Shown here: one piece after another, positions 1 to 64,000 of the stretch | Layout of the letters: the number at the start of each line of letters is the position of its first letter | How positions within the stretch are numbered: position 1 is the stretch's first letter | NCBI GenBank assembly: GCA_000320545.1 | Contig: ADNK01002524.1 | Coordinates: 115,526 to 179,525 of the forward strand | Direction: 5' to 3' | Source of the DNA: Bigelowiella natans CCMP2755 | Taxonomy: Eukaryota > Protista > Cercozoa | Length of the DNA stretch: 64,000 nucleotides | The notes under the pieces: model-generated | Told to the model about the DNA's origin: nothing | The model's input: the letters and a program-made list of their open reading frames with translations, nothing else | Databases searched by the model: none | Program-made: the position numbers and the translations under genes

Positions 1-17
1 ATCTGTCCTTCTTCAGA

Positions 18-273
18 TTGCCATTTCGAACGATGGAAAATACCTGTACGACAACCACGCGCACAGCTTCACTACACATTATGGAACTATTATGCCAAGC
101 CGATGTTCCCTCGTATCTTAACTTTCTAAAAGCAGATGATGATAATGACGATAATGATGATGATGTGTTGATGATGGTGGCAATATCGATGATGTCTTCG
201 AGTTGCGATGTATACCGCACATCTGCCAGTTCACGAATAACTTTTCCTCTGGCAGATTTTGCACGTACATTTG

Positions 274-309
<36 letters not shown>

Positions 310-1330
310 ATTCACCGCAGGTATCTTACTGACGACGACATGGAAAAGCTGTACTACATCAGAAACCAACTGAAAGGATATTCAGCCAAGGATCTGCTCA
401 ATATATTTGATATGGCAGCTGATGCAGGGAGCCTTGACCATCGGGTGGATATGCTACTGAATCAAGCTGTTGTATTGTATGATGTATAGTTGCGGAAGAT
501 ATGCAAGCGAATGTACATGTTTGGAGGTTGGTGAGAGCAGCCTGCACACGCATTCTGAGAGATGCATTCTGAATAACAACATTGACTGGAAGTCAGGAAC
601 ACTTGATTGTTATTCACTCGTTGTGCTGCTGCTGCTGCTACTTCTTAGGGATTCATAAGCTGCCTGAGGTCACTCATTCCTGGTGAAGACCTTGATGAGG
701 ATGAAAAGTGAGTGGGAAGTAGCACCTTTCCTCGTAGCGCGGAGCACTGATCATTAATGCATATGAGGATGATGACAATGATGATGATGGTGGTGGTAGT
801 CACACACATGCCAAGTTCCCCAAATTTGGTTATTGCTCTTAGACGATAGCGTTAAGTTTACCATCGCGCTAGCTTGAGCGAATACAAAGCAAAAGTCGCG
901 TTGTCCATAGTCCTGACACGCCTTTTGCCTTCAACACCATCGTTATCGTTAATAGGCATCATCTGGAACAGCATCTGCAAGCACTCTTCTACGTCTTTGA
1001 CCGCGATCTTGTAATTGATACTCTCCCCGCCATCAGGGATTCACTATCATCCGCAGTAGCAATGTTACTTATCAAACTCATGTTTTGCACCATGATGGCT
1101 AAGGCCTCGTCTATATGCTTACACAGCTGATTGGTGATATGATGCGACGGGTGATTGTTGTGTTGTTGGGTGTACCTGTTCCAGGACGGACTGATATCTG
1201 TGCATGAGTTTCTTTGCGGTTTGTACGTATTCTGCGAGGAGCCACCAGCGAAGAAGCTCGCGGTGAGTGGCATTTACTTTTCCGCTTAACCCAACGCAAG
1301 AACATCACAGCACGTGATGTTCTAAATGGC

Positions 1331-1369
<39 letters not shown>

Positions 1370-4300
1370 CCCCCGTGCAACTTTCTCCTCTCCCCCTACC
1401 CCCCCCTGCTCTCTAGGTATTGTTCTCACTGGTTGATATGGACGAGGATGATATGATTGATGCTGACGAGCTTCGGTTGTTTTATCGTTCAATTCTTGCT
1501 GCTCTCGTCGGGCTCTCCTCCTGGGCGCACTCGGTAGTAAGTGCAAGGAAATAATAGCTTGATTGTCAATATGCACGAGAGCCTTTAGTTAGTGGCGTTT
1601 AGATGGGTGAAAGTTCGTCTCTCGAGTATCTTTCGAGATGAATGCGATATGCCAACGACGTATCTCGGAGAGTCCGTTTTGCTCACCTACTCTCTCCCCT
1701 GCTGACGCCGGTCAGGTCCCTGTCTCGCACCTTTCGCAGCTGCTCTGGAACGCCGCAGCGATAAAGACTGCAGAGTTCTTCGATTGCGCCGGAGCGGCAA
1801 TGGAAGAGGAGGACGCCGTTAGCTTCACCACGTTTTGCCAGATTCTTACCAAATTCCCCCAAACAGCTCCTTGGCTATCAATTCCTGACGATGAAGACCA
1901 GGCGGTGGGTTGCATGTTTCTCCCGTGCGTGCGATATGCATGGTGGCGCGTATGATGTTCAATCCATTGCTGAGTTCCTTCTCTGTCCCCATCCTCTCAT
2001 CTCACGTGCAGAACGACGATGAGGAGAGCAATACAGTGGTGATATCTCCAAGAAAAGCGGCGCGAATGCGCCAAAGCGAGAGACCGAGGGTATATGTATA
2101 TATTTGCACTTTTGCCGTTGATTCAGTTTGTCCTTACGTAATGAGAGTACCAGCCAATGGTAATTGAATTTATAGTTTATAAAGTGTAGAGGGGGTGGAG
2201 AGAGGGGAAAAGAGGGAGGGATGGTAATATGTTGCGTTTTGTAATCTTTATTCTTTGTTTTCTCCTTCATTTTCTTCGTCATCTCCCACCCCGCCCCGCC
2301 TCATTCTTGACCGTATCACCCATCAGATGCTGGCCTTGACAGCACAGGATGTAGCGGCAATCGAAGCTATAGCACAAAGCACCCAGTTCAGGTAGGAAAT
2401 CTAGACAAAATTATAAAGACCGTGAGGACGATATTGACTAGATAAAAACACGCCATGTATTTACTACCCTTTCTACAACGTCTCTCCTGCAATAACCTTT
2501 CGAATACAGACGGAGCAGCACCTTGCATCTTCCTCACCGTTTTTTGGTATTATTTTTGTTTTGGTTTATTTCCCTCCCCCCCGCATTCCGTTGATTCCCC
2601 CTTGTACAGGGATATGGATCTTAAGATGATGCTTCGAGCCTTCGCTACTGTCGCAAAAACGACCGAGGCAGGCACTGAGGTCAACAAGGCTGGATTTACC
2701 AAGATTTGTCGCGATCTTGTACCAGGACTCCGAAGCGGTACTAAGTAGCTCTGTTTTAGTAGTAATAGTAGTAGCAGTAGAAGCAGTAGTAGTGTGAGCA
2801 TAGATGTCGGTATAGTTGCGAGGGCATGTGGAGTTGGCGCGTGTGCGTGTGTTTGACGGATTCTCCGCTGTATATTTATACTTTGGTCTATTGAAGATGA
2901 CGAAGAGGGCTTGAGGTCTTTTGCAGAGCTGCTGTTTCTCCTATTAGATAGAAATCAGGTTGTCATGTGAGAATAGAGAGAAATCGTGTACTCCTCCTCC
3001 TCCTCCTTAGCACGATCAATCTTCCCCCGAGCACATTTATATGATTTTCACGATTCAATGCGAAGCTACCAGATGTATTTGCCGTTTTTTGTCCACGCCG
3101 AGAAGTAAACACCACGATTGTGTTATTCTTTACAGAATGGGCGAATCGACGTCACAGAGCTTACTGTTGGCCTTTCGATTTTCCTCAAAGGTCAGTCGGC
3201 ATTAGCAAAGCTCATCTATGTTTTAACGGGCTGCACTCACCACCACAGCATTCAGTCGATTGTGAGTAGTACATTAGTTTCGCGTCGGTATGGCAAAAGG
3301 AAGTTTCATTCACATGATGCCCTCATGGCTCTAATTAACAGGAAATGCGACGCAGAGGCTGCGGCTGGCGTTTGATTTGTGCGATTCGAATGCTGACGGC
3401 AACGTTGATTGGAGCGAAATGTGAGTGCGTGCGTGTGTGCGTGAGGATATGATGATGATGACGACGATGATGGTGGAGATGAAGAGGTTTTGAGATCGTG
3501 AGGTGCTGAGACGTCTGATAGCAAGACGGAGAGGAGCATCAGATATCCTTGCTTACTGCACTCGTATGGCGGTCGCGTGCTGCTTCTACAACACAGCATG
3601 ATCATACATCAAGGCCTAATTATAGCTGTTAGATACAGTGTGCTTCTTCGCTAATGCTGACTCATCCACCATCCTCGACAGGTATAAAGTGCAATCCTCT
3701 AGTCTTTCCGTATTGCTCGCATTTGCCGCGGAGTCACAGTCGCTCTCCAACGCCATTCCAAAGCTTCAAGCCCTCGTTAAGATAAGGGCGAAGGAAGCTA
3801 CTGACGCTGTTTTCGAGCTAGGAGACACGGTCAGAATCCACTTGGGCATATATCGTGTTTGTAGATGAGCGTGTGTGTTTATGTTTGTGTGTGCGTGCTT
3901 TGGTACGTGGCCCTTCAAAGAGCTTAGAGCCGCCATTCTTTGCTACTCAAGAATTGGGTCGGAGACTGATTGAAAATTGGTGTGTTATGATAGAACAACG
4001 ATGGGCTCCTGTCCTTCGATGAATTCGCAGCTCTCTACGCAAATCACCCGGTAGGTTTTTACCAAAGAAAGCATTGTGATGCGTGCTTGCAGGGATGGTG
4101 ACATCGTCAGTCGTGGGAATTGTTTGATATCTCGGTTGTGTGAGTGAGTGTGAGTGTGTGCGTGTGTGTGTGTGTATGTGTGAGTGTGTGTGGTGTACGA
4201 AGTCGGCATTAACGGCAGATCGTTTTGAAAGTGGATTTTGGTGTTTCGATGTTCATCCTTCTGCATCTCTTTCCTCTCACGATGATGAATGAGACGAATA

Positions 4301-4623
4301 ATTCCTATCTGCGTCACCTTTATAAAGGGTCTCTTACCATGGATGCACATCTACAACCACTCGGCATCATCTTCAAGCCCCTCTGAGCTCAAAGAGGCTG
4401 AAGATACCACAGCAAACAGCCCGAGGGTGTGAAACGAAGAAATTGGAGAATTATAATAACTTGATGTATACTTTTGGGGGAAAAAAAAACAGAGGAAGAG
4501 AATATAGATTGTTGTGTTTTCGTGGAGAAGAGGCGTATTCTGATGAAAGCTCTATGAAATGTATTTCAAAGGGGAAAGGGAACGTTTTGACTAACGTTTT
4601 GACTGCGAAATTACTTATTTCAC

Positions 4624-4663
<40 letters not shown>

Positions 4664-5310
4664 TATATATATATATATATGTATATGAGCAGGTTATGCT
4701 ACGAGATTCAGACGCCTTTGGGCCTCTGCCAAACAATGGAGAATCTTCCGATGAGGAGGAGGACGACGAAGAAAAGCGTAAAGGTAACACCAACGTCCTG
4801 ATGAGGCGCATATACTCACAACACTAGTGATGATGACTCCCCTCCTCGAGGAAGTAGGATTTGCTGTATTGCGTGCAATTTTTGTGTAGCGAATTTAACT
4901 CCTGAAACGAAGCAAATGCACTAGCATCTTGGGTTGTGAAAGTTGCCTTTTTGCGTGTCTTTATCCACCGAAAGCATCGGCCATCGGCACCTCTGTCGCA
5001 GCATCTCCCTTTTTTTGACTCAGCCGTCTTGTATTGCGCACTGTTTCCATTATCTTAGGATATATTACAATGCGGAAGTCCAATCGGTACAGAGCACCAG
5101 CTAACAATGACGAATCTGTGATGCATAAATACTACTATTATGCAGCACAGCTAACGATGACGAACATGAGTCGCATGAAGATCACGCGGCGCATACGAAT
5201 TATTCACGAAATTCCTGATTGCCTTTTAGTACCTCACGTGTACGAACGTGATATTCTCAAATTTTTCTGTTATCGATTCATTATGTTTATTCAAATTTTT
5301 GTCCCCAATC

Positions 5311-5352
<42 letters not shown>

Positions 5353-7051
5353 CTTCTACCTCTACCTCGTAGAGAGCAGCTTCGATTCATCAAAAAATCC
5401 AGCGGGCTGAGCAAACTATCACCAGAGACGATTTACGACGAGTTAAAGACAATAGCGACTGCAAAGGAAGGAGATTCCAACTATACTGTAACAAGAAAAG
5501 CCTTTCTAGACTGGATTGTTGGGAACTTCTCAGAGGGTTGTTGATCAATACATCTTAATAAATAGTATACTATAAAGTACGTGACAAATGAGGACGACGA
5601 GGAAAAACTGTGGGTAGGGAGAGAAGGGGGGGGGTTACTTTACGTCACTCGATGCGTCATATGGAAATCAAATGAGTTTGGTATAAACATGATATTAATG
5701 AGCCAAGATAAAAGCTAGCATCTGAGTAGAGTTTGGCCGTACATACTTTATCAGAAAAGCACAAGATCGATTGGGAAACCCCTCCCCGCGAGGTAATATG
5801 TGTCTCGACTTCATCGCTCTATAGTTTACTTGCCATTCCTGGAGGCCTTTTTTTTCCAACCTACCTTTTGAAAAACACGGGATTTGCTGTTTTTCGGCCC
5901 TAACAAGAAATTAAACTGTGCGGCCTTGGAGACGCGTCCATTTGGGGGTGCTTTGAATGCGCTCGGGGAATGAAAGAAGGCATCGCTTAAGGGCGCCACT
6001 CTAATATCTTTTGATCTTGTTTATGTTCGAAAGAAGCAAGGAGACGGTATGCGCACCGGAGACGGGGCTATGTCCCCCCGCAGCTCGGAGAGAGCAGTAA
6101 AGATGCACGTGTTAAGTTTCTTTGGCATGATCTTCGATTCTCTCGACTATGCGAGCTACCAGCGGGTTGGTCCTGATGTGTAGTAGTCCTCCGAGTGTTA
6201 GATAGAATGAAATGGTGAAATTATCCCTCGTGCTGCTATGAAGTAGTAGAAGTAGAAGTAGAAGTAGCAGTAGTAGTAGTATTAGGCCTGAAATCCATCT
6301 ATCGAAAGAGTAGCAAGATTTATTTTTATTGTGTACACGCGCCCATACAACTTGCCATCTCCTAGCGCATAATGCATGACGATGGCGGTTCTTCGTTAGC
6401 AGCGGTGGAGAGAATACCCATGTATTGTCGCTGGCATGATATCCTGACTGGAACACCATCTCAATAGAGCATCAAGCACCGTTGACTTCGTTTGATTTGT
6501 AGGTTCCAACGGCTGAGCTTGCTTTTATGCTCTGTGGGTTTTGCGGAGGTAGTAAAAGAGTGCGAGGCCAATGTTTTGTGTGTGTGTGTGTGTGTGTGGA
6601 AGAGAGAGAGAGAGAGTGAGAGAGAGCGAGAGTGAGAGAGACGGGGGGGGGGGGGGGGATTATATTATCGTCGGATGACACTGATACGTACATAAATGTG
6701 CATATGATGTTCTTACATAATTGCGAGCAAGTTCCGTGGCACTATTAAGAATGGGACTTCTTAAAGTCGATCTTCAATTATTTGCAGCTTCCTGATCTTT
6801 GTTTACAAATATGCGTAGGAAACCTGACAAGCAAGCTGAAAGTCGCATTTCACATGTTTGATGAGGACAGGTGGTTATAGTAGCCGTGACTCCAAAATAA
6901 GTGCAGTATTTGCTGTAAAAGAAAAGCATTTCCAAAAATTTAGATTTGCTGATTTTTTGCCGCATTTATATGGCGGTTGCAAAGCTAGTTGTTGTTTTGC
7001 AGACCGATAACCACTGAGTGATCACAATTTTGTATTATTCAAATTTTAAGA

Positions 7052-7091
<40 letters not shown>

Positions 7092-7124
7092 TGCATGCTT
7101 ACACAAAAGACGTATATATAACGA

Positions 7125-7165
<41 letters not shown>

Positions 7166-7919
7166 TATAATATGAGATTATGTATTTCTGGTTTCAAATC
7201 TAAAAGCATATTGGTTGAAATTGCTACTATTGCCCCTGCGGGACATATCTATGATAGAGATGAACGAATATCGAAGATGGAGATGTTCTTCTTCCTGCGC
7301 ACACTGATCGCCTTTGTCCTCACCTCCACGGCGCGAAGCAAGGATCATATGGTGAAGCTAGAGGAAACATGTAATACACTCGACACGATCTAACACGTTA
7401 GCACAACAGCAGCATCAGCAGCATCAGCAGCAGCAGCAGCCGAAGGAGCAAAAGCAAAATGGCAAATCTCTACTTCTAGAACGCGCCAACAACGATATGA
7501 ATTCATCCTTTCTATCTTTTCACCAGGCAATAAATTAGCGCAAGAGGCAACGGTGCGGATCTTTGACGTCGCGGACTCGAATAACGATGGCTCTCTAAAC
7601 TTTGACGAGTTCTACGAGCTTTGCTTGAAGTGAGATGGGGGAGGGCATACAAGGGAAAAACAAGGAATTACCAGAAGCTTTGTATTGATGTCTTCGATGT
7701 TGGGCTCTCTTTCTTCTCCCTCTTTCTCTTTAGATTTCCTTTATTTGTCTCATGTTCTTATTCCCGCAAACACCCACACATACAAGCTCGCGCATGTAGA
7801 TAGAGAGAAGTCTCATGAGAGGAGGTGAGGGGGAATCGTGAAAACTGAGAGAATTTTGCTTGTTTTCTTGCTTACAGACATCCAGAATTATGCCCCTGGA
7901 TCCAGGTTAGAAAAGCGTG

Positions 7920-7959
<40 letters not shown>

Positions 7960-8701
7960 TAGATATATTTATACATACATGAATGCATTAGTTTGTATCA
8001 TTTCGGCAATTTGCCGAAGGTGAGCGAATGGCGTCAGCTCGTAGCGAGCTGCCTGCAATCGTGCACACCAGAAAGAGAGGCAGATCATGCACACACGGGG
8101 ACCAATCTAGTCCGTTGTGGCGCGAGGAGATCTGATATAGTCCAGAAAATTAGGAGCCTTTGTAGATGTAAATATGTTTTGCATGGAATGAATCTTGCTG
8201 CAAGCTTTGCTCTGTCGTGGCATCATTCAATTGCCGCTGTGGATTCATTAAGGTGTTCCAAGTCTTCGATGAGGATGATGACGACGATGAAGATGAGGAG
8301 GAGGAGGGAGAGGGAGGCGATAACCTTCAAGGCAATGACGCGGAGAGGCTCGGAGCGGCCAGCAGCAGCAACGTCGATGGGGTTGAAGACGATGGTGAGA
8401 TGAAGGAGGGCACGAGCTTTGATCCAATGTCCACGTACTCGCCACGTCATGTTGTAGCCAATCTCAAACGCGCGAAAAGCCTCTTCAGCCTCATACCGAC
8501 GAGACATCTCCTGCACATATGCAAGTCAAACAGAGGGGCTTGGAGGTAGGAAGAGAGAAAGAGAGGGGGGGGGGAGGAGGGGGAGAGCGGATTTACACTT
8601 CAAACGTTTGCTTTCTCGCACGAACTGGGGGGGGTATAGAGGTGTTCTGAAACTGGTTTTCTTTTGTTCGGTATAGTGATGATGTGTTTGTGAATACGAT
8701 A

Positions 8702-8735
<34 letters not shown>

Positions 8736-9552
8736 ATGATATACTACGTTTAATGCATGCTTGGATGAGCACTTGAGCCAACACTTTCTCCTAAAATCCT
8801 GCGAACATCCTTCGGTGTTGCTGTTATGCCTAGATTGCATCAATTCCAAGAGCTGTTCACAACGTTGATTCAATCGTCGCTAAAGCAAGTTGTGCTTTCG
8901 AAGGAGGAGAGGAACGGTAGATCTGTTAGCACGATAGTATAATATTGATGCTTGTTTTGTTTGGAAGGGGTAATGCCACTTCATTTTTTCTCTGAAACGA
9001 ATAGAACAACGATATATAGTTATTTGAGTATTGTCGGTCGTTATACTGCGCGAATCGTGGAGATTTGGTTCTTCCTCTTCTGTGCTCTCCCTACTGTTTA
9101 TTCTTCATCTACGCAATGATGATGCGCATTGATGTCCCTGAACGATATACTTCGCAAAGGGCTCGCACACGACTTGGAAATGCTGTTCCACATCTTCGAT
9201 GCGGACGGAAACGAGGAAGTTGATACGTGGGAGTTTGTTTCTGGTACTTGTGAGAGAGGGAGGGAGAGAGAGAGAGGATAGAGATATGTGATCGCACATG
9301 ATGTTTTGCTTTCAAATTCGGAGCACTCAAATTTGCAGCCGTTGTCTCTCCTCATTGTGTTTAGCCTACGCTCCAATCAATTTAAAAAGCTGCGTGATAG
9401 ATGTACCCGTCACGTGTACTAATTGTCCTCAACTCCTTTGCGATTAGGCATCTTCCTCCTATTGGACGGCACTGCACGCCAAAAGCTTGATTTTGCCTTT
9501 GGGTTGTTCGACAAGGAAGGCTCGGGGGTAGCACCGGACATCACACACACAT

Positions 9553-9590
<38 letters not shown>

Positions 9591-9761
9591 ACACCTTATT
9601 TTCTGTTTCGGGTTCTCGAATATGGTCCTGCTACACATACATATCATGTACTACTACCCACATGCAGCGTAATACAAAAATCGCAACTGCATTGTGTTAA
9701 AGATACACTGTACATACACACACACACACACACACCTAGACATGCACACACAAACGCATAT

Positions 9762-9793
<32 letters not shown>

Positions 9794-10235
9794 GTACATA
9801 TTTAATTTAATGTGCTATAATATGATCGTTTTCCTTAGTTAATTTCCCGAGTCGAGTTGTTCACTCTATTTATCGCATTTGTCCGGGTCTTGCTGCTGTA
9901 TTCTCTGAGTGAGAAGATTTCATCAAAACCGACCCCGGCGGTGAAAAGCCGCATTGAAGAAATCGCTTACCTCCAAGCTCGAAAGGCTGTTGATGCAATT
10001 TTTGACAAAATCGGAAAATCCGACGAAGAGGCTCTGCCTCACAGTGACGTCATGTAATATTTGAACAATTAGTTCGTTGCGCCTAAGTTAGAGAGTAAAC
10101 GATCGATTGCGCATTGGTATATAATTATGTGTTTTTTTTGGTTTTCACGTTTAAAGGACTGTCGCTATGGATTGTGCTCCGTGGCTCGGAATGCTGGACC
10201 TCTTCTCGGATGCAGAAATGGTCGAATCTGTTTGA
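18..10235 (+). CDS. Large multi-exon EF-hand (calcineurin-B/recoverin-like modules) Ca2+-binding protein; 5' end probably outside the window
   Basis: Exons between GT-AG microsatellite introns encode EF-hand loops and modules: NGRIDVTELTVGLSIFLK (~3136-3190), LRLAFDLCDSNADGNVDWSEM (~3350-3420), RIFDVADSNNDGSLNFDEFYE (~7555-7620), MLFHIFDADGNEEVDTWEFVS (~9180-9243), QKLDFAFGLFDKEGSG (~9480-9525). The last exon reads TVAMDCAPWLGMLDLFSDAEMVESV* with TGA at 10233-10235. The exon chain is not fully resolved. Confidence 0.75.
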
Positions 10236-10239
10236 ATAG

Positions 10240-11530
10240 GGGAGCAGCAACTTAGCATGTGAAGCGGCGGTCCGCAGTGAGTATGCATTTCATGTGCATG
10301 GACACATGATGACAATTTGTAGACATTTTTCCGATGCACGGCACGGCCGTTGATCCTGGCACTGTACGCACATCCGTGCGATGTTTTAAAATTCAAAATC
10401 ATGTTGCCAAATAAATTCCAATTTGCGTGTCGTGCATAAAAAGCTAAGAAATCCATCATGACTGGGCTGGTTCTGTATTATGCCCGTGTGCTTGTTTGCA
10501 ATCACTGTAGCTTTTTCGAAGAAGATAACGCCGTTTAGGCAACGCGTGTGCAATTGTTGCACATGCATAGTTTTGATGCGCAAACTCCTAGAATGTCTAG
10601 ATCTAGAGTTGCAAACGACAAACGGGATGCATCTCATCATCTCCAAAATGCGTGAGCAGTTTGATTCTAGAGATCGCACAAGTTCTGTTTTTAACGATCT
10701 CTGATGTTGCAAATGTCTTCATTTCATTTTGGCAGCTTTACTAGCTAGCTAGCTAGTTGACCGACATGCAATGCAATGCACATGTAGCATCACTGTTTCC
10801 ATTGTCTAGATGTGCATGACTAGCTAGCTAGCTAGATGGGTCTGCATGATGACATGCAAAGCAAACGTTTTGTGCATGTGATGGGCCTAGCTAGATGGGC
10901 CCCTACCTAGCTAGCTAGGACTCTAGCAAGCTAGCTAGTTTGGCGCGAACGATTGCACGTTCAATTTTTTTGACTTGGTGCATGCTGGCATGCTAGCGTG
11001 CTACAGCTAATTAGCTAAGTGTTCAAGCACAGCTAGACAGTTAGAGAGGTGTGCATGCCGGGCTAGCGGGTGGATTTCGAGCGAGATGTGAAGGTTCGGT
11101 AGATCTAGAGGTGTCCACTAGCTAGCTCATTGTTCTAGCTATTCCTAGATTCTAGATGCGCATGACGAAGCTTGCATTGTGCATCGAGCTAGATGGGTCT
11201 CAGATCTGAATACTAGAGCAACCTAGCTAGCTAGCAAGGCAGAAGACACAGCCGCAAATTTGAGATCGATGCACTGCTACTAGCGCACTAGCTAGCTAGC
11301 ACAATTATTAGAATAGCTAGATCATGTAGCATTTTTCGACATCACAATTTAAAAACTCGTACCGCCGCTGAGATGAATTCGATCGCATTTTCATGAGTAC
11401 GCAGCATGGGTATGTCCACATCTAGACATGCATCTCTAGATTTGGCAGGCAGGCTTACGGAGCATGCAAGGTTAGCAGGGCTGGGGTACTACTATGATTG
11501 CATGTGGGAGCACATTGCATCCGGTATGTA
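10240..11530. other. TpA-depleted island A (intergenic; rich in CTAG, CATG and TGCA)
   Basis: Most surviving TA lies in CTAG/CTA/TAG contexts, there are runs such as ctagctagctagctag (~10741, ~10800), and there are no (TA)n microsatellites. Boundaries are approximate. Confidence 0.75.
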
Positions 11531-11703
11531 TGATCACTTTTGACTATAAAGTTTCTGGTTCTATGTAATAAATATAGTTAATTAAATGCATCTCACTGCA
11601 ATCAAAGCAAAAGGAACAAATCGTTACTGCACTTCTCGCAGACGATTTGTCATTCCAGGCCTACTCAATTTGGGTCTAATAAAGTTGTAGACTTTTGCTT
11701 AAG

Positions 11704-13345
11704 CTACTGCTGCGCTTGCTTCTCGGCCTCGTTGATCATATGCAAAACCTTTTCTGAGAACTTGAATTTAGCACCACCGTTAAAGTGGGAGAGGCACACT
11801 TTTTGCTCCAACCTATCAATGATGTGAGACTATTTTGGTTGATGCCCTCAAAATGAAAGCTTATAAATATATAAATTGGTGTCTACGACTAAAATATACA
11901 TAATGTACCACTTGTTGTAGAGGGCGCCATTGCGAATTGTGAACATATCTAAAACCTTCATGACGGCCACACACTGGAATATCCCTCCGTAGTAGTCAAT
12001 AGTAACCTTTGAAGACAGAATTCCGAAGCCAAAAAATATTTATTTTGTTGTGTGCTAAAAGAAATATAATAAATATTCTTAGGATTTTAATTAGCGAGTC
12101 TTCGCTGTATTAAACTGTCGTGATAGTCGTGATATGCGATTTGATTGAAAAGAGTAAAGTAGCCATACAATATCTCGATGATTGAGAAAGTATTCCCAAT
12201 AAAAATGCTGATCTCCTGGAGGCCGAAAATGGGTTCTTTTGTATTCGTTCAATGGTTCCCCTGAGTTCAAGAATGCTTCCATTTGCGCTGAAGCCTTTTT
12301 AGTAGATTAGTATCAATACCATCATTATTATATTTGCTGTTACTATTCAATTTGATTCCTAATTTAAAAATGATATTTTGAAAATAAACTTTTGACAGGA
12401 ACCTCTTCAACCATTTCTTTGAGCATCTTCGTTGGACCTGTCACAAAGTCAGTGCTTAAATTTTGAAGTTAGTTCGGAGGGAAATGGCATGTAAATCTCA
12501 GTAATAGTCTGCCTTCCCCACCCCTTTAGATTAATATTGTACCTATAAATCCGCCTGAATTCAAGTACACAAGACCCGCTTCATTGTATCCAGGTCGTAC
12601 ATATTCACGAAACGAACCGTCGACCAACTAAAACTTTCAATGTAATTTGTATGATCAAGTATTTCCGTATCAATGTGAACACCTGAGGCTTATAGTCAGA
12701 CGCCCATTTGGGAACGTACCTTTGTTCGGAATAAAATAAAAAATTATGAGCTTTGATTCTCTGAAGTTCTTTCCACAAAATACATACGGAATGTCGTCGA
12801 CACGATCAGTCTCGAAGCGATTGACCTCAGCTCCGAATATGATCTTCGCCCCAGTCTTTTTCTTAATCAGATCGTATTCTTTCAGAATCTGTCCACAGTG
12901 TTTCGTTAGTTTCGTAACAATTAATCACACAATATGTTGTCATCTTACGTGACTCGGCTGACAAGTCGGTGCATAGATCACATCCGAATCCACAAAAGCT
13001 ACAATGTCATTCGGATTCTTCTCTGCCAGTGCGTTTAGATACTCTAAAAGCAGTAATACCTGTATATGATTTCGAGGATAATATTTGAAACTTGCTATTC
13101 ATCATTAATCATCGGAACCACTCTTTGTCATTAGACACACTTATGCTTCTATGGATGATCACCTTGGTTTTGAAACCTTCCCATTTTCGTCCATACCCGA
13201 CTTGTTCAAGTCGATCTTTTTTTACACTTTTCCCCAAGAGCGTCGCACTTACGTTGCGAGTTTCTGCAGCAACTATATGCAGGGCTCTTTCCGATGTTTC
13301 GGGAAAAGTCATGCTACTGAGGCTCATGAATTCCCCAATTCCCTA
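11704..13345 (-). CDS. PLOD/procollagen lysyl-hydroxylase-type glycosyltransferase domain protein; 5' exons may extend into island B
   Basis: Spliced exons give HIVAAETRN...QVGYGRKWEGFKTK / VLLLLEYLNALAEKNPNDIVAFVDSDVIY / KIIFGAEVNRF / YLNSGGFIG / DQHFYWEYFLNHRDIV / IDYYGGIFQC / SHFNGGAKFKF...QAQQ* (TAG 11704-11706). This matches the DSxDV, FxAE, LNSGGFIG and DDQxFY motif order of the PLOD glycosyltransferase domain. Introns are short. Confidence 0.75.
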
Positions 13346-13419
13346 ACATCATTGGTACAGATTGACTCATGTAACTTTTCTTTCTACTCAAAAGTACAAT
13401 AGACAAAGCAATACATAAG

Positions 13420-16250
13420 TGTCACCTCCTTGTTGACATTTTCTAGATCCAGCGCATGTTGTTGTTGGTTCAAAGCCCAATTTGCGGTCGTTGGTCGAAG
13501 GCAAATACACAGTACGAGAAGAACAGACGAAACGCTGCAACTCATTCTCCTGAACGAAAGGCAGACAGGCAGAGCCGGTCCCATTGCTCAAATTTGGACA
13601 AATACCAAAAATGTTGCCAATTGTCGTCACGCACGAAACACAGGCGAATTTCACATATTTTAGTCTCAAATGAGCACATTTTTCAGATGAAAGCAGCCAC
13701 GATTCCTTTGGGTAATTTTGCCTGCAATCACATTGGGAAAAGTAGCATGTGAAATGCAAGGGCATTTCATCATTGCGTCGTGAACACATTGGGCAAGCGC
13801 GCGCAAATTGACGACTAACATTCATGTCAGTGATGGAACGCAAAGTTTGTGCTGACCATCCTTGTCATTGTCCTCAGCTTTCTTGGTCATGGGGCCCTTG
13901 CTAGTTGAATCACAAAACACCAACAGGGTGCTGACAAGTCCTCGCAATGATTTTTGCTGAGGCGCTGCTGCGTGTTTGTGCATGCTGACATGCCTCCCAT
14001 GCGGTTCTTGCTCGTGCAGTTTTGCATTGATGCCTCAATTGTTGTTCGTTGCGTTCATTGTTCACGGACAGGATGCAGGCCGCTTTGAGTCCTGACGTGC
14101 GTGCACGTTGACTTTCATTTGTTCCTTCAACGGTTCCAATCGGAAGCGCACCGTGCTGCACACTAGCTAGTGCGTGCCAGCGTGGTGTGTCCATTGTTTG
14201 TCACTTGCACACCCAAACGTCCGCACGTTCATTGACACGGCGTGCGCAGCAGGTGCAACAATGCACTTGTTGTGCACATTGATTTGATGTCCATCATGCC
14301 AGAGTGATGGATCACGTGATTTGTCTGCAGTGCTGCCCCCCCCCAACCACACTGGCACACTCTAGCACTGCCAGACTGCTGGACTGGCATGCGTAGACGT
14401 TCTTCTTTCACCCATTCTGTGGTTCGATGCGACATTCGCTTGACACGTTTGCAATTTGAAAGCTGCAAAGGGGCGTGCTAGCGTGAGTGAGTCAACACGT
14501 TTCGCGACCCTTTTCGCTAGACCACAAGTGAAGCACTGTGTGTTGTTCGCTTTTTGACGTCATTCACTCCGCCACATTCTGGACATTCCGCGCGCCCCCG
14601 CTAGCCCGTCAGCCAGCCGCCAGCCGCCATCAAGCTGAGCTGGTTCGAGTCTCCTGCTTTGCGCACTCGCTAGCTCGTGCAACGTCTGCTGGTCTGCTCT
14701 GTGACATGTCTAGCTGTGCTGACCGAAGTTGACTAGCCTCACTTCAATCAGCACTGGAGCGCACTGTGCGTGCAGTGCGGCAATGACAACTTCGAAACTC
14801 TTGGCCAACAAGTTTCCAGCATTCGTCAGTTGTTGCACCATGCCAGCATGCTGCATGCTGGCATGGCTAGATGGGTCAGTGAACAACTTCATTCGTTGCT
14901 GTGCAACACTAGAACATCAGAATGCAGAAGAAAACAAAGCACTGAAGCGGAGTCTGCCTCCTCCCATGCTTGAAAACAAGCGTCGCAGGTGCGCGTCACA
15001 CGATTGCTTTCTCTTGCCAATTTGCTGCGACTCAAGCAAAAATTGTGCGCCACATGGAAATTGCACAATTTCAGGTTCAGATCAACGTTGGACCGCTCTT
15101 AGCAGCGATTGGAACCGAAGAGCGCAACAATGATGACTTCCAACGGGCTTTCTAGTTTTGTGAATCAGGCTAGCAGGTGCCTTCGACACGTTGTCATGCC
15201 CATGATGGCCAGCTTGATGCATGAACTGTTGAACTTCCATGTCACACACCTCCAGACTAGCAGACCTCACAGACCTTGCACGTGTCGCAAGCGATGCGTG
15301 CAAGCAAACTCGAACGCCAAAACGTCTAGAAGTCACGCTGCTACATCTGCCACATCATCTTGCCATGCTTCACATTCAATTCCCCCATGTGGGATCGGAG
15401 CACCATCCAGTGATCACAGCAAGCTAACGTGCTAGCAACACCTAGAGTTGTGCCGCGCATGCTGGCTGGGAGCTAGGCTAGCACGTGTGGGCATGCAAAC
15501 GATGCATCATTATCATCTGATCATGCCAGTGTTCACGCACCATTGACTTCACTGCACAGCTCCGTCAAACCTGTGACGAATCGCCAGAACATGCATTTGG
15601 AAGCTTTTGCGCGCGATCAAGCGCGTCATGCGTGATGCAATGGACATTGGATTAGCTCGCATTTCTTTGAAATTTTTCGTGCATGTCACATTTGGTCAAA
15701 CACACGCGCAAAAGCATTCAAAATGTGGCAGAGAACAAACGCGCAGCGTGCATCCTCTGCACAACGGGTGTGAATTTTCACACTTTGCGCGCTCACTGAG
15801 GCCTTGAAGCTGGACATTTGGGTCAGTATTTCGGTTATTTTTTGAGGTTTGGCCATCGGACAAGTTCTGATGACTTTTCTTTGACCAACTGCAACTGCCT
15901 GCTGCTTCAAAGCGCTGCACTGTTCACAACCCCGTCGTTACCGGGTTTGACTGAGCTGTGTGTGCACGTTGAAAATGTGAGCCAGTGTCACCTCACGCAG
16001 CATGTGACTGCCCCAGACACATTGCGCGTCAGCACGTCAAAAAATGCTTGAACCATCCAGATCATGTGTCATGCAAGCATCGCACACACGAACATGCACG
16101 CATGCAGCACAGTAGCTAGCTAGCTAGCTATGATCGAAGCAAAATGCAAACTCACACCATGTGTGGTGTGTCAAAATTTTGCATGAATTTTGCATTGTGG
16201 GGCCAGTCTAGCAGTGCTAAGTTGTTACATATATACAGAGATGCATGCGA
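13420..16250. other. TpA-depleted island B, containing degenerate Cys/His-rich reading frames
   Basis: TA is nearly absent outside CTAG. Many overlapping ORFs occur, consistent with loss of TAA/TAG stops, and the translations are Cys/His-rich and Tyr-poor. There is a (GCTA)n run at ~16113-16130. Confidence 0.8.
14363..16219. mobile_element. Possible TIR-bounded element of ~1.85 kb
   Basis: Left end TAGCACTG-CCAGACTG-CTGGACTGGC (14363-14388). The right end GCCAGTCTAGCAGTGCTA (16202-16219) is its inverted complement, lacking one 8-nt unit. Both ends terminate in TA. No transposase is recognisable inside. Confidence 0.3.
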
Positions 16251-16346
16251 CCATAACAGAATCCACATGTTTCAAATGATTTCAAACCATTTATAAAACG
16301 ACAACAGGAGAAATCTGCATCTAACATCCAGCGAAATTGAACAGCT

Positions 16347-18860
16347 CTACTTCGCGCATGCTTCAGCCACACCGCCTCTTAGTTGCTTTGAAATTAGCTT
16401 CTCAGTATTTGGATTCACCTAGTGTAATTGGTAACAAATTGATCATTTTGGTTGTCTTCCGTGTGTCACCTACCTCCTCTCCACAAAACCCATTTGAACC
16501 ATTGGCACCATTATAACTCTACACAAAGGTGTCTGGGTTGTTCATGTGTGCGCGTTTGTGTGGATTCCGTAACTGCGTTCTGGTTATCTATCTACCTGAT
16601 AGAGCTCTATCCCGCTAAAAAACTTCTTGAATTCCTGTTAAATTTACATGTTTTATGTAAGCTACACATGAATGTAATTTATTTTGCACAACGCACATAC
16701 GCTCAGATGCACACTCACACGAAAAAACACAAATATACATAGACTTACCTTAACATCATTTAATATCATACCGGTACATATGCGTGCATGTAGTGTGCTT
16801 ATGCATCATCGTTTCCAGCTGAGTGGGTGTTTACATATTGAAAATGTTATCGATCGACCTTCGTCATCTTGAAGCGAAAGAACTTGTCCTTCATCAACGT
16901 TAATGCCTGTTAGTGAGCAGAATTGATTCGCGTGCAATATACAAAACCCTTTTCCAATCAACGACAAACATACACCGCACATACGAAGACACGGGGCACT
17001 CGCAACATATGCTAAAACGAATACCTCCTTTTCTGCTTCTAAAAAGGTGGTTTTGCTTGCTCGGCCTTCCATCATCTGAAAAGTGTAAAGTGTTATGTGT
17101 TATCACAAACTTTAGATCTATACAGACATCCATCCCACGCACAGTCACGAAATAGGCGACCACAAACCAAGGACACGACTTCTATGTAATTCAAACCAAT
17201 CTCCCACATACCTGTTCCTTTATTCTTGCCTCCATTTTCATCGATATATTTACTGTGTCACGAATTATGAAATCGGGCAGAGAAAAGGCGCCGGAGAAAG
17301 AAAGAGAGAAAGAGAGAGAAAGAGAGAGAAAGAGGAATTAATTATGATACTACGATACATCTCGGAGCTAAAAAGACGCTGCAATTTTAACAAAAGTTAG
17401 GAATTTTAATGCACTTATTCCAAACCTGGTGTCTTCGATTCGCTGCCGATGTATTTAGCTACGATCTGCTGCGACTTTTCTATCATCTTTTCCTGCAGCG
17501 TCTTTTCATTAAAATCATCTGTTACCAGCCGTCTTGATACCCATTTTCGGAATTCTCGCACCTATTTAGATTTATAATATATGATGTTTCCTTACATTTC
17601 TCACTCCTTCGCACTAAATGCACATGCTATCAACTCTCCATGATCAACTCTCCATGGAAAATATACGGGCTTATACGATCGAGTCTCTCCAAAATGACTC
17701 CGCACGTTATATATGGTTAAAACCGCTTAATAAAAGGTAACGGTATATCGTATAATTGAAAAGTACAAACGCCATTTTACCTCCATCCAAAACTCGTATG
17801 TCTCTCCAGCGTACTCTTTATCTAAGAAATCTTTGAAGATTTTCGAGGCCTTTAATGTTACAATCGAACAGACCAATCAGGGGGAAGATGACATTGAATA
17901 TGGATGGTTTGATTAGCATTTGGAGATGACGATTTTGTCGCGCAACACCAAATACGCAAATAATAATAACAATAAAAGAACCTGCGCGTGATGTAGCACG
18001 CTACGAATCGTGCATTTTAGTCCTAATTATAAACAGTGAAAAACTTCATCTATGAAAATCAAGAGGCTGTTACCCTTAAGTTATTTTACCCCCCCCCCCC
18101 GCCCCCCCCTCGCACACATATCGAAAGAAAGTGATACATAAGACTACCTTCCAGCCTCAATTCAACATCTGCGAGGACAGAGCTTGTATCGTTGATGCAC
18201 CGGAAAAATTCACTTTGATCGACTTGAAACAAAACCTAAGTATAAATGAAACGAAACAGCCAGAGAAGAAAGCCCCGATATAAGCGCTAATGTAAGTGAA
18301 ACATGATTATACACTCAGATCTATTTGCTTGGTACTAAAGGTTCAATGTGCGCGTGTTGGAAGAAACACGTACCGTGTCTACGACAGCTATACAGGAAGC
18401 AGTGCGCTTCATCTCCTAACGATCGATACGCTTCATGTTAAACGCTGGATTTCAACTTTAGCAATGGTCGTCGGAGTATATATTGATATAGTCTGCTGAA
18501 GGAAAGTTGTAACCTGAACCAAAAGCCCAATCTCGCCCAAGATGTCTCCGGATTCGAGCGTCCTAACCCTTTTACCTCCTACAGTGACCTTAACCTGCAC
18601 CATATCAACAGAATATGTTCATTGTCATCGTAATTAACATAATCAATTGTAGCGCATTTTGAGGCCTTATCTGCCCTTACAAAAAATATGAAAAGTGCAA
18701 GCTATAGTGGTGGTCTCGCGTTTGCTTGGGTTGCGCGTTGCATACCTGCCCATAAACGACAATATACATGCTGGTGGAACGATCTCCTTCAGCAATGATG
18801 ACTTCCTCCGCTCCGAACGATACTACACACGCTGATTTGGACAAAGACTCGTGCCGAACT
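16347..18860 (-). CDS. 3' part of a gene: cyclic-nucleotide-binding domain followed by an RGS domain
   Basis: cNMP exons: SFGAEEVIIAEGDRSTSMYIVVYGQ / VKVTVGGKRVRTLESGDILGEIGLLVQ / EMKRTASCIAVVDT. RGS exons: FKDFLDKEYAGETYEFWME / VREFRKW...KSQQIVAKYIGSESKTP / VNISMKMEARIKEQ / TTFLEAEKE / ALTLMKDKFFRFK. Last exon VNPNTEK...EACAK* (TAG 16347-16349). Confidence 0.8.
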
Positions 18861-18949
18861 AGTGGTATTGGAATCTGAAACACATGCAATGAATAAATAC
18901 AACGTGCCCCCCTTCTATCTCTCACATGCCTTTCCACATCGTATTGGCT

Positions 18950-19371
18950 TGCATGTACCTTCAGCTCTTTCCAGATCTGAATCTTTATGTTCGGAGCGAT
19001 GCTCTGCCGCCTAGCTTTGATGAAGAACTGCAGATGTTCCTGATGATTGTGATGAAAAATAAAGCGTACACCATTTTTAATTTGCTATTATCCGAAACGA
19101 CAAAAAACATTGTTGTTTAAGCCATTTCCGCCTCCACAGATATATGCCCTTGCCAATGCTCAGTTCTAGCATGTGTGCGTGCAACCATCGCATTTATTCT
19201 CCCTATCAGTTTGGAACATGATACGCACAATTGCTGCTTACGTTGTTCAAAATGTCCGTTGAAGTAGACAAGTTGAAAGGCCGGATTTGCTGAGATTTTC
19301 GGCAAACCAATTGCATTCAATGATTTAAAGCCAGACGTTACGTGCGATGTGCTTAGAATGATCAAACTTCA

Positions 19372-19413
<42 letters not shown>

Positions 19414-19750
19414 TATTTTTATATATCCTCCTTGAGTTTTCATTTCCAAGCTATATTACAATTCCTTCTTTCAAAGAAAGATTAGGCAACCATTGCTAGA
19501 AGGAAAAACAACTTTACATGTAAATGAGCATGGTCGGCAGAAACTTACCGCAAAGCACTTTTCTATACATTGGAGAATTTGAGTACACCTTTTAATACGA
19601 CAAGAATGACATTCGAAGGTGAAATAAGTACTCTTAGATTTTTTTTTACTCGGAGCTCTTCCTATTTGCGTGTATATGCTGTGATATTCGCAATCACATG
19701 ATAGTGGAGGATATGTTTAAACACTTGTACACACACACACGCATACGCAT

Positions 19751-19814
<64 letters not shown>

Positions 19815-21254
19815 TAATTATATTCCTATTAACCTTGAATAACAAGGGTCTGCATGGCCGCATTGATTTCTTAGCTGTGTGCATATCTCCCTGTAGCGGC
19901 TCATTCTGAAATAACAAGAAATATACGGTTAGACACACGGAGATGCATATTGAAACATAGTTACTGTTAGAAGCTAGGTGTAATATTGTGCTTATGTCTT
20001 TATTTGTGGATTAATGAGTTTCTGTGAGTGGAAAGAAAATTTTCGATGTGCTACCGATGGGTTGGCATGGTTAAATAGTCTGCAACCTTCCCTGATAGGC
20101 CTACATGCATAATGTGTGCTCATCAGCGTGGTGTCACACAGATACAATGTGTCAAAATCTAGCGGAACAAAAAAAGCATGAATGCGTAACCTCAAAACCA
20201 GCGAACATTCTAATTCTTAGAGCGGATATTTTTTACATTTCACCCTCTCCCCCCCCCTCTCCCCTTCTTCCCCTTCCCCTCTCATGTTCGTGTATGCAGT
20301 TTGCCCGCATCATCCATGATCATATGCTATATAATGATGTGTGGGCGAGATCTTGAGGGCCGTCGTACGTGCAACGGGGCTCTCATATTGAAAAAACGCT
20401 CTTTTCATCTTCTCTGGTTTCAGTAACAAAACACTCGTAGAAACTCGTGCGCTTTGCAATACAGCAGAGGAGGAAATGGCTGAAAGGGGAGGGGAGGAGA
20501 GGGAGACGTGCTCTCGGAGCAGGATCGAAAGGAATGATTCATATATCCAGATAAAGCGCATACCTAAAGGAACGTCAGAAAGCCATCTCCGAATGTCCTT
20601 CTCCTTTTTCTTATGGTCAATCACCTCGGTGACAGCATCCATGTACAGCGAGTAGAGGATGGAGATCGAAACCAACCTTCCCATGGAAGATATGACATTT
20701 ATCCCTGCAACAAGGGGAAGATTTCCGATGAATTGTGCGGTTCTTCGAGTCGCTTATTTCGTTTATATATTTAGAAGACACACACTCCGTGTGAAACACG
20801 TGCGTCTCGACACACACACACACACACACACGCACACACACACGCACCCATGCACACGCTCAACGCTCATTATCTACATGAGCCAAACTACGCACTATCA
20901 TTTTCATGAATCAAGATACCCCTCCGAGGATAATGATCCAAGAAATCTCTAAGCTGGGCAAAGACATCTCTCGAGGCTATTTCCAGACACCGAAGACTAT
21001 CATACGCAACACAAGATTTGCAGACGCGCATTATAATACACTGTAACGGCAAAATCGGCAGCAGCGACTATATTAATACGGATCTGTATCTTTATCCTCG
21101 CTTCAAGGAATGAGCTTTTATTGTGCGTGCAGCTAGCACCTTGTGAGCATTCGAATGATCTTTGGATTCGTTTGCTTGAGAAGGCCTAATGCAAACGAAA
21201 GGCAATACTTCAATCAGATCGAAATTATCAAACATATACATTTGAATAAATGAA

Positions 21255-21292
<38 letters not shown>

Positions 21293-21929
21293 TCTGTATA
21301 GATATTATTAGAATACATGACTGTTATATATTATGTGGATATCATTCGTGAAATCGTGATATATACGGTGCACTTTTGGGGCCATCAAGATACTACCATA
21401 TTCCGCCAGTCTCTCATATGTGTCAAACGACCGTGAAAGGAACTTTAGAAGAGGGAAAACAATTAGCATGCATTGAGGCATGGAGAAATCATAAAACGTG
21501 AAAAGAGTAGACGCTTTCGTGGGGAGTCGCAAATCATATTGCAATGCTTTTGCTAATGCTGCTGCATTGCTGATTCATTCATTCAAAGACTCTCTTATTT
21601 TATTCTTTTTGTACTCCTCGTCTCTCTCTGCTAATGATCATTCCTTTGTGCGCTTTCGCATTACTTTGTGCAAGACTTTATGATATACTCGGTTAGAGTG
21701 CCAAAGCTCCTCAGCAATCTCGAGAGCACCATTCTTGACGTCGCCCTCGCCCTCAAGTGCCTTAGTGGCCGGCACAATATTTAGGCTTAATGAGCTTCTT
21801 TGAGGAAGAAGTAGGTTCATATATGATTATACTTCATATATCTTAAACACTTCAGACACGCATATGATATAGATTATGCTTGCATACAGAATACGTGAAC
21901 GTGTATGGTTATACAAATATAAATATATG

Positions 21930-21971
<42 letters not shown>

Positions 21972-22268
21972 TATACATTATAATATCGAATCATTACAAG
22001 AGGTATTGTCACTGTGGTGTAGCCGGCACTCATTGTAGAACGTCTTCGCTGCTTTTGAGCTCTAGATGGGTCCTTCTCCTGACTTTCCTCCTTGTTTGTC
22101 ATTAGATCAGTGGAATGAGCAGTATGAGTAGATACTGAACTTCCGCGCTTCTCATTGGCATCAGTCGACTGTTCTTTATCATCACTCGCGTCTTCAAGTA
22201 AAAGCATCTTTAAAGACTTTACGGTGGTCTAAGTATCGACAAAGCGTTAATGCAATCAATGATATGTA

Positions 22269-22316
<48 letters not shown>

Positions 22317-22330
22317 TATAGGTGTGTTCG

Positions 22331-22362
<32 letters not shown>

Positions 22363-23325
22363 TGTGTGTGTGTGTGTGGTATTTGTTGTATAAACAAATG
22401 ATTTAGTCATATGCGGCAGAGATGCTAACAGCAGTGGCAATCGAAAGGTCTCCTCCTTGTGTTAGGAAAACAAGAAGTAGGCTACGAGTGACCTCCTTAT
22501 CCACAACTCGGTTCTCTGAAACCGTCGGAGAGTTCGGCCCTTGTGTGGTCTCCGTTCTTGGCGTCGATGCCGAGGAAGAGTCTTTAGATTGGGATTATCA
22601 ATTCGTAAAACATCGGCTAGGGTAAGGCTTGCGCGCATTTGAAGAGACGAAACCGTTCTCGCACTTCGCATGGCCAACATCATGTTGTCAGCATCGTCGC
22701 TCTCACTCCAAGTTGCGTTTTTTGTGAATGCGCGTTCGTGCGTCTGTCTCTTACGTGCAAGTCCAAGATCAAACGTCCTAGTCTTGAAACGGGGCGACCG
22801 GCAGCTTCTTGGAAGTAGCTCACTGCGGTTTGCTTTTCTCTTCCCAATAGGCAAACTCGCATAACTCGCTTGCGAGTCTCGACGGAACGCTGGCGCTCGA
22901 TGCTCGTATCTCGGGGAGGGATTTTCCAGCCTTTTGACCCTAATCCGACCCCTGATGACCGTGGACGATTCCACCGCATTTAACACGGCGAATTGTGAGG
23001 GTCCACCGACGTTTGCAGTTGTCTCCGAGTCGAGAGATGACATGGAGGATAAGCTGGCTTGGTCACCGACAGTGTGCTGGGAACTTGCCCTATTGATTAA
23101 GCCCATGCGGTGAAAAGTGCAGAACAAAAAACACGATGCGTAGCTGCGGGGCTGTGCGTTTGGAGATCTTCGTTGCATGTAGCATTGGCTAGATTAGTTG
23201 GCTATGTACCGTAAGTGCTTGCCATCAAGCTTTCCGGAGCGACGAACCTGTGTCGAGTGGGTAGATGTACTATCGTGGAATCTACATAAGAATCTAGAAA
23301 AATGCGGTTGGTTATTTCTCTCTTG

Positions 23326-23401
<76 letters not shown>

Positions 23402-24418
23402 TATTGTACGCGTGGATATCCTACCGCGTTCGGTTGGTTTTTAAAAATGTTTAATTCGCGGTAGGAAGACGGATTTGAATGGTTGGATGTTGGGTTTATC
23501 AATAATTACTAGTTTTTTTACTAACATATGTGAGAGGGGGGTGGAGGGGGTAGGAGTTAAAGGTCTTACACTAGCATCAGTCAATTGTGGCGAGTCCCGC
23601 GGCGTATTTAACGACTTTTCTGTATAGGAAGAAGGGGAAAAATCATGGTTTCCTAATCGTGAGTATAACACAATTGATGCGTATATGCTCCGAATTGATA
23701 TGCTAACATAGGTACGCGCATGCGGGTAGGAACTCACCGTCAGTTTCACTCTGACGAAGCTGCAGATCTTTTGTGCTCCTACCAGTCAGAAACAGCACCA
23801 ACAAGGGGAAAAAAAAATGTGATGGAGATTCTCGATGGAGGGGGGGAGGCAGGAGATGGATTTTGAAAAATATGAACTAGTAATCCTTTGGCTGGCCATT
23901 GCCTGATGGATCTTAGCATGTGTATGAATCATCGCGCTCTCTAATGAGGCCAACGAGAATAACACTATCTTATTAAGAACTCCAAACGCGGAAAAGCCGA
24001 AAAGAAAAAAGAGAGGTTTTTTTTATGATGAAGTGGTATATATAGAGCCCAGATATGGAGACGTTTGCTCCTCCCTGATATTTACACACTCTTTGTCGTA
24101 CACTACAACTCATTATTTGTAGATTTTATTTGATTACGAGGTGGTCTTTCGGCTTTGCGATCTAGATACTCGCCGGCCCATGTTGGATTTCGAGCTGCAG
24201 GGGAAATGTGATGAAATACACGCCTTCAAATTTCTCAGAATAGAGTCGGCGTGAGAGGAAGCATATCTCCGGTATGTTTACATTACTCACGCTCATATCA
24301 AATAAATAACAGACTTTATACCCCCCCCCCCCCCGTCTCCTTTTCCGTTGTCTTTTTCGGTATACGGGTAAAGACTTGGCTGTATGTATGGATGTGAAGG
24401 TGTGCGCACGCGCGCGCA

Positions 24419-24450
<32 letters not shown>

Positions 24451-24545
24451 CTTTTTCCTAAATATTATTTGATACTCATCCTACGCTTACTGCTGCTACA
24501 TTAATATCATTAACACAAAGACTTCCAAGAAATTTAACAACATAT

Positions 24546-24621
<76 letters not shown>

Positions 24622-24701
24622 TTAACATGACAGCGTACCGTGATCCACTCCAACCTAAAACAAAATATGCAAGATTAATGATTATATTTGAATCATATGA
24701 A

Positions 24702-24740
<39 letters not shown>

Positions 24741-25870
24741 GTTTTAACGAGAAATCATACTTCGGTTAATGGAAAAACTGGAGTCGCTTCTCTTGTTAGA
24801 GTCTTTGTGGCCTACGATGCACGGTACGATCAAGGAAATCAGATGATCATGGTAGGCACTACCACCGTTATCCCTCGCATTAAAAGTTCTTTTACAAACA
24901 CCTTACAGCAGCTTAATAACATTTTAGAAAGTTGGTGAAGTCTCTCTCTCGGAAGCCCGACGTTACGCTACCAAACATGTTAGTGATTAGTTATCGGCTA
25001 ATGTCATTGCTCACTCGATAATGACTCCTGAGCGATGAAGGCTTGCATCGAGCTTCCAAAGTTCTCCCAGCACTAGTATGAGGGGGGGGAAATTGAGAAA
25101 GAGAGAACATATCAATTGTGCTTCTTCTCTCGCAGTGTTTCTCATATAGCTTTACTTTTTTATCCTTCCTCTCACATGACTACAACAGCCCTTTTTATCC
25201 CGCACTGGGCAATTATTAGCGTATCGACGCATTTGCTGTGCTGCGCTGCTAAATACCAGATTGCAGAGCCTTGCCGACGTTTTAGAATACGGAAACTCGC
25301 GAACCGATGCACACTTTTTGCATACAGACTATAGACATATCGTGGGAGAGTAGCGAGGGATGGGTTAGGAGAAATAAACATTGATCAACCCAGCAGCGAA
25401 ATGAACGATCTGATGTGACTGCTACGAGGCGAGTTTCCCCTTATGGGAATAGGACACCCAGACGGAGCCTCGTATATGGTTGAATATGACATTTTTTACC
25501 TTCTTACACGAGCGGCATCGATAAAACGGTTTCGCAAACAGCATCTGCCGAGCACCCGCTCCGCAGACGTGGCACTTAGCCTGAATGTGTTATATACGCA
25601 CGCGTCAGATCACGGTTCATTTTCGAGCACGGATATTCTGTCACGGGCAGTACAGTACTCTGCATGGATAGCCAACCGCATATGATAGAGTAAATGACGA
25701 CATTAGGCATCCAAACGATAGAGGCAAAATCCTGCTCCGAGACGAAAACCGGTTAGTGCGGTAAGATAGTCGCAATTGACCCACCCCTGCTATGGAGAAC
25801 TCACTGACGTGGTTTGGACGGTGTGGACTTTGGAAAGCGCGCTGTCTCTGTTGAAGGATGTACCTTAAAA
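18950..25870 (-). CDS. Chain of exons of unassigned function, probably the central part of the RhoGEF/cNMP/RGS locus
   Basis: Multiple minus-strand open segments flanked by AG/GT, including a long Ser/Arg-rich exon inside ORF 22462..23178 and YILQQRQRAFQSPHRPNHV (~25808-25865). No domain recognised. Confidence 0.4.
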
Positions 25871-25979
25871 AACAAAAAAAAGGGGGGTTTTCTGAGAGGT
25901 ATAGGCACTCTATCACGCATATTCGTCGATCTATCTTTAGTGGAAATGAGTGCTTTTGAATGTCAACCAGTGTGTACTC

Positions 25980-26620
25980 ACTTCATTAAAACGGAGCGCC
26001 AAACCTCCTTTTCTCCGAGGTTCCTGGTGGTGAACAACGATGACGCGATGACAAGTTAGCCGACCGAAGTTGCCTTGAATCATGATAAACATATAGATAG
26101 CGAAAACGTGCTATCCATATTGCCAAGGCCCACTACCATTTAAATATCCAACACACAATATATGCAAACAAAATATATACATATATATACATATATCTTT
26201 GTTTGCTCCAGACCTGAATTTGGCGATGAACACCTTATTAGGCGTGCACACGCCGAAAGCTGCCGCAACGACTGTCTCCTCGATCTACACACCCCAACCA
26301 ATGCGGTATACATCAAGCTTCTCTACTACAACAGATAGCCAAACGGCTCTAAATTGAAGAGAATTAAAATTCAAGGCCTAGAGTCAGATTTTTTTCAGTA
26401 AACACACGGTTGAAGGCTAGGAGGAATGTAGAAAAACCAGCTATGTTTGTTTTAGTTTGTGATTTTCCCAAAAGGACGATTTCCGACACAAACCCTCAAA
26501 GACTCACATCGTCAATGGCGCAATCCTGTAGCTTGTATGTAGCCGTCGATGATGTCTTTTTTCGTCTGGTGACGCTGTTGAATGTATTACTAATATTAAT
26601 ATCGTTTCTATATTATCATA

Positions 26621-26658
<38 letters not shown>

Positions 26659-27710
26659 CATATATATATTGATATTAACATAAACACGGAGGCTTTATGT
26701 AATCGTGTGAGGTTCTTTGGTCATGCCCAATTTGTGATGATAAAGCAAAATGTGAAGATTGATTTACATTAATGTATCCTCGAAAAGGATCAAGTCCTCT
26801 TTGGATTGCTTAGATCTATCCGATTTCGATATCTGACCGGAGGAAAAAGGAGTCGAGAAGGGGGGGGGCGGGGGCATCGTAGGAGTGAGTGCTAATAAGA
26901 AATCAAACGGGTAATATGCTTTTTAAATATTTAATAGTTTTTATAAACTATTAAATATCAAACTCAAATTGATTTTACTGCTTCCACACAAAAACCGTCA
27001 TAGTGATGATTGCGTGTAGGTGACCCAGAAAAACATCGAAGCGAATCTATTTACTGAGATCATCAAATGCATGCTGTATGCGTATACCCTTGTGATAGTG
27101 CCGAATTTCACCAATTTCCGCTCCAATAAGAGCTGAAAGGGCAGTCAAAAAAACAAAAATACTTTCAATGTAACCCACGACTAACTAGCTTCTGAAAACA
27201 ACACGATTATTATATAAAACTATATCGAAAACGAATCTCCATAGGGAGCGACTAAATAGGCATTAGCTAATATTCGAATTACTTTTGAGCCATATTTTAA
27301 GATAACTGCCTTCTTCATAGCCTATGTAAATACGCAAAACACGTATACACGTACACACACACACACACACACACCCACACACACACAATCACCGAGAGAG
27401 AGCGAGAGAGAGAGAGAGAGAGAAAGAATCAAACTTCTCAATGCAATAATTATGACATCATGCACTATGTATATCTACATTCGTACACACACGCGCATTC
27501 CCTAGCAACGTGGCGTCCTACTCTCCATATTCGCTAACACAGATCTAACAATAGCATGGAAGTGGGGGGGGGAAGGAGGCTGCGCTTCGAGACTGTTTCG
27601 AAGCTATTACCTGCTTTCTATGCTCTCTAGTGATACGCTGAACTCCCTTTGCTTTCTTTTCGAGTAGTTTGCCAATCCTAATATCCAGAACCAGCAGAAT
27701 AAACACACAA

Positions 27711-27741
<31 letters not shown>

Positions 27742-27854
27742 CGCGCGCGCACACATAGGGAAGAGTAGAGGGGAGGGAGGAGGGGAGAGAGAAAATCTCA
27801 TGAACAATGCAAAATATGCTTGAGGAAGAAGTAAACAGTGAGAGGAGATATATG

Positions 27855-27903
<49 letters not shown>

Positions 27904-28471
27904 CGAGAGAGCGGAGTTGGGGGGGAGAAATCGAATTAGAGAAGAACAAAGAAAGAAAAGAGGAAGGAGGGAAAAAAGAAAGGATAACAACAAATATGAA
28001 ATAAAACCAACGACCAAGAGAAGATAGGTAATAAAGGGCGAGAGGATGCACAAGCAACACCGCACCGTTTAATGATATATTCCGATTCCCCATCTTCCTC
28101 TTCCTCCAGCATATCTTTCAGCAGCTCCAAATAGCCTTCAATGCGTGACGTCGGCGCTGTGTTAAATCATCATCCATTTATCAGTCTTCGAAGAGAATCT
28201 ACAACAAAAGACTCGGAGAACGAAAAAACAGGAGGAAATCTGCCCGATTAAAGGCCGTTGCGGTGCAGCTTTGTAAGAAATCGACGGTCAGTTATATCGA
28301 TGTGTGCGTAAGAACCTATAAGAATATCCTCTAACGTATGCTCCGGGTAGGCTCTAAAGTTTTTGCGTGATTAGCAAGAGAAAGGGAAGAAATGAGTGGC
28401 GCGGCACAAAGTCGTACAGTTATTCAGCACCACCACACATCCACATTCTGTAATCCCAACACGCTCAATAG

Positions 28472-28512
<41 letters not shown>

Positions 28513-28915
28513 GATAAACATAAACGTGGGAGGGTGGGGGTTATGGGGAAGAGGGAGCAGAGGGCAAGGAGGGGCGGTTAGACGAAAATAAGGCTGAAAG
28601 AAAGATAAAACGCGAAAAATAAAAGAGGGAGAGATTATCTGTTTGTGCTTGGTGGCGTGGGGTGTAGTAGCAGTGGTAGCAGCAGTTGTGGTAGCGGTAG
28701 TAGTTTCAGTAGTTGGTATTATTGTCTTTTAGTTTATAAGGTGATGCGTATTCACTAGGCAAGGGGACAAACGTACTTCTCCAAGCTGCTGATTATGGCA
28801 TCGATCTTCGGGTGTTTGTTTCGCGCTTTATCTGAGCACGTGTTGGCATTACTCAAAAACCCAACCACGGAATTAACACACGCTAGCATCAAAAGAAAGA
28901 GAAAACCATGCACTG

Positions 28916-28950
<35 letters not shown>

Positions 28951-29473
28951 GACAGACACAACAATCACAGCCATTCCTATGGATAGAACTAAAAAGCATA
29001 TATGCACGCTTGGACGAGACCGCGATTTCCAAATGATGAGTATTATATTATATTTATTCTGTACTGATTTTCCCTTGTTGTATTGCACAACCGCACAAAC
29101 GCACACACACACACACACATACACACACATAATATATACATATAAATTGTATCTAAATATAAAATAAAGTCGTACTTAATATCCAATACGCTTTCACTTG
29201 CGATTCGATGTAGAACTGCGCTAGCGAGAAGACCGGAAAATGCCTAAACAAAACCGGGAGGCAGCTCTCTCAGCAAAAGGGTTTGCCATGCAGCATTCCA
29301 GTCAATTCTATTGCATTTGAAACGCTTACGAACATAAAAACCACGCGAGGCGCAGCAACGAGATAGAGCACGCACGTTGAGATGATGTTCACTAAGTATG
29401 CGTTTGAGCAATTTTTAGCATTCTTTTCATTCGCCTGATTTGAGATAAATAAGGATTAACTGTCGATTTTCTG

Positions 29474-29514
<41 letters not shown>

Positions 29515-30340
29515 CATATTATTATGCTATATATAGGTTTAATAAGCATGTGCTTTGCGTTCATACGGCAAGATTCCCATAACGGGCAGTTTTCATTTTG
29601 AGCATTTTTAGCAATATCACAATATAAACTACATTATTGAATTGGAATACCTCTCGAAGGTCGTTGTAGAGAGCATTGGTCAGCTTGGAAATGATTCGAA
29701 AGAATTCAAAAAATTGAACAATGCTGCATTCCTATATTATAGAATAATTTTCGCATATCGTGCCGTAAATATTATATTAATACGACGAATGTAGGTAAAC
29801 GTGTGTGTGTGTGTGTTTGTGTGTTGTGTGTGTATGCATGTGTGTAAGTATGTAGGGATGTGTGCATTTGTGTGTGTTTGCATGTGTAAACCCATCAATA
29901 TTATGCGTGTGCTTGAAATATAATGCATGGAAAATACGAGTAGTCAAAGAATATAGGAACCGTCATAAACGAAGCTTTCTGTAACTTCAGAGGGTCGACT
30001 AGCAGTCGTTGTATATTATCAATAATGCCAATGTCCGTCTCCTATAACACATACATAGCCAGGCTGGGTGAGTATGAATTTACAAACCAATACACAACCC
30101 CTCTCCCTCCCTCTCTCTCTCTTTCCCCTTCTCGCTCTCTTTCCCGCACGCGCGCGCGCAATGCCCTCCTGAGAATGCATGCTTACAAATAAATTGGATC
30201 TCTATCTCCCTTGCGTCTATAATTTAAAGCTACCCAATATCACCTCACTAATACATTGTGTAATTCACTCTACAATTCCACCAACCGACCTCGGCCGAGA
30301 GAAGAGCATCGATGACATCGGTCGAAGTCTCCATCGTCAC
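25980..30340 (-). CDS. RhoGEF-like DH (Dbl homology) plus PH domain exons
   Basis: DH-like: VIDALLSAE / ETDIGIIDNIQRLLVDPLKL / IVQFFEFFRIISKLTNALYNDLRE / PTSRIEGYLELLKDMLE (cf. the DH PVQRIPRYxLLLxELL helix). PH-like: LLLERKLVKFGTITR / ISKSDRSKQSKEDLILFEDTL / AFGVCTPNKVFIAKF / RNLGEKEVWRSVL (conserved PH C-terminal Trp helix). Confidence 0.65.
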
Positions 30341-31036
30341 TAGCCTTTCAGATCAGAGATATATATGCATACAGATGTGTCTGGCTTCGGGGTGCTCACC
30401 GATGCTACCCGCCTCCCTTCCCTCCCATCATCGGCATTGGGAAGCCGAGTTGAGCTTGAGTTGTTGGGGCGTCAATACAAAGCTCGGAGAAACCCAATTT
30501 CATACAAAAAATGCGCAGAACCCTGTAATAAATATCAAAATATAGGCCATTTTGTCTAATTATGAGGCAGTCATTCGTCGGCAATAAAATTCGTAACTGC
30601 CTCCCACTGCGAGCCGAGTCGCAACTCGCAACAAGAACGAGTAGATCTAAGGTCCGATTTATTATTAGTCATTCTTATTTTATTTTTTTGTAACTTTTAT
30701 TTATTCGGGCAAGAATTTTCGGGTTTGAATTATTTTGTCCTCCAGCCACATTTTTTTGCTCAATTATCCGGAAGAAATAGAGGTCGGATTCATATCTGCG
30801 TCAATTCGCTCTGCATGACACAATTGCTTTCAGAGAAAAACATGCGGATTTACTTGTCGTATACTAGAAGTTTCAGGGTCTTCTTTCCATCCGGCAGCTT
30901 TCGGAACCGAGAAAATCAAATAGAAAATAGAAGGTAATTGTGGAAGACGACATCATTTTTTTGAAGTCGCAATTCATAAATAAATCTCACCGACTCCCTT
31001 CCGCCCCCCCTACACCCTGCCAGGCGAGCCGCAGAG

Positions 31037-32392
31037 ATGGTCAGGGGCACAGCGACGAAGGTGTTGTTAGCCAATTAGCGCCCTTTGTTACTGTTTTTGG
31101 CTGAAAGGAAGCATGCTTTGGCTTTGCTTCATAGGTGCGCGCGTTGTTTTCGATCGGGCTAATGCCCTGTACCTTCGGCACAGCCTTCGGTTTCGCCTTT
31201 GGTAATTACAACTTAGATGGAGGGGGGTTAGGATACGATGTAAATTTGGAAAACCTCTCGTGATATCCTGTATTATTGGCGATTGCCTGCTCTTAAGCTG
31301 CTTCTTGCGTGTGTCAGGCAACATTGGCGGAGCAATGTCGTGTGAGGTTAGTAGATGCTTATTTGCATACAAAACACTCACGCAGACAGAGGGGGGGAGA
31401 GAGCATAAAATAGAGAGCGAAGGATTAAACCACATATTCAAATACATGTGTAATCATGGTCACATAGACCAAAGCACACGCGTATGCACACGTGGCTGGA
31501 TTTAAGATTATTTCCTACGATATACGCAATATTCCAGGCGTTTGGCGAGTACTACAGCCATCCTGGACGATCCACGCAACAGCTCATAGCTGCAATGCTT
31601 CCATTAGGAGCCATTGGGGGTAGTTGATCTACATACATTTTTAGTGGCCGAAATCGAGAATGATTCATCCTTTTGCTTGCAGGGTCTTTGATTGGAGGGG
31701 CGTTTGCTGATATATACGGTTTGTTTTTCCATTTGTGTGCATGCATCGTGTGTTTTTTCGGCGTGTATGCACAACGAGTGCTGGTGCGGCGCGTGCGTGC
31801 ATTCGTGCGTATGTGGCGAGCTGTTGTATGCATCGATCGTATTAAGTGAGTGAGAAGTCAGCGCAGACGAGCGTAACACCATGGTTTGTTTATCAAAACA
31901 TACGTCCTCAGGAAGAAACGCTGCAAGTCTCATTGCTTCGGTACATTGCTGAATGCTGTAGAACTTCTCCTCCGCTTCTTTTTAGTTATCTATGCATACA
32001 TCGCAATGCTTTGTACCGCGCAAAGTACGTTTTCGAAACGGCGGGATCGTATCGTTATTCCCACTGGAATACAATACGTTAGCAATTCCTTAATAGCGAG
32101 TTTTGCCCGTTTTTTTCAACTTTACCTAGAAACGACTCACACACGAGGTGCAAATGCATTATTTGCTATGATATTTTCGTATATAATGATTGTGATAATA
32201 CACCAATGCATCGTCTCTGTGTTTGGGCGGCAATGGCGGCTTAGGTGCTCTTTGTTTGCGGAAGCGTAGTTCTGGGGCTTCCGTTAGGAGACGTATGACG
32301 ATTTTATTCAATACAGCAAACCATATAAATGCAAATTAGAAATGAGCAAGTCCTTCAACTCTTATATAATAGAATTTATGTAAAAACATATC

Positions 32393-32429
<37 letters not shown>

Positions 32430-32609
32430 CACATTCATATTTACATGGATCTGTGATGTATTGATATTAGTACACAGAGTCGTCACTGAGAACAACTGTT
32501 TCTTTATTTCTCTTCGCATACAACACAGGTTCGATCCATAGCGCCACTGCTTATCGGAAGGGGAATGATAGGTAGTACGATAGAACAACGCAGATCCAAG
32601 ACACACGCA

Positions 32610-32683
<74 letters not shown>

Positions 32684-32829
32684 AAGTGAGAGAGAGAGAG
32701 AGAAATACAATGCAAACGCTATGGTTGACATCTAGGATCTGGTGCCGGTATTGCTTTCATGTCCGTCCCTGCATATGTTTGTGAGCTTTCCGCTGCAGCA
32801 TACAGGTTGATTCTTATATATACGCACAA

Positions 32830-32866
<37 letters not shown>

Positions 32867-32904
32867 ACACATACACACACACACACACACACACTATATT
32901 ATAA

Positions 32905-32941
<37 letters not shown>

Positions 32942-33346
32942 CATCTTTAATATTATCGTGCTACAACGTGCATTTATACGTATACACGTATATGCAGAGG
33001 TGCAATGGCTTCCTCCATTTCTCTGGCAATCGCAGTTGGTAATAAGTTAATGGTCTCTTCGTCTACAAAGCGCACGTCGATGATTAGGATGATGATATAT
33101 CACTCTTTAAATATATAATATGAATATTGATATATGAAATGGTTGCTTTTGTTTTTGCTTTAAGCGCGAAAGCGCGCTGAGAGTGCGGGAAACTATTTGC
33201 TGTTACTGGCATGTTATTCTTCTTGGACAACTTAGGCTTTTTCTGCTCGTATCTTTGCAATTGGGTTGTGCTGACGGAGTTTGAGTGAGAAAACCCTCTT
33301 TTCCCTGACAACAATCAACGTCGTTTCAATTAGTTGCCTAGTATAT

Positions 33347-33385
<39 letters not shown>

Positions 33386-36385
33386 GCATTCTCTCCCCCC
33401 TTCAATATCCCTTCCTCTCTCTCTCCCTCTCTTGCCATTCACGATTTACTTACAAGTGACGGCTGGAAGTGGTCATTGGTACGTTACACGCAAACACACA
33501 GCAGCCTAGCCGAAAACCATCACTACAAACAAGAGAATATGCAGATATTAATACGCTCCGACGTAAGAAAATCATCATAGAAAGGGGGTTCGGGGGGGGG
33601 TTTATGCGCGCTATAATATGTTTTTTCCTCTATCGTCTCTTTCTTGGAGGGAGGAAGGAAGGAGTTTGACGAGGAGGAGGGGGAGGGAGAGCCATATATA
33701 TGCCGAGCATATATCTCTTAAGAGTGCTGAATTGAATAGGTGTTTCCGTTATTGCCATCGCTCCTCTTTCTCCTGGCAGCGACGGTGTTACCAGAGTCGC
33801 CACGATGGGCAATATTGAAAGGTGTTTCTATCAGCTTCGAGATAGCACACACACACGCACACGCACACACACACATGCACACATCTCCACACGCACTGCT
33901 GCACATGGTATCTATGAGTCATTGGGAAACATTTGCATCGGTGACATATAATGCGATTGCCAATTCAAATATATAAAATTATAATATTATATATATAAAT
34001 ATACGGACACATCTATTTATGCAAACCATTATACAACTCATATCGTCATTTGAAAAGGAAATGGGCCGAGTGTACCGATCGGTATCTTGCAGGCTTTGCG
34101 CACACCAGAGGTACCACTTTGCAACCAAACTACACACACCGACTACAACATCCATAGCAGCGTCTTAAGCCCTCGCCGCTAGCACATGAAGATGATATAC
34201 CTCGTGAGCGTGCCTTGGCTCATCTTGGGAAATAATGCACTCATCACTGCCCCACAGGATGATGTCACGGCAGAGGTCAATGAAATCCTTGAAGATATTA
34301 GGAATGTTCCTGAGGTATTAACTCTCCTACGAGAATAAGTGATAAATCTGTTTATGCATCGATTTCTGCTGCTGTTTCGCGCGCGCGTGTGTGTGTGTGT
34401 GTGTGTGTGTGTATTTGTTTGTGTTGTTTATGGCTGCGTTTGCGCGTGTTGTGAGCAGGGGCAAGGGGGAAGCATTTTCTCGGTCAAATACCGCGCGGCT
34501 GTTGTCGTTTCCATTGTTGTGATGATGCTGCAGGTATGGCTAGCTATAGCTGTTTATGCACGAATTCCGTAAAGCGACCGTCCGCGCGTCTTTAATGAAA
34601 ATACACACGTATATAGTCATAATTTGTATTGTGTGATTATCTCTTTTATCTCTAGTATAATGATATACTCCTTGCTTCAGTATTAGAAACATGTTTGGTG
34701 CAACTAGTAGTTTAATGCGATAAGGTTTTCTTCTATATATAAGACGTTTCTCCCAATAACGTCGAGTTGATATGCGGAGAGTGTGTATGCTTGGTGCTAT
34801 ATCACACTAGCGACGATATAGCACCAAGCTGATGCTAACAGAAGGTTGATGATTGTGCTCTTTCTCCTTCTAGGTCTTAACTGGAATCGACATCATTCTG
34901 GTGGGTTCTTTTCGAATAACTGAGTTGTTTTTTTTTAGTTTTTGTTTTTTTTTTTTAAAAAAATGATGTCTAGCCTCCATTATATTTCACACCATCTAAA
35001 GTGATTGCGTCGGTTAAATGGTGCCTACATCGTAACTTCATGAATGCTTGAGATCACACCGGATTGTGTCGTTGTAGTAACCTTCTTCCGTGCTGACAGG
35101 TTTACGCGCCGCAAAACTTCTCTCGTATCATCTCCACGCACACAACGACGCTCTTTTGGACAATATTTATCGGAGGAATTTTGGTGATGATAGGAAGGAG
35201 CGGCCGCTGTGCTTTTGTTCTTCTTGCATATTTTATAGTCAAAATTGTAATTTATATAAGATATTTATTTTTAAATATATATTTACAGATAATGGAAAAT
35301 GTATTGTTTGCATCCATCTTTTGTATCGATGATAAATCGTGTGTGTATGTGTGTACGTGTGTATGTGTGTATTTTGTTTGTGTGATGATAATGATGAAAT
35401 GACCCCAGGTTCTCTCCAATCTCTTTGCGTGTTTCATCGTTGATTCGGTGGGGAGAAGGCCATTGCTGCTCGTTGGAAGCTTCGGTAAGGAAGAGAAGTA
35501 TAGGCTACAAAGACCCACCACCCCGCGAATAATATACAATATACACCTTGCAATATGCACCTACATGTACGCGTGCACATATAGTACACATGTACACATA
35601 TTAGATATAGTCTACTTTACATATTTATCTCTATAAATACAGCGTACGTTCAATGAGATATATGATCGTAGAGAAGAAATCGCAGCGATTTTCAATCTGA
35701 ACTCGTCTTTTTACACCGAAGGAATGGCGGTTTCTCTGTTTCTCTGTTCCCTATCGTATCGTCTGCATTTCTCCGGCAAAAATGGAGAGATCACACCTGG
35801 AGTCGGTAATCTAAAGCCCCGCAAAAAGGCAGCTTAATTCAAGTCACTCAATGTGCATATTGCCCTCGTCGCGGCCAAGCGTTCTGATTTGCTTTTTGTG
35901 CTTCTCCTACTACAGGTTACGCTGGAATGGCTTGTATTGTCGCGTCCATGGCCTATGTAGGGATAAACGTGCATATCGCTGCCTTGATGATGATGATGAT
36001 GATGATAATGATGATTAATTTCGTATACATTCTGCGTGTGTGAGACAATGGGGAAGAGAAAAAGAAAACGGAAAAAAAAAGAGATGGGGAGGTGGAGAAG
36101 GAGATGGAGAGAGAAAGCGCGAGAGGCTTTATGCGCGCAGCGCAAGAGTCTTCATGCGCGCAGGTTTCGCAAATATTGAAATTTCAATTCGATCTATCAT
36201 TATCAGGTGATGTTTTTCTCCATTTCGTGGGGGCCTGTGGCGTTTTGTATCCCATCCGAGCTCGTTCCGTCGCATTTGCGAGCAAGGGTGACATGCGCCA
36301 ACATAAGGAGCAAATCGCTCGCACACACACCCACACACACACACAAGCACGCACATAATATAAATATTTATATTAGATATATATA

Positions 36386-36424
<39 letters not shown>

Positions 36425-36611
36425 GTGTAAGTTTTTTTTGATTTATATTGATAATCGTCTTATCAGGTTGTTGCTCTGGCCGCGGTAGCAAACTGGATTG
36501 CTGACTACGGCGTTGTTGCGACGTACGTAGTACACAAAATAGAACGAGAGGAGGAGGAGGAGGAGGAGAAGGAGGGGGGAGAGAGTCAAGGAGAAGCACA
36601 TTCCGTTTTAC

Positions 36612-36646
<35 letters not shown>

Positions 36647-36955
36647 TTTATATATATCACACACACACACACACACACACACACATGATTCTCTATCGAA
36701 GTGCAAGTGGAGGAGGTGAATGGGATTTTTGACTTAATGGGGAAGCGCTCTGTGTGCCGGTGAGGAGGCGGAAGATGTGTTAGCATACCAACACTCAACA
36801 ACAACGCAGGTATCTGTCTCTGATTGAGAACTTGGGCGAGTCGGGGGCCTTCTTCATCTATGGAATCTTGAATGTCCTCGCATTTGTCTTCGTTTTCTGG
36901 GCGGTAATACAATTATCTCGTGTTTCCTCTCCCTCCCCCTCGTCGGTGCTTTCTA

Positions 36956-37003
<48 letters not shown>

Positions 37004-37496
37004 CTCTCTATCTCTCTCCCTCTCTCTCCCTTTCTATCTTTCTCTCTCTGTGTGTGTGTGTGTGTGTGTTTTAGTCTGTCTATTTCTCTGCGAGTGTAAG
37101 TGTGAGTGAGTAGTGTGTGTGTGTGCGTTTGTGTGTGTGCATGTGTGTGATTGTTTGGTACGATACAAGATAAAAGTATAGTATTTTTATAGGACGGTCT
37201 CTATAATATATATATATATATATAAATATATATAATGTAATGAGAATAGAATTCAATAATAATGATGTTGCGAAGAAGAAAAAAGAGAGCTTGCAATATC
37301 ATGAGAAACAACCTATCGATACGGACGATGTTGTGTAGGTACCCGAAACGAAGGACCTGTCCCTTGAAGACGCCAGCAAAAGGTGCGAGAATGGCGGAAA
37401 GATTATACGCTATTAGTTACTTCTAAGCGTGACTCGTTGTTGCGAGAAGATCTATATTATCCTTGTGTTTTGAAAGATTCTTTCTTTTCTTTGGTT

Positions 37497-37577
<81 letters not shown>

Positions 37578-37871
37578 CTCTCCTCACTCTTGTAATCATC
37601 GTTTACCTTCTTCTAGCATTTAGCGCATTTCTATGTTTTTTCTTCGTGTGTCAAATTTTCAATGAGATATCGCATATATCTGGCTACTTTCTAGTCTGCT
37701 TTCGAGGAGCATCAAGGAGAACTTGGACGACGCGCAGTAAGACTCACACCCAGCACTCACCACGAATATGATAGATGGGCATGTGAAGTTTATCTACATG
37801 TTGCGTGAGCGTGTAGTATTGGAGGAACATTTGCTCATGCACATATTCATGATGTGATTAGCTCATACATG

Positions 37872-37913
<42 letters not shown>

Positions 37914-37957
37914 TGTAAATTTATACATGAATATTGTCTAAATGATGCAGGCAATAT

Positions 37958-37990
<33 letters not shown>

Positions 37991-38129
37991 ATATATATAT
38001 ATTGTATTGTATATTTATACATAAATATTACGATGCAGATACCTAGAATCTGGTCCTAAGGGAGGACGTTACAAGCCACCATCCTCGCGCGACCATTCGA
38101 AGGAAGAGTCGAGATGTTTATTAAAATGA
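31037..38129 (+). CDS. MFS sugar porter family transporter (multi-exon); start approximate
   Basis: Exons encode SLIGGAFADIYG-R, GSGAGIAFMSVPAYVCE, LPESPRW, IVDSVGRRPLLLVGSF, FSISWGPVAFCIPSELVPSHLRAR and VPETKDLSLED, all diagnostic sugar-porter motifs. Stop TGA at 38127-38129. Confidence 0.9.
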
Positions 38130-38269
38130 CATAACAACAACTTATCTTCAAGATGCATGCGTGATGTTGAAAAGAACAAGAGAACTTTCGCTGCTTACAT
38201 ACCAGTGATACTGTTTAATTGCGCTGTAGCCCAAACTCCCACATTGACATGACCATCATAAACGGAGTG

Positions 38270-39060
38270 GCAACAATTTGCAACATGCGTGCGCTGCGCA
38301 ATTCTTTGGACTAAGGTCAAGGCCCTTGTTGTGCGTGCGTGATGATGGTAGTTTTTTTTGTTTTTTTGGGACACCGGAATGCTCTTGCAAGCTGCATGTG
38401 AAAGGATGCTACGCTCGGATGCCGCATGGTCGCACTGATGTTGTCATCGCTTGGACCTCGCGTCTGGCTAGCTAGCTAGGTCAACAATCAAAGTCCACAA
38501 CAGACTGTTGCCAAAGAAATCCTCAACTTTCGCCAGATGTTCAGTCACATGAGGATCGGAGATCACGCTGATTTTTCATGAGCCAGTCTGCCAGCATGAC
38601 TCTAGCGACCAATGCATGATCACTGCTGCAACCGCACCTGTGAACTGTCGATCGAACCTTTGCCATGGAATCCTTTTGTTCATTCATTCACATGACAACC
38701 CGCCATGTGGAGTCATTGGACACAACCAAACACCGCTGAAGCCAGATGAACTCAATGAGAGGGTGGTGAACACCAGAACACAAACAGGGAGGGCGGTCAA
38801 CTGTGACGTGCCAGTCTAGCAGTCTAGCAGTGTGGTTCGTCGTGCACCCTTGCGTGCAGCTTTGAAATCATGCACTCACATTTGGATGTCAGCATGCTGG
38901 CAAGCACGGCGCTCCAGCGCTGCGGCACCTTTTGTCTAGCTTCACATGTTCTGCAATGGCAGTCCAGCGGCCATTCGCACAAGCACTGCAAGTCCAGAAT
39001 TGGCGCGCTGGAAAAACGACGGGGTTTGTGCAATGCGACATCAATTTTTGATGTCGCTCA
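38270..39060. other. TpA-depleted island C
   Basis: TA is scarce outside CTAG. Contains gctagctagctagg at ~38468 and GCCAGTCTAGCAGTCTAGCAGT at 38810. Confidence 0.7.
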
Positions 39061-41807
39061 CTCAAAATATTACGCTGACTCTTCGCTCAGTTAAGACATG
39101 AGATCTTTCTGGACGAGTCCGACCTGCTACGAGTAGCCTGGTGGACGTGCATTTCACTACACAGTGACCGATGGAAACCGGTATTTTTTTGCAAAAATGT
39201 TGAATTATTCTTTGTCGTTCGCATAAATTCCCCCTCTTTGTCGCATGCATTATGGTGTGGAATATGATGAACTAAGACCGAAATCTGCCTGAAAGCCGCT
39301 CCAATGGCCATCTGCGTACCATTCCGGCCATCTTCAGTGGCACACCACCTTGATCAGCAGTGAGGAGGAGATCTGAAGATGGAGGTGTCAGTGATACTAG
39401 GGAGCTGCGCGAGAGAGATGGAGGGGGAAGGTGAAAGGGGAGGGAGGGGGGAGAGACCGGGCTAGTAGTCTTTTGTTTCACTCTGTTGAGTCTGGTGCAT
39501 TGAAATCATGCAGATGGACTCCAACGCTCTGACCAGGGAAGAGTTTGAGGGTTTCCCTCATGAGCATGTTGCAAAATGGCTCCGTGCGAACGAAGTTGCA
39601 CTCAAAACGAATCAAAACATTATCAAGGTTCAAACATCGACCCGCATCTACCCCCTCCCTCCCTTCCCCAATGAAGTCATGTGCATCACTAGCAAAGACC
39701 TCAGCTTTTATACACGCAAGCTTGAATGCAGATGAAAGGGAAATAGTCGACGACGACACTGCGACTCAACTAATGTCCCTACATCCACAGATTATAGAGG
39801 AAAATTGGCTCAAAGGTAAGGATCTGTTGGAATTGACCCTGGATGAAGTAAAGGAGATGGTTGACGGCAGGATGGGGCCACGGAAACAACTCCTCAACCT
39901 CATCTCAACACTTAATGATATGTTCAAAAAAGCACAACACGGCGATATCAAAGAACCCTCATCGCATGTAAGGAAAACTCAAGCATTTGGAACCAAATCT
40001 CTTTTTCGATAGAACACATGATGTATTTTGTCACGATTTCAGAATTGCAGTGGGAAAACCTACGCTCTTGCAGAAAGTCTGAAACAATATTCCATGATTA
40101 GTGTCATTATTATAATTATGATTGTTAATTAATGATATATGAATCAACCATAAAATTTTCAGTGAAGCGGCAACCAAAAATCATCACTATAAACTCTTTC
40201 TGATCATCTCTCTAAACGCTTTCTACCCCCACGTTGGTTTCTTTTCCTGTATTTCGTGTTCTTTAAATTGTAGTCATCGTTAGTCCTAAAGAGTCCCGTA
40301 ACCGCAAAGAAGTCCTTGTCGCACATACGATTAGTTTAGTCATTTTTTCATTGCTTCTAACAGTTGGCCAGCCACATGGAACGTTTTACGACCTATGTTG
40401 TAATCATCAATGCCTAAGCTTAGAAATATGTAAGTACCAGTACTTTCAATTGGGTATCGTATTGGTTTCAATTTGTTTTTCAATCGAATGGTGTGTACCA
40501 CCATGGGAAAATATCTCTCAAAACGGTTTTTTTTTTTGCCCCCACGCCAATACGTTTTAATCGAATCTATATTTCTCGTGACTCTACTCCTTTCTCGATA
40601 TTTCTCTTTGTATCTCACACAAAGTCAAAGGTGTCGATAAAGCAGGTCCCAGCCCACATCGCGTTTATAGCATCTTCTCCGACAAATGAGAAGGATAAGA
40701 ATAAACTCGATCAGGAGACGGAGTACGATATAATGCGGGATCTGATCAGAGAGTCCCGCCTCAGATTCCAACTCCAGTTCTCGATCTCGAGATGGCGTGC
40801 AAGCGTGGAGAATATACAAGAAGCTATCTATTCGGGTTGTTTTTGCATCCATCATTCTGGGCATGGGCATAGAAAAAAGGGGCTCTACATCGAAGGCGGT
40901 GAGGAATGTAGTGGTCCCGACACATTTCTGGATGGAGAATCCCTTCGAGAAATGATCCAAAAGATCACACATCCAGAGAGAAGGCCCAAGATTGTGTTTC
41001 TAGCAGCATGCCATAGCGAGGTTGTTGGTGAAAAACTAGTGAAAGATGGGTTGGTGAATCACGTGGTTGTCTGTCGGAAAGAGGACGAGCTTGGCGACAA
41101 CGGTGTTCCGGTATTTGTCCGCAAATTTTATCAACGATTGCTGGCAGGAGAGACTATATTGAAAGCCTTTAGTCAAGCGAAGAGACAACTTCGAGAGATC
41201 ATTAAATGGCGGGTACACCGGGCACTCTCCATTCTTGAAGAGCATGTTTCTGAGGGAAAATTTAAGGAAGTTTCTCAGAAAGTGAATGAAGGAGACGTCC
41301 CATTCGGGGAGGAGATATACAGTAACATTCGCGCCTTAATTCCGAAAGAGAACGATTCTTTTGCACAAGAGATGAAGGATGATGTCAATAGGTTGCTCGA
41401 CTGGGCAGAGTATGCTGAGATTGAGGAACCCAAGTGCATACTTTTACCCCGCTCGAACGACGACAAATCCCACGACGTCAAGTACGAATTTAAGGTGTCG
41501 ATGCGCATTGAACCTAAAAAGGGATGGATCCCGACCCCGGAGTCGTTCTTTTCGCGGGATCCGGTAAAAAAACAGTATGAAAAAATCATCAGAAATTGCC
41601 GCCTGTCGATTAAAAACGATCATGCACTTTTAGAAAAAAGGTTTGCGAGGCGATGGCTTCAAATTGTTGGCGGGAAAGAAACAGGGAAAACCGCATTGGC
41701 GATGGCGGTCGCCTGGAGAATGTGGCATGACAATGACGGGCCAAATCCGATGTTTTGGGTGAGCACGCAACAATGAGCATTTTCCTCTAAATCTCTACTT
41801 CCTCTCT

Positions 41808-41848
<41 letters not shown>

Positions 41849-42689
41849 TCCTCACTTTCTCCCCCTTTCCCGCTTCATATTTCCCTCTGTCTCTTCTCTT
41901 CTCTGCACTTACTTTATGGACAAGTGTGTGCGTGCTCCTATTTCACATGTGAGATGTGTTTTCATCGCATTAATATTTTTAGGTGGATCTACCGAATTCC
42001 GTCGATGCAGGAGGCGTTCTGTCAGCCGTGGCTAAGGCGACACTTTCCGATGTCCCAGGAGAGCCGCTGCATACCCTCAAAATTTTACCAGCGTCGAAAC
42101 GAATACTATTGGTACTTGCGAAAGTTTAACGTTTAGTATTGGAGGTTGTTGTTGTAGCTTGATGTGGGATTGGGCAAACAACGCATCGATTTTTTTAGTA
42201 AACCCTTATTAAATCTGCTAATATATTTAGCCTTCTCCGATCTTCCTCATTCTTTCCGAAAACGTCTTAAGATTAGCAAGTCTTTGCTGCTGCTCATTTC
42301 TGATTCTAGAACGATTTTCGTGCTCACTTACTATTGACTACTCAGATATGCGACAATACACCCAACCTCATCGGGCCTTCTGTGTTTCATGAGATACTCA
42401 AGACAAGAAAATCTTTGTTGCTGCTGACCACGTCACGGATGAGAATTGCTGACCCGGATTCTTTGGTACACGATTGTGGTTTCAATGAGTTCAATTGTCA
42501 GTATTTTGAAGTTAGTTAGTCACAAAGTGATGTGCTTCTCCAGATTGTGGAGATGAACCCATTTTTCAGTAAAGAGAGGTTCAGGAAACTTTTTAAAGAG
42601 TATCTGAAATCGAATATCATTGGATGTGAGAACTTGCGACCTTGTCATTTTTCAAAGCTTTACAAAGGTATCTCATTTTAGTCGATGCT

Positions 42690-45600
42690 GGCGAATTGTG
42701 TTGACACATCAATTGGACATGTCGCAGATGAAAAGGTTGGCAAGGACGTACGCAATCCTGCTATGTGCATGAAGATGGCAAAGCGAATGTCAAGAAAAGA
42801 TGTGCCTGTAGCATCTGAAAACCAAAAAATTGTGTTTGAGGACAAATTTCATTCAGTACGCATTGCCAAGACACTGATCGACGAAGAGAAAAAGGCGGAA
42901 AAGGTTGAATCTAGTTTTGTTTTGAATCAAAAAAAAATGGGTAAACACATTTGTGTTGATTCATCACACACACACATCTGCCAACACACATTTTCCTTTC
43001 TGGTCGATGCGGCCCCCGTTTGCCTTCCCACGGGGAAACCTGTGGCATCCAAAAAGTTGTCTGACGATGATTTTCATTTTTCAGAAGAGACTTCTTGCGT
43101 CAATGAAGTTCATTCCCGCTCCAGATCAAGTGCCTTTCTTCGTTGGGCGAAAGGATGTGGTCAAACAGGTTCTGCATGAACTCCAAGACACCAGCAAGCA
43201 AGTGCACCTGCTACATGGCTCTGGAGGCATTGGAAAGAGTCAGTTGGCCGTTCGATTGTTCAACTCCCTCATTGAAACCGGTCAACACTCTCACGCGTTT
43301 TGGCTGAATTGCCAATCAACTGAAAAGCTGACGATCAACTACATGCGCATCGCTGAGAAAATTCCAGGCCTGCACGTTGACAAGAAGAACATCAAATCGG
43401 CCATCCAAACCATCAGGGAACGAATCGAGACTGAGCGCTGCCTCCTGGTTCTCGACGACGTCAATGATTGTGGTGCGGTGACCGAATTCTCACCTAGGAA
43501 CAAAGGACACGCAATCCTGACATCAAGAAATTGCACTGATTGGAGTCCAGATGTCAAACCTTGGCGAATTGGGGGACTGGCAGAAGAAGACCTGATGCAG
43601 CTTGCCCATGAATTCGGTCCATCGATGCCGGATCCAAAAGGCGACGATGCGAAGAACTGCATGGAATGTCCAAAAACTGAATTTTCGGGTCACACCGTGA
43701 TCCTAGCGCAATTCTTCAGCTGTTGCAAACAAAGGGGCTGCGAGGTGGCAGATCGCATTGAGGAATTGCGAAAGACAAAACGCAATTGTGACAGAAAAGG
43801 GGAACAAATCCCGCTTGAAAAGTGGCTGGAAAAACTCAACAAGAGCACCTCACACAGCCAAAGCATCGTCGCAGTCGTCGACGAAAGCCTGGCCGCGATC
43901 GAGCGCACCGATCACACTCAGAACCAAGACGCTAGAGCTTCGTGTGTTGACGGCGAGCGCGCACTCGCATTGTTGCGTTCGCTCGCATGTCTGGATCCGA
44001 AAAACATTCCATTGGAGCTGGTTCTGAGGCTCAATGCATCGCACAACCAGGTTGGGGATTGCAAAGAACGTGAAAAAAAAAGTGAGCAGTTGCTCTCTTC
44101 CATCGAGGACGAAGAAGTGCACCGTGCTGAAGATGGTGAAAAAGTGCGCGACGCATTGGCGCATCTAGAGCGCTGTTCTTTGACACAGTGGAGCAAAGAA
44201 ACCAAGCACATGAACATGCACGCTGTCACACAACGCATGGTCAGATGTCTGCGGCCAAAGCCCGACATCAACAAGCTGGTTGAAGCCCTGGTTCGCCATG
44301 GAGGCGACTTGGATGAAGCTCACAACCCCCAGGAAGAATGTGCTGCAGTGCTCCGGCACGGAACCCAGCTCGCAACTGATGGCTTCGAGGCAGAACAAAG
44401 TGGGAACCTAGCAGCTGCTGTGGCACATGCCTGGGCAAACACGTTTGTGTCAAATTGTCACACACACACACACACACATCTGCCAACACACACTTTCCTT
44501 TCTCATCGATGCGGCCCCCGTTTGCCTTCCCACGGGGAAACCTGTGGCATCCAAAAAGTTGTCTGACGATGATTTTCATTTTTCAGAAGAGACTTCTTGC
44601 GTCAATGAAGTTCATTCCCGCTCCAGATCAAGTGCCTTTCTTCGTTGGGCGAAAGGATGTGGTCAAACAGGTTCTGCATGAACTCCAAGACACCAGCAAG
44701 CAAGTGCACCTGCTACATGGCTCTGGAGGCATTGGAAAGAGTCAGTTGGCCGTTCGATTGTTCAACTCCCTCATTGAAACCGGTCAATGCTCTCTCGCGT
44801 TTTGGCTGAATTGCCAATCAACTGAAAAGCTGACGATCAACTGCATGCGCATCGCTGAGAAAATTCCAGGCCTGCACGTTGACAAGAAGAACATCAAATC
44901 GGCCATCCAAACCATCAGGGAACGAATCGAGACTGAGCGCTGCCTCCTGGTTCTCGACGACGTCAATGATTGCAGTGCGGTGACCGAATTCTCACCTAGG
45001 AACAAAGGACACGTGATCCTGACATCCAGAAATTGCACTGATTGGAGTCCAAATGTCAAACCTTGGCGAATTGGGGGACTGGCAGAAGAAGACCTGATGC
45101 AGCTTACCCATGAATTCGGTCCATCGATGCCGGATCCAAAAGGCGACGATGCGAAGAACTGCATGGAACATCCAAAAACTGAATTTTCGGGTCACACCGT
45201 GATCCTAGCGCAATTCTTCAGCTGTTGCAAACAAAGGGGCTGCGAGGTGGCAAATCGCATTGAGGAATTGCGAAAGACAAAACGCAATCATGACAGAAAA
45301 GGGGAACAAATCCCGCTTGAAAAGTGGCTGGAAAAACTCAACAAGAGCACCTCACACAGCCAAAGCATCGTCGCAGTCGTCGACGAAAGCCTGGCCGCGA
45401 TCGAGCGCACCGATCACACTCAGAACCAAGACGCTAGAGCTTCGTGTGTTGACGGCGAGCGCGCACTCGCATTGTTGCGTTCGCTCGCACATCTGGATCC
45501 GAAAAACATTCCATTGGAGCTGGTTCCAAGGCTCAACACATCGCACAACCAGGTTGGGGATTGCAAAGAACGTGAAAAAAAAAATGAGCAGTTGCTCTCT

Positions 45601-46670
45601 TCCATCGAAGAGCTGGTTCCAAGGTTCAATTCATCGCACAACCAGTTTGGGGATTGCAAAGAACAAAAAAAAAAAATGGAGCAGTTGCTCTCTTCCATCG
45701 AGGACGAAGAAGGGCACTGGGCTGAGCGGTTGCTCTCTTTCATCGATGATGAAGAAGTGCACCGCGCTGAAGATGGTGAAAAAGTGCGCGACGCATTGGC
45801 GCATCTAGAGCGCCATTCTTCAATGCAGTGGAGCAAAGAAACCAAGCACATGAACATGCACGCTGTCACACAACGTGCAGTCAGATGTCTGCGGCCAAAG
45901 CCCGACATCAACAAGCTGGTTGAAGCCCTGGTTCGCTGTGGAGGCGACTTGGATGAAGCTCACGACCGCCAGGAAGAATGGGCTGCAGTGCTCCGGCACG
46001 GAACCCAGCTCGCAACTGACAGCTTCGAGGCAAAACACAATTGGAACCTAGCTCGTGCTGTGGGAAATGCCTGCAACGTTGCATGCCTTCATGACAAAGC
46101 ATCAGTGTGGTTCAAGAAGGGTGCAAAAATGATGGATGCTGAAGTTCCTGCACAACCCAGGGAAAAGGCAAAATTGGCTGATGGCTACAACAACATCGGC
46201 GGAGTGTGCAGCAGCATGGGCAAGTACCCGGAGGCACTCGAGGAATGCAAAAAGGCCCTCGACATCGAGTTGGCGGTGCATGGCAATGACAAACCCCATC
46301 CTGATGTGGCTCGTAGCCACAACAACATCGGCACTGTGCACAATGGGATGGGCAAGTACCCGGAGGCACTCGAGGAATTCAAAAAGGCCCTTGACATGTG
46401 ATTGGCGGTGCATGGCAAGGACAAACCCCATCCTCATGTGGCTACTTGCTGTGACAACATCGGCGAAGTGCACAAAAGCATGGGCAAGTACCCGGAGGCA
46501 CTCGAGGAACACAAAAAGGCCCTCGATGTCGAGTTGGCGGTGCACGGCAAGGACAAACCCCATCCTCATGTGGCTACTAGCTACAACAACATCGGCTTCG
46601 TGCACAGAAGCATGGGCAAGTACCCGGAGGCACTCGAGGAATGCAAAAAGGCCCTCGATGTGCGGTTGGC
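42690..46670. other. TpA>TpG/CpA converted domain (island D) inside the NLR-like gene
   Basis: Hand count: 7 TA in 43081-44434 (5 CTAG, 2 CTAC), against 15 TA in 40621-40920 and 13 TA in 46981-47280 of the same gene. Confidence 0.9.
42941..46070 (+). repeat. Tandem duplication of an intron plus NB-ARC exon (copy 1 42941-44434; copy 2 44435-~46070)
   Basis: The copies align directly at an offset of ~1.5 kb. Copy 2 carries extra internal duplications (93-bp period at 45517-45702, plus a 45-bp partial repeat). Confidence 0.95.
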
Positions 46671-46977
46671 GGTGTACGGCAAGGACAAACCTCATCCTAG
46701 TGTGGCTGCTAGCTACAACAACATCGGCAGAGTGTACGGAAGCATGGGCAAGTACCCGGAGGCACTCGAGAAATACAAAAAGGCCCTCGATATGCGGTTG
46801 GCGGTGTACGGCAAGGACAAACCCCATCCTGATGTAGCTACTTGCTACAACAACATCGGCACTGTGTACGATGGCATGGGCAAGTACCCGGAGGCACTCG
46901 AGAAATACAAAAAGGCCCTCGATATGCGGTTGGCGGTGTACGGCAAGGACAAACCCCATCCTCATGTGGCTGCTAGC
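46186..46977 (+). repeat. Six near-identical 132-bp (44-aa) TPR-coding tandem repeats, followed by more divergent TPRs to ~47400
   Basis: Units start at 46186, 46318, 46450, 46582, 46714 and 46846. Consensus YNNIGxVYxxMGKYPEALEKYKKALDMRLAVYGKDKPHPxVAxS. Confidence 0.95.
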
Positions 46978-48235
46978 TATCACGACATTGGCTCAGTGTA
47001 CCAACGACGAGGAGAGAAGGGAGATATCGAAAAGGCGATAGAGCTTTACAAGAAAAGTTTGGATATGAGAAAAAGGATTTTCCTGACAGTCGATGCCAAG
47101 GCGCATCGTCTTGTAGCATCATCCCAACACGATCTTGCGCTCGCATACATGTCACGAGGCGGACAGGGAGATATTCAAAAGGCGATAAGACTTTACGAGA
47201 GTAGTCTGGAAATGAGGAAAAAGATCTTTCTAAAAGGTGACGTGAAGGTGCATCATGAGGTAGCATCATGTCAAACGGTTCTTGCGACCGCGCACTTAAT
47301 GCAAGGATCTAAGGATGATATCGAGAAGGCGATAGAGCTTTTGGAGAAATGTTTGGAGATGGAGGAGGAGATTCGACGAATAGAAAGAGGCAAGGCTGAT
47401 AAGGTAGCAACAATACTTGTTATTATCGCGTTAGCTTATAAAAGGAAACTTGTCCCAGTTTACGAAAAGATTTCATCTCTTCGTAAGCCCAAATTTAACC
47501 AACGCTATGTCAATATGAAGTCGGCTCTGATGCAAAGACTCACCAGGCTGTCATATCATTCGATACTAATGCAATCTGGCATTGGGAACGCAAATCATGA
47601 ATCTCGGATGATCGATACCCTACTCGCAGTGCTCCACTTCAAATTCCACAAAGCAGACCCAAAGGATGTAGCCGTATTCGTGTCCAATTTGAAGTCCCGA
47701 AAGCGGTATCTCGAAACTAAAGGGAGTCATGGCAAGGTTGGTTCACCCCCTCCATTGCCAGCATTACCGGTGGGGATCTTACCACGGGGAACAGAGCAGT
47801 CTCTTTTCTGTCCTAAAATTGCTGGAAACGGCGGAGATGGAAAGAGACTGAGCGGGAACTCGGGAGGTGGAGAACGCAGGACCGGTGTAGGAGCAGTGGA
47901 AGGAAGTGTTCTTGTGGCGTTGGAAAAAGGGGGGGGGGGTCGGAGTGAGGGTGACAGGAAGCAGAGCAGGCAAAGAGCGCGTAAAAAAAGAAACGGAAAG
48001 AAGCGAAATGGGAAGAAACGAAAATGAATTTGATGAAGAAATTGACTATGTGAGCCAGCATCGAAGCATCAGCCCAGTGCCACTCTTGCACGTAATTAAA
48101 GTGTCAACAAATGTAGCCTAGTGCTGCATCATACTACTGTGTTGTGCTGCTGTAGTCCTATACTCATTACATTATATTATTTTACTTAAACTATATATTA
48201 GGGGGATTGGGGACATTTAATTTATATATTTATAT

Positions 48236-48276
<41 letters not shown>

Positions 48277-48323
48277 ATATATATGTATTTACTCAACATT
48301 ACTCACATGTATAAATATATTTT

Positions 48324-48367
<44 letters not shown>

Positions 48368-48529
48368 TTTGTAGCGAAACATTTTTTATTTTTAATTATT
48401 AACTTTTATGTTATAAATATATATGTACACCTATCGCTTACCAGCACACAGCACACAGGAGTCGCATGTCAGCACGGCACACAGCAGTCACATGCGCTTT
48501 ACACGTTATAGTACTCATGCTAGTTATGT

Positions 48530-49880
48530 GAATGAATGTGCATCCTGCAGATTGTGCGATGCATGCATCGCATTAGCAAGGTTCATGAATGTTAGCTGCC
48601 TGGCTAGGTAGCTAGCTAGCAACGATGTCACATGAACACGCATGACAACATGCAGGGGGCACATGCATGCACTAGGCAAATGCAGGCAAAGCATTCATTT
48701 GGGATGTTGGCACATCAAATTCTCATGATCATGCGAGTTCATTGTTTGCGAGCTGCACATCCCAAAACATGTTCATGCTCATGCACAGATAAATTTAGCT
48801 TTTGGCCAATGCCAGAATGGCACAATCTAGCAATGATTGACCATGCGATGCTAGCTAGGTAGCATGCTGCCACAGCACGTGAGGTCAATTTGCGTCGAAA
48901 ATGATGTGCGTCACCAGCTAGCCTGGGAAATTTTTTACATGATTTACAAGTAAATCTGGAAATGGTGGAGTTCAAAATGACATGGAAATTCATCTTCATT
49001 TGATTTGCACAACAACGTCATTGACAAGTTGATGAGCATTTGTTAAGCATTCTTTTGATTACCATCCCGACAGCTTTGAGCGTGCATGCAAGCTAGCAAG
49101 TGCAGTTTCTGCAATGCGATTAATGTTGCGACCGTTTGTAGCAGTTCCACTTAGCGCGCACAACTAGACAACGCGCATGCGTGTGTTGTGCTGCACATGC
49201 TAGCATGCACGCCTGCTAGCGAGAAGCTCCAGAGCTAGCAAAGCTGTGGGTCGATGTAGCTGACTACTGAGAATGACAAAAAAAGAGATGCAATGCTCGC
49301 TAGCTCGTGCTAGCGTGGTCTGCACGATGCACGATGGCGTCGTGCATGCGCTTGTACTACATGGACTATTGAACATTGCGTGCATCCACCACTCTCTCTA
49401 ACACTTGCGTGTGCACGTGAACGTGCGACAGGCACGGCGCAACTTTGTGAGCATGCAGCATGTCACACGGTGAACAAAGACACAACTGTGATCACAAATC
49501 CACTTTGCGAATCCAAAAATGCAAAATCTGGCACATCCATCCCCAACATCGCGATGCACTAATCACAAACATTCACGTGGATCCTCACTTGTTGAGAGTC
49601 TTGCAACACAAACGGTCCGACAAGTCTTCTTCATTTCGTCAACCGCAAATATGGTAATGCAAAAGAGACTTTCCATCACTCACATTCTCCAAGTTCCGAG
49701 ATGAAATGTGCAACTTCTTGAATATGCACACCCAGCGCGTCACATCAACCAACACCCCTTCTTTTCGAACACGCGGTGCCATCTTCCACCAGCTAGCACA
49801 TCTCAATGTCAGCACCATCCGCTCATTGCTGGAGGATGGATTGCCCCCAAGACATCATTTCTTCGACCTAGAACAGGAGA
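48530..49880. other. TpA-depleted island E
   Basis: Rich in CATG, TGCA and CTAG, with TA scarce otherwise; ggctaggtagctagctagc at ~48602. The signal fades towards ~50300. Confidence 0.7.
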
Positions 49881-50429
49881 ATAGAGGACAAAATCAAACG
49901 TACAAAACTTTAAAAAACAAATCAAAATGAACCCCAAGGAAAAAACACAATTTCGATGCTCTGCTCTCACGCACGCTCCTTTTCCTCGTCGCATTGTTGT
50001 CTCTGTTGCAGTGCACAGTACCGTTGGCATAGTTCCGTTAGCTTTTGTTGTGGTGTCGTGGCCCGCCTTTGCCCAATCTGAAGAGGAAGATACAAATGCA
50101 AACGATGGGAAATAAGCTTTCAAAAAAGAGGAACATGATGTGCACAACTACTACGCACTCAGGGATGAATAAAGCGAAAAAGATGATTAAGTTGGTACTG
50201 GTCGGGGAAAACCAAACGCTTTTACATTTTGTTGAATCGTCCATGTTAAACCCACAAAACACACTAAACTACTGCGCAAAACCTGCAAAACTCATTTGCG
50301 AACTTTGGCCAACAACAGTGGCGCTTTCAGCGCCTGGGTAGGTGGGGGGGGGGGGGGGGGTATCAACAAGGAAGCAAACGCGTAAACACGTAAACAAGCA
50401 GCGAAATACTACTAAACAACACACGCTCA

Positions 50430-51260
50430 GCTCCCGGCATCATCATCATTGCTATATCCTCGGAGAGTGAAGAAGAAATGCATGCATAGCGCTCGATCCC
50501 GCGCAGGGGCGCAAGCGAACGCCTCCTGACGAGTAGCGGCGAGCATCTCTCTCCTTCCCAAGTCTACCCACGCCCCACGCCGCCCCACCTCCAGGCACAT
50601 AGAGGCTGTTGTTCCCCATGTGAATGCCCACGTCGATGGAGGGATCGTCCAGCTCGACCGAGGCGAAATGCAGGTACATCCCGCCGGCGTCTTGGAGGAT
50701 GCAGATGTTGTTCGAGTACCTGCGTGTATGGTTGCGCATGATGACGTTATTATACGAAAATCCGTCAACTTGCAACGACGCGCAAGGACCGTAAGGGGGG
50801 GGGGGGACAATTGCCTTCTCGTAAGCCGAATATTTTTTTCTCTCCCTCTCTCTCTGCGTCTCTCCCTTCGCGGGATTTATGAACCAAAAGAAAAGCGATA
50901 AATCATGACACGCTTCTATGTTCATTATGAAGTCCCCTTCTTTCCAAAAATATAATACGAAATCATCATCCGCAAAGCAATATCTGTATTATAATAATAT
51001 GATATATATATTTTCGAATGTGATAGGTTTTGACTTCTCTTACGTCTCGCCATATCCTTTAGGAGGAATATTTTGGATGTCCATCGAGAAACACGCTTTG
51101 AAGTACGAGACCGGGTAGATGTACACGGTGTGGTGGGAGTATCTGGAAGAGGACAAGGCAGGAGGATGAGGAGGGGGATAAGGAAGAGGAAACGACTGGT
51201 GGAGGTCTCTTGTTGTCAAGAGCAATAACAAAGAGAAATCGATGTATTGCTTATTTCGAG

Positions 51261-51304
<44 letters not shown>

Positions 51305-51532
51305 TCTCTCGCTTTCCCTCTCTATTTTTCACACGCGCGCGCGCCGCACACACACACACACACGCGCGCTGATTTATGAATTATTTGATCCTGATTATGG
51401 CGTCGCGATGTCTTACTTGGAATGGCCGTCGAAGTCGCCCTTGTGGCCTCCGAAAACGCAGAAGTTGTGGTGCATTTCATAGTAAGAGGACCTGTGTGCC
51501 GTCGGTGTGTAAGTTGCGTGCCATTCAATAGC

Positions 51533-51575
<43 letters not shown>

Positions 51576-52069
51576 CATATAACAATTACAACAAATGCAA
51601 AGGTCATTCGTATGCGTGGAGGAGGAGTTGTGCGAAGGAACAACACACCGAAACAGATATTCTATTCAATTTAGGAGATTCAAAGCGCATATTGCCGAAT
51701 AAGCTATGTGCAAAGGGAGAGAACCCATCGTCGTTGTCGAAGCAGCCTCCGTCAGCAGCATAGTTTGATACGATAAGGTTGTGGTGCATGTTGTTCCAAG
51801 CGGGTCTTGTTGAACCTTATTAGAATACAAATATAAATATAAATATAACACTATTTCGTATATATATTATAAATTAATTTATTTGTGTGCGCGCGCGCGC
51901 GCGTGTGTGTGTCTGTGTGTGTGTGTGTGTTTACACACCGTTTGGGTCCCCCACGTTCGTGATGTATGGCAGTCGATCCCAAGAGTTGAACGCTCCGTGA
52001 TCAGAGCTCTCCCGACACGTATTGAAGAGGACGTTGGCCGCCATCTCATTTCCTCCTCCAAACCCTATA

Positions 52070-52116
<47 letters not shown>

Positions 52117-52493
52117 TATCAATCTAGATAAATAGCTTGTTTTTACAAATATGATATGGCCGATGTTTCGCACGCGAAACCCTAGAGCTCCTCGCTTGCG
52201 GATAGCCCTCAAGAGGAAACTCGAGTGAATGCATGCATGCTGCTGCTGCTGCTAAGCGCGAGGAGAGCATGCTATACGCACCGTCGTTGAAGTTTACGGC
52301 TGCACGCGGGAGATTGAAGCAAACGTTCCGTGTGATGGTGTTTTGCGCGCTGACAGCTTGGAAGTAGCAACCTAGAGTTATATGAAGGAGATGATACAAT
52401 GGCAAAAGAAGCTTTATCATTTTGATCTATGGTGAGGAGTAGGATCAAGAGAGGTATCGTGGTAGTGGTAGTAAGCATGTAGCGGAAGAGCAC

Positions 52494-52524
<31 letters not shown>

Positions 52525-54702
52525 TATATAAAAATATATTTTATAGAATAAATATGTGTATACGGGAGATTTATCGAGAAACGACTTCAATAGCGAAATG
52601 GAAATGCCGTGAAAAAACTAAGACACGAAATCGCTTTACTCCCATGAGTACGTTAAGCACAAATAGAGGATATAGACGATAGGTACTACCAACAGAGGAA
52701 TTAACTCGAGAAAAGGGGGGGAAGAGGGGAATGCGGGGAAAGGAAGGGGGGGGGGGGGGACGAGCGATAGATGACGCTATGCTATTCAAATCCATTACTT
52801 GATTGCTTCTGAAACAACCCGATCTGATGGCAGAAGTTTCCGTCAAACAGAGTGAATCTCGGCTGGTCGCCATTCCTCCCATCGTTGGTGCCGTTGACCG
52901 TCCTCCCCCACAGCGCCACGCCGCTCATCCCCAGCGAGTAGAACTCGTTGCGGGTGATGCTCGTGTTGCGATTGTAGCCCGAGAGGAACACCGCGTGGGA
53001 ATCCATCTTCGTGAATAGGTTCCCGCTGATTTCGACGCCTTTCGTGCCGTCGAGGTAGATGGCGCCGAGGCGCTGCAGAGCCCAATCCCCCCCCGAAGGC
53101 ACGCCGTGAGCTTCCATGTAGGTAGGCCTCGTCGCCCTGAACTCGATGTTCTTGATGGAAATCTCTTCCGCGGGGGCGTCCATGTCGCCGCGGATCTCGA
53201 TCATCTGCGCGGCGGTGGGCACGACGATCTCAGCCGGGGGGGTGGGGGGAGACGGCGCGGCTGGCGAGGACGAGCCGTTGTAGTAGAAGTGCAGCTGGCC
53301 GGTGGCGGCGTCAAAGAAGAACTCGTTTGGGGCATCGAGCTCCTCCAGCACGTTGTCCACGTACCACTCCCAGGCGGTTTCGGAGCCCTCCCCCCCCTGG
53401 TGGCCCCCCTTGGAGAAGACGAATTCGTCGGAGTTGGTGTGCGGCGCGTAGCCCGAGAAGGCCTCGTCCTGGTCCATCGGGTTCCAGAACTCCACGGCGG
53501 AGGCGTAGCACTGCCCGCGCCACGCCTCATCCGCAAACTGCGTCGAGTGCCATGTGAAAACGACGAAGGCCGTCGCGCTGTCGTTGACCGCCTTCCAGCA
53601 GCCGTCCATGGAGTCGAACTCCCCGAGGTAGGTGACCGTGTCCGTGGAGGCCTTCGGCGCGGGGACCAGGCCGGCGACGTTGTTGGCGTTGTCGGCGATC
53701 GTCCACGTGTCGACGCGCGCGCCGGGGTTGACGGCCCCGACCTCAAACATCCAGGAGAACCAGTGCCCCGAGCGCCACGTGTGGATCTCCGCGCCCACGA
53801 CGCTTCCGGCGGCGTACTTGGGGTAGTTGGGCAGGTTCTTTGAGCCGATGATGCTGCTCGGGGAGCGCGCGTGCATCTCGGGGAGCTGCCTCGCGGTGTA
53901 GAAGTCCTTCGAGCACCACGGGCTCTGCGGGGGGTCGTAGCGCGAGCATGCGCCGCCATAGCCCATCGTATAGTTCTGGAACATCCCGTGCCAGGAATCG
54001 TCCACCGGAATGGTGCTCGTTTCGCTGGGGCCGCAGAAGTCGTTCGGGTCGCACTCCTTCCCCTCGTAGACGGGCATGCCCCACTGCGTGGCGTCTTTGC
54101 TGACCCAGCCCTGCGGGAAGAGGTCGGTCTCGGGATTGGCGTTCGGGTAGCGCGCGCGTGTCGCACGGCGGCCGGCGACTTGCAGCGCCTTGATGCCGTT
54201 TGGGAGCGACGCGAGCTGCTCGTCGCTCAGCTGAGCGACGAAGATGCCATCCTTGTCGCCTCGAGGGGCCCATTGAACTGTGAGGGGTACTCCGCCGCTG
54301 ATGACAGCGTTGTCCTCTCCCTCGATGGAGAGGCCGGAGTCTTGCGAGGTCAGCACTACCGGTGTTAAGACGTGGTGAGTACCTGCGAGAAGAACGATGC
54401 GCTGTATGCCGAATGCGCGATGCATATCGACGGCCTTTGCAAGTGTTTTCAGAGGGCTGTCGCGGCTCCCCTTCCCGTCGTCATCGCCATTGACAGGGTC
54501 AACGAAGAGCGCGGCCTTGTCATCTTCCGCGTACGGGATTGGTGCAGTCATGCGAGCCATCTCTCTTTTGTCGGAAGGGAAGGTTTCATTGCAAAGGGCG
54601 GAGAGCTCCAGCGCATCCCAGAGTGCACGCAGCTTTGCGGTGTCCTTCGTGGATGAGGGGGGTAGGGTTGAATATTGAGCTTATCGAAGAGCTCCCACTC
54701 TT

Positions 54703-54750
<48 letters not shown>

Positions 54751-54768
54751 TACACACATTATATATTA

Positions 54769-54816
<48 letters not shown>

Positions 54817-54950
54817 GTATATTTGTGCATGTATCCGCTCTTGGTGGATTGTAAGTTAAATTTAGATACATTCTTTATCCAGGGCTGCACGGTTTGCGCA
54901 TGGTCGAAAGTCACCGAGCGCCACCCGCAGTCAAGTTCGGGCTCGACACT
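50430..54950 (-). CDS. Right-handed parallel beta-helix (pectin-lyase-like) domain protein; ends approximate
   Basis: ORF 52782..54560: LFVDPVNGDDDGKGSRDSPLKTLAKA, RIVLLAGTH, VISGG, RARYPN, GAIYLDGTKGVEISGNLFTKMDSHAVFLSGYNRNTSITRNEF. Downstream exons: CYFQAVSAQNTITRNVCFNLPRAAVNFNDG / FGGGNEMAANVLFNTCRESSDHGAFNSWDRLPY / MHHNLIVSNYAADGGCFDNDDG / SSYYEMHHNFCVFGGHKGDFDGHSK. Confidence 0.85.
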
Positions 54951-56147
54951 GTGAGAAGGAGATTGTAAGTTGTAGAAGAAGCTATAAGCTATCAAACGAT
55001 ACAAAAGACTAGACTTAAATCTCTAACAGCTTGGAAAAAACATATAATGACGCGCTTTGACCCTGCGAAGGCTCATGCTGTGCGTATAATACAGCCTCTC
55101 CTTTTTATAAAAATGAAACTTCTGAAGCTACTGCTAGCGGTTGTGATTTTATCAACATCAATTGCTCCGCTGCCTACCCAAGTGGCCGTGAAGAAGAGAT
55201 CTTTTCCATCAACGTCGCACCAGTGCTGCGGTTAAGGGAGAAGAACTAATGAGACCAGCTTAAGCGTGAAATCACAAGTTGATTCAAAGAGTTATGAAGG
55301 AACGTTGGAGAGGAGGGCTAAAAACTTTTCGAAGGAACACCTTAGCGTCAGCAAGTTTGCGAGAGATGCCACCAGACATAGTGGACTGAGACGACCTGCA
55401 AACGAGTGTGCACGCGGTTCTCTTCAGGATTTTAAAGGTTTACTATAGAGCTCTCTCTCGATTGATTCGCCAACTACGTCGAGGCTTACACGGACACAAA
55501 TATTTCGAAATTCACATTCGTGCTATCCCCCACGTACAGCGACAAGGGGTTGGGGGGAGGGATGAGGAAATGGCATCGAACCCATCAGCGCCATCCTAAT
55601 GAGCGCTTTGGCTGGGAAATGTGGCAGGCCTGAACCTGTGACAAGGCATGATCTCCTCCTGCGACAATCATATTTCCCTGTCGTTCTACAAAAATGTGGT
55701 TATTCGCAAATACCTTAAAAAATAACGGCCTGGAGTACTAGTACCCTGAATGATATATGAGGAAAAGGCCTTCTATTTATCCATCTGCGACATTTATTTA
55801 TGGAAATATTCCATCAATGTAGATTTTAAGATACAGTGTCTCAGAATTATATGTCACCATTGATAAAATGTACGTTAGTTTGTAATCATTTTCTCTTATT
55901 TTCATTATCGCATACGGAAACATTCTGTTTTTCTTTGTCGGAAGAAATACATTTGGATCTGAGACCCAATTCATGAAGCTCCCAACTCTGTCTCGGAAGA
56001 TGTTTCCAAATCGATAGCACGGAAGACTTGAGTCTATGCACATAGAGTAGGACAGTTCCTCAGATGAAATGTTGGCCAGTTAGGAGCAATATGCTTTCTG
56101 ATTGCTGCATTTCCTGGATCTGAATAGCCAATGGAAACAAGCAGATA

Positions 56148-57740
56148 ATGAAGCAAGAAGATCGAGACAGTAGCCCACACAACCACGAGAGGAAAAAGGA
56201 GCAGACATTACATATGAAGAGACCTTCTGAACCAATGAAATTCTCCCTCAAGTATAACCCGACAACGCTTAAGGCTATGGAATATAGGATTCTCTCGTGT
56301 GCTCGTCCGCATATGCGGGCTTTCCATCTTGCTTGGTCCTCATTTCTGGTTGCATTTATAGCTTGGTTCTCCTTTGCACCGTTGGGTCCAGCAATAAAGG
56401 AAACGCTAGGTCTTACAAAAAAGGACCTTCTATGGGCTAATATCGCCTCGGTGTTGCCAACTCTCTTTGCAAGGTTTGCAGTGGGACCTGTTATGGATCA
56501 CATAGGGCCGAGAAAAAGTCAGGCTTTTATCCTTATGTTCGCTGCGATTCCAACATTTTTTGCGGGATTGATCCAGGGCATCGTGGGTCTTTGTATTATT
56601 CGCGGTCTCGTAGGGGTTGCTGGAGCAGCTTTCGTCGGATGCCAGTTTTGGTGTACTTTGATGTTCGAGAAGGAGATTGCCGGAACAGTCAACGCCACAG
56701 CAGGAGGGTGGGGCAATCTGGGCGGAGGGCTCACACAGGCACTCATGGTTGGTATCTTTGCCATGAACACATCTTCACCAAGTTGTGACCAGGAATGCGG
56801 GTGGCGCAATGCCTTTTTCATTCCTGCATTTGCACTGGTACTCTTTTCTGTGTCGATATTGCTTCTCGCGGACGATTGTCCCCAGGGAGGGTATGTACCC
56901 CCAGTCCAAACTATGACTACATCATCCATCATAATGGAACACGAGGAGCAGGATAATATTCAACCTGGCAAAGGCCAAAGAAAGAAAAAGCGCCAAACAG
57001 CACATATTAGCGATGTTGTGAGGAATTCCCAAGTCTGGGCTCTCGCCCTTCAGTATGCATGCAGCTTTGGAATAGAACTACATGTGAATAATACGATTGC
57101 ATTTTACTATTGGGATCGGTTTGGGTTAGCAATTACCGCAGCAGGACTTATAGCGTCGCTATTCGGTTTAACAAATCTCTTCGCACGTGCATGGGGTGGG
57201 ATGATATCTGACTTTTGTTATCGGCACTGGGGACTGATAGGACGCAAATATAGCCTTGTTTGTCTCACATGCTCCCAAGGTGTTCTTCTTATCGTATTTT
57301 CAAGAATGACTACTCTAGAAGCATCCATCGGCTTGATGGTGATATTCTCGATATTTGTTCAAGGAACTGAAGGATCTACTTTCGGGATCGTGCCGTACGT
57401 AGACCCACTCAATAATGGCGGGGTGTGCGGCTTCGTCAGTGCCGGCGGTAACATTGGAGCTGTGGTGTGGGGGTTAATGTTCCTTTTGACCTCAAGTTAC
57501 AGCGACGGTTACATGATTTTAGGGATCATCGTGCTCTTCACCGGTCTTCTGGGCATCCTTACCATTAGAATATATGATACATCACATAGCGGAAAGAAAG
57601 GCTTTCATGGAAATGATGTAAGTAACAATAACTATGATGGAGCGAACAGCTTACCGGAGATAGAAGAACGGAATAAGTGCTCTACATTAGAATTAACCAG
57701 TATTTCTATGGACCACAAGAATGGCGGCGTCCCGAGATAA
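56148..57740 (+). CDS. NRT2: High-affinity nitrate transporter (NRT2 / nitrate-nitrite porter family), intronless
   Basis: 530-aa single ORF with ARPHMRAFHLAWSSFLVAFIAWFS, GPVMDHIGPRK, the NNP signature AGTVNATAGGWGNLGGG, FGLTNLFARAWGGMISD and GSTFGIVPYV. Confidence 0.95.
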   Translation: MKQEDRDSSPHNHERKKEQTLHMKRPSEPMKFSLKYNPTTLKAMEYRILSCARPHMRAFHLAWSSFLVAFIAWFSFAPLGPAIKETLGLTKKDLLWANIASVLPTLFARFAVGPVMDHIGPRKSQAFILMFAAIPTFFAGLIQGIVGLCIIRGLVGVAGAAFVGCQFWCTLMFEKEIAGTVNATAGGWGNLGGGLTQALMVGIFAMNTSSPSCDQECGWRNAFFIPAFALVLFSVSILLLADDCPQGGYVPPVQTMTTSSIIMEHEEQDNIQPGKGQRKKKRQTAHISDVVRNSQVWALALQYACSFGIELHVNNTIAFYYWDRFGLAITAAGLIASLFGLTNLFARAWGGMISDFCYRHWGLIGRKYSLVCLTCSQGVLLIVFSRMTTLEASIGLMVIFSIFVQGTEGSTFGIVPYVDPLNNGGVCGFVSAGGNIGAVVWGLMFLLTSSYSDGYMILGIIVLFTGLLGILTIRIYDTSHSGKKGFHGNDVSNNNYDGANSLPEIEERNKCSTLELTSISMDHKNGGVPR

Positions 57741-57937
57741 AAGTTTTTGTTGTGTTTGGCACAGCAAGAAGCTCCACATATAATGCACAGACAATAGACA
57801 CGGAACAATAGCAGAGACTCCCTGTCCTCCACTAAAACGCATCGTGCCATAAAGCAATAGCATTGCAATGAATATTCTGTACTGAATCGGAAATTATGGC
57901 TTACACGTTACTTGTATTACAACAAAGTTTGTCACGC

Positions 57938-57955
57938 AAAAAAAAAAAAAAAAAA
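57938..57955 (+). repeat. A18 tract about 200 nt downstream of the NRT2 stop
   Basis: Seen directly: gtcacgc(A)18gatgt. Confidence 0.9.
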
Positions 57956-57959
57956 GATG

Positions 57960-58830
57960 TGCGAGCGAAACAGATGAATTGAGTAGCCAAGACACACCAT
58001 GTGCTAACCCCCCCTCCCCCCGGCCCCCCTCTCCCAAATGGCATGCACACACAAAAATTTGTAAATTGGATCATGGTATGAGTGCATCGCCAGTTTAGCA
58101 GTCTAGCAGTGCTCTCGGATTTGTTCTGAAACGTCGTGCAGCTAGCGCATCGTTTGATCGCACATTGTCATGTTGAAAGCAACTTCCACTTGACAGAGTC
58201 TCCTCTCAGGCTCATAGTTTTTTTTTCCATTTGTCGCCACAGCTTGCTGCTAGCTGGACAGTGTTGTTGCTAGGTTGGCTCAGAGCGAACGGCGGGATGC
58301 AAAATGCGCTGGTGCGTGATGGCGTGTGCGTGCCAATTGATTTTGCAATGCCGGCTGCTCGTCGCAAAACAGCGTGACCGTGTCTAGTGTGTCTTTCATC
58401 GACGAATTCTTGTCCCTGCGTCAACTCTCAATTATGTGGCTTGCTGAACTTGCAATCATGCACGCTGGCATGTGAGAGCGCTAGCTAGCTAGCTAGAGCA
58501 TGCGCGCACACACCTAGACATTTGACCACAATGAAAGTCTAAATCATTCTGATTTTGAACATGCGAAAGCATTTGTTGTAGCACCAGCTAGCCAGTTAAA
58601 CCAAAGCCTGCCTGCTAGCATGGCAAATCCTCATTCGGACATTCCGATCATCTGCATATGTTTGTGTGGCATCAACCGGCCTCGTCATCACCTTGGCGCT
58701 TCCCATCAAACACGGTTCCGCATGATTCAACTTGGCAATTCGACGGTGGTGCAGGATAATGCATGCATGTTGGTTTGTTGGAACGGCACACGCAATGCAG
58801 CCAGTTGAGCATTTTTGTTTAATTTTGCGA
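57960..58830. other. TpA-depleted island F
   Basis: TA is scarce outside CTAG. Contains gctagctagctagctagag at ~58480 and GCCAGTTTAGCAGTCTAGCAGTGCT at 58089. Confidence 0.7.
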
Positions 58831-58949
58831 AAGTAATTAATCACTCATTCATCATCAATTCTTCTACCAATTCCTCACAGCTCATTACGCGCAGGGGTAC
58901 TTTTGCCGGATTTTTAAACGAATTAATGGAGGTTTGAGCTTGACTAGAA

Positions 58950-59069
58950 ACGCCGTCAGGCGTGGTATGTTCTCTTGAGACGGCCTTTGCCGCGTTGTGC
59001 AGGGTTTCTGTATCCCATCCTTAGCACCGACAAATTAACACACACACACACACACACACACATAGAGGT

Positions 59070-59114
<45 letters not shown>

Positions 59115-59135
59115 GAGGTAGACACACACACACAC

Positions 59136-59177
<42 letters not shown>

Positions 59178-59181
59178 GCAA

Positions 59182-59212
<31 letters not shown>

Positions 59213-59534
59213 TTCTCTCAGAAAATAAAGTGACATATTAAGTTTTTAATATATGCTGTGCTCGTTTCTCTCCATTATATATAGTATATATATATATATA
59301 TATATATATACTATAATGAGGAAACATAACACGTGTCCGTGCACGCGCGCGTGTGGTGTATGCATGTGTGTGTGGGGGGAAGGGGGGGGGTGTATAAGAT
59401 ATTGGTGTTGCGAAGAAAGCTTGTTTGTCGATCATTCGTGCATAAAATATCGTAGGACGACCGCACGCTGAAGCCCATAGATGATCCGAATCAAGTTTCC
59501 CCTAAACATCACAATCGACATAAGACACACAAAT

Positions 59535-59581
<47 letters not shown>

Positions 59582-60033
59582 CTTACAACTGCAGATGATT
59601 CGGTAATAACTATATGCGGTATGTTAGGCCGAAAAAGATCCGCGTTATACCGCAGGGTAATACGGCGGGTAGTAATACCAAGCAAATCTTCCAATTCTCT
59701 GGTATTTCGATCTCGACTGCATTCTCCTCTGGTTGGACAACGCTCACTGTCGCCGTACATCCTACTTAAAGATAATTATTTACACTTTTTGTCTATATCA
59801 TTACGCAAAGCATATCGTTGTCTGTGCGTGCGTGTGTTTGTGTGCGTGTTCGCGTGTTGGCGTGTGTTTGCGCCTTTGTGCGGCCAACGTGTCCATGGGT
59901 CACCCGCAATGCTCGACGAATCGTCTACATTTGGAGAACACGAAGAAGCGTGAAACGGGTCTTGGCTGCTGCCCTCGAAATACTCCCGCAACGTAGTTTT
60001 CCCTTTCCTTTCATTTGTCGTACGTAAGCTGGA

Positions 60034-60067
<34 letters not shown>

Positions 60068-60083
60068 GTGAGGGACCAAGGGA

Positions 60084-60128
<45 letters not shown>

Positions 60129-60409
60129 CCGACGGCACACGCCGCATGCACCAATGACAATAACCTCGTAAACGGATGAATATCTACTAACTTATGCTCA
60201 GAACACAACCCTTCTTCTTGCTCCGTGCAAGGCTCGTTAGCGACGTCCTGATCACAAAAAATGGTATTGCGACGATGACAAACATTAGCAGCACCACGAA
60301 TTAGCATATGACTCGCCTTCGCGCATTAAACTTGGTTTATATCAGCAAAAGTGGAGGGGGAGAGGAAGATAGTGCGAGAGGGGTTAAACGCCACATTTGG
60401 CTTGAAATA

Positions 60410-60441
<32 letters not shown>

Positions 60442-61002
60442 AGAGAAAGATAGCGAGAAAGGACATGAGGGAGAAAGAGAAAGAGAAAAAGAGAGAGACG
60501 GAGAGAGAGAGATTTACATCCCAGAAGGGTGATATCGTCCTCATCATCATCATTCCTACCACGTGCACGTTGTTCATGCCGAATTTGATTCCGACCCCCA
60601 GCGCCTTTACAACGGCCTATTTTTCGTTCCAACACAGATGACACACAGACAACGTATAACAACAACAGCAACAAGCTTTGTAATCACCTACTTGAATCAT
60701 TCCCTTCTCTCTCCCCCCCCCCCCTCACCCCCCCTGTCTCTCTCTCTCTCTCTCTCGCTCTCTCTCGCTCTCTCTCTCTTTCACGCATACACACACTCTT
60801 TCAAGTGCTTCTATCCCGAAATACATCATTATGCGTATTGTAACGCATCTGCAAGTATCTTTTAGTAATATCTCGAAATCCACACCTCTTTTACAGCCCA
60901 CCGCCGCATCAACCGGATGCGCCGAAGGGCCTCGGATTCCACTGACTTCACCTTTCACAATGCACACAAGGAATTGAGCGGCCCGTTATCGAGAGAGAGA
61001 AA

Positions 61003-61038
<36 letters not shown>

Positions 61039-61434
61039 AGGAGGAGAAGAAAGACTAATTGACAAAAAATAAAAATGGAAACGAATATTTGCTCATAAAA
61101 CCGCATTACTACAGCCTTTGAGTAGTGTTGCGTATTCTATGGCTTTGATGGCTCGAAAACGATGAAAAACTTCACTTCGTTCAGCACTACTACTTTCTCA
61201 GAGTCTTTTGTAACGGCTGCCATAAACTAGAGGGCCTTGGTGTATGCGCGCGCGCTCTTGTCGTACTGCGTCTCAATTCTCCCCCCCCTCCCCTTCAAAA
61301 GATGATGGGGTTTGCTGCCTATACCTGCTTCCACTCATGATCGGTAAAGACGCGTGGGAGCCTCTCCAGCCTTGTTTCTGCTCATCGTCAGTATTTTATG
61401 TCAAAGTCAGAATCTAGTGCTGGTCAGTATATAT

Positions 61435-61469
<35 letters not shown>

Positions 61470-61790
61470 CAGCATGCATACGCATAAAAATGCAAACCGT
61501 TTCTCTATCCCTCACCCTCTCTTTCCCCCCCCCCCTCTCTCTCTCTCCCTCCCTCTCTTTCACCACACGTTTAAAATGGGTGATTATCATATAAATATAT
61601 TACGTGGGTTGATACATTCATACAATATTATATATATATATAAATATATATATATACATATTTCTTCTTCGTGAGAGTGTGCGTGTGTAAGAGTTGATAT
61701 GGTACTTCTAGTCGTTTGAATGATATCACATCCCACATGGCCTCCAGATCTATGAGGAAACCAACCAGAAAGGGCGCAGCAAGATTCATA

Positions 61791-61845
<55 letters not shown>

Positions 61846-62412
61846 AACACACACACACAAACACACACACACAAACACACACAAACACACACACGCACAT
61901 ACACACACACACACACAAAGACAAACACAAACCGCGAAACCAACCACAGCATGGTGCCTTAGAATCTTGCTCTAAACAAGTCACATAGCACACCTCCAAC
62001 CCTCCAACACACACTTGCCAAAAATAAAACAGAATAAAACAAAACATCGAGCCGCGGAGAGAGCACATATTCCAATCGCGCTACTACCTAGAAGCCTCCA
62101 TCACAACCCACATCCCATCATGCGCCACGCTGAACTATTAATTCGCACCAGCAATAATACAACGGGGGGGGCAGCAGCACAAAGTCAAAAAAAAGCGAAT
62201 TTATCGGTAAATGGAGGGATTAACCGTTACTGACGGTACAAGGCATTAGAGTGAAAAGAGAGGTAAATAACGACGTTAATAATGACGTTCGCATGTTCCC
62301 CTCCACTACCTACGAGAGCCTTGTAGCTATCATAGACTAATATTACCTGCAGGTCTTTTGGGGCGCCAACGATGAATGGCCGGCCTATAAAGCACAAACA
62401 CAAACACACAAA

Positions 62413-62446
<34 letters not shown>

Positions 62447-62609
62447 AACAGCCATTGAATAAACATGCTAACTATCAGCTCTCTAGCTGCCACCAGCATC
62501 ACTGCTTAACATGGAATGGAGATGAAATGGATAAGCTGGAGGCTGTGAATACAAACACGTACACAAAACACACGCGTACATAATATAATATACATGAATA
62601 TAGATATAT

Positions 62610-62677
<68 letters not shown>

Positions 62678-63550
62678 ATTTATATATGTAATGTATTAAC
62701 GAATTCATTCACTGATATAAGCAGAGACACGTATCCACGCCGCATACACGATTAGAAGGTAAAGCGGAGAAGTTGCCCAATAAACGCCGCCGGTAAGAGA
62801 GAACAGCACAACACAGCCGCACGCACGCACGCACGCACGCACGCGATTTCGCAAAACAATGAGCAGCAAACACACCGGAAGGAAGTCGCTTGACCATAGC
62901 TACTGGATGTTCTCCTCGTGGTATCTTTCCTTCAGGCACCCTATCGCTGTCAAAGGCTGAGTTGTCTTGACCTTCTCCCGGAGGAGGCGAAAATAGCATT
63001 CTCCCAAGTTTGCTATTACCAGCAGCGAGCAGCAGGAGCAGGAGGGGGGAGGAGGGTGATGAGCGTTGTTGTGGAACATAGTGACGCTTAAGGATTAAAA
63101 GGCCGACTGATACCTAATGAGCAGCTGCCCTGTTAGCCGATCCCGTGCATCCTCGAAGAAGCGCTGTGATACAACCTGATATTCGTTAAGAAGGAAAGCA
63201 GAAGGCGCATATTGGGGAAGGGGGAATGCGGGAAAGATCTCCTATGAGAAGCTTCGAGGTCTGTCGCTACTCTTCAATCATGGTAAAGCTCTCGAAAAGC
63301 GGTAAGTGTGTGTTTGTGTGTGTATGCGTAAAGCGCGCATTCAACTAATTTTGTAGCTAGCAGATAGTGACCTTCTCGCGCTCATCTTGGGAAATAAGTG
63401 AGAGGGCTTCGTTCCATTGGGTTAAAGAGGGTTTCCAGCAGCCGGACTTGACCTGTGTGTTGTTGCTGCTGAGGATGGATCTTCTCGTACCAGGTGAGTG
63501 TGATCTTTCGTCGCACGTGTTTACACCGAAACGGGATTGAAAGCTGTTAA
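58950..63550 (-). CDS. Unidentified multi-exon gene (probable)
   Basis: Short open segments between microsatellite-filled introns, with minus-strand GT donors (cttac/ctcac on +), e.g. ELEDLLGITTRRITLRYNADLFRPNIPHIVITESSAV (~59585-59700). No domain recognised. Confidence 0.35.
59288..59627 (+). repeat. Direct repeat, copy 1 (copy 2 at ~63660-64000, running off the window end)
   Basis: The sequence from ctataatgagg (59311 / 63684) to ggtatgttag is identical by eye; offset 4373 nt; homology begins inside a (TA)n run. Confidence 0.9.
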
Positions 63551-63609
63551 GCTTGTACAGTCGCCATTCAGCGCTAGTACGCGACGAGGCGGTTTATGTA
63601 CAAGAGCCC

Positions 63610-63659
<50 letters not shown>

Positions 63660-63684
<25 letters not shown>

Positions 63685-63907
63685 TATAATGAGGAAACAT
63701 AACACGTGTCCGTGCACGCGCGCGTGTGGTGTATGCATGTGTGTGTGGGGGGAAGGGGGGGGGTGTATAAGATATTGGTGTTGCGAAGAAAGCTTGTTTG
63801 TCGATCATTCGTGCATAAAATATCGTAGGACGACCGCACGCTGAAGCCCATAGATGATCCGAATCAAGTTTCCCCTAAACATCACAATCGACATAAGACA
63901 CACAAAT

Positions 63908-63954
<47 letters not shown>

Positions 63955-64000
63955 CTTACAACTGCAGATGATTCGGTAATAACTATATGCGGTATGTTAG
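63660..64000 (+). repeat. Direct repeat, copy 2 of 59288-59627
   Basis: Identical by eye apart from the length of the upstream (TA)n run. Confidence 0.9.

Follow-up and report, generated by a model that had tools for sequence, protein, structure and literature searches.

Independent and nearly complete conversion of TpA to TpG or CpA in two tandem copies of an NB-ARC exon of Bigelowiella natans

In the genome of the marine chlorarachniophyte alga Bigelowiella natans CCMP2755, two tandem copies of an NB-ARC exon repeatedly show TG in one copy opposite CA in the other, and the question is from which ancestral dinucleotide, and by which process, such pairs have arisen. We considered the locus within a window of 64,000 nt (the whole analyzed stretch of contig ADNK01002524.1; all positions refer to it). 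The region of approximately 42.7–46.66 kb very probably constitutes one of the TpA-targeted hypermutation domains of this species.

By Pfam, the affected gene, which is NLR-like, contains CHAT, NB-ARC and TPR domains, and viral and transposon domains are absent; the features of the locus are listed in Table 1. No other duplication within the window exceeds 1 kb. The second NB-ARC copy has two additional segments, 45586–45678 and 45706–45750, built from local repeats (families D4 and D5), and the GC donor of the second intron copy is itself a TA to CA change (GTAAAC to GCAAAC). The converted TPR units have His or Cys at conserved Tyr codons, and the in-frame TGA in unit r2 leaves either a truncated gene or a pseudogene. 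Searches for relatives with copy 2, residues 1–270 of copy 1 and the TPR ORF yielded no near-identical transcript of the locus, the results for the latter being dominated by generic TPR proteins; the 592-aa ORF at 52785–54560 had no identical entry on record, and the literature on Bigelowiella and NB-ARC contained nothing useful.

Table 1. Features of the duplicated NB-ARC locus and of the surrounding TpA-depleted domain (window coordinates).
Feature	Position	Strand	Remarks
Upstream edge of the TpA-depleted domain	42690..42750	.	~215–275 bp ahead of the duplicated block
Intron before NB-ARC exon copy 1	42941..43084	+	GT donor at 42941, AG at 43083–84; skipped in spliced homologue L006, retained in unspliced L002
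NB-ARC exon copy 1	43085..44434	+	1350 nt, in frame; 7 TA left (5 CTAG, 2 CTAC); Pfam NB-ARC E 1.8e-10
Second copy of the intron	44435..44586	+	donor GC, not GT; alignment columns 42942/44436
NB-ARC copy 2	44587..46073	+	runs on into the TPR-coding part of the exon; Pfam NB-ARC E 5e-11
Converted part of the TPR array	46074..46660	+	units r1–r3 and first 90 nt of r4; from unit alignment and translation
In-frame TGA within TPR unit r2	46399..46401	+	from translation; ORF break
Downstream edge of the domain	46661..46674	.	last converted site 46659/60; first retained non-CTAG TA at 46675
Unconverted TPR units (remainder of r4, r5, r6)	46675..47002	+	TAC Tyr codons where r1–r4 read TGC or CAC

The copies were compared by global alignment of 42930–44445 and 44430–46090. 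All fifteen TG/CA doublets listed by the first-pass annotation (copy-1 positions 43286, 43471, 43512, 43667, 43787, 43988, 44025, 44035, 44174, 44181, 44184, 44236, 44238, 44297, 44380) are recovered, as are both sites with TA in one copy and TG in the other (43340/41 and 43603/04), and a sixteenth doublet is observed in the duplicated intron, at 42957. Among 1431 aligned core columns, 45 are mismatches, and these form 17 adjacent pairs, compared to 1.37 expected (maximum of 8 in 10,000 permutations), with 15 of the 17 being TG/CA exchanges. Approximately 13 differing columns remain, in agreement with the earlier estimate of about a dozen; two of these single differences involve CG (44125 TG/CG and 44324 CA/CG), and three more are A/G differences in the CAA/CAG context (43550, 43751, 44393). 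Approximately 94% of convertible TA sites are converted in each copy, with a difference of approximately 0.9% at other columns. Set against these 13 or so ordinary differences in 1431 columns, the approximately 30 converted sites per copy would correspond to a several-hundred-fold excess of the TpA rate, as a rough lower bound.

The ancestral state is supported by three independent outgroups, all of which point to TA rather than CG. First, in the alignment with paralogous proteins, Tyr is found at five doublets where the copies have His or Cys; a sixth family-Tyr site is the TA/TG difference at 43340 (Y/C), and at two more such sites both copies have undergone an identical change. Second, at TA sites of the homologous transcript L002, the window has CA in 12 cases, TG in nine and TA in four within the island, and TA in ten, CA in two and TG in two in the flanking CHAT region. 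Third, TPR units r5–r6 of the same array keep TA at positions reading TG or CA in r1–r4, and the unconverted units thereby preserve the ancestral TA within the locus itself. At sites with TA in the outgroup, the two copies agree in the outcome seven times and differ four times, which is compatible with a 1:1 ratio. One site does not fit in a simple way: for the Cys (TGY) that the family carries in the P-loop lead-in, both copies show CAT (His), which requires a TA intermediate. The claim that an ancestral TA has turned into TG or CA independently, by one transition per copy, thus stands, and the data demonstrate both the direction of change and its independence in the copies.

The same outgroups bear on CpG decay, in which an ancestral methylated CG would have been deaminated, leaving TG in one of the copies and CA in its counterpart. 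Decay of this kind (deamination of 5-methylcytosine) also yields TG and CA, is strand-symmetric with one transition per event, and is equally parsimonious at each site; moreover, the two single differences involving CG could be read in its favor. The first-pass annotation had named CG in outgroups as the sign of this process, but TA is present in the DNA outgroup as well as in the unconverted TPR units, and the paralogue family has Tyr (TAY) and not Arg (CGY) at the doublet codons. A CpG deficit is also absent, as the observed-to-expected ratio (O/E) of CpG is 0.96 in the whole window and 0.74–0.98 inside the island, where many CpGs are intact. We consider the probability of CpG decay here to be negligible.

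Hypermutation of TpA to TpG/CpA has already been described in B. natans (Mettrop et al., 2026; bioRxiv 10.64898/2026.01.13.699255), and hence the earlier statement that no described process has this spectrum is out of date. In that study, two viral inserts account for 231 of 302 de novo mutations, at a rate approximately 1000-fold over background, and, by our own tally of Table S2 therein, 226 of these 231 are TpA to TpG/CpA transitions. The main target, 186 kb in length, is single copy. Foreign DNA (virus, virophage, transposon) is emphasized as the target, and 124 TpA-depleted clusters are reported; TpA-depleted coding sequences include many host-like Pfam domains, CHAT among them. The authors propose adenine deamination by an ADAT2-like enzyme, for which a candidate was found (Mettrop et al., 2026). 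Another publication consulted, PMC11804724, contains no T-to-C spectrum.

In the studied window (GC content 0.444, compared to 0.4487 in the preprint), TpA O/E in consecutive 1-kb bins across 43001–46000 equals 0.08, 0.07 and 0.07, compared to 0.81 for the whole window, and this near-saturation is accompanied by Rho(CpA+TpG) of 1.32, 1.52 and 1.37, with Rho(TpA) of 0.07–0.08 in all three bins. The TpA threshold of the preprint is passed; the CpA+TpG threshold (at least 1.52) is reached in one of three bins, or, if the bins are shifted by 500 bp, in two of four, and the locus would probably miss the cluster criterion of that study. The depleted domain encloses the duplication, with overhangs of approximately 250 and 590 bp. 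At its upstream edge, TAs are kept up to 42679, and from 42753 onwards the window reads CA or TG at the TA sites of L002 (42753, 42770, 42837, 42843, 42872, 42875). The downstream edge is sharp: although the repeat array is homogeneous, conversion ceases in it within approximately 15 bp, and the TPR units beyond 46675 all retain TA.

Changes of this type could also be mimicked by base calling, if true TA contained a modified base that a long-read caller reported as CA on one strand and as TG on the other, a possibility already raised by the first-pass annotation; such an artefact would likewise produce two strand-symmetric outcomes and might be limited to epigenetic domains. However, cDNA contigs of paralogues in MMETSP, an Illumina RNA-seq collection, display the same Tyr-to-His/Cys changes and TA depletion. 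For example, the paralogous cDNA contig L005 has TA O/E of 0.07–0.23 and, at the TA positions of the unconverted unit r5, reads CA in 14 cases, TG in nine and TA in two. Given this cDNA evidence, miscalling by nanopore of a modified thymine of the dinoflagellate or kinetoplastid type was dropped from consideration. Moreover, the same local context yields different outcomes in the two copies, and the outcomes alternate within 2–3 nt (44181/44184, 44236/44238); as miscalling driven by context or strand majority would not alternate in this way, an artefact is unlikely on these grounds as well. The assembly agrees with a transcript nearby, the neighboring MFS gene being identical to a transcript contig at 1963 of 1963 nt; the MMETSP set contains this 100% identical contig and variants of 94–99.8% in other samples. 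Finally, the de novo mutations of the preprint were seen in Illumina data, and a subset was confirmed by Sanger sequencing (Mettrop et al., 2026). The searches returned no transcript or read of exactly this locus, and the case for real DNA changes here draws on the paralogues, the preprint and the internal logic of the pattern; on these grounds the artefact is excluded, and we assign base calling only a very small probability.

The few TAs left in exon copy 1, for which the previously given count of seven is exact, sit only in CTAG and CTAC. CTAG is immune to conversion, and the CTA and TAG half-sites are protected in part. In the preprint, TAG is under-represented, with three of 91 de novo A to G changes (own tally of Table S2). 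In the islands, CTAG is approximately two-fold enriched, which is beyond sparing, and immunity by itself is an insufficient explanation of this enrichment.

Taken as a TpA-targeted hypermutation domain, the locus would have formed as follows. First, the NB-ARC exon, together with a part of the upstream intron, would have been duplicated in tandem and in frame, and afterwards both copies would have been converted independently and nearly to completion. Within the domain, the A:T pair of a 5′-TA-3′ step would become G:C, with a change of the top-strand A producing TG and that of the bottom-strand A producing CA. As either change removes the target, each site finishes as exactly one of the two, and independent conversion predicts that approximately half of the converted sites appear as TG opposite CA, the others being hidden since their outcome is identical. 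The chemistry may be adenine deamination by an ADAT2-like enzyme, extending the proposal of the preprint to this locus, and the domain would probably be marked by silent chromatin or by a guide, and not by the duplication as such.

A different chemistry is possible, although we favor it less than deamination: the T of TpA could be oxidized or otherwise modified (5hmU/5fU, TET/JBP type) and mispair with G, or an error-prone polymerase similar to Pol eta, with its WA motif, could resynthesize the domain. Oxidized thymines are mutagenic, and Pol eta prefers WA. At TpA, T to C and A to G are complementary changes and hence indistinguishable from sequence alone; the A/G differences in CAA/CAG noted above weakly suggest a broader WA motif. 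On the other hand, a literature search for thymine or adenine modifications found no thymine modification in Bigelowiella, Pol eta-type synthesis usually gives transversions too, which contrasts with the 226 of 231 changes tallied above, and an ADAT2-like candidate exists (Mettrop et al., 2026).

By invoking RIP, the first-pass annotation also implied the duplication as a trigger, that is, recognition of the 1.5-kb tandem duplication with hypermutation spilling over into the flanks by a few hundred bp. The island does enclose the sole duplication of more than 1 kb in the window, and conversion is later than duplication. But the main target of the preprint is single copy, the island at 13.6–16.1 kb has no copy within the window, and repeats may stay intact: a 352-bp repeat of 99.7% identity (59276/63650) is TA-rich and unconverted, and so are the 132-bp TPR repeats past 46,675. 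The other TpA-depleted islands of the window (13.6–16.1, 38.4–40.0 and 49.4–50.3 kb) are unrepeated within it and contain ORFs without Pfam matches. The implied trigger is therefore unsupported, and we regard it as unlikely.

The locus is a natural experiment, where two initially identical copies log independent runs of the TpA-directed process. They indicate that every TA was altered once, on a random strand, and that saturation was reached hundreds of times faster than ordinary divergence. Random strand choice, saturation, the stop within approximately 15 bp and the untouched CTAG constrain both the enzyme and the targeting signal, and host genes are affected too, beyond viral inserts. Heritable, strand-symmetric TpA to TpG/CpA hypermutation of selected domains is among the strangest eukaryotic mutational phenomena reported. 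One may speculate, with some reserve, that foreign DNA as such is not what the process is aimed at, and that a domain-guided system of DNA editing also degrades immune-receptor-like genes of the alga itself where these are silenced or duplicated, with the immunity and approximately two-fold enrichment of CTAG reflecting a sequence-specific protecting mark or a recognition rule of the enzyme. If so, the CTAG rule would be a direct handle on the identity of the editor and on what sets base-pair-sharp edges.

Among known systems, the process described by Mettrop et al. (2026) is the closest, sharing A:T to G:C changes almost solely at TpA, on either strand and in kb-scale domains, with depletion of TpA and enrichment of CpA+TpG. 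It differs in the target, which is a viral insert there and a host-type CHAT/NB-ARC/TPR gene here, and in the degree of conversion, as TpA O/E of 0.07 at this locus is close to saturation, compared to Rho of 0.45 in the NCLDV region of the preprint. New at this locus are the host-type target, near-saturated conversion after an in-frame exon duplication, the sparing of CTAG and the sharp downstream edge; CTAG immunity, an edge sharp to 15 bp and post-duplication timing are absent from the preprint. Fungal RIP, known from Neurospora and others, likewise consists of dinucleotide-specific transitions on both strands with kb-scale damage that can leak into flanks, and the affected stretch is here, too, a duplication; however, RIP makes TpA from CpA (C:G to T:A), whereas the process considered here destroys TpA and enriches TG and CA, which bears out the previously claimed opposite direction. 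RIP is also tied to duplication and to a sexual cycle, and the TpA-directed process has single-copy targets (Mettrop et al., 2026). A-to-I deaminases (ADAR, ADAT2/3, TadA and TadA-derived base editors) similarly cause A to be read as G and prefer a 5′ U or T, but the substrate at this locus is heritable nuclear DNA. ADAR favors a 3′ G, while here CTAG is immune and, in the preprint, few de novo changes fall on TAG.

The TG/CA doublets and the loss of TA noticed in the first-pass annotation are confirmed. The two tandem NB-ARC exon copies differ in 45 of 1431 aligned core columns, and adjacent mismatches form 17 pairs, with 1.37 expected (permutation; maximum 8 in 10,000), fifteen of the 17 being TG in one copy and CA in the other. 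Global alignment recovers all 15 doublets and both TA/TG sites described previously, and adds a sixteenth doublet at 42957, in the duplicated intron. Seven TA remain in exon copy 1, as had been counted, and TpA observed/expected (O/E) is 0.07–0.08 in 43001–46000 vs. 0.81 in the whole window.

Three independent references, the protein family, a DNA outgroup and internal TPR units, show TA as the reconstructed ancestral dinucleotide. In the alignment of both copies with paralogues from a full-library protein search, the family has Tyr at five doublets where the copies have His or Cys (Q-H/C-S, ME-C/H-P, LA-C/H-LDP, ER-C/H-S, VR-H/C-GGD); at a sixth family-Tyr site, 43340 (IN-Y/C-M), copy 1 has TA and copy 2 TG, two further Tyr positions are altered alike in both copies, and family Val or Ile corresponds to Ala/Val or Met/Ala. 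TA sites of L002, a homologous transcript contig, correspond to CA (12), TG (9) and TA (4) within the TpA-depleted domain (island), and to TA (10), CA (2) and TG (2) in the flanking CHAT exons. Among the TPR units 3' of copy 2, r5–r6 retain TAC (Tyr) and ATA/ATG codons at positions where r1–r4, in the same exon, show TGC, CAC, GTG or CAT. The ancestral TA proposed from the sequence alone is borne out by family Tyr, L002 TA and r5–r6 TAC, and CpG decay, which would require CG at the outgroup sites, is refuted, because these references give TA; moreover, the window has no CpG deficit (CpG O/E 0.96). Just before the P-loop (43209–43217 and 44711–44719), both copies also have His (CAT) against Cys (TGY) in all of the family, a TG-versus-CA difference with no TA in any outgroup, for which a TA intermediate is required.

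Pfam domains are CHAT upstream, NB-ARC in both copies and TPR_10/TPR_12 downstream. The bounds of exon copy 1 follow from the intron placed with transcript contigs L006 and L002. As the duplicated unit included the intron start, copy 1 has its own splice donor, now GC, its TA having become CA (global alignment); no intron separates copy 2 from the TPR array, and copy 2 has two small additional segments. By its anatomy, including the in-frame TGA, this is an NLR-like gene with two NB-ARC domains, truncated or decaying.

Features of the locus and of the rest of the window
Feature	Position	Remarks
Intron before copy 1	42941–43084	spliced transcript L006 vs. its unspliced form L002
Exon copy 1	43085–44434	1350 nt, in frame
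Tandem duplication	42965–44430, repeated at 44467–46073	start-to-start 1502 bp
Additional segments of copy 2	45586–45678, 45706–45750	
In-frame TGA	46399–46401	translation
Main island, upstream edge	near 42,690–42,750	
Main island, downstream edge	last converted site 46659/60, first retained TA 46675	inside otherwise homogeneous 132-nt repeat array
Further TpA-depleted, TG/CA-enriched islands	13601–16130, 38401–39000, 49401–50000	TA O/E 0.13–0.23
352-bp direct repeat	59276–59627, 63650–64000 (ended by window boundary)	TA-rich; may be ends of a young mobile element
Short (CTAG)n runs	10741–11292, 48612, 48851, 58481–58489, 16116–16124, 38468–38476	several at or near island edges
GC-rich stretch	53001–54000	1 kb, 65.5% GC, compositionally foreign to surroundings
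592-aa ORF	52782–54560, minus strand	overlaps GC-rich stretch; only weak Beta_helix match; no database record of the exact protein
Intronless MFS gene	55981–57943	L001, L007

The MFS gene is expressed and agrees at 1963/1963 nt with a transcript contig hosted by JGI, from the Illumina RNA-seq collection MMETSP. There is thus an independent transcript assembly for this strain, and at this gene the genome assembly proves accurate. Besides this 100% match, sister MMETSP samples carry versions of the MFS protein with 99.8, 98 and 94% identity, which points to several strains or alleles. No transcript of the exact NB-ARC locus was found in searches with copy 2, the first 270 aa of copy 1 and the TPR ORF. 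Paralogous cDNA contigs carry the same signature: in L005, TA O/E is 0.07–0.23 over 901–1722, surviving TA are mostly in CTA/TAG contexts (CTAG, CTAC, GTAG, TTAG), every conserved Tyr of the TPR units is replaced by His or Cys, and the contig reads CA (14), TG (9) and TA (2) where the unconverted r5 has TA. This argues against base miscalling, context-driven or strand-majority, as do the copies themselves, where sites in identical context differ and outcomes switch within 2–3 nt; neither type of miscalling would yield both. The signature is real and striking, and was correctly read at first inspection. The expressed paralogues L002:3001–3580, L006:2701–3125 and L005:591–1722, from other MMETSP samples, have partly converted 3' parts with broken frames, and suggest transcribed, decaying NLR-like genes. 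RNA editing as the cause of the cDNA signature has been rejected, since the mix of Tyr-to-His and Tyr-to-Cys demands changes on both strands.

The initial statement that no process with this spectrum had been described is out of date, as one is reported in Bigelowiella natans (Mettrop et al., version of April 2026; bioRxiv 10.64898/2026.01.13.699255). During mutation accumulation, 231 of 302 nuclear point mutations arose within two regions, one an integrated giant virus and the other a virophage. Of the 231, all except one were A→G or T→C, and a subset was Sanger-confirmed; by our tally of Table S2, 226 are on TpA. The rate there is ~6 × 10^-7 per site per generation vs. 3.5 × 10^-10 elsewhere. 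The same study lists 324 TpA-poor CDS and 124 TpA-depleted, CpA+TpG-enriched clusters, and proposes an ADAT2-like DNA adenine deaminase (Mettrop et al., 2026). The window resembles that species in GC content (0.444 vs. 0.4487) and in the occurrence of several MMETSP variants of the MFS protein, and very probably comes from B. natans or a very close relative.

At outgroup-TA sites the copies have the same outcome in seven cases and different outcomes in four, which is compatible with the 1:1 ratio that independent conversion of each copy after duplication would give, and incompatible with conversion before it. As 15 differing sites imply ~15 hidden same-outcome ones, roughly 30 sites have been converted per copy, with two non-CTAG TA surviving in each. 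Other divergence over the same period amounts to ~13 columns (0.9%), close to the dozen estimated by eye, and we infer that TpA sites changed at a rate at least several-hundred-fold in excess, as a rough estimate. In CAA/CAG context the copies show three A/G differences, which hint at weaker ApA activity.

No other duplication in the window exceeds 1 kb, and the main island contains this one whole, extending past it by ~250 and 590 bp in a manner that resembles RIP leakage. That the duplication triggered conversion we nevertheless consider improbable: the large target in the preprint is single copy (Mettrop et al., 2026), the three further islands, that at 13.6–16.1 kb included, have no second copy within the window (nor Pfam-recognisable ORFs), and the 352-bp repeat, 99.7% identical, is unconverted. 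We favour a silent-domain or guided mechanism, with which the absence of transcripts from the locus weakly agrees.

TA surviving in the three further islands is mostly CTAG. Over all four islands, CTAG accounts for 42 of 75 remaining TA, vs. 160 of 3924 outside (odds ratio 30, p = 2 × 10^-36); its density is 2.07 times that outside, while every other NTAN tetranucleotide is down to 0.02–0.24. The 5' neighbours of the mutated T, strand-normalised and tallied by hand from Table S2 of the preprint, are A 67, T 67, G 52 and C 20. CTAG immunity exceeds this effect, as 5' C is disfavoured only few-fold de novo, insufficient for complete survival or enrichment. Immunity alone does not explain CTAG, which is enriched in islands rather than merely spared.

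The locus belongs to the published process as a new, informative instance, and contributes CTAG immunity and the position of the domain edges. By the window thresholds of the preprint, it passes for TpA (0.07) and in only one of three windows for CpA+TpG, so the published cluster scan may have missed it. The target here is a host-type CHAT/NB-ARC/TPR gene, whereas the preprint does not mention NB-ARC and TPR, and CHAT appears once, among TpA-poor CDS (Mettrop et al., 2026).

Follow-up and report, generated by a model that had tools for sequence, protein, structure and literature searches.

The closest described system to the locus reported here comes from the same species. In a mutation-accumulation study of Bigelowiella natans, 231 of 302 nuclear mutations fell in two integrated viral regions, an NCLDV insert of 186 kb and a virophage insert of 25 kb, and almost all of the viral-region mutations were A>G or T>C changes at TpA (10.64898/2026.01.13.699255). 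The rate in these regions was ~6 × 10−7 per site per generation, a rate seen in only some of the lines, and the Rho TpA of the regions is 0.45 or even high; the process acts in mitotic lines, and the NCLDV target is single-copy (10.64898/2026.01.13.699255). The same preprint, by Mettrop et al., describes 124 genomic clusters of at least 3 kb that are poor in TpA and show an excess of CpA+TpG, using cut-offs of Rho_TpA ≤ 0.43 and CpA+TpG Rho ≥ 1.52 in at least three consecutive 1-kb windows, and proposes an ADAT2-like deaminase as the editor; only certain ADAT2 proteins are reported to edit DNA (cited in 10.64898/2026.01.13.699255). Hypermutation of certain regions is thereby established, and how regions are chosen and where they end is left unaddressed: borders, sequence context beyond the dinucleotide, CTAG and paralog comparisons are absent from the preprint text (10.64898/2026.01.13.699255).

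Fungal RIP (Neurospora and others) resembles this process in its dinucleotide-specific transitions, its inactivation of duplicated DNA, its compositionally skewed islands and its leakage into flanks. However, RIP changes C to T at CpA and so makes TpA, whereas the B. natans island has lost TpA and gained CpA and TpG, and RIP requires a duplication and a premeiotic stage, whereas in B. natans mutation arises in mitotic lines and on single-copy DNA. ADAR and ADAT2-ADAT3 (TadA-family) enzymes likewise convert A to I, which is read as G, prefer U or T 5' of the edited A and yield changes on both strands, but they edit RNA, whereas the B. natans change is heritable in DNA and its editor is only proposed. 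In tRNA, A34 is always preceded by U33, and an ADAT-derived enzyme would therefore naturally read TpA. Fungal and bacterial STAND/NLR proteins, such as those of HET-E/NWD-type loci, carry highly similar TPR, WD40 or ANK repeats with hypervariable positions.

We analyzed a window of 64,000 nucleotides from B. natans CCMP2755 (contig ADNK01002524.1, positions 115,526 to 179,525 of the forward strand). An intronless MFS/nitrate-transporter ORF at 56148–57737 is 96–100% identical to B. natans jgi/Bigna1/55712 (gene model estExt_Genewise1Plus.C_680020, scaffold_68), with other chlorarachniophytes as the next relatives, which identifies the window as B. natans nuclear DNA from Bigna1 scaffold_68. 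The locus shares with the system of Mettrop et al. the species, the TpA>TpG/CpA change, an untouched CpG and a kilobase-scale cluster poor in TpA, with a gain of CpA+TpG. It differs in that the direction of change was watched in mutation-accumulation lines in their study and is read from sequence here, and in that their targets are viral, unsaturated and 186 kb and 25 kb long, whereas the present island is 4 kb long, saturated and placed over a duplicated NLR-like gene of cellular type. What is new relative to the preprint is a base-pair-resolved border within near-identical repeats, an NLR-like gene of cellular type as a target and a hierarchy of sequence contexts.

A TpA-depleted island over an NLR-like locus

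The island (3,975 bp, ~4 kb; Table 1) contains 30 TpA, an observed/expected ratio (o/e) of 0.13, with o/e of 1.34 for CA, 1.61 for TG and 0.83 for CpG. TpA o/e is 0.59 upstream (39068–42685) and 0.74 past the edge (46661–48027). In 500-bp windows the ratio stays between 0.03 and 0.11 across 43001–46000, then rises to 0.27 at 46001–46500 and 0.97 at 46501–47000. A single TpA in a susceptible context is left in the island, at 42762, compared to ~50 per kb (about one per 20 bp) outside. Two-state segmentation delimits the island at 42686–46571 and detects further deserts in the window at 13450–16110, 38232–39063 and 49370–49856; elsewhere in the window, island edges (13450/16110, 38232/39063 and 42686) are about as abrupt as the one in the TPR array. 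There is no strand bias (386 CA vs 333 TG in the island), nor do the two products form runs along the array. No RNA families were found in the window using Rfam.

Table 1 Features of the island, the gene parts that it covers and the repeat array at its 3' end (window coordinates)
Feature	Position	Strand	Basis
Upstream ORF with CHAT (caspase-like) domain, outside the island	40493–41776	+	Pfam CHAT, 5.5 × 10−7
TpA-erased island (candidate hypermutation domain)	42686–46660		TpA, CA, TG and CpG o/e; segmentation; one susceptible TpA left
NB-ARC module, tandem copy A	42938–44432	+	Pfam NB-ARC, 1.8 × 10−10; 1 Tyr in 537 aa
NB-ARC module, tandem copy B	44432–46073	+	Pfam NB-ARC, 5 × 10−11; 0 Tyr in 576 aa
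Six 132-bp (44-aa) TPR units, TPR_10/TPR_12 type	46183–46974	+	TRF, Pfam, unit table
Converted part of array: units 1–3 and unit 4 to column 82	46183–46660	+	15/15 sites non-TA
In-frame TGA in unit 2	46399–46401	+	Only stop between 44455 and 48027
Last converted TpA, now TG (GATGTG, 46657–46662)	46659–46660		Unit table
Unconverted part of array, internal reference: end of unit 4, units 5–6	46661–46974	+	9/9 sites TA
First kept susceptible TpA (GTGTAC, unit 4)	46675–46676		Homologous site converted in units 1–3
Degenerate TPR units and C-terminal tail	46975–48027	+	Normal TpA, frame open, Tyr 2.9%

These values can be set against the published cluster definition. TpA depletion lies well below the cut-off both per 500 bp and over the whole island, the length of 3.9–4.0 kb spans at least three consecutive 1-kb windows, and changes of TpA to TpG and CpA are visible in array units 1–4 vs 5–6, against the family consensus and in discordances between the two NB-ARC copies. 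The separate CA and TG ratios (1.33–1.75 in 500-bp windows), which are not the authors' combined formula, lie near the CpA+TpG cut-off. The island very probably belongs to the published hypermutation, with the array holding its edge. In the accessible part of the preprint's supplement, no NB-ARC gene appears among the TpA-depleted coding sequences, and Table S2 lists a single mutation on scaffold_68, a C>T at 29341 that lies outside TpA; few TpA targets remain at the island (10.64898/2026.01.13.699255). Another strain, re-sequenced by Illumina, showed a low genome-wide SNP density of 1.5 × 10−4 relative to the 2012 reference (10.64898/2026.01.13.699255), which argues that TpA deserts are not base-calling artifacts.

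Because TAA and TAG are almost erased from the island (six-frame counts of 2 TAA, 34 TAG and 165 TGA), long ORFs arise in several frames and are no proof of genes. Pfam places the two NB-ARC domains in ORFs 42953–44566 and 44455–46401. The copies align over 1,496 nt with 60 differences, and copy B carries internal duplications of 93 bp and 45 bp, with TRF arrays at 45517–45770. An NB-ARC NTPase followed by a TPR array (TPR_10, 1.3 × 10−54 and TPR_12, 2.6 × 10−53, in ORF 46402–48027) is the layout of a STAND (NLR-like) protein. The frame is not intact: it is interrupted by the in-frame TGA, and the NB-ARC copies are nearly Tyr-less. This TGA occupies a codon that is CGG in units 4–6 and, judged by that comparison, is a non-TpA change of background type. 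The ORF then runs to 48027, open for 455 codons past the island edge, where TpA content is normal and stop codons are as dense as usual. Protein searches returned no database gene model or transcript-derived protein for the locus, which is presumably a dead CHAT/NB-ARC/TPR gene of NLR type.

The NB-ARC part has its closest relatives in bacteria (Ktedonobacteria, cyanobacteria and actinomycetes; 22–38% identity), and the protein search found no chlorarachniophyte homolog of it. STAND/TPR proteins are native to many eukaryotes too. As in HET-E/NWD-type STAND proteins, an NB-ARC domain is combined with near-identical repeats in which variation falls mainly in a few codons, here unit positions 1, 7, 10, 11, 41 and 44. 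Unlike in those proteins, the array varies at a second level as well, Tyr>Cys/His, which would stem from TpA mutation rather than selection and is present on one side of the border.

The conversion edge within the TPR array

The original prediction had located an abrupt end of the converted tract inside a TPR array. The array is indeed of this type, with six units in register from 46183, followed by degenerate units; TRF reports a period of 132, 6.2 copies and 87% matches at 46184–46998, and the six units share an identical 24-mer. As near-identical units flank the border, the array forms a natural experiment in which ancestral states can be read site by site and the border placed to within 15–75 bp.

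We scored four classes of informative site, defined as those with TpA in units 5 and 6. The V-Y codon reads TGC, CAC, CAC and CAC in units 1–4 and TAC in units 5 and 6; the E/K-Y (K-Y) codon reads TGC, TTC, CAC and TGC, then TAC in both; and the codon-spanning GAT-ATG site reads GACATC, GACATG, GATGTC and GATGTG, then GATATG in both. The A-V-Y codon is CAT, CAT and CAC in units 1–3 and TAC in units 4, 5 and 6. Along the array, all 15 sites up to 46659 are non-TA (14 TG/CA and one TT) and all nine from 46675 onward are TA, a perfect step that, in either polarity, has a chance probability of 2/C(24,9) = 1.5 × 10−6. The contrast within unit 4 that had been described at first sight, with GATGTG converted and the GTGTAC at ~46675 not, was recovered exactly, with TA at 46675.

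Two parts of the original description needed narrowing. Conversion of units 1–4 and retention of TA in units 5–6 hold for the four site classes, at 14 of 15 sites as TG or CA, the TTC in unit 2 being neither product; elsewhere, TAC persists at the S-Y-NNIG codon of units 1 and 4, and no unit has lost TA from the G-K-Y codon (AAGTACCC). The edge, said to lie within ~15 bp, is most likely at 46660–46675, and the chance of a lone in-zone survivor at 46675 is below ~0.2, given that 15 of 15 class sites in the zone were converted. Since some TpA survive in the converted zone, a conservative range is 46660–46735. The TGT GAC of unit 3 most plausibly records TAT-AAC converted twice.

Several comparisons support the direction TA>TG/CA, and hence Tyr to Cys or His, that had been proposed from units 5 and 6. 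Among 503 TPR units from 120 homologs, Tyr occupies unit positions 2, 9, 15 and 22 in 91, 84, 88 and 57% of cases, and the degenerate unit 7 retains Tyr. The NB-ARC copies have a Tyr content of 0–0.2%, with Cys at 3–4% and His at 5–6% (3.1% and 5.0% in copy B), compared to 3.3% Tyr, 0.9% Cys and 3.1% His in homologs. Aligning copy A to copy B gives 17 adjacent discordant pairs with TG in one copy and CA in the other, three sites with TA vs TG/CA and six with TA in both. CG opposes TG/CA at only three sites, and 93 CpG are left per copy. The ancestor of the discordant pairs was thus TA rather than CG, which rules out CpG decay as the source of the TG/CA differences. At least 37 conversions are younger than the duplication; differences of other kinds, outside the junction, number ~13. 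Foreign, TA-poor DNA inserted on the left is also ruled out, as units 1–4 are homologous unit for unit to units 5–6.

A positional border and its alternatives

We propose that the island is a ~4-kb tract of TpA-specific A:T>G:C hypermutation, spanning the duplicated NB-ARC module and the first 3.6 TPR units, in which nearly every susceptible TpA has become TpG or CpA and whose 3' border would be the array segment. The editor would be the one active in the B. natans mutation-accumulation lines, for which the preprint authors propose an ADAT2-like adenine deaminase. It would be aimed at a physically delimited tract with a heritable border set independently of the bases around it, because every unit repeats those bases; such a border would most likely be that of a domain defined by chromatin, small RNA or a transcript. 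The tandem duplication may have set off the process, which would then have reached only a short way beyond it (252 bp upstream and 587 bp downstream), as much of the conversion is younger than the duplication. Taken whole, as an island of the published type with a positional, heritable border that is neither a joint nor an artifact, this reading has in our judgment somewhat better than an even chance of being right.

We compared the units at non-TA sites only, as suggested with the original prediction. In the resulting distance matrix, units 1–4 and 5–6 are not split, units 5–6 form no separate clade and unit 2 has unit 6 as its closest match (10 differences), which indicates that conversion follows position and not unit lineage. 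Units 5 and 6 differ at eight non-TA sites, compared to 10–18 for other pairs, and these differences lie in hypervariable codons except for column 126 (GTA in unit 5, GTG elsewhere), so that units 5–6 as a recent duplicate pair is unsupported. A four-unit higher-order repeat, pairing unit 1 with 5 and unit 2 with 6, is weak (13 and 10 differences).

Repetition alone, as originally argued, is not sufficient for conversion: units 5–6 are equally repeated without forming their own clade, and a perfect direct repeat of at least 343 bp (59285–59627 and 63658–64000, 4.4 kb apart) is unconverted, with normal TpA. Targeting would accordingly be decided neither by local sequence nor by short tandem repetition. 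The idea of positional targeting, also part of that prediction, is the most economical reading, since all island edges in the window are similarly sharp. It does make a demanding assumption, namely that the border stays stable to tens of bases through gradual saturation.

The most serious competitor, although we consider it unlikely, is a crossover or gene-conversion breakpoint in unit 4 between a heavily converted array and an allele or paralog left unconverted, in which case the border would be uninformative on how the editor is aimed. Near-identical 132-bp units are well suited to unequal exchange, a single joint would give the same perfectly sharp step, and converted and unconverted haplotypes could coexist given that hypermutation occurs in some lines only (10.64898/2026.01.13.699255). 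Column 61, the only non-TpA site that co-segregates with conversion (GAA in units 1–4, AAA in units 5–6), parts the units at the same place and could mark two different histories. However, no donor was found: database proteins, including the B. natans proteome, reach at most 52% identity to the TPR part and 38% to the NB-ARC part, and the conserved 24-mer is confined to the array within the window, with no occurrence in metagenome contigs. A joint would also sit poorly with the lack of a units 5–6 clade, and each of the other sharp island edges in the window would need a joint of its own.

Within the positional reading, a narrower version holds that the 1.5-kb tandem duplication itself is recognized, in the manner of RIP, and that the edge in the TPR array is where leakage into the flank ends. 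The island brackets the duplication with the short overhangs given above, and the conversions that followed the duplication fit as well. This version is less probable still, given that the published NCLDV target is single-copy (10.64898/2026.01.13.699255), that the other islands have no second copy within the window and that the perfect repeat 4.4 kb apart escaped. Leakage would, moreover, be expected by us to fade with distance, and here there is a step.

It is very improbable that the edge is an assembly artifact, with reads of a converted and an unconverted haplotype or paralog joined within the repeat. Tandem arrays of 132-bp units are prone to mis-joins, but multi-nucleotide hypervariable codons mark each unit and make the array assemblable, the window contains no N or gaps, the frame is continuous across the edge and the SNP density in the re-sequenced strain is low (1.5 × 10−4; 10.64898/2026.01.13.699255). 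Least credible of all is that the whole array was edited and Tyr-losing alleles were then purged from still functional units 5–6 and the C-terminal part: the long open frame with ordinary TpA and stop density past the edge would agree with this, but synonymous or codon-spanning TpA are kept past the edge (GAT-ATG, GTA-GCT, GCT-AGC) and lost before it (GAC-ATG) just as Tyr codons are, so that the pattern follows dinucleotides and not amino acids, the Tyr-less upstream gene body with its stop makes an intact product unlikely, and the protein search gave no matching transcript-derived protein.

If the positional reading is correct, the border is a precise spot at which to seek a chromatin, small-RNA or transcript boundary, and the editor would be able to destroy a cellular NLR-like gene after its duplication. 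As the locus looks host-like or bacterial-like and is duplicated, the reason for its targeting may differ from that of the viral single-copy regions. More broadly, and only as a tentative suggestion that we hold to be less likely than not, the editor could be addressed epigenetically or by RNA to heritable, base-pair-sharp, sequence-independent tracts and to the cell's own duplicated immune-receptor-like genes, a RIP-like sensor in a rhizarian alga. Tracts of that kind, if real, would imply epigenetic or RNA-guided addressing of a DNA base editor, and targeting of such genes besides viral DNA would imply a RIP-like sensor of duplication or silencing.

Sequence context of surviving TpA

Survival within the tract would be set by the flanking bases. 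For each tetranucleotide, we divided the density of surviving TpA in the islands by that in normal DNA. The ratio was 1.7 for CTAG (1.0 for GCTAGC), 0.34 for GTAC, 0.30 for CTAC, 0.18 for CTAA, 0.11 for GTAA, 0.02–0.04 for ATAC, ATAA, ATAG and ATAT, and 0 for TTAA. S-TA-S sites thus appear to resist, CTAG above all, and W-TA-W sites to be erased. In the enrichments of product tetramers, neither the base 5' of the T nor the base 3' of the A stood out as the driver of susceptibility. Trinucleotide contexts counted by eye in the accessible part of Table S2 and normalized to window composition are no valid comparison, because the viral region is already depleted.

One base further out, the ratio is 0.10 for TACA, 0.28 for TACC and 0.21 for TACT. 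This ranking, in which CTAG is immune, W-TA-W is lost and TACA survives less than TACC and TACT, provides a fingerprint against which candidate enzymes, such as the ADAT2-like protein Bn78255, can be compared. It also accounts for the AAGTACCC and GCTAC sites that survive in units 1–4. The AAGTACCC site provides only TACC and TACT, and the eight conversions at the two GTGTAC classes are all readable as an edited A with CA next; accordingly, conversion was seen at none of four AAGTACCC sites vs seven of seven sites in the GTGTAC classes (Fisher's exact test, P ~0.003).

CTAG survival in erased islands

CTAG accounted for 40 of the 84 TpA left in the four TpA-erased islands (tracts depleted by TA>TG/CA hypermutation; marked in the table). 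Its density in these islands was 1.7-fold that of normal DNA within the window, an enrichment beyond mere sparing, and GCTAGC was as dense as in normal DNA, that is, fully retained. Together, these figures suggest that the sequence is either protected or unusable by the editor, the proposed TpA-specific agent. In the B. natans mutation-accumulation study (bioRxiv 10.64898/2026.01.13.699255), TAG/CTA contexts made up ~10% of the events listed in Table S2, as counted by eye. The same table lists four T>C mutations outside TpA in the NCLDV region, an integrated viral insert (contexts ATG, n = 3; ATT, n = 1), at odds with the paper's text, which places all GC-biased mutations at TpA.

Islands, repeats and spurious ORFs

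Features of the window
Feature	Position	Strand	Size	Remarks
TpA-erased island	13450-16110		2.7 kb	Sharp edges; in CTAG figures
TpA-erased island	38232-39063		0.8 kb	Sharp edges; in CTAG figures
Main TpA-erased island	42686-46660			In CTAG figures
TpA-erased island	49370-49856			Sharp edges; in CTAG figures
Possible further TpA-erased island	52800-54654			65% GC
Perfect direct repeat	59285-59627 and 63658-64000		≥343 bp	4373 bp apart
Spurious ORF	46102-46983	-	293 aa	
Spurious ORF	46136-46837	+	233 aa	

The 2.7-kb island contains no ORF >151 aa, and no second copy of it was found elsewhere within the window; the 0.8-kb island lies close to the NLR-like CHAT/NB-ARC/TPR gene, on its upstream side. 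TpA is normal (34 TA) in the perfect direct repeat, whose second copy runs into the window end. Either this duplication is very recent, or duplication alone does not lure the editor. Across six frames, the main island holds 2 TAA, 34 TAG and 165 TGA, and the near-absence of TAA and TAG results in long spurious ORFs in several frames on both strands.

Variation in the TPR array and NB-ARC copy B

Within the 44-aa TPR unit (46183-46974), codons 1, 7, 10, 11, 41 and 44 vary by several nucleotides from unit to unit, whereas the rest of the scaffold is identical. This holds to the left and to the right of the conversion border, and the pattern matches the hypervariable ligand-facing positions of NLR repeat arrays. 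Tandem duplications of 93 bp and 45 bp lie inside the second of the tandem NB-ARC modules, copy B (45517-45770), and are missing from copy A, indicating that the locus went on rearranging after the main duplication.
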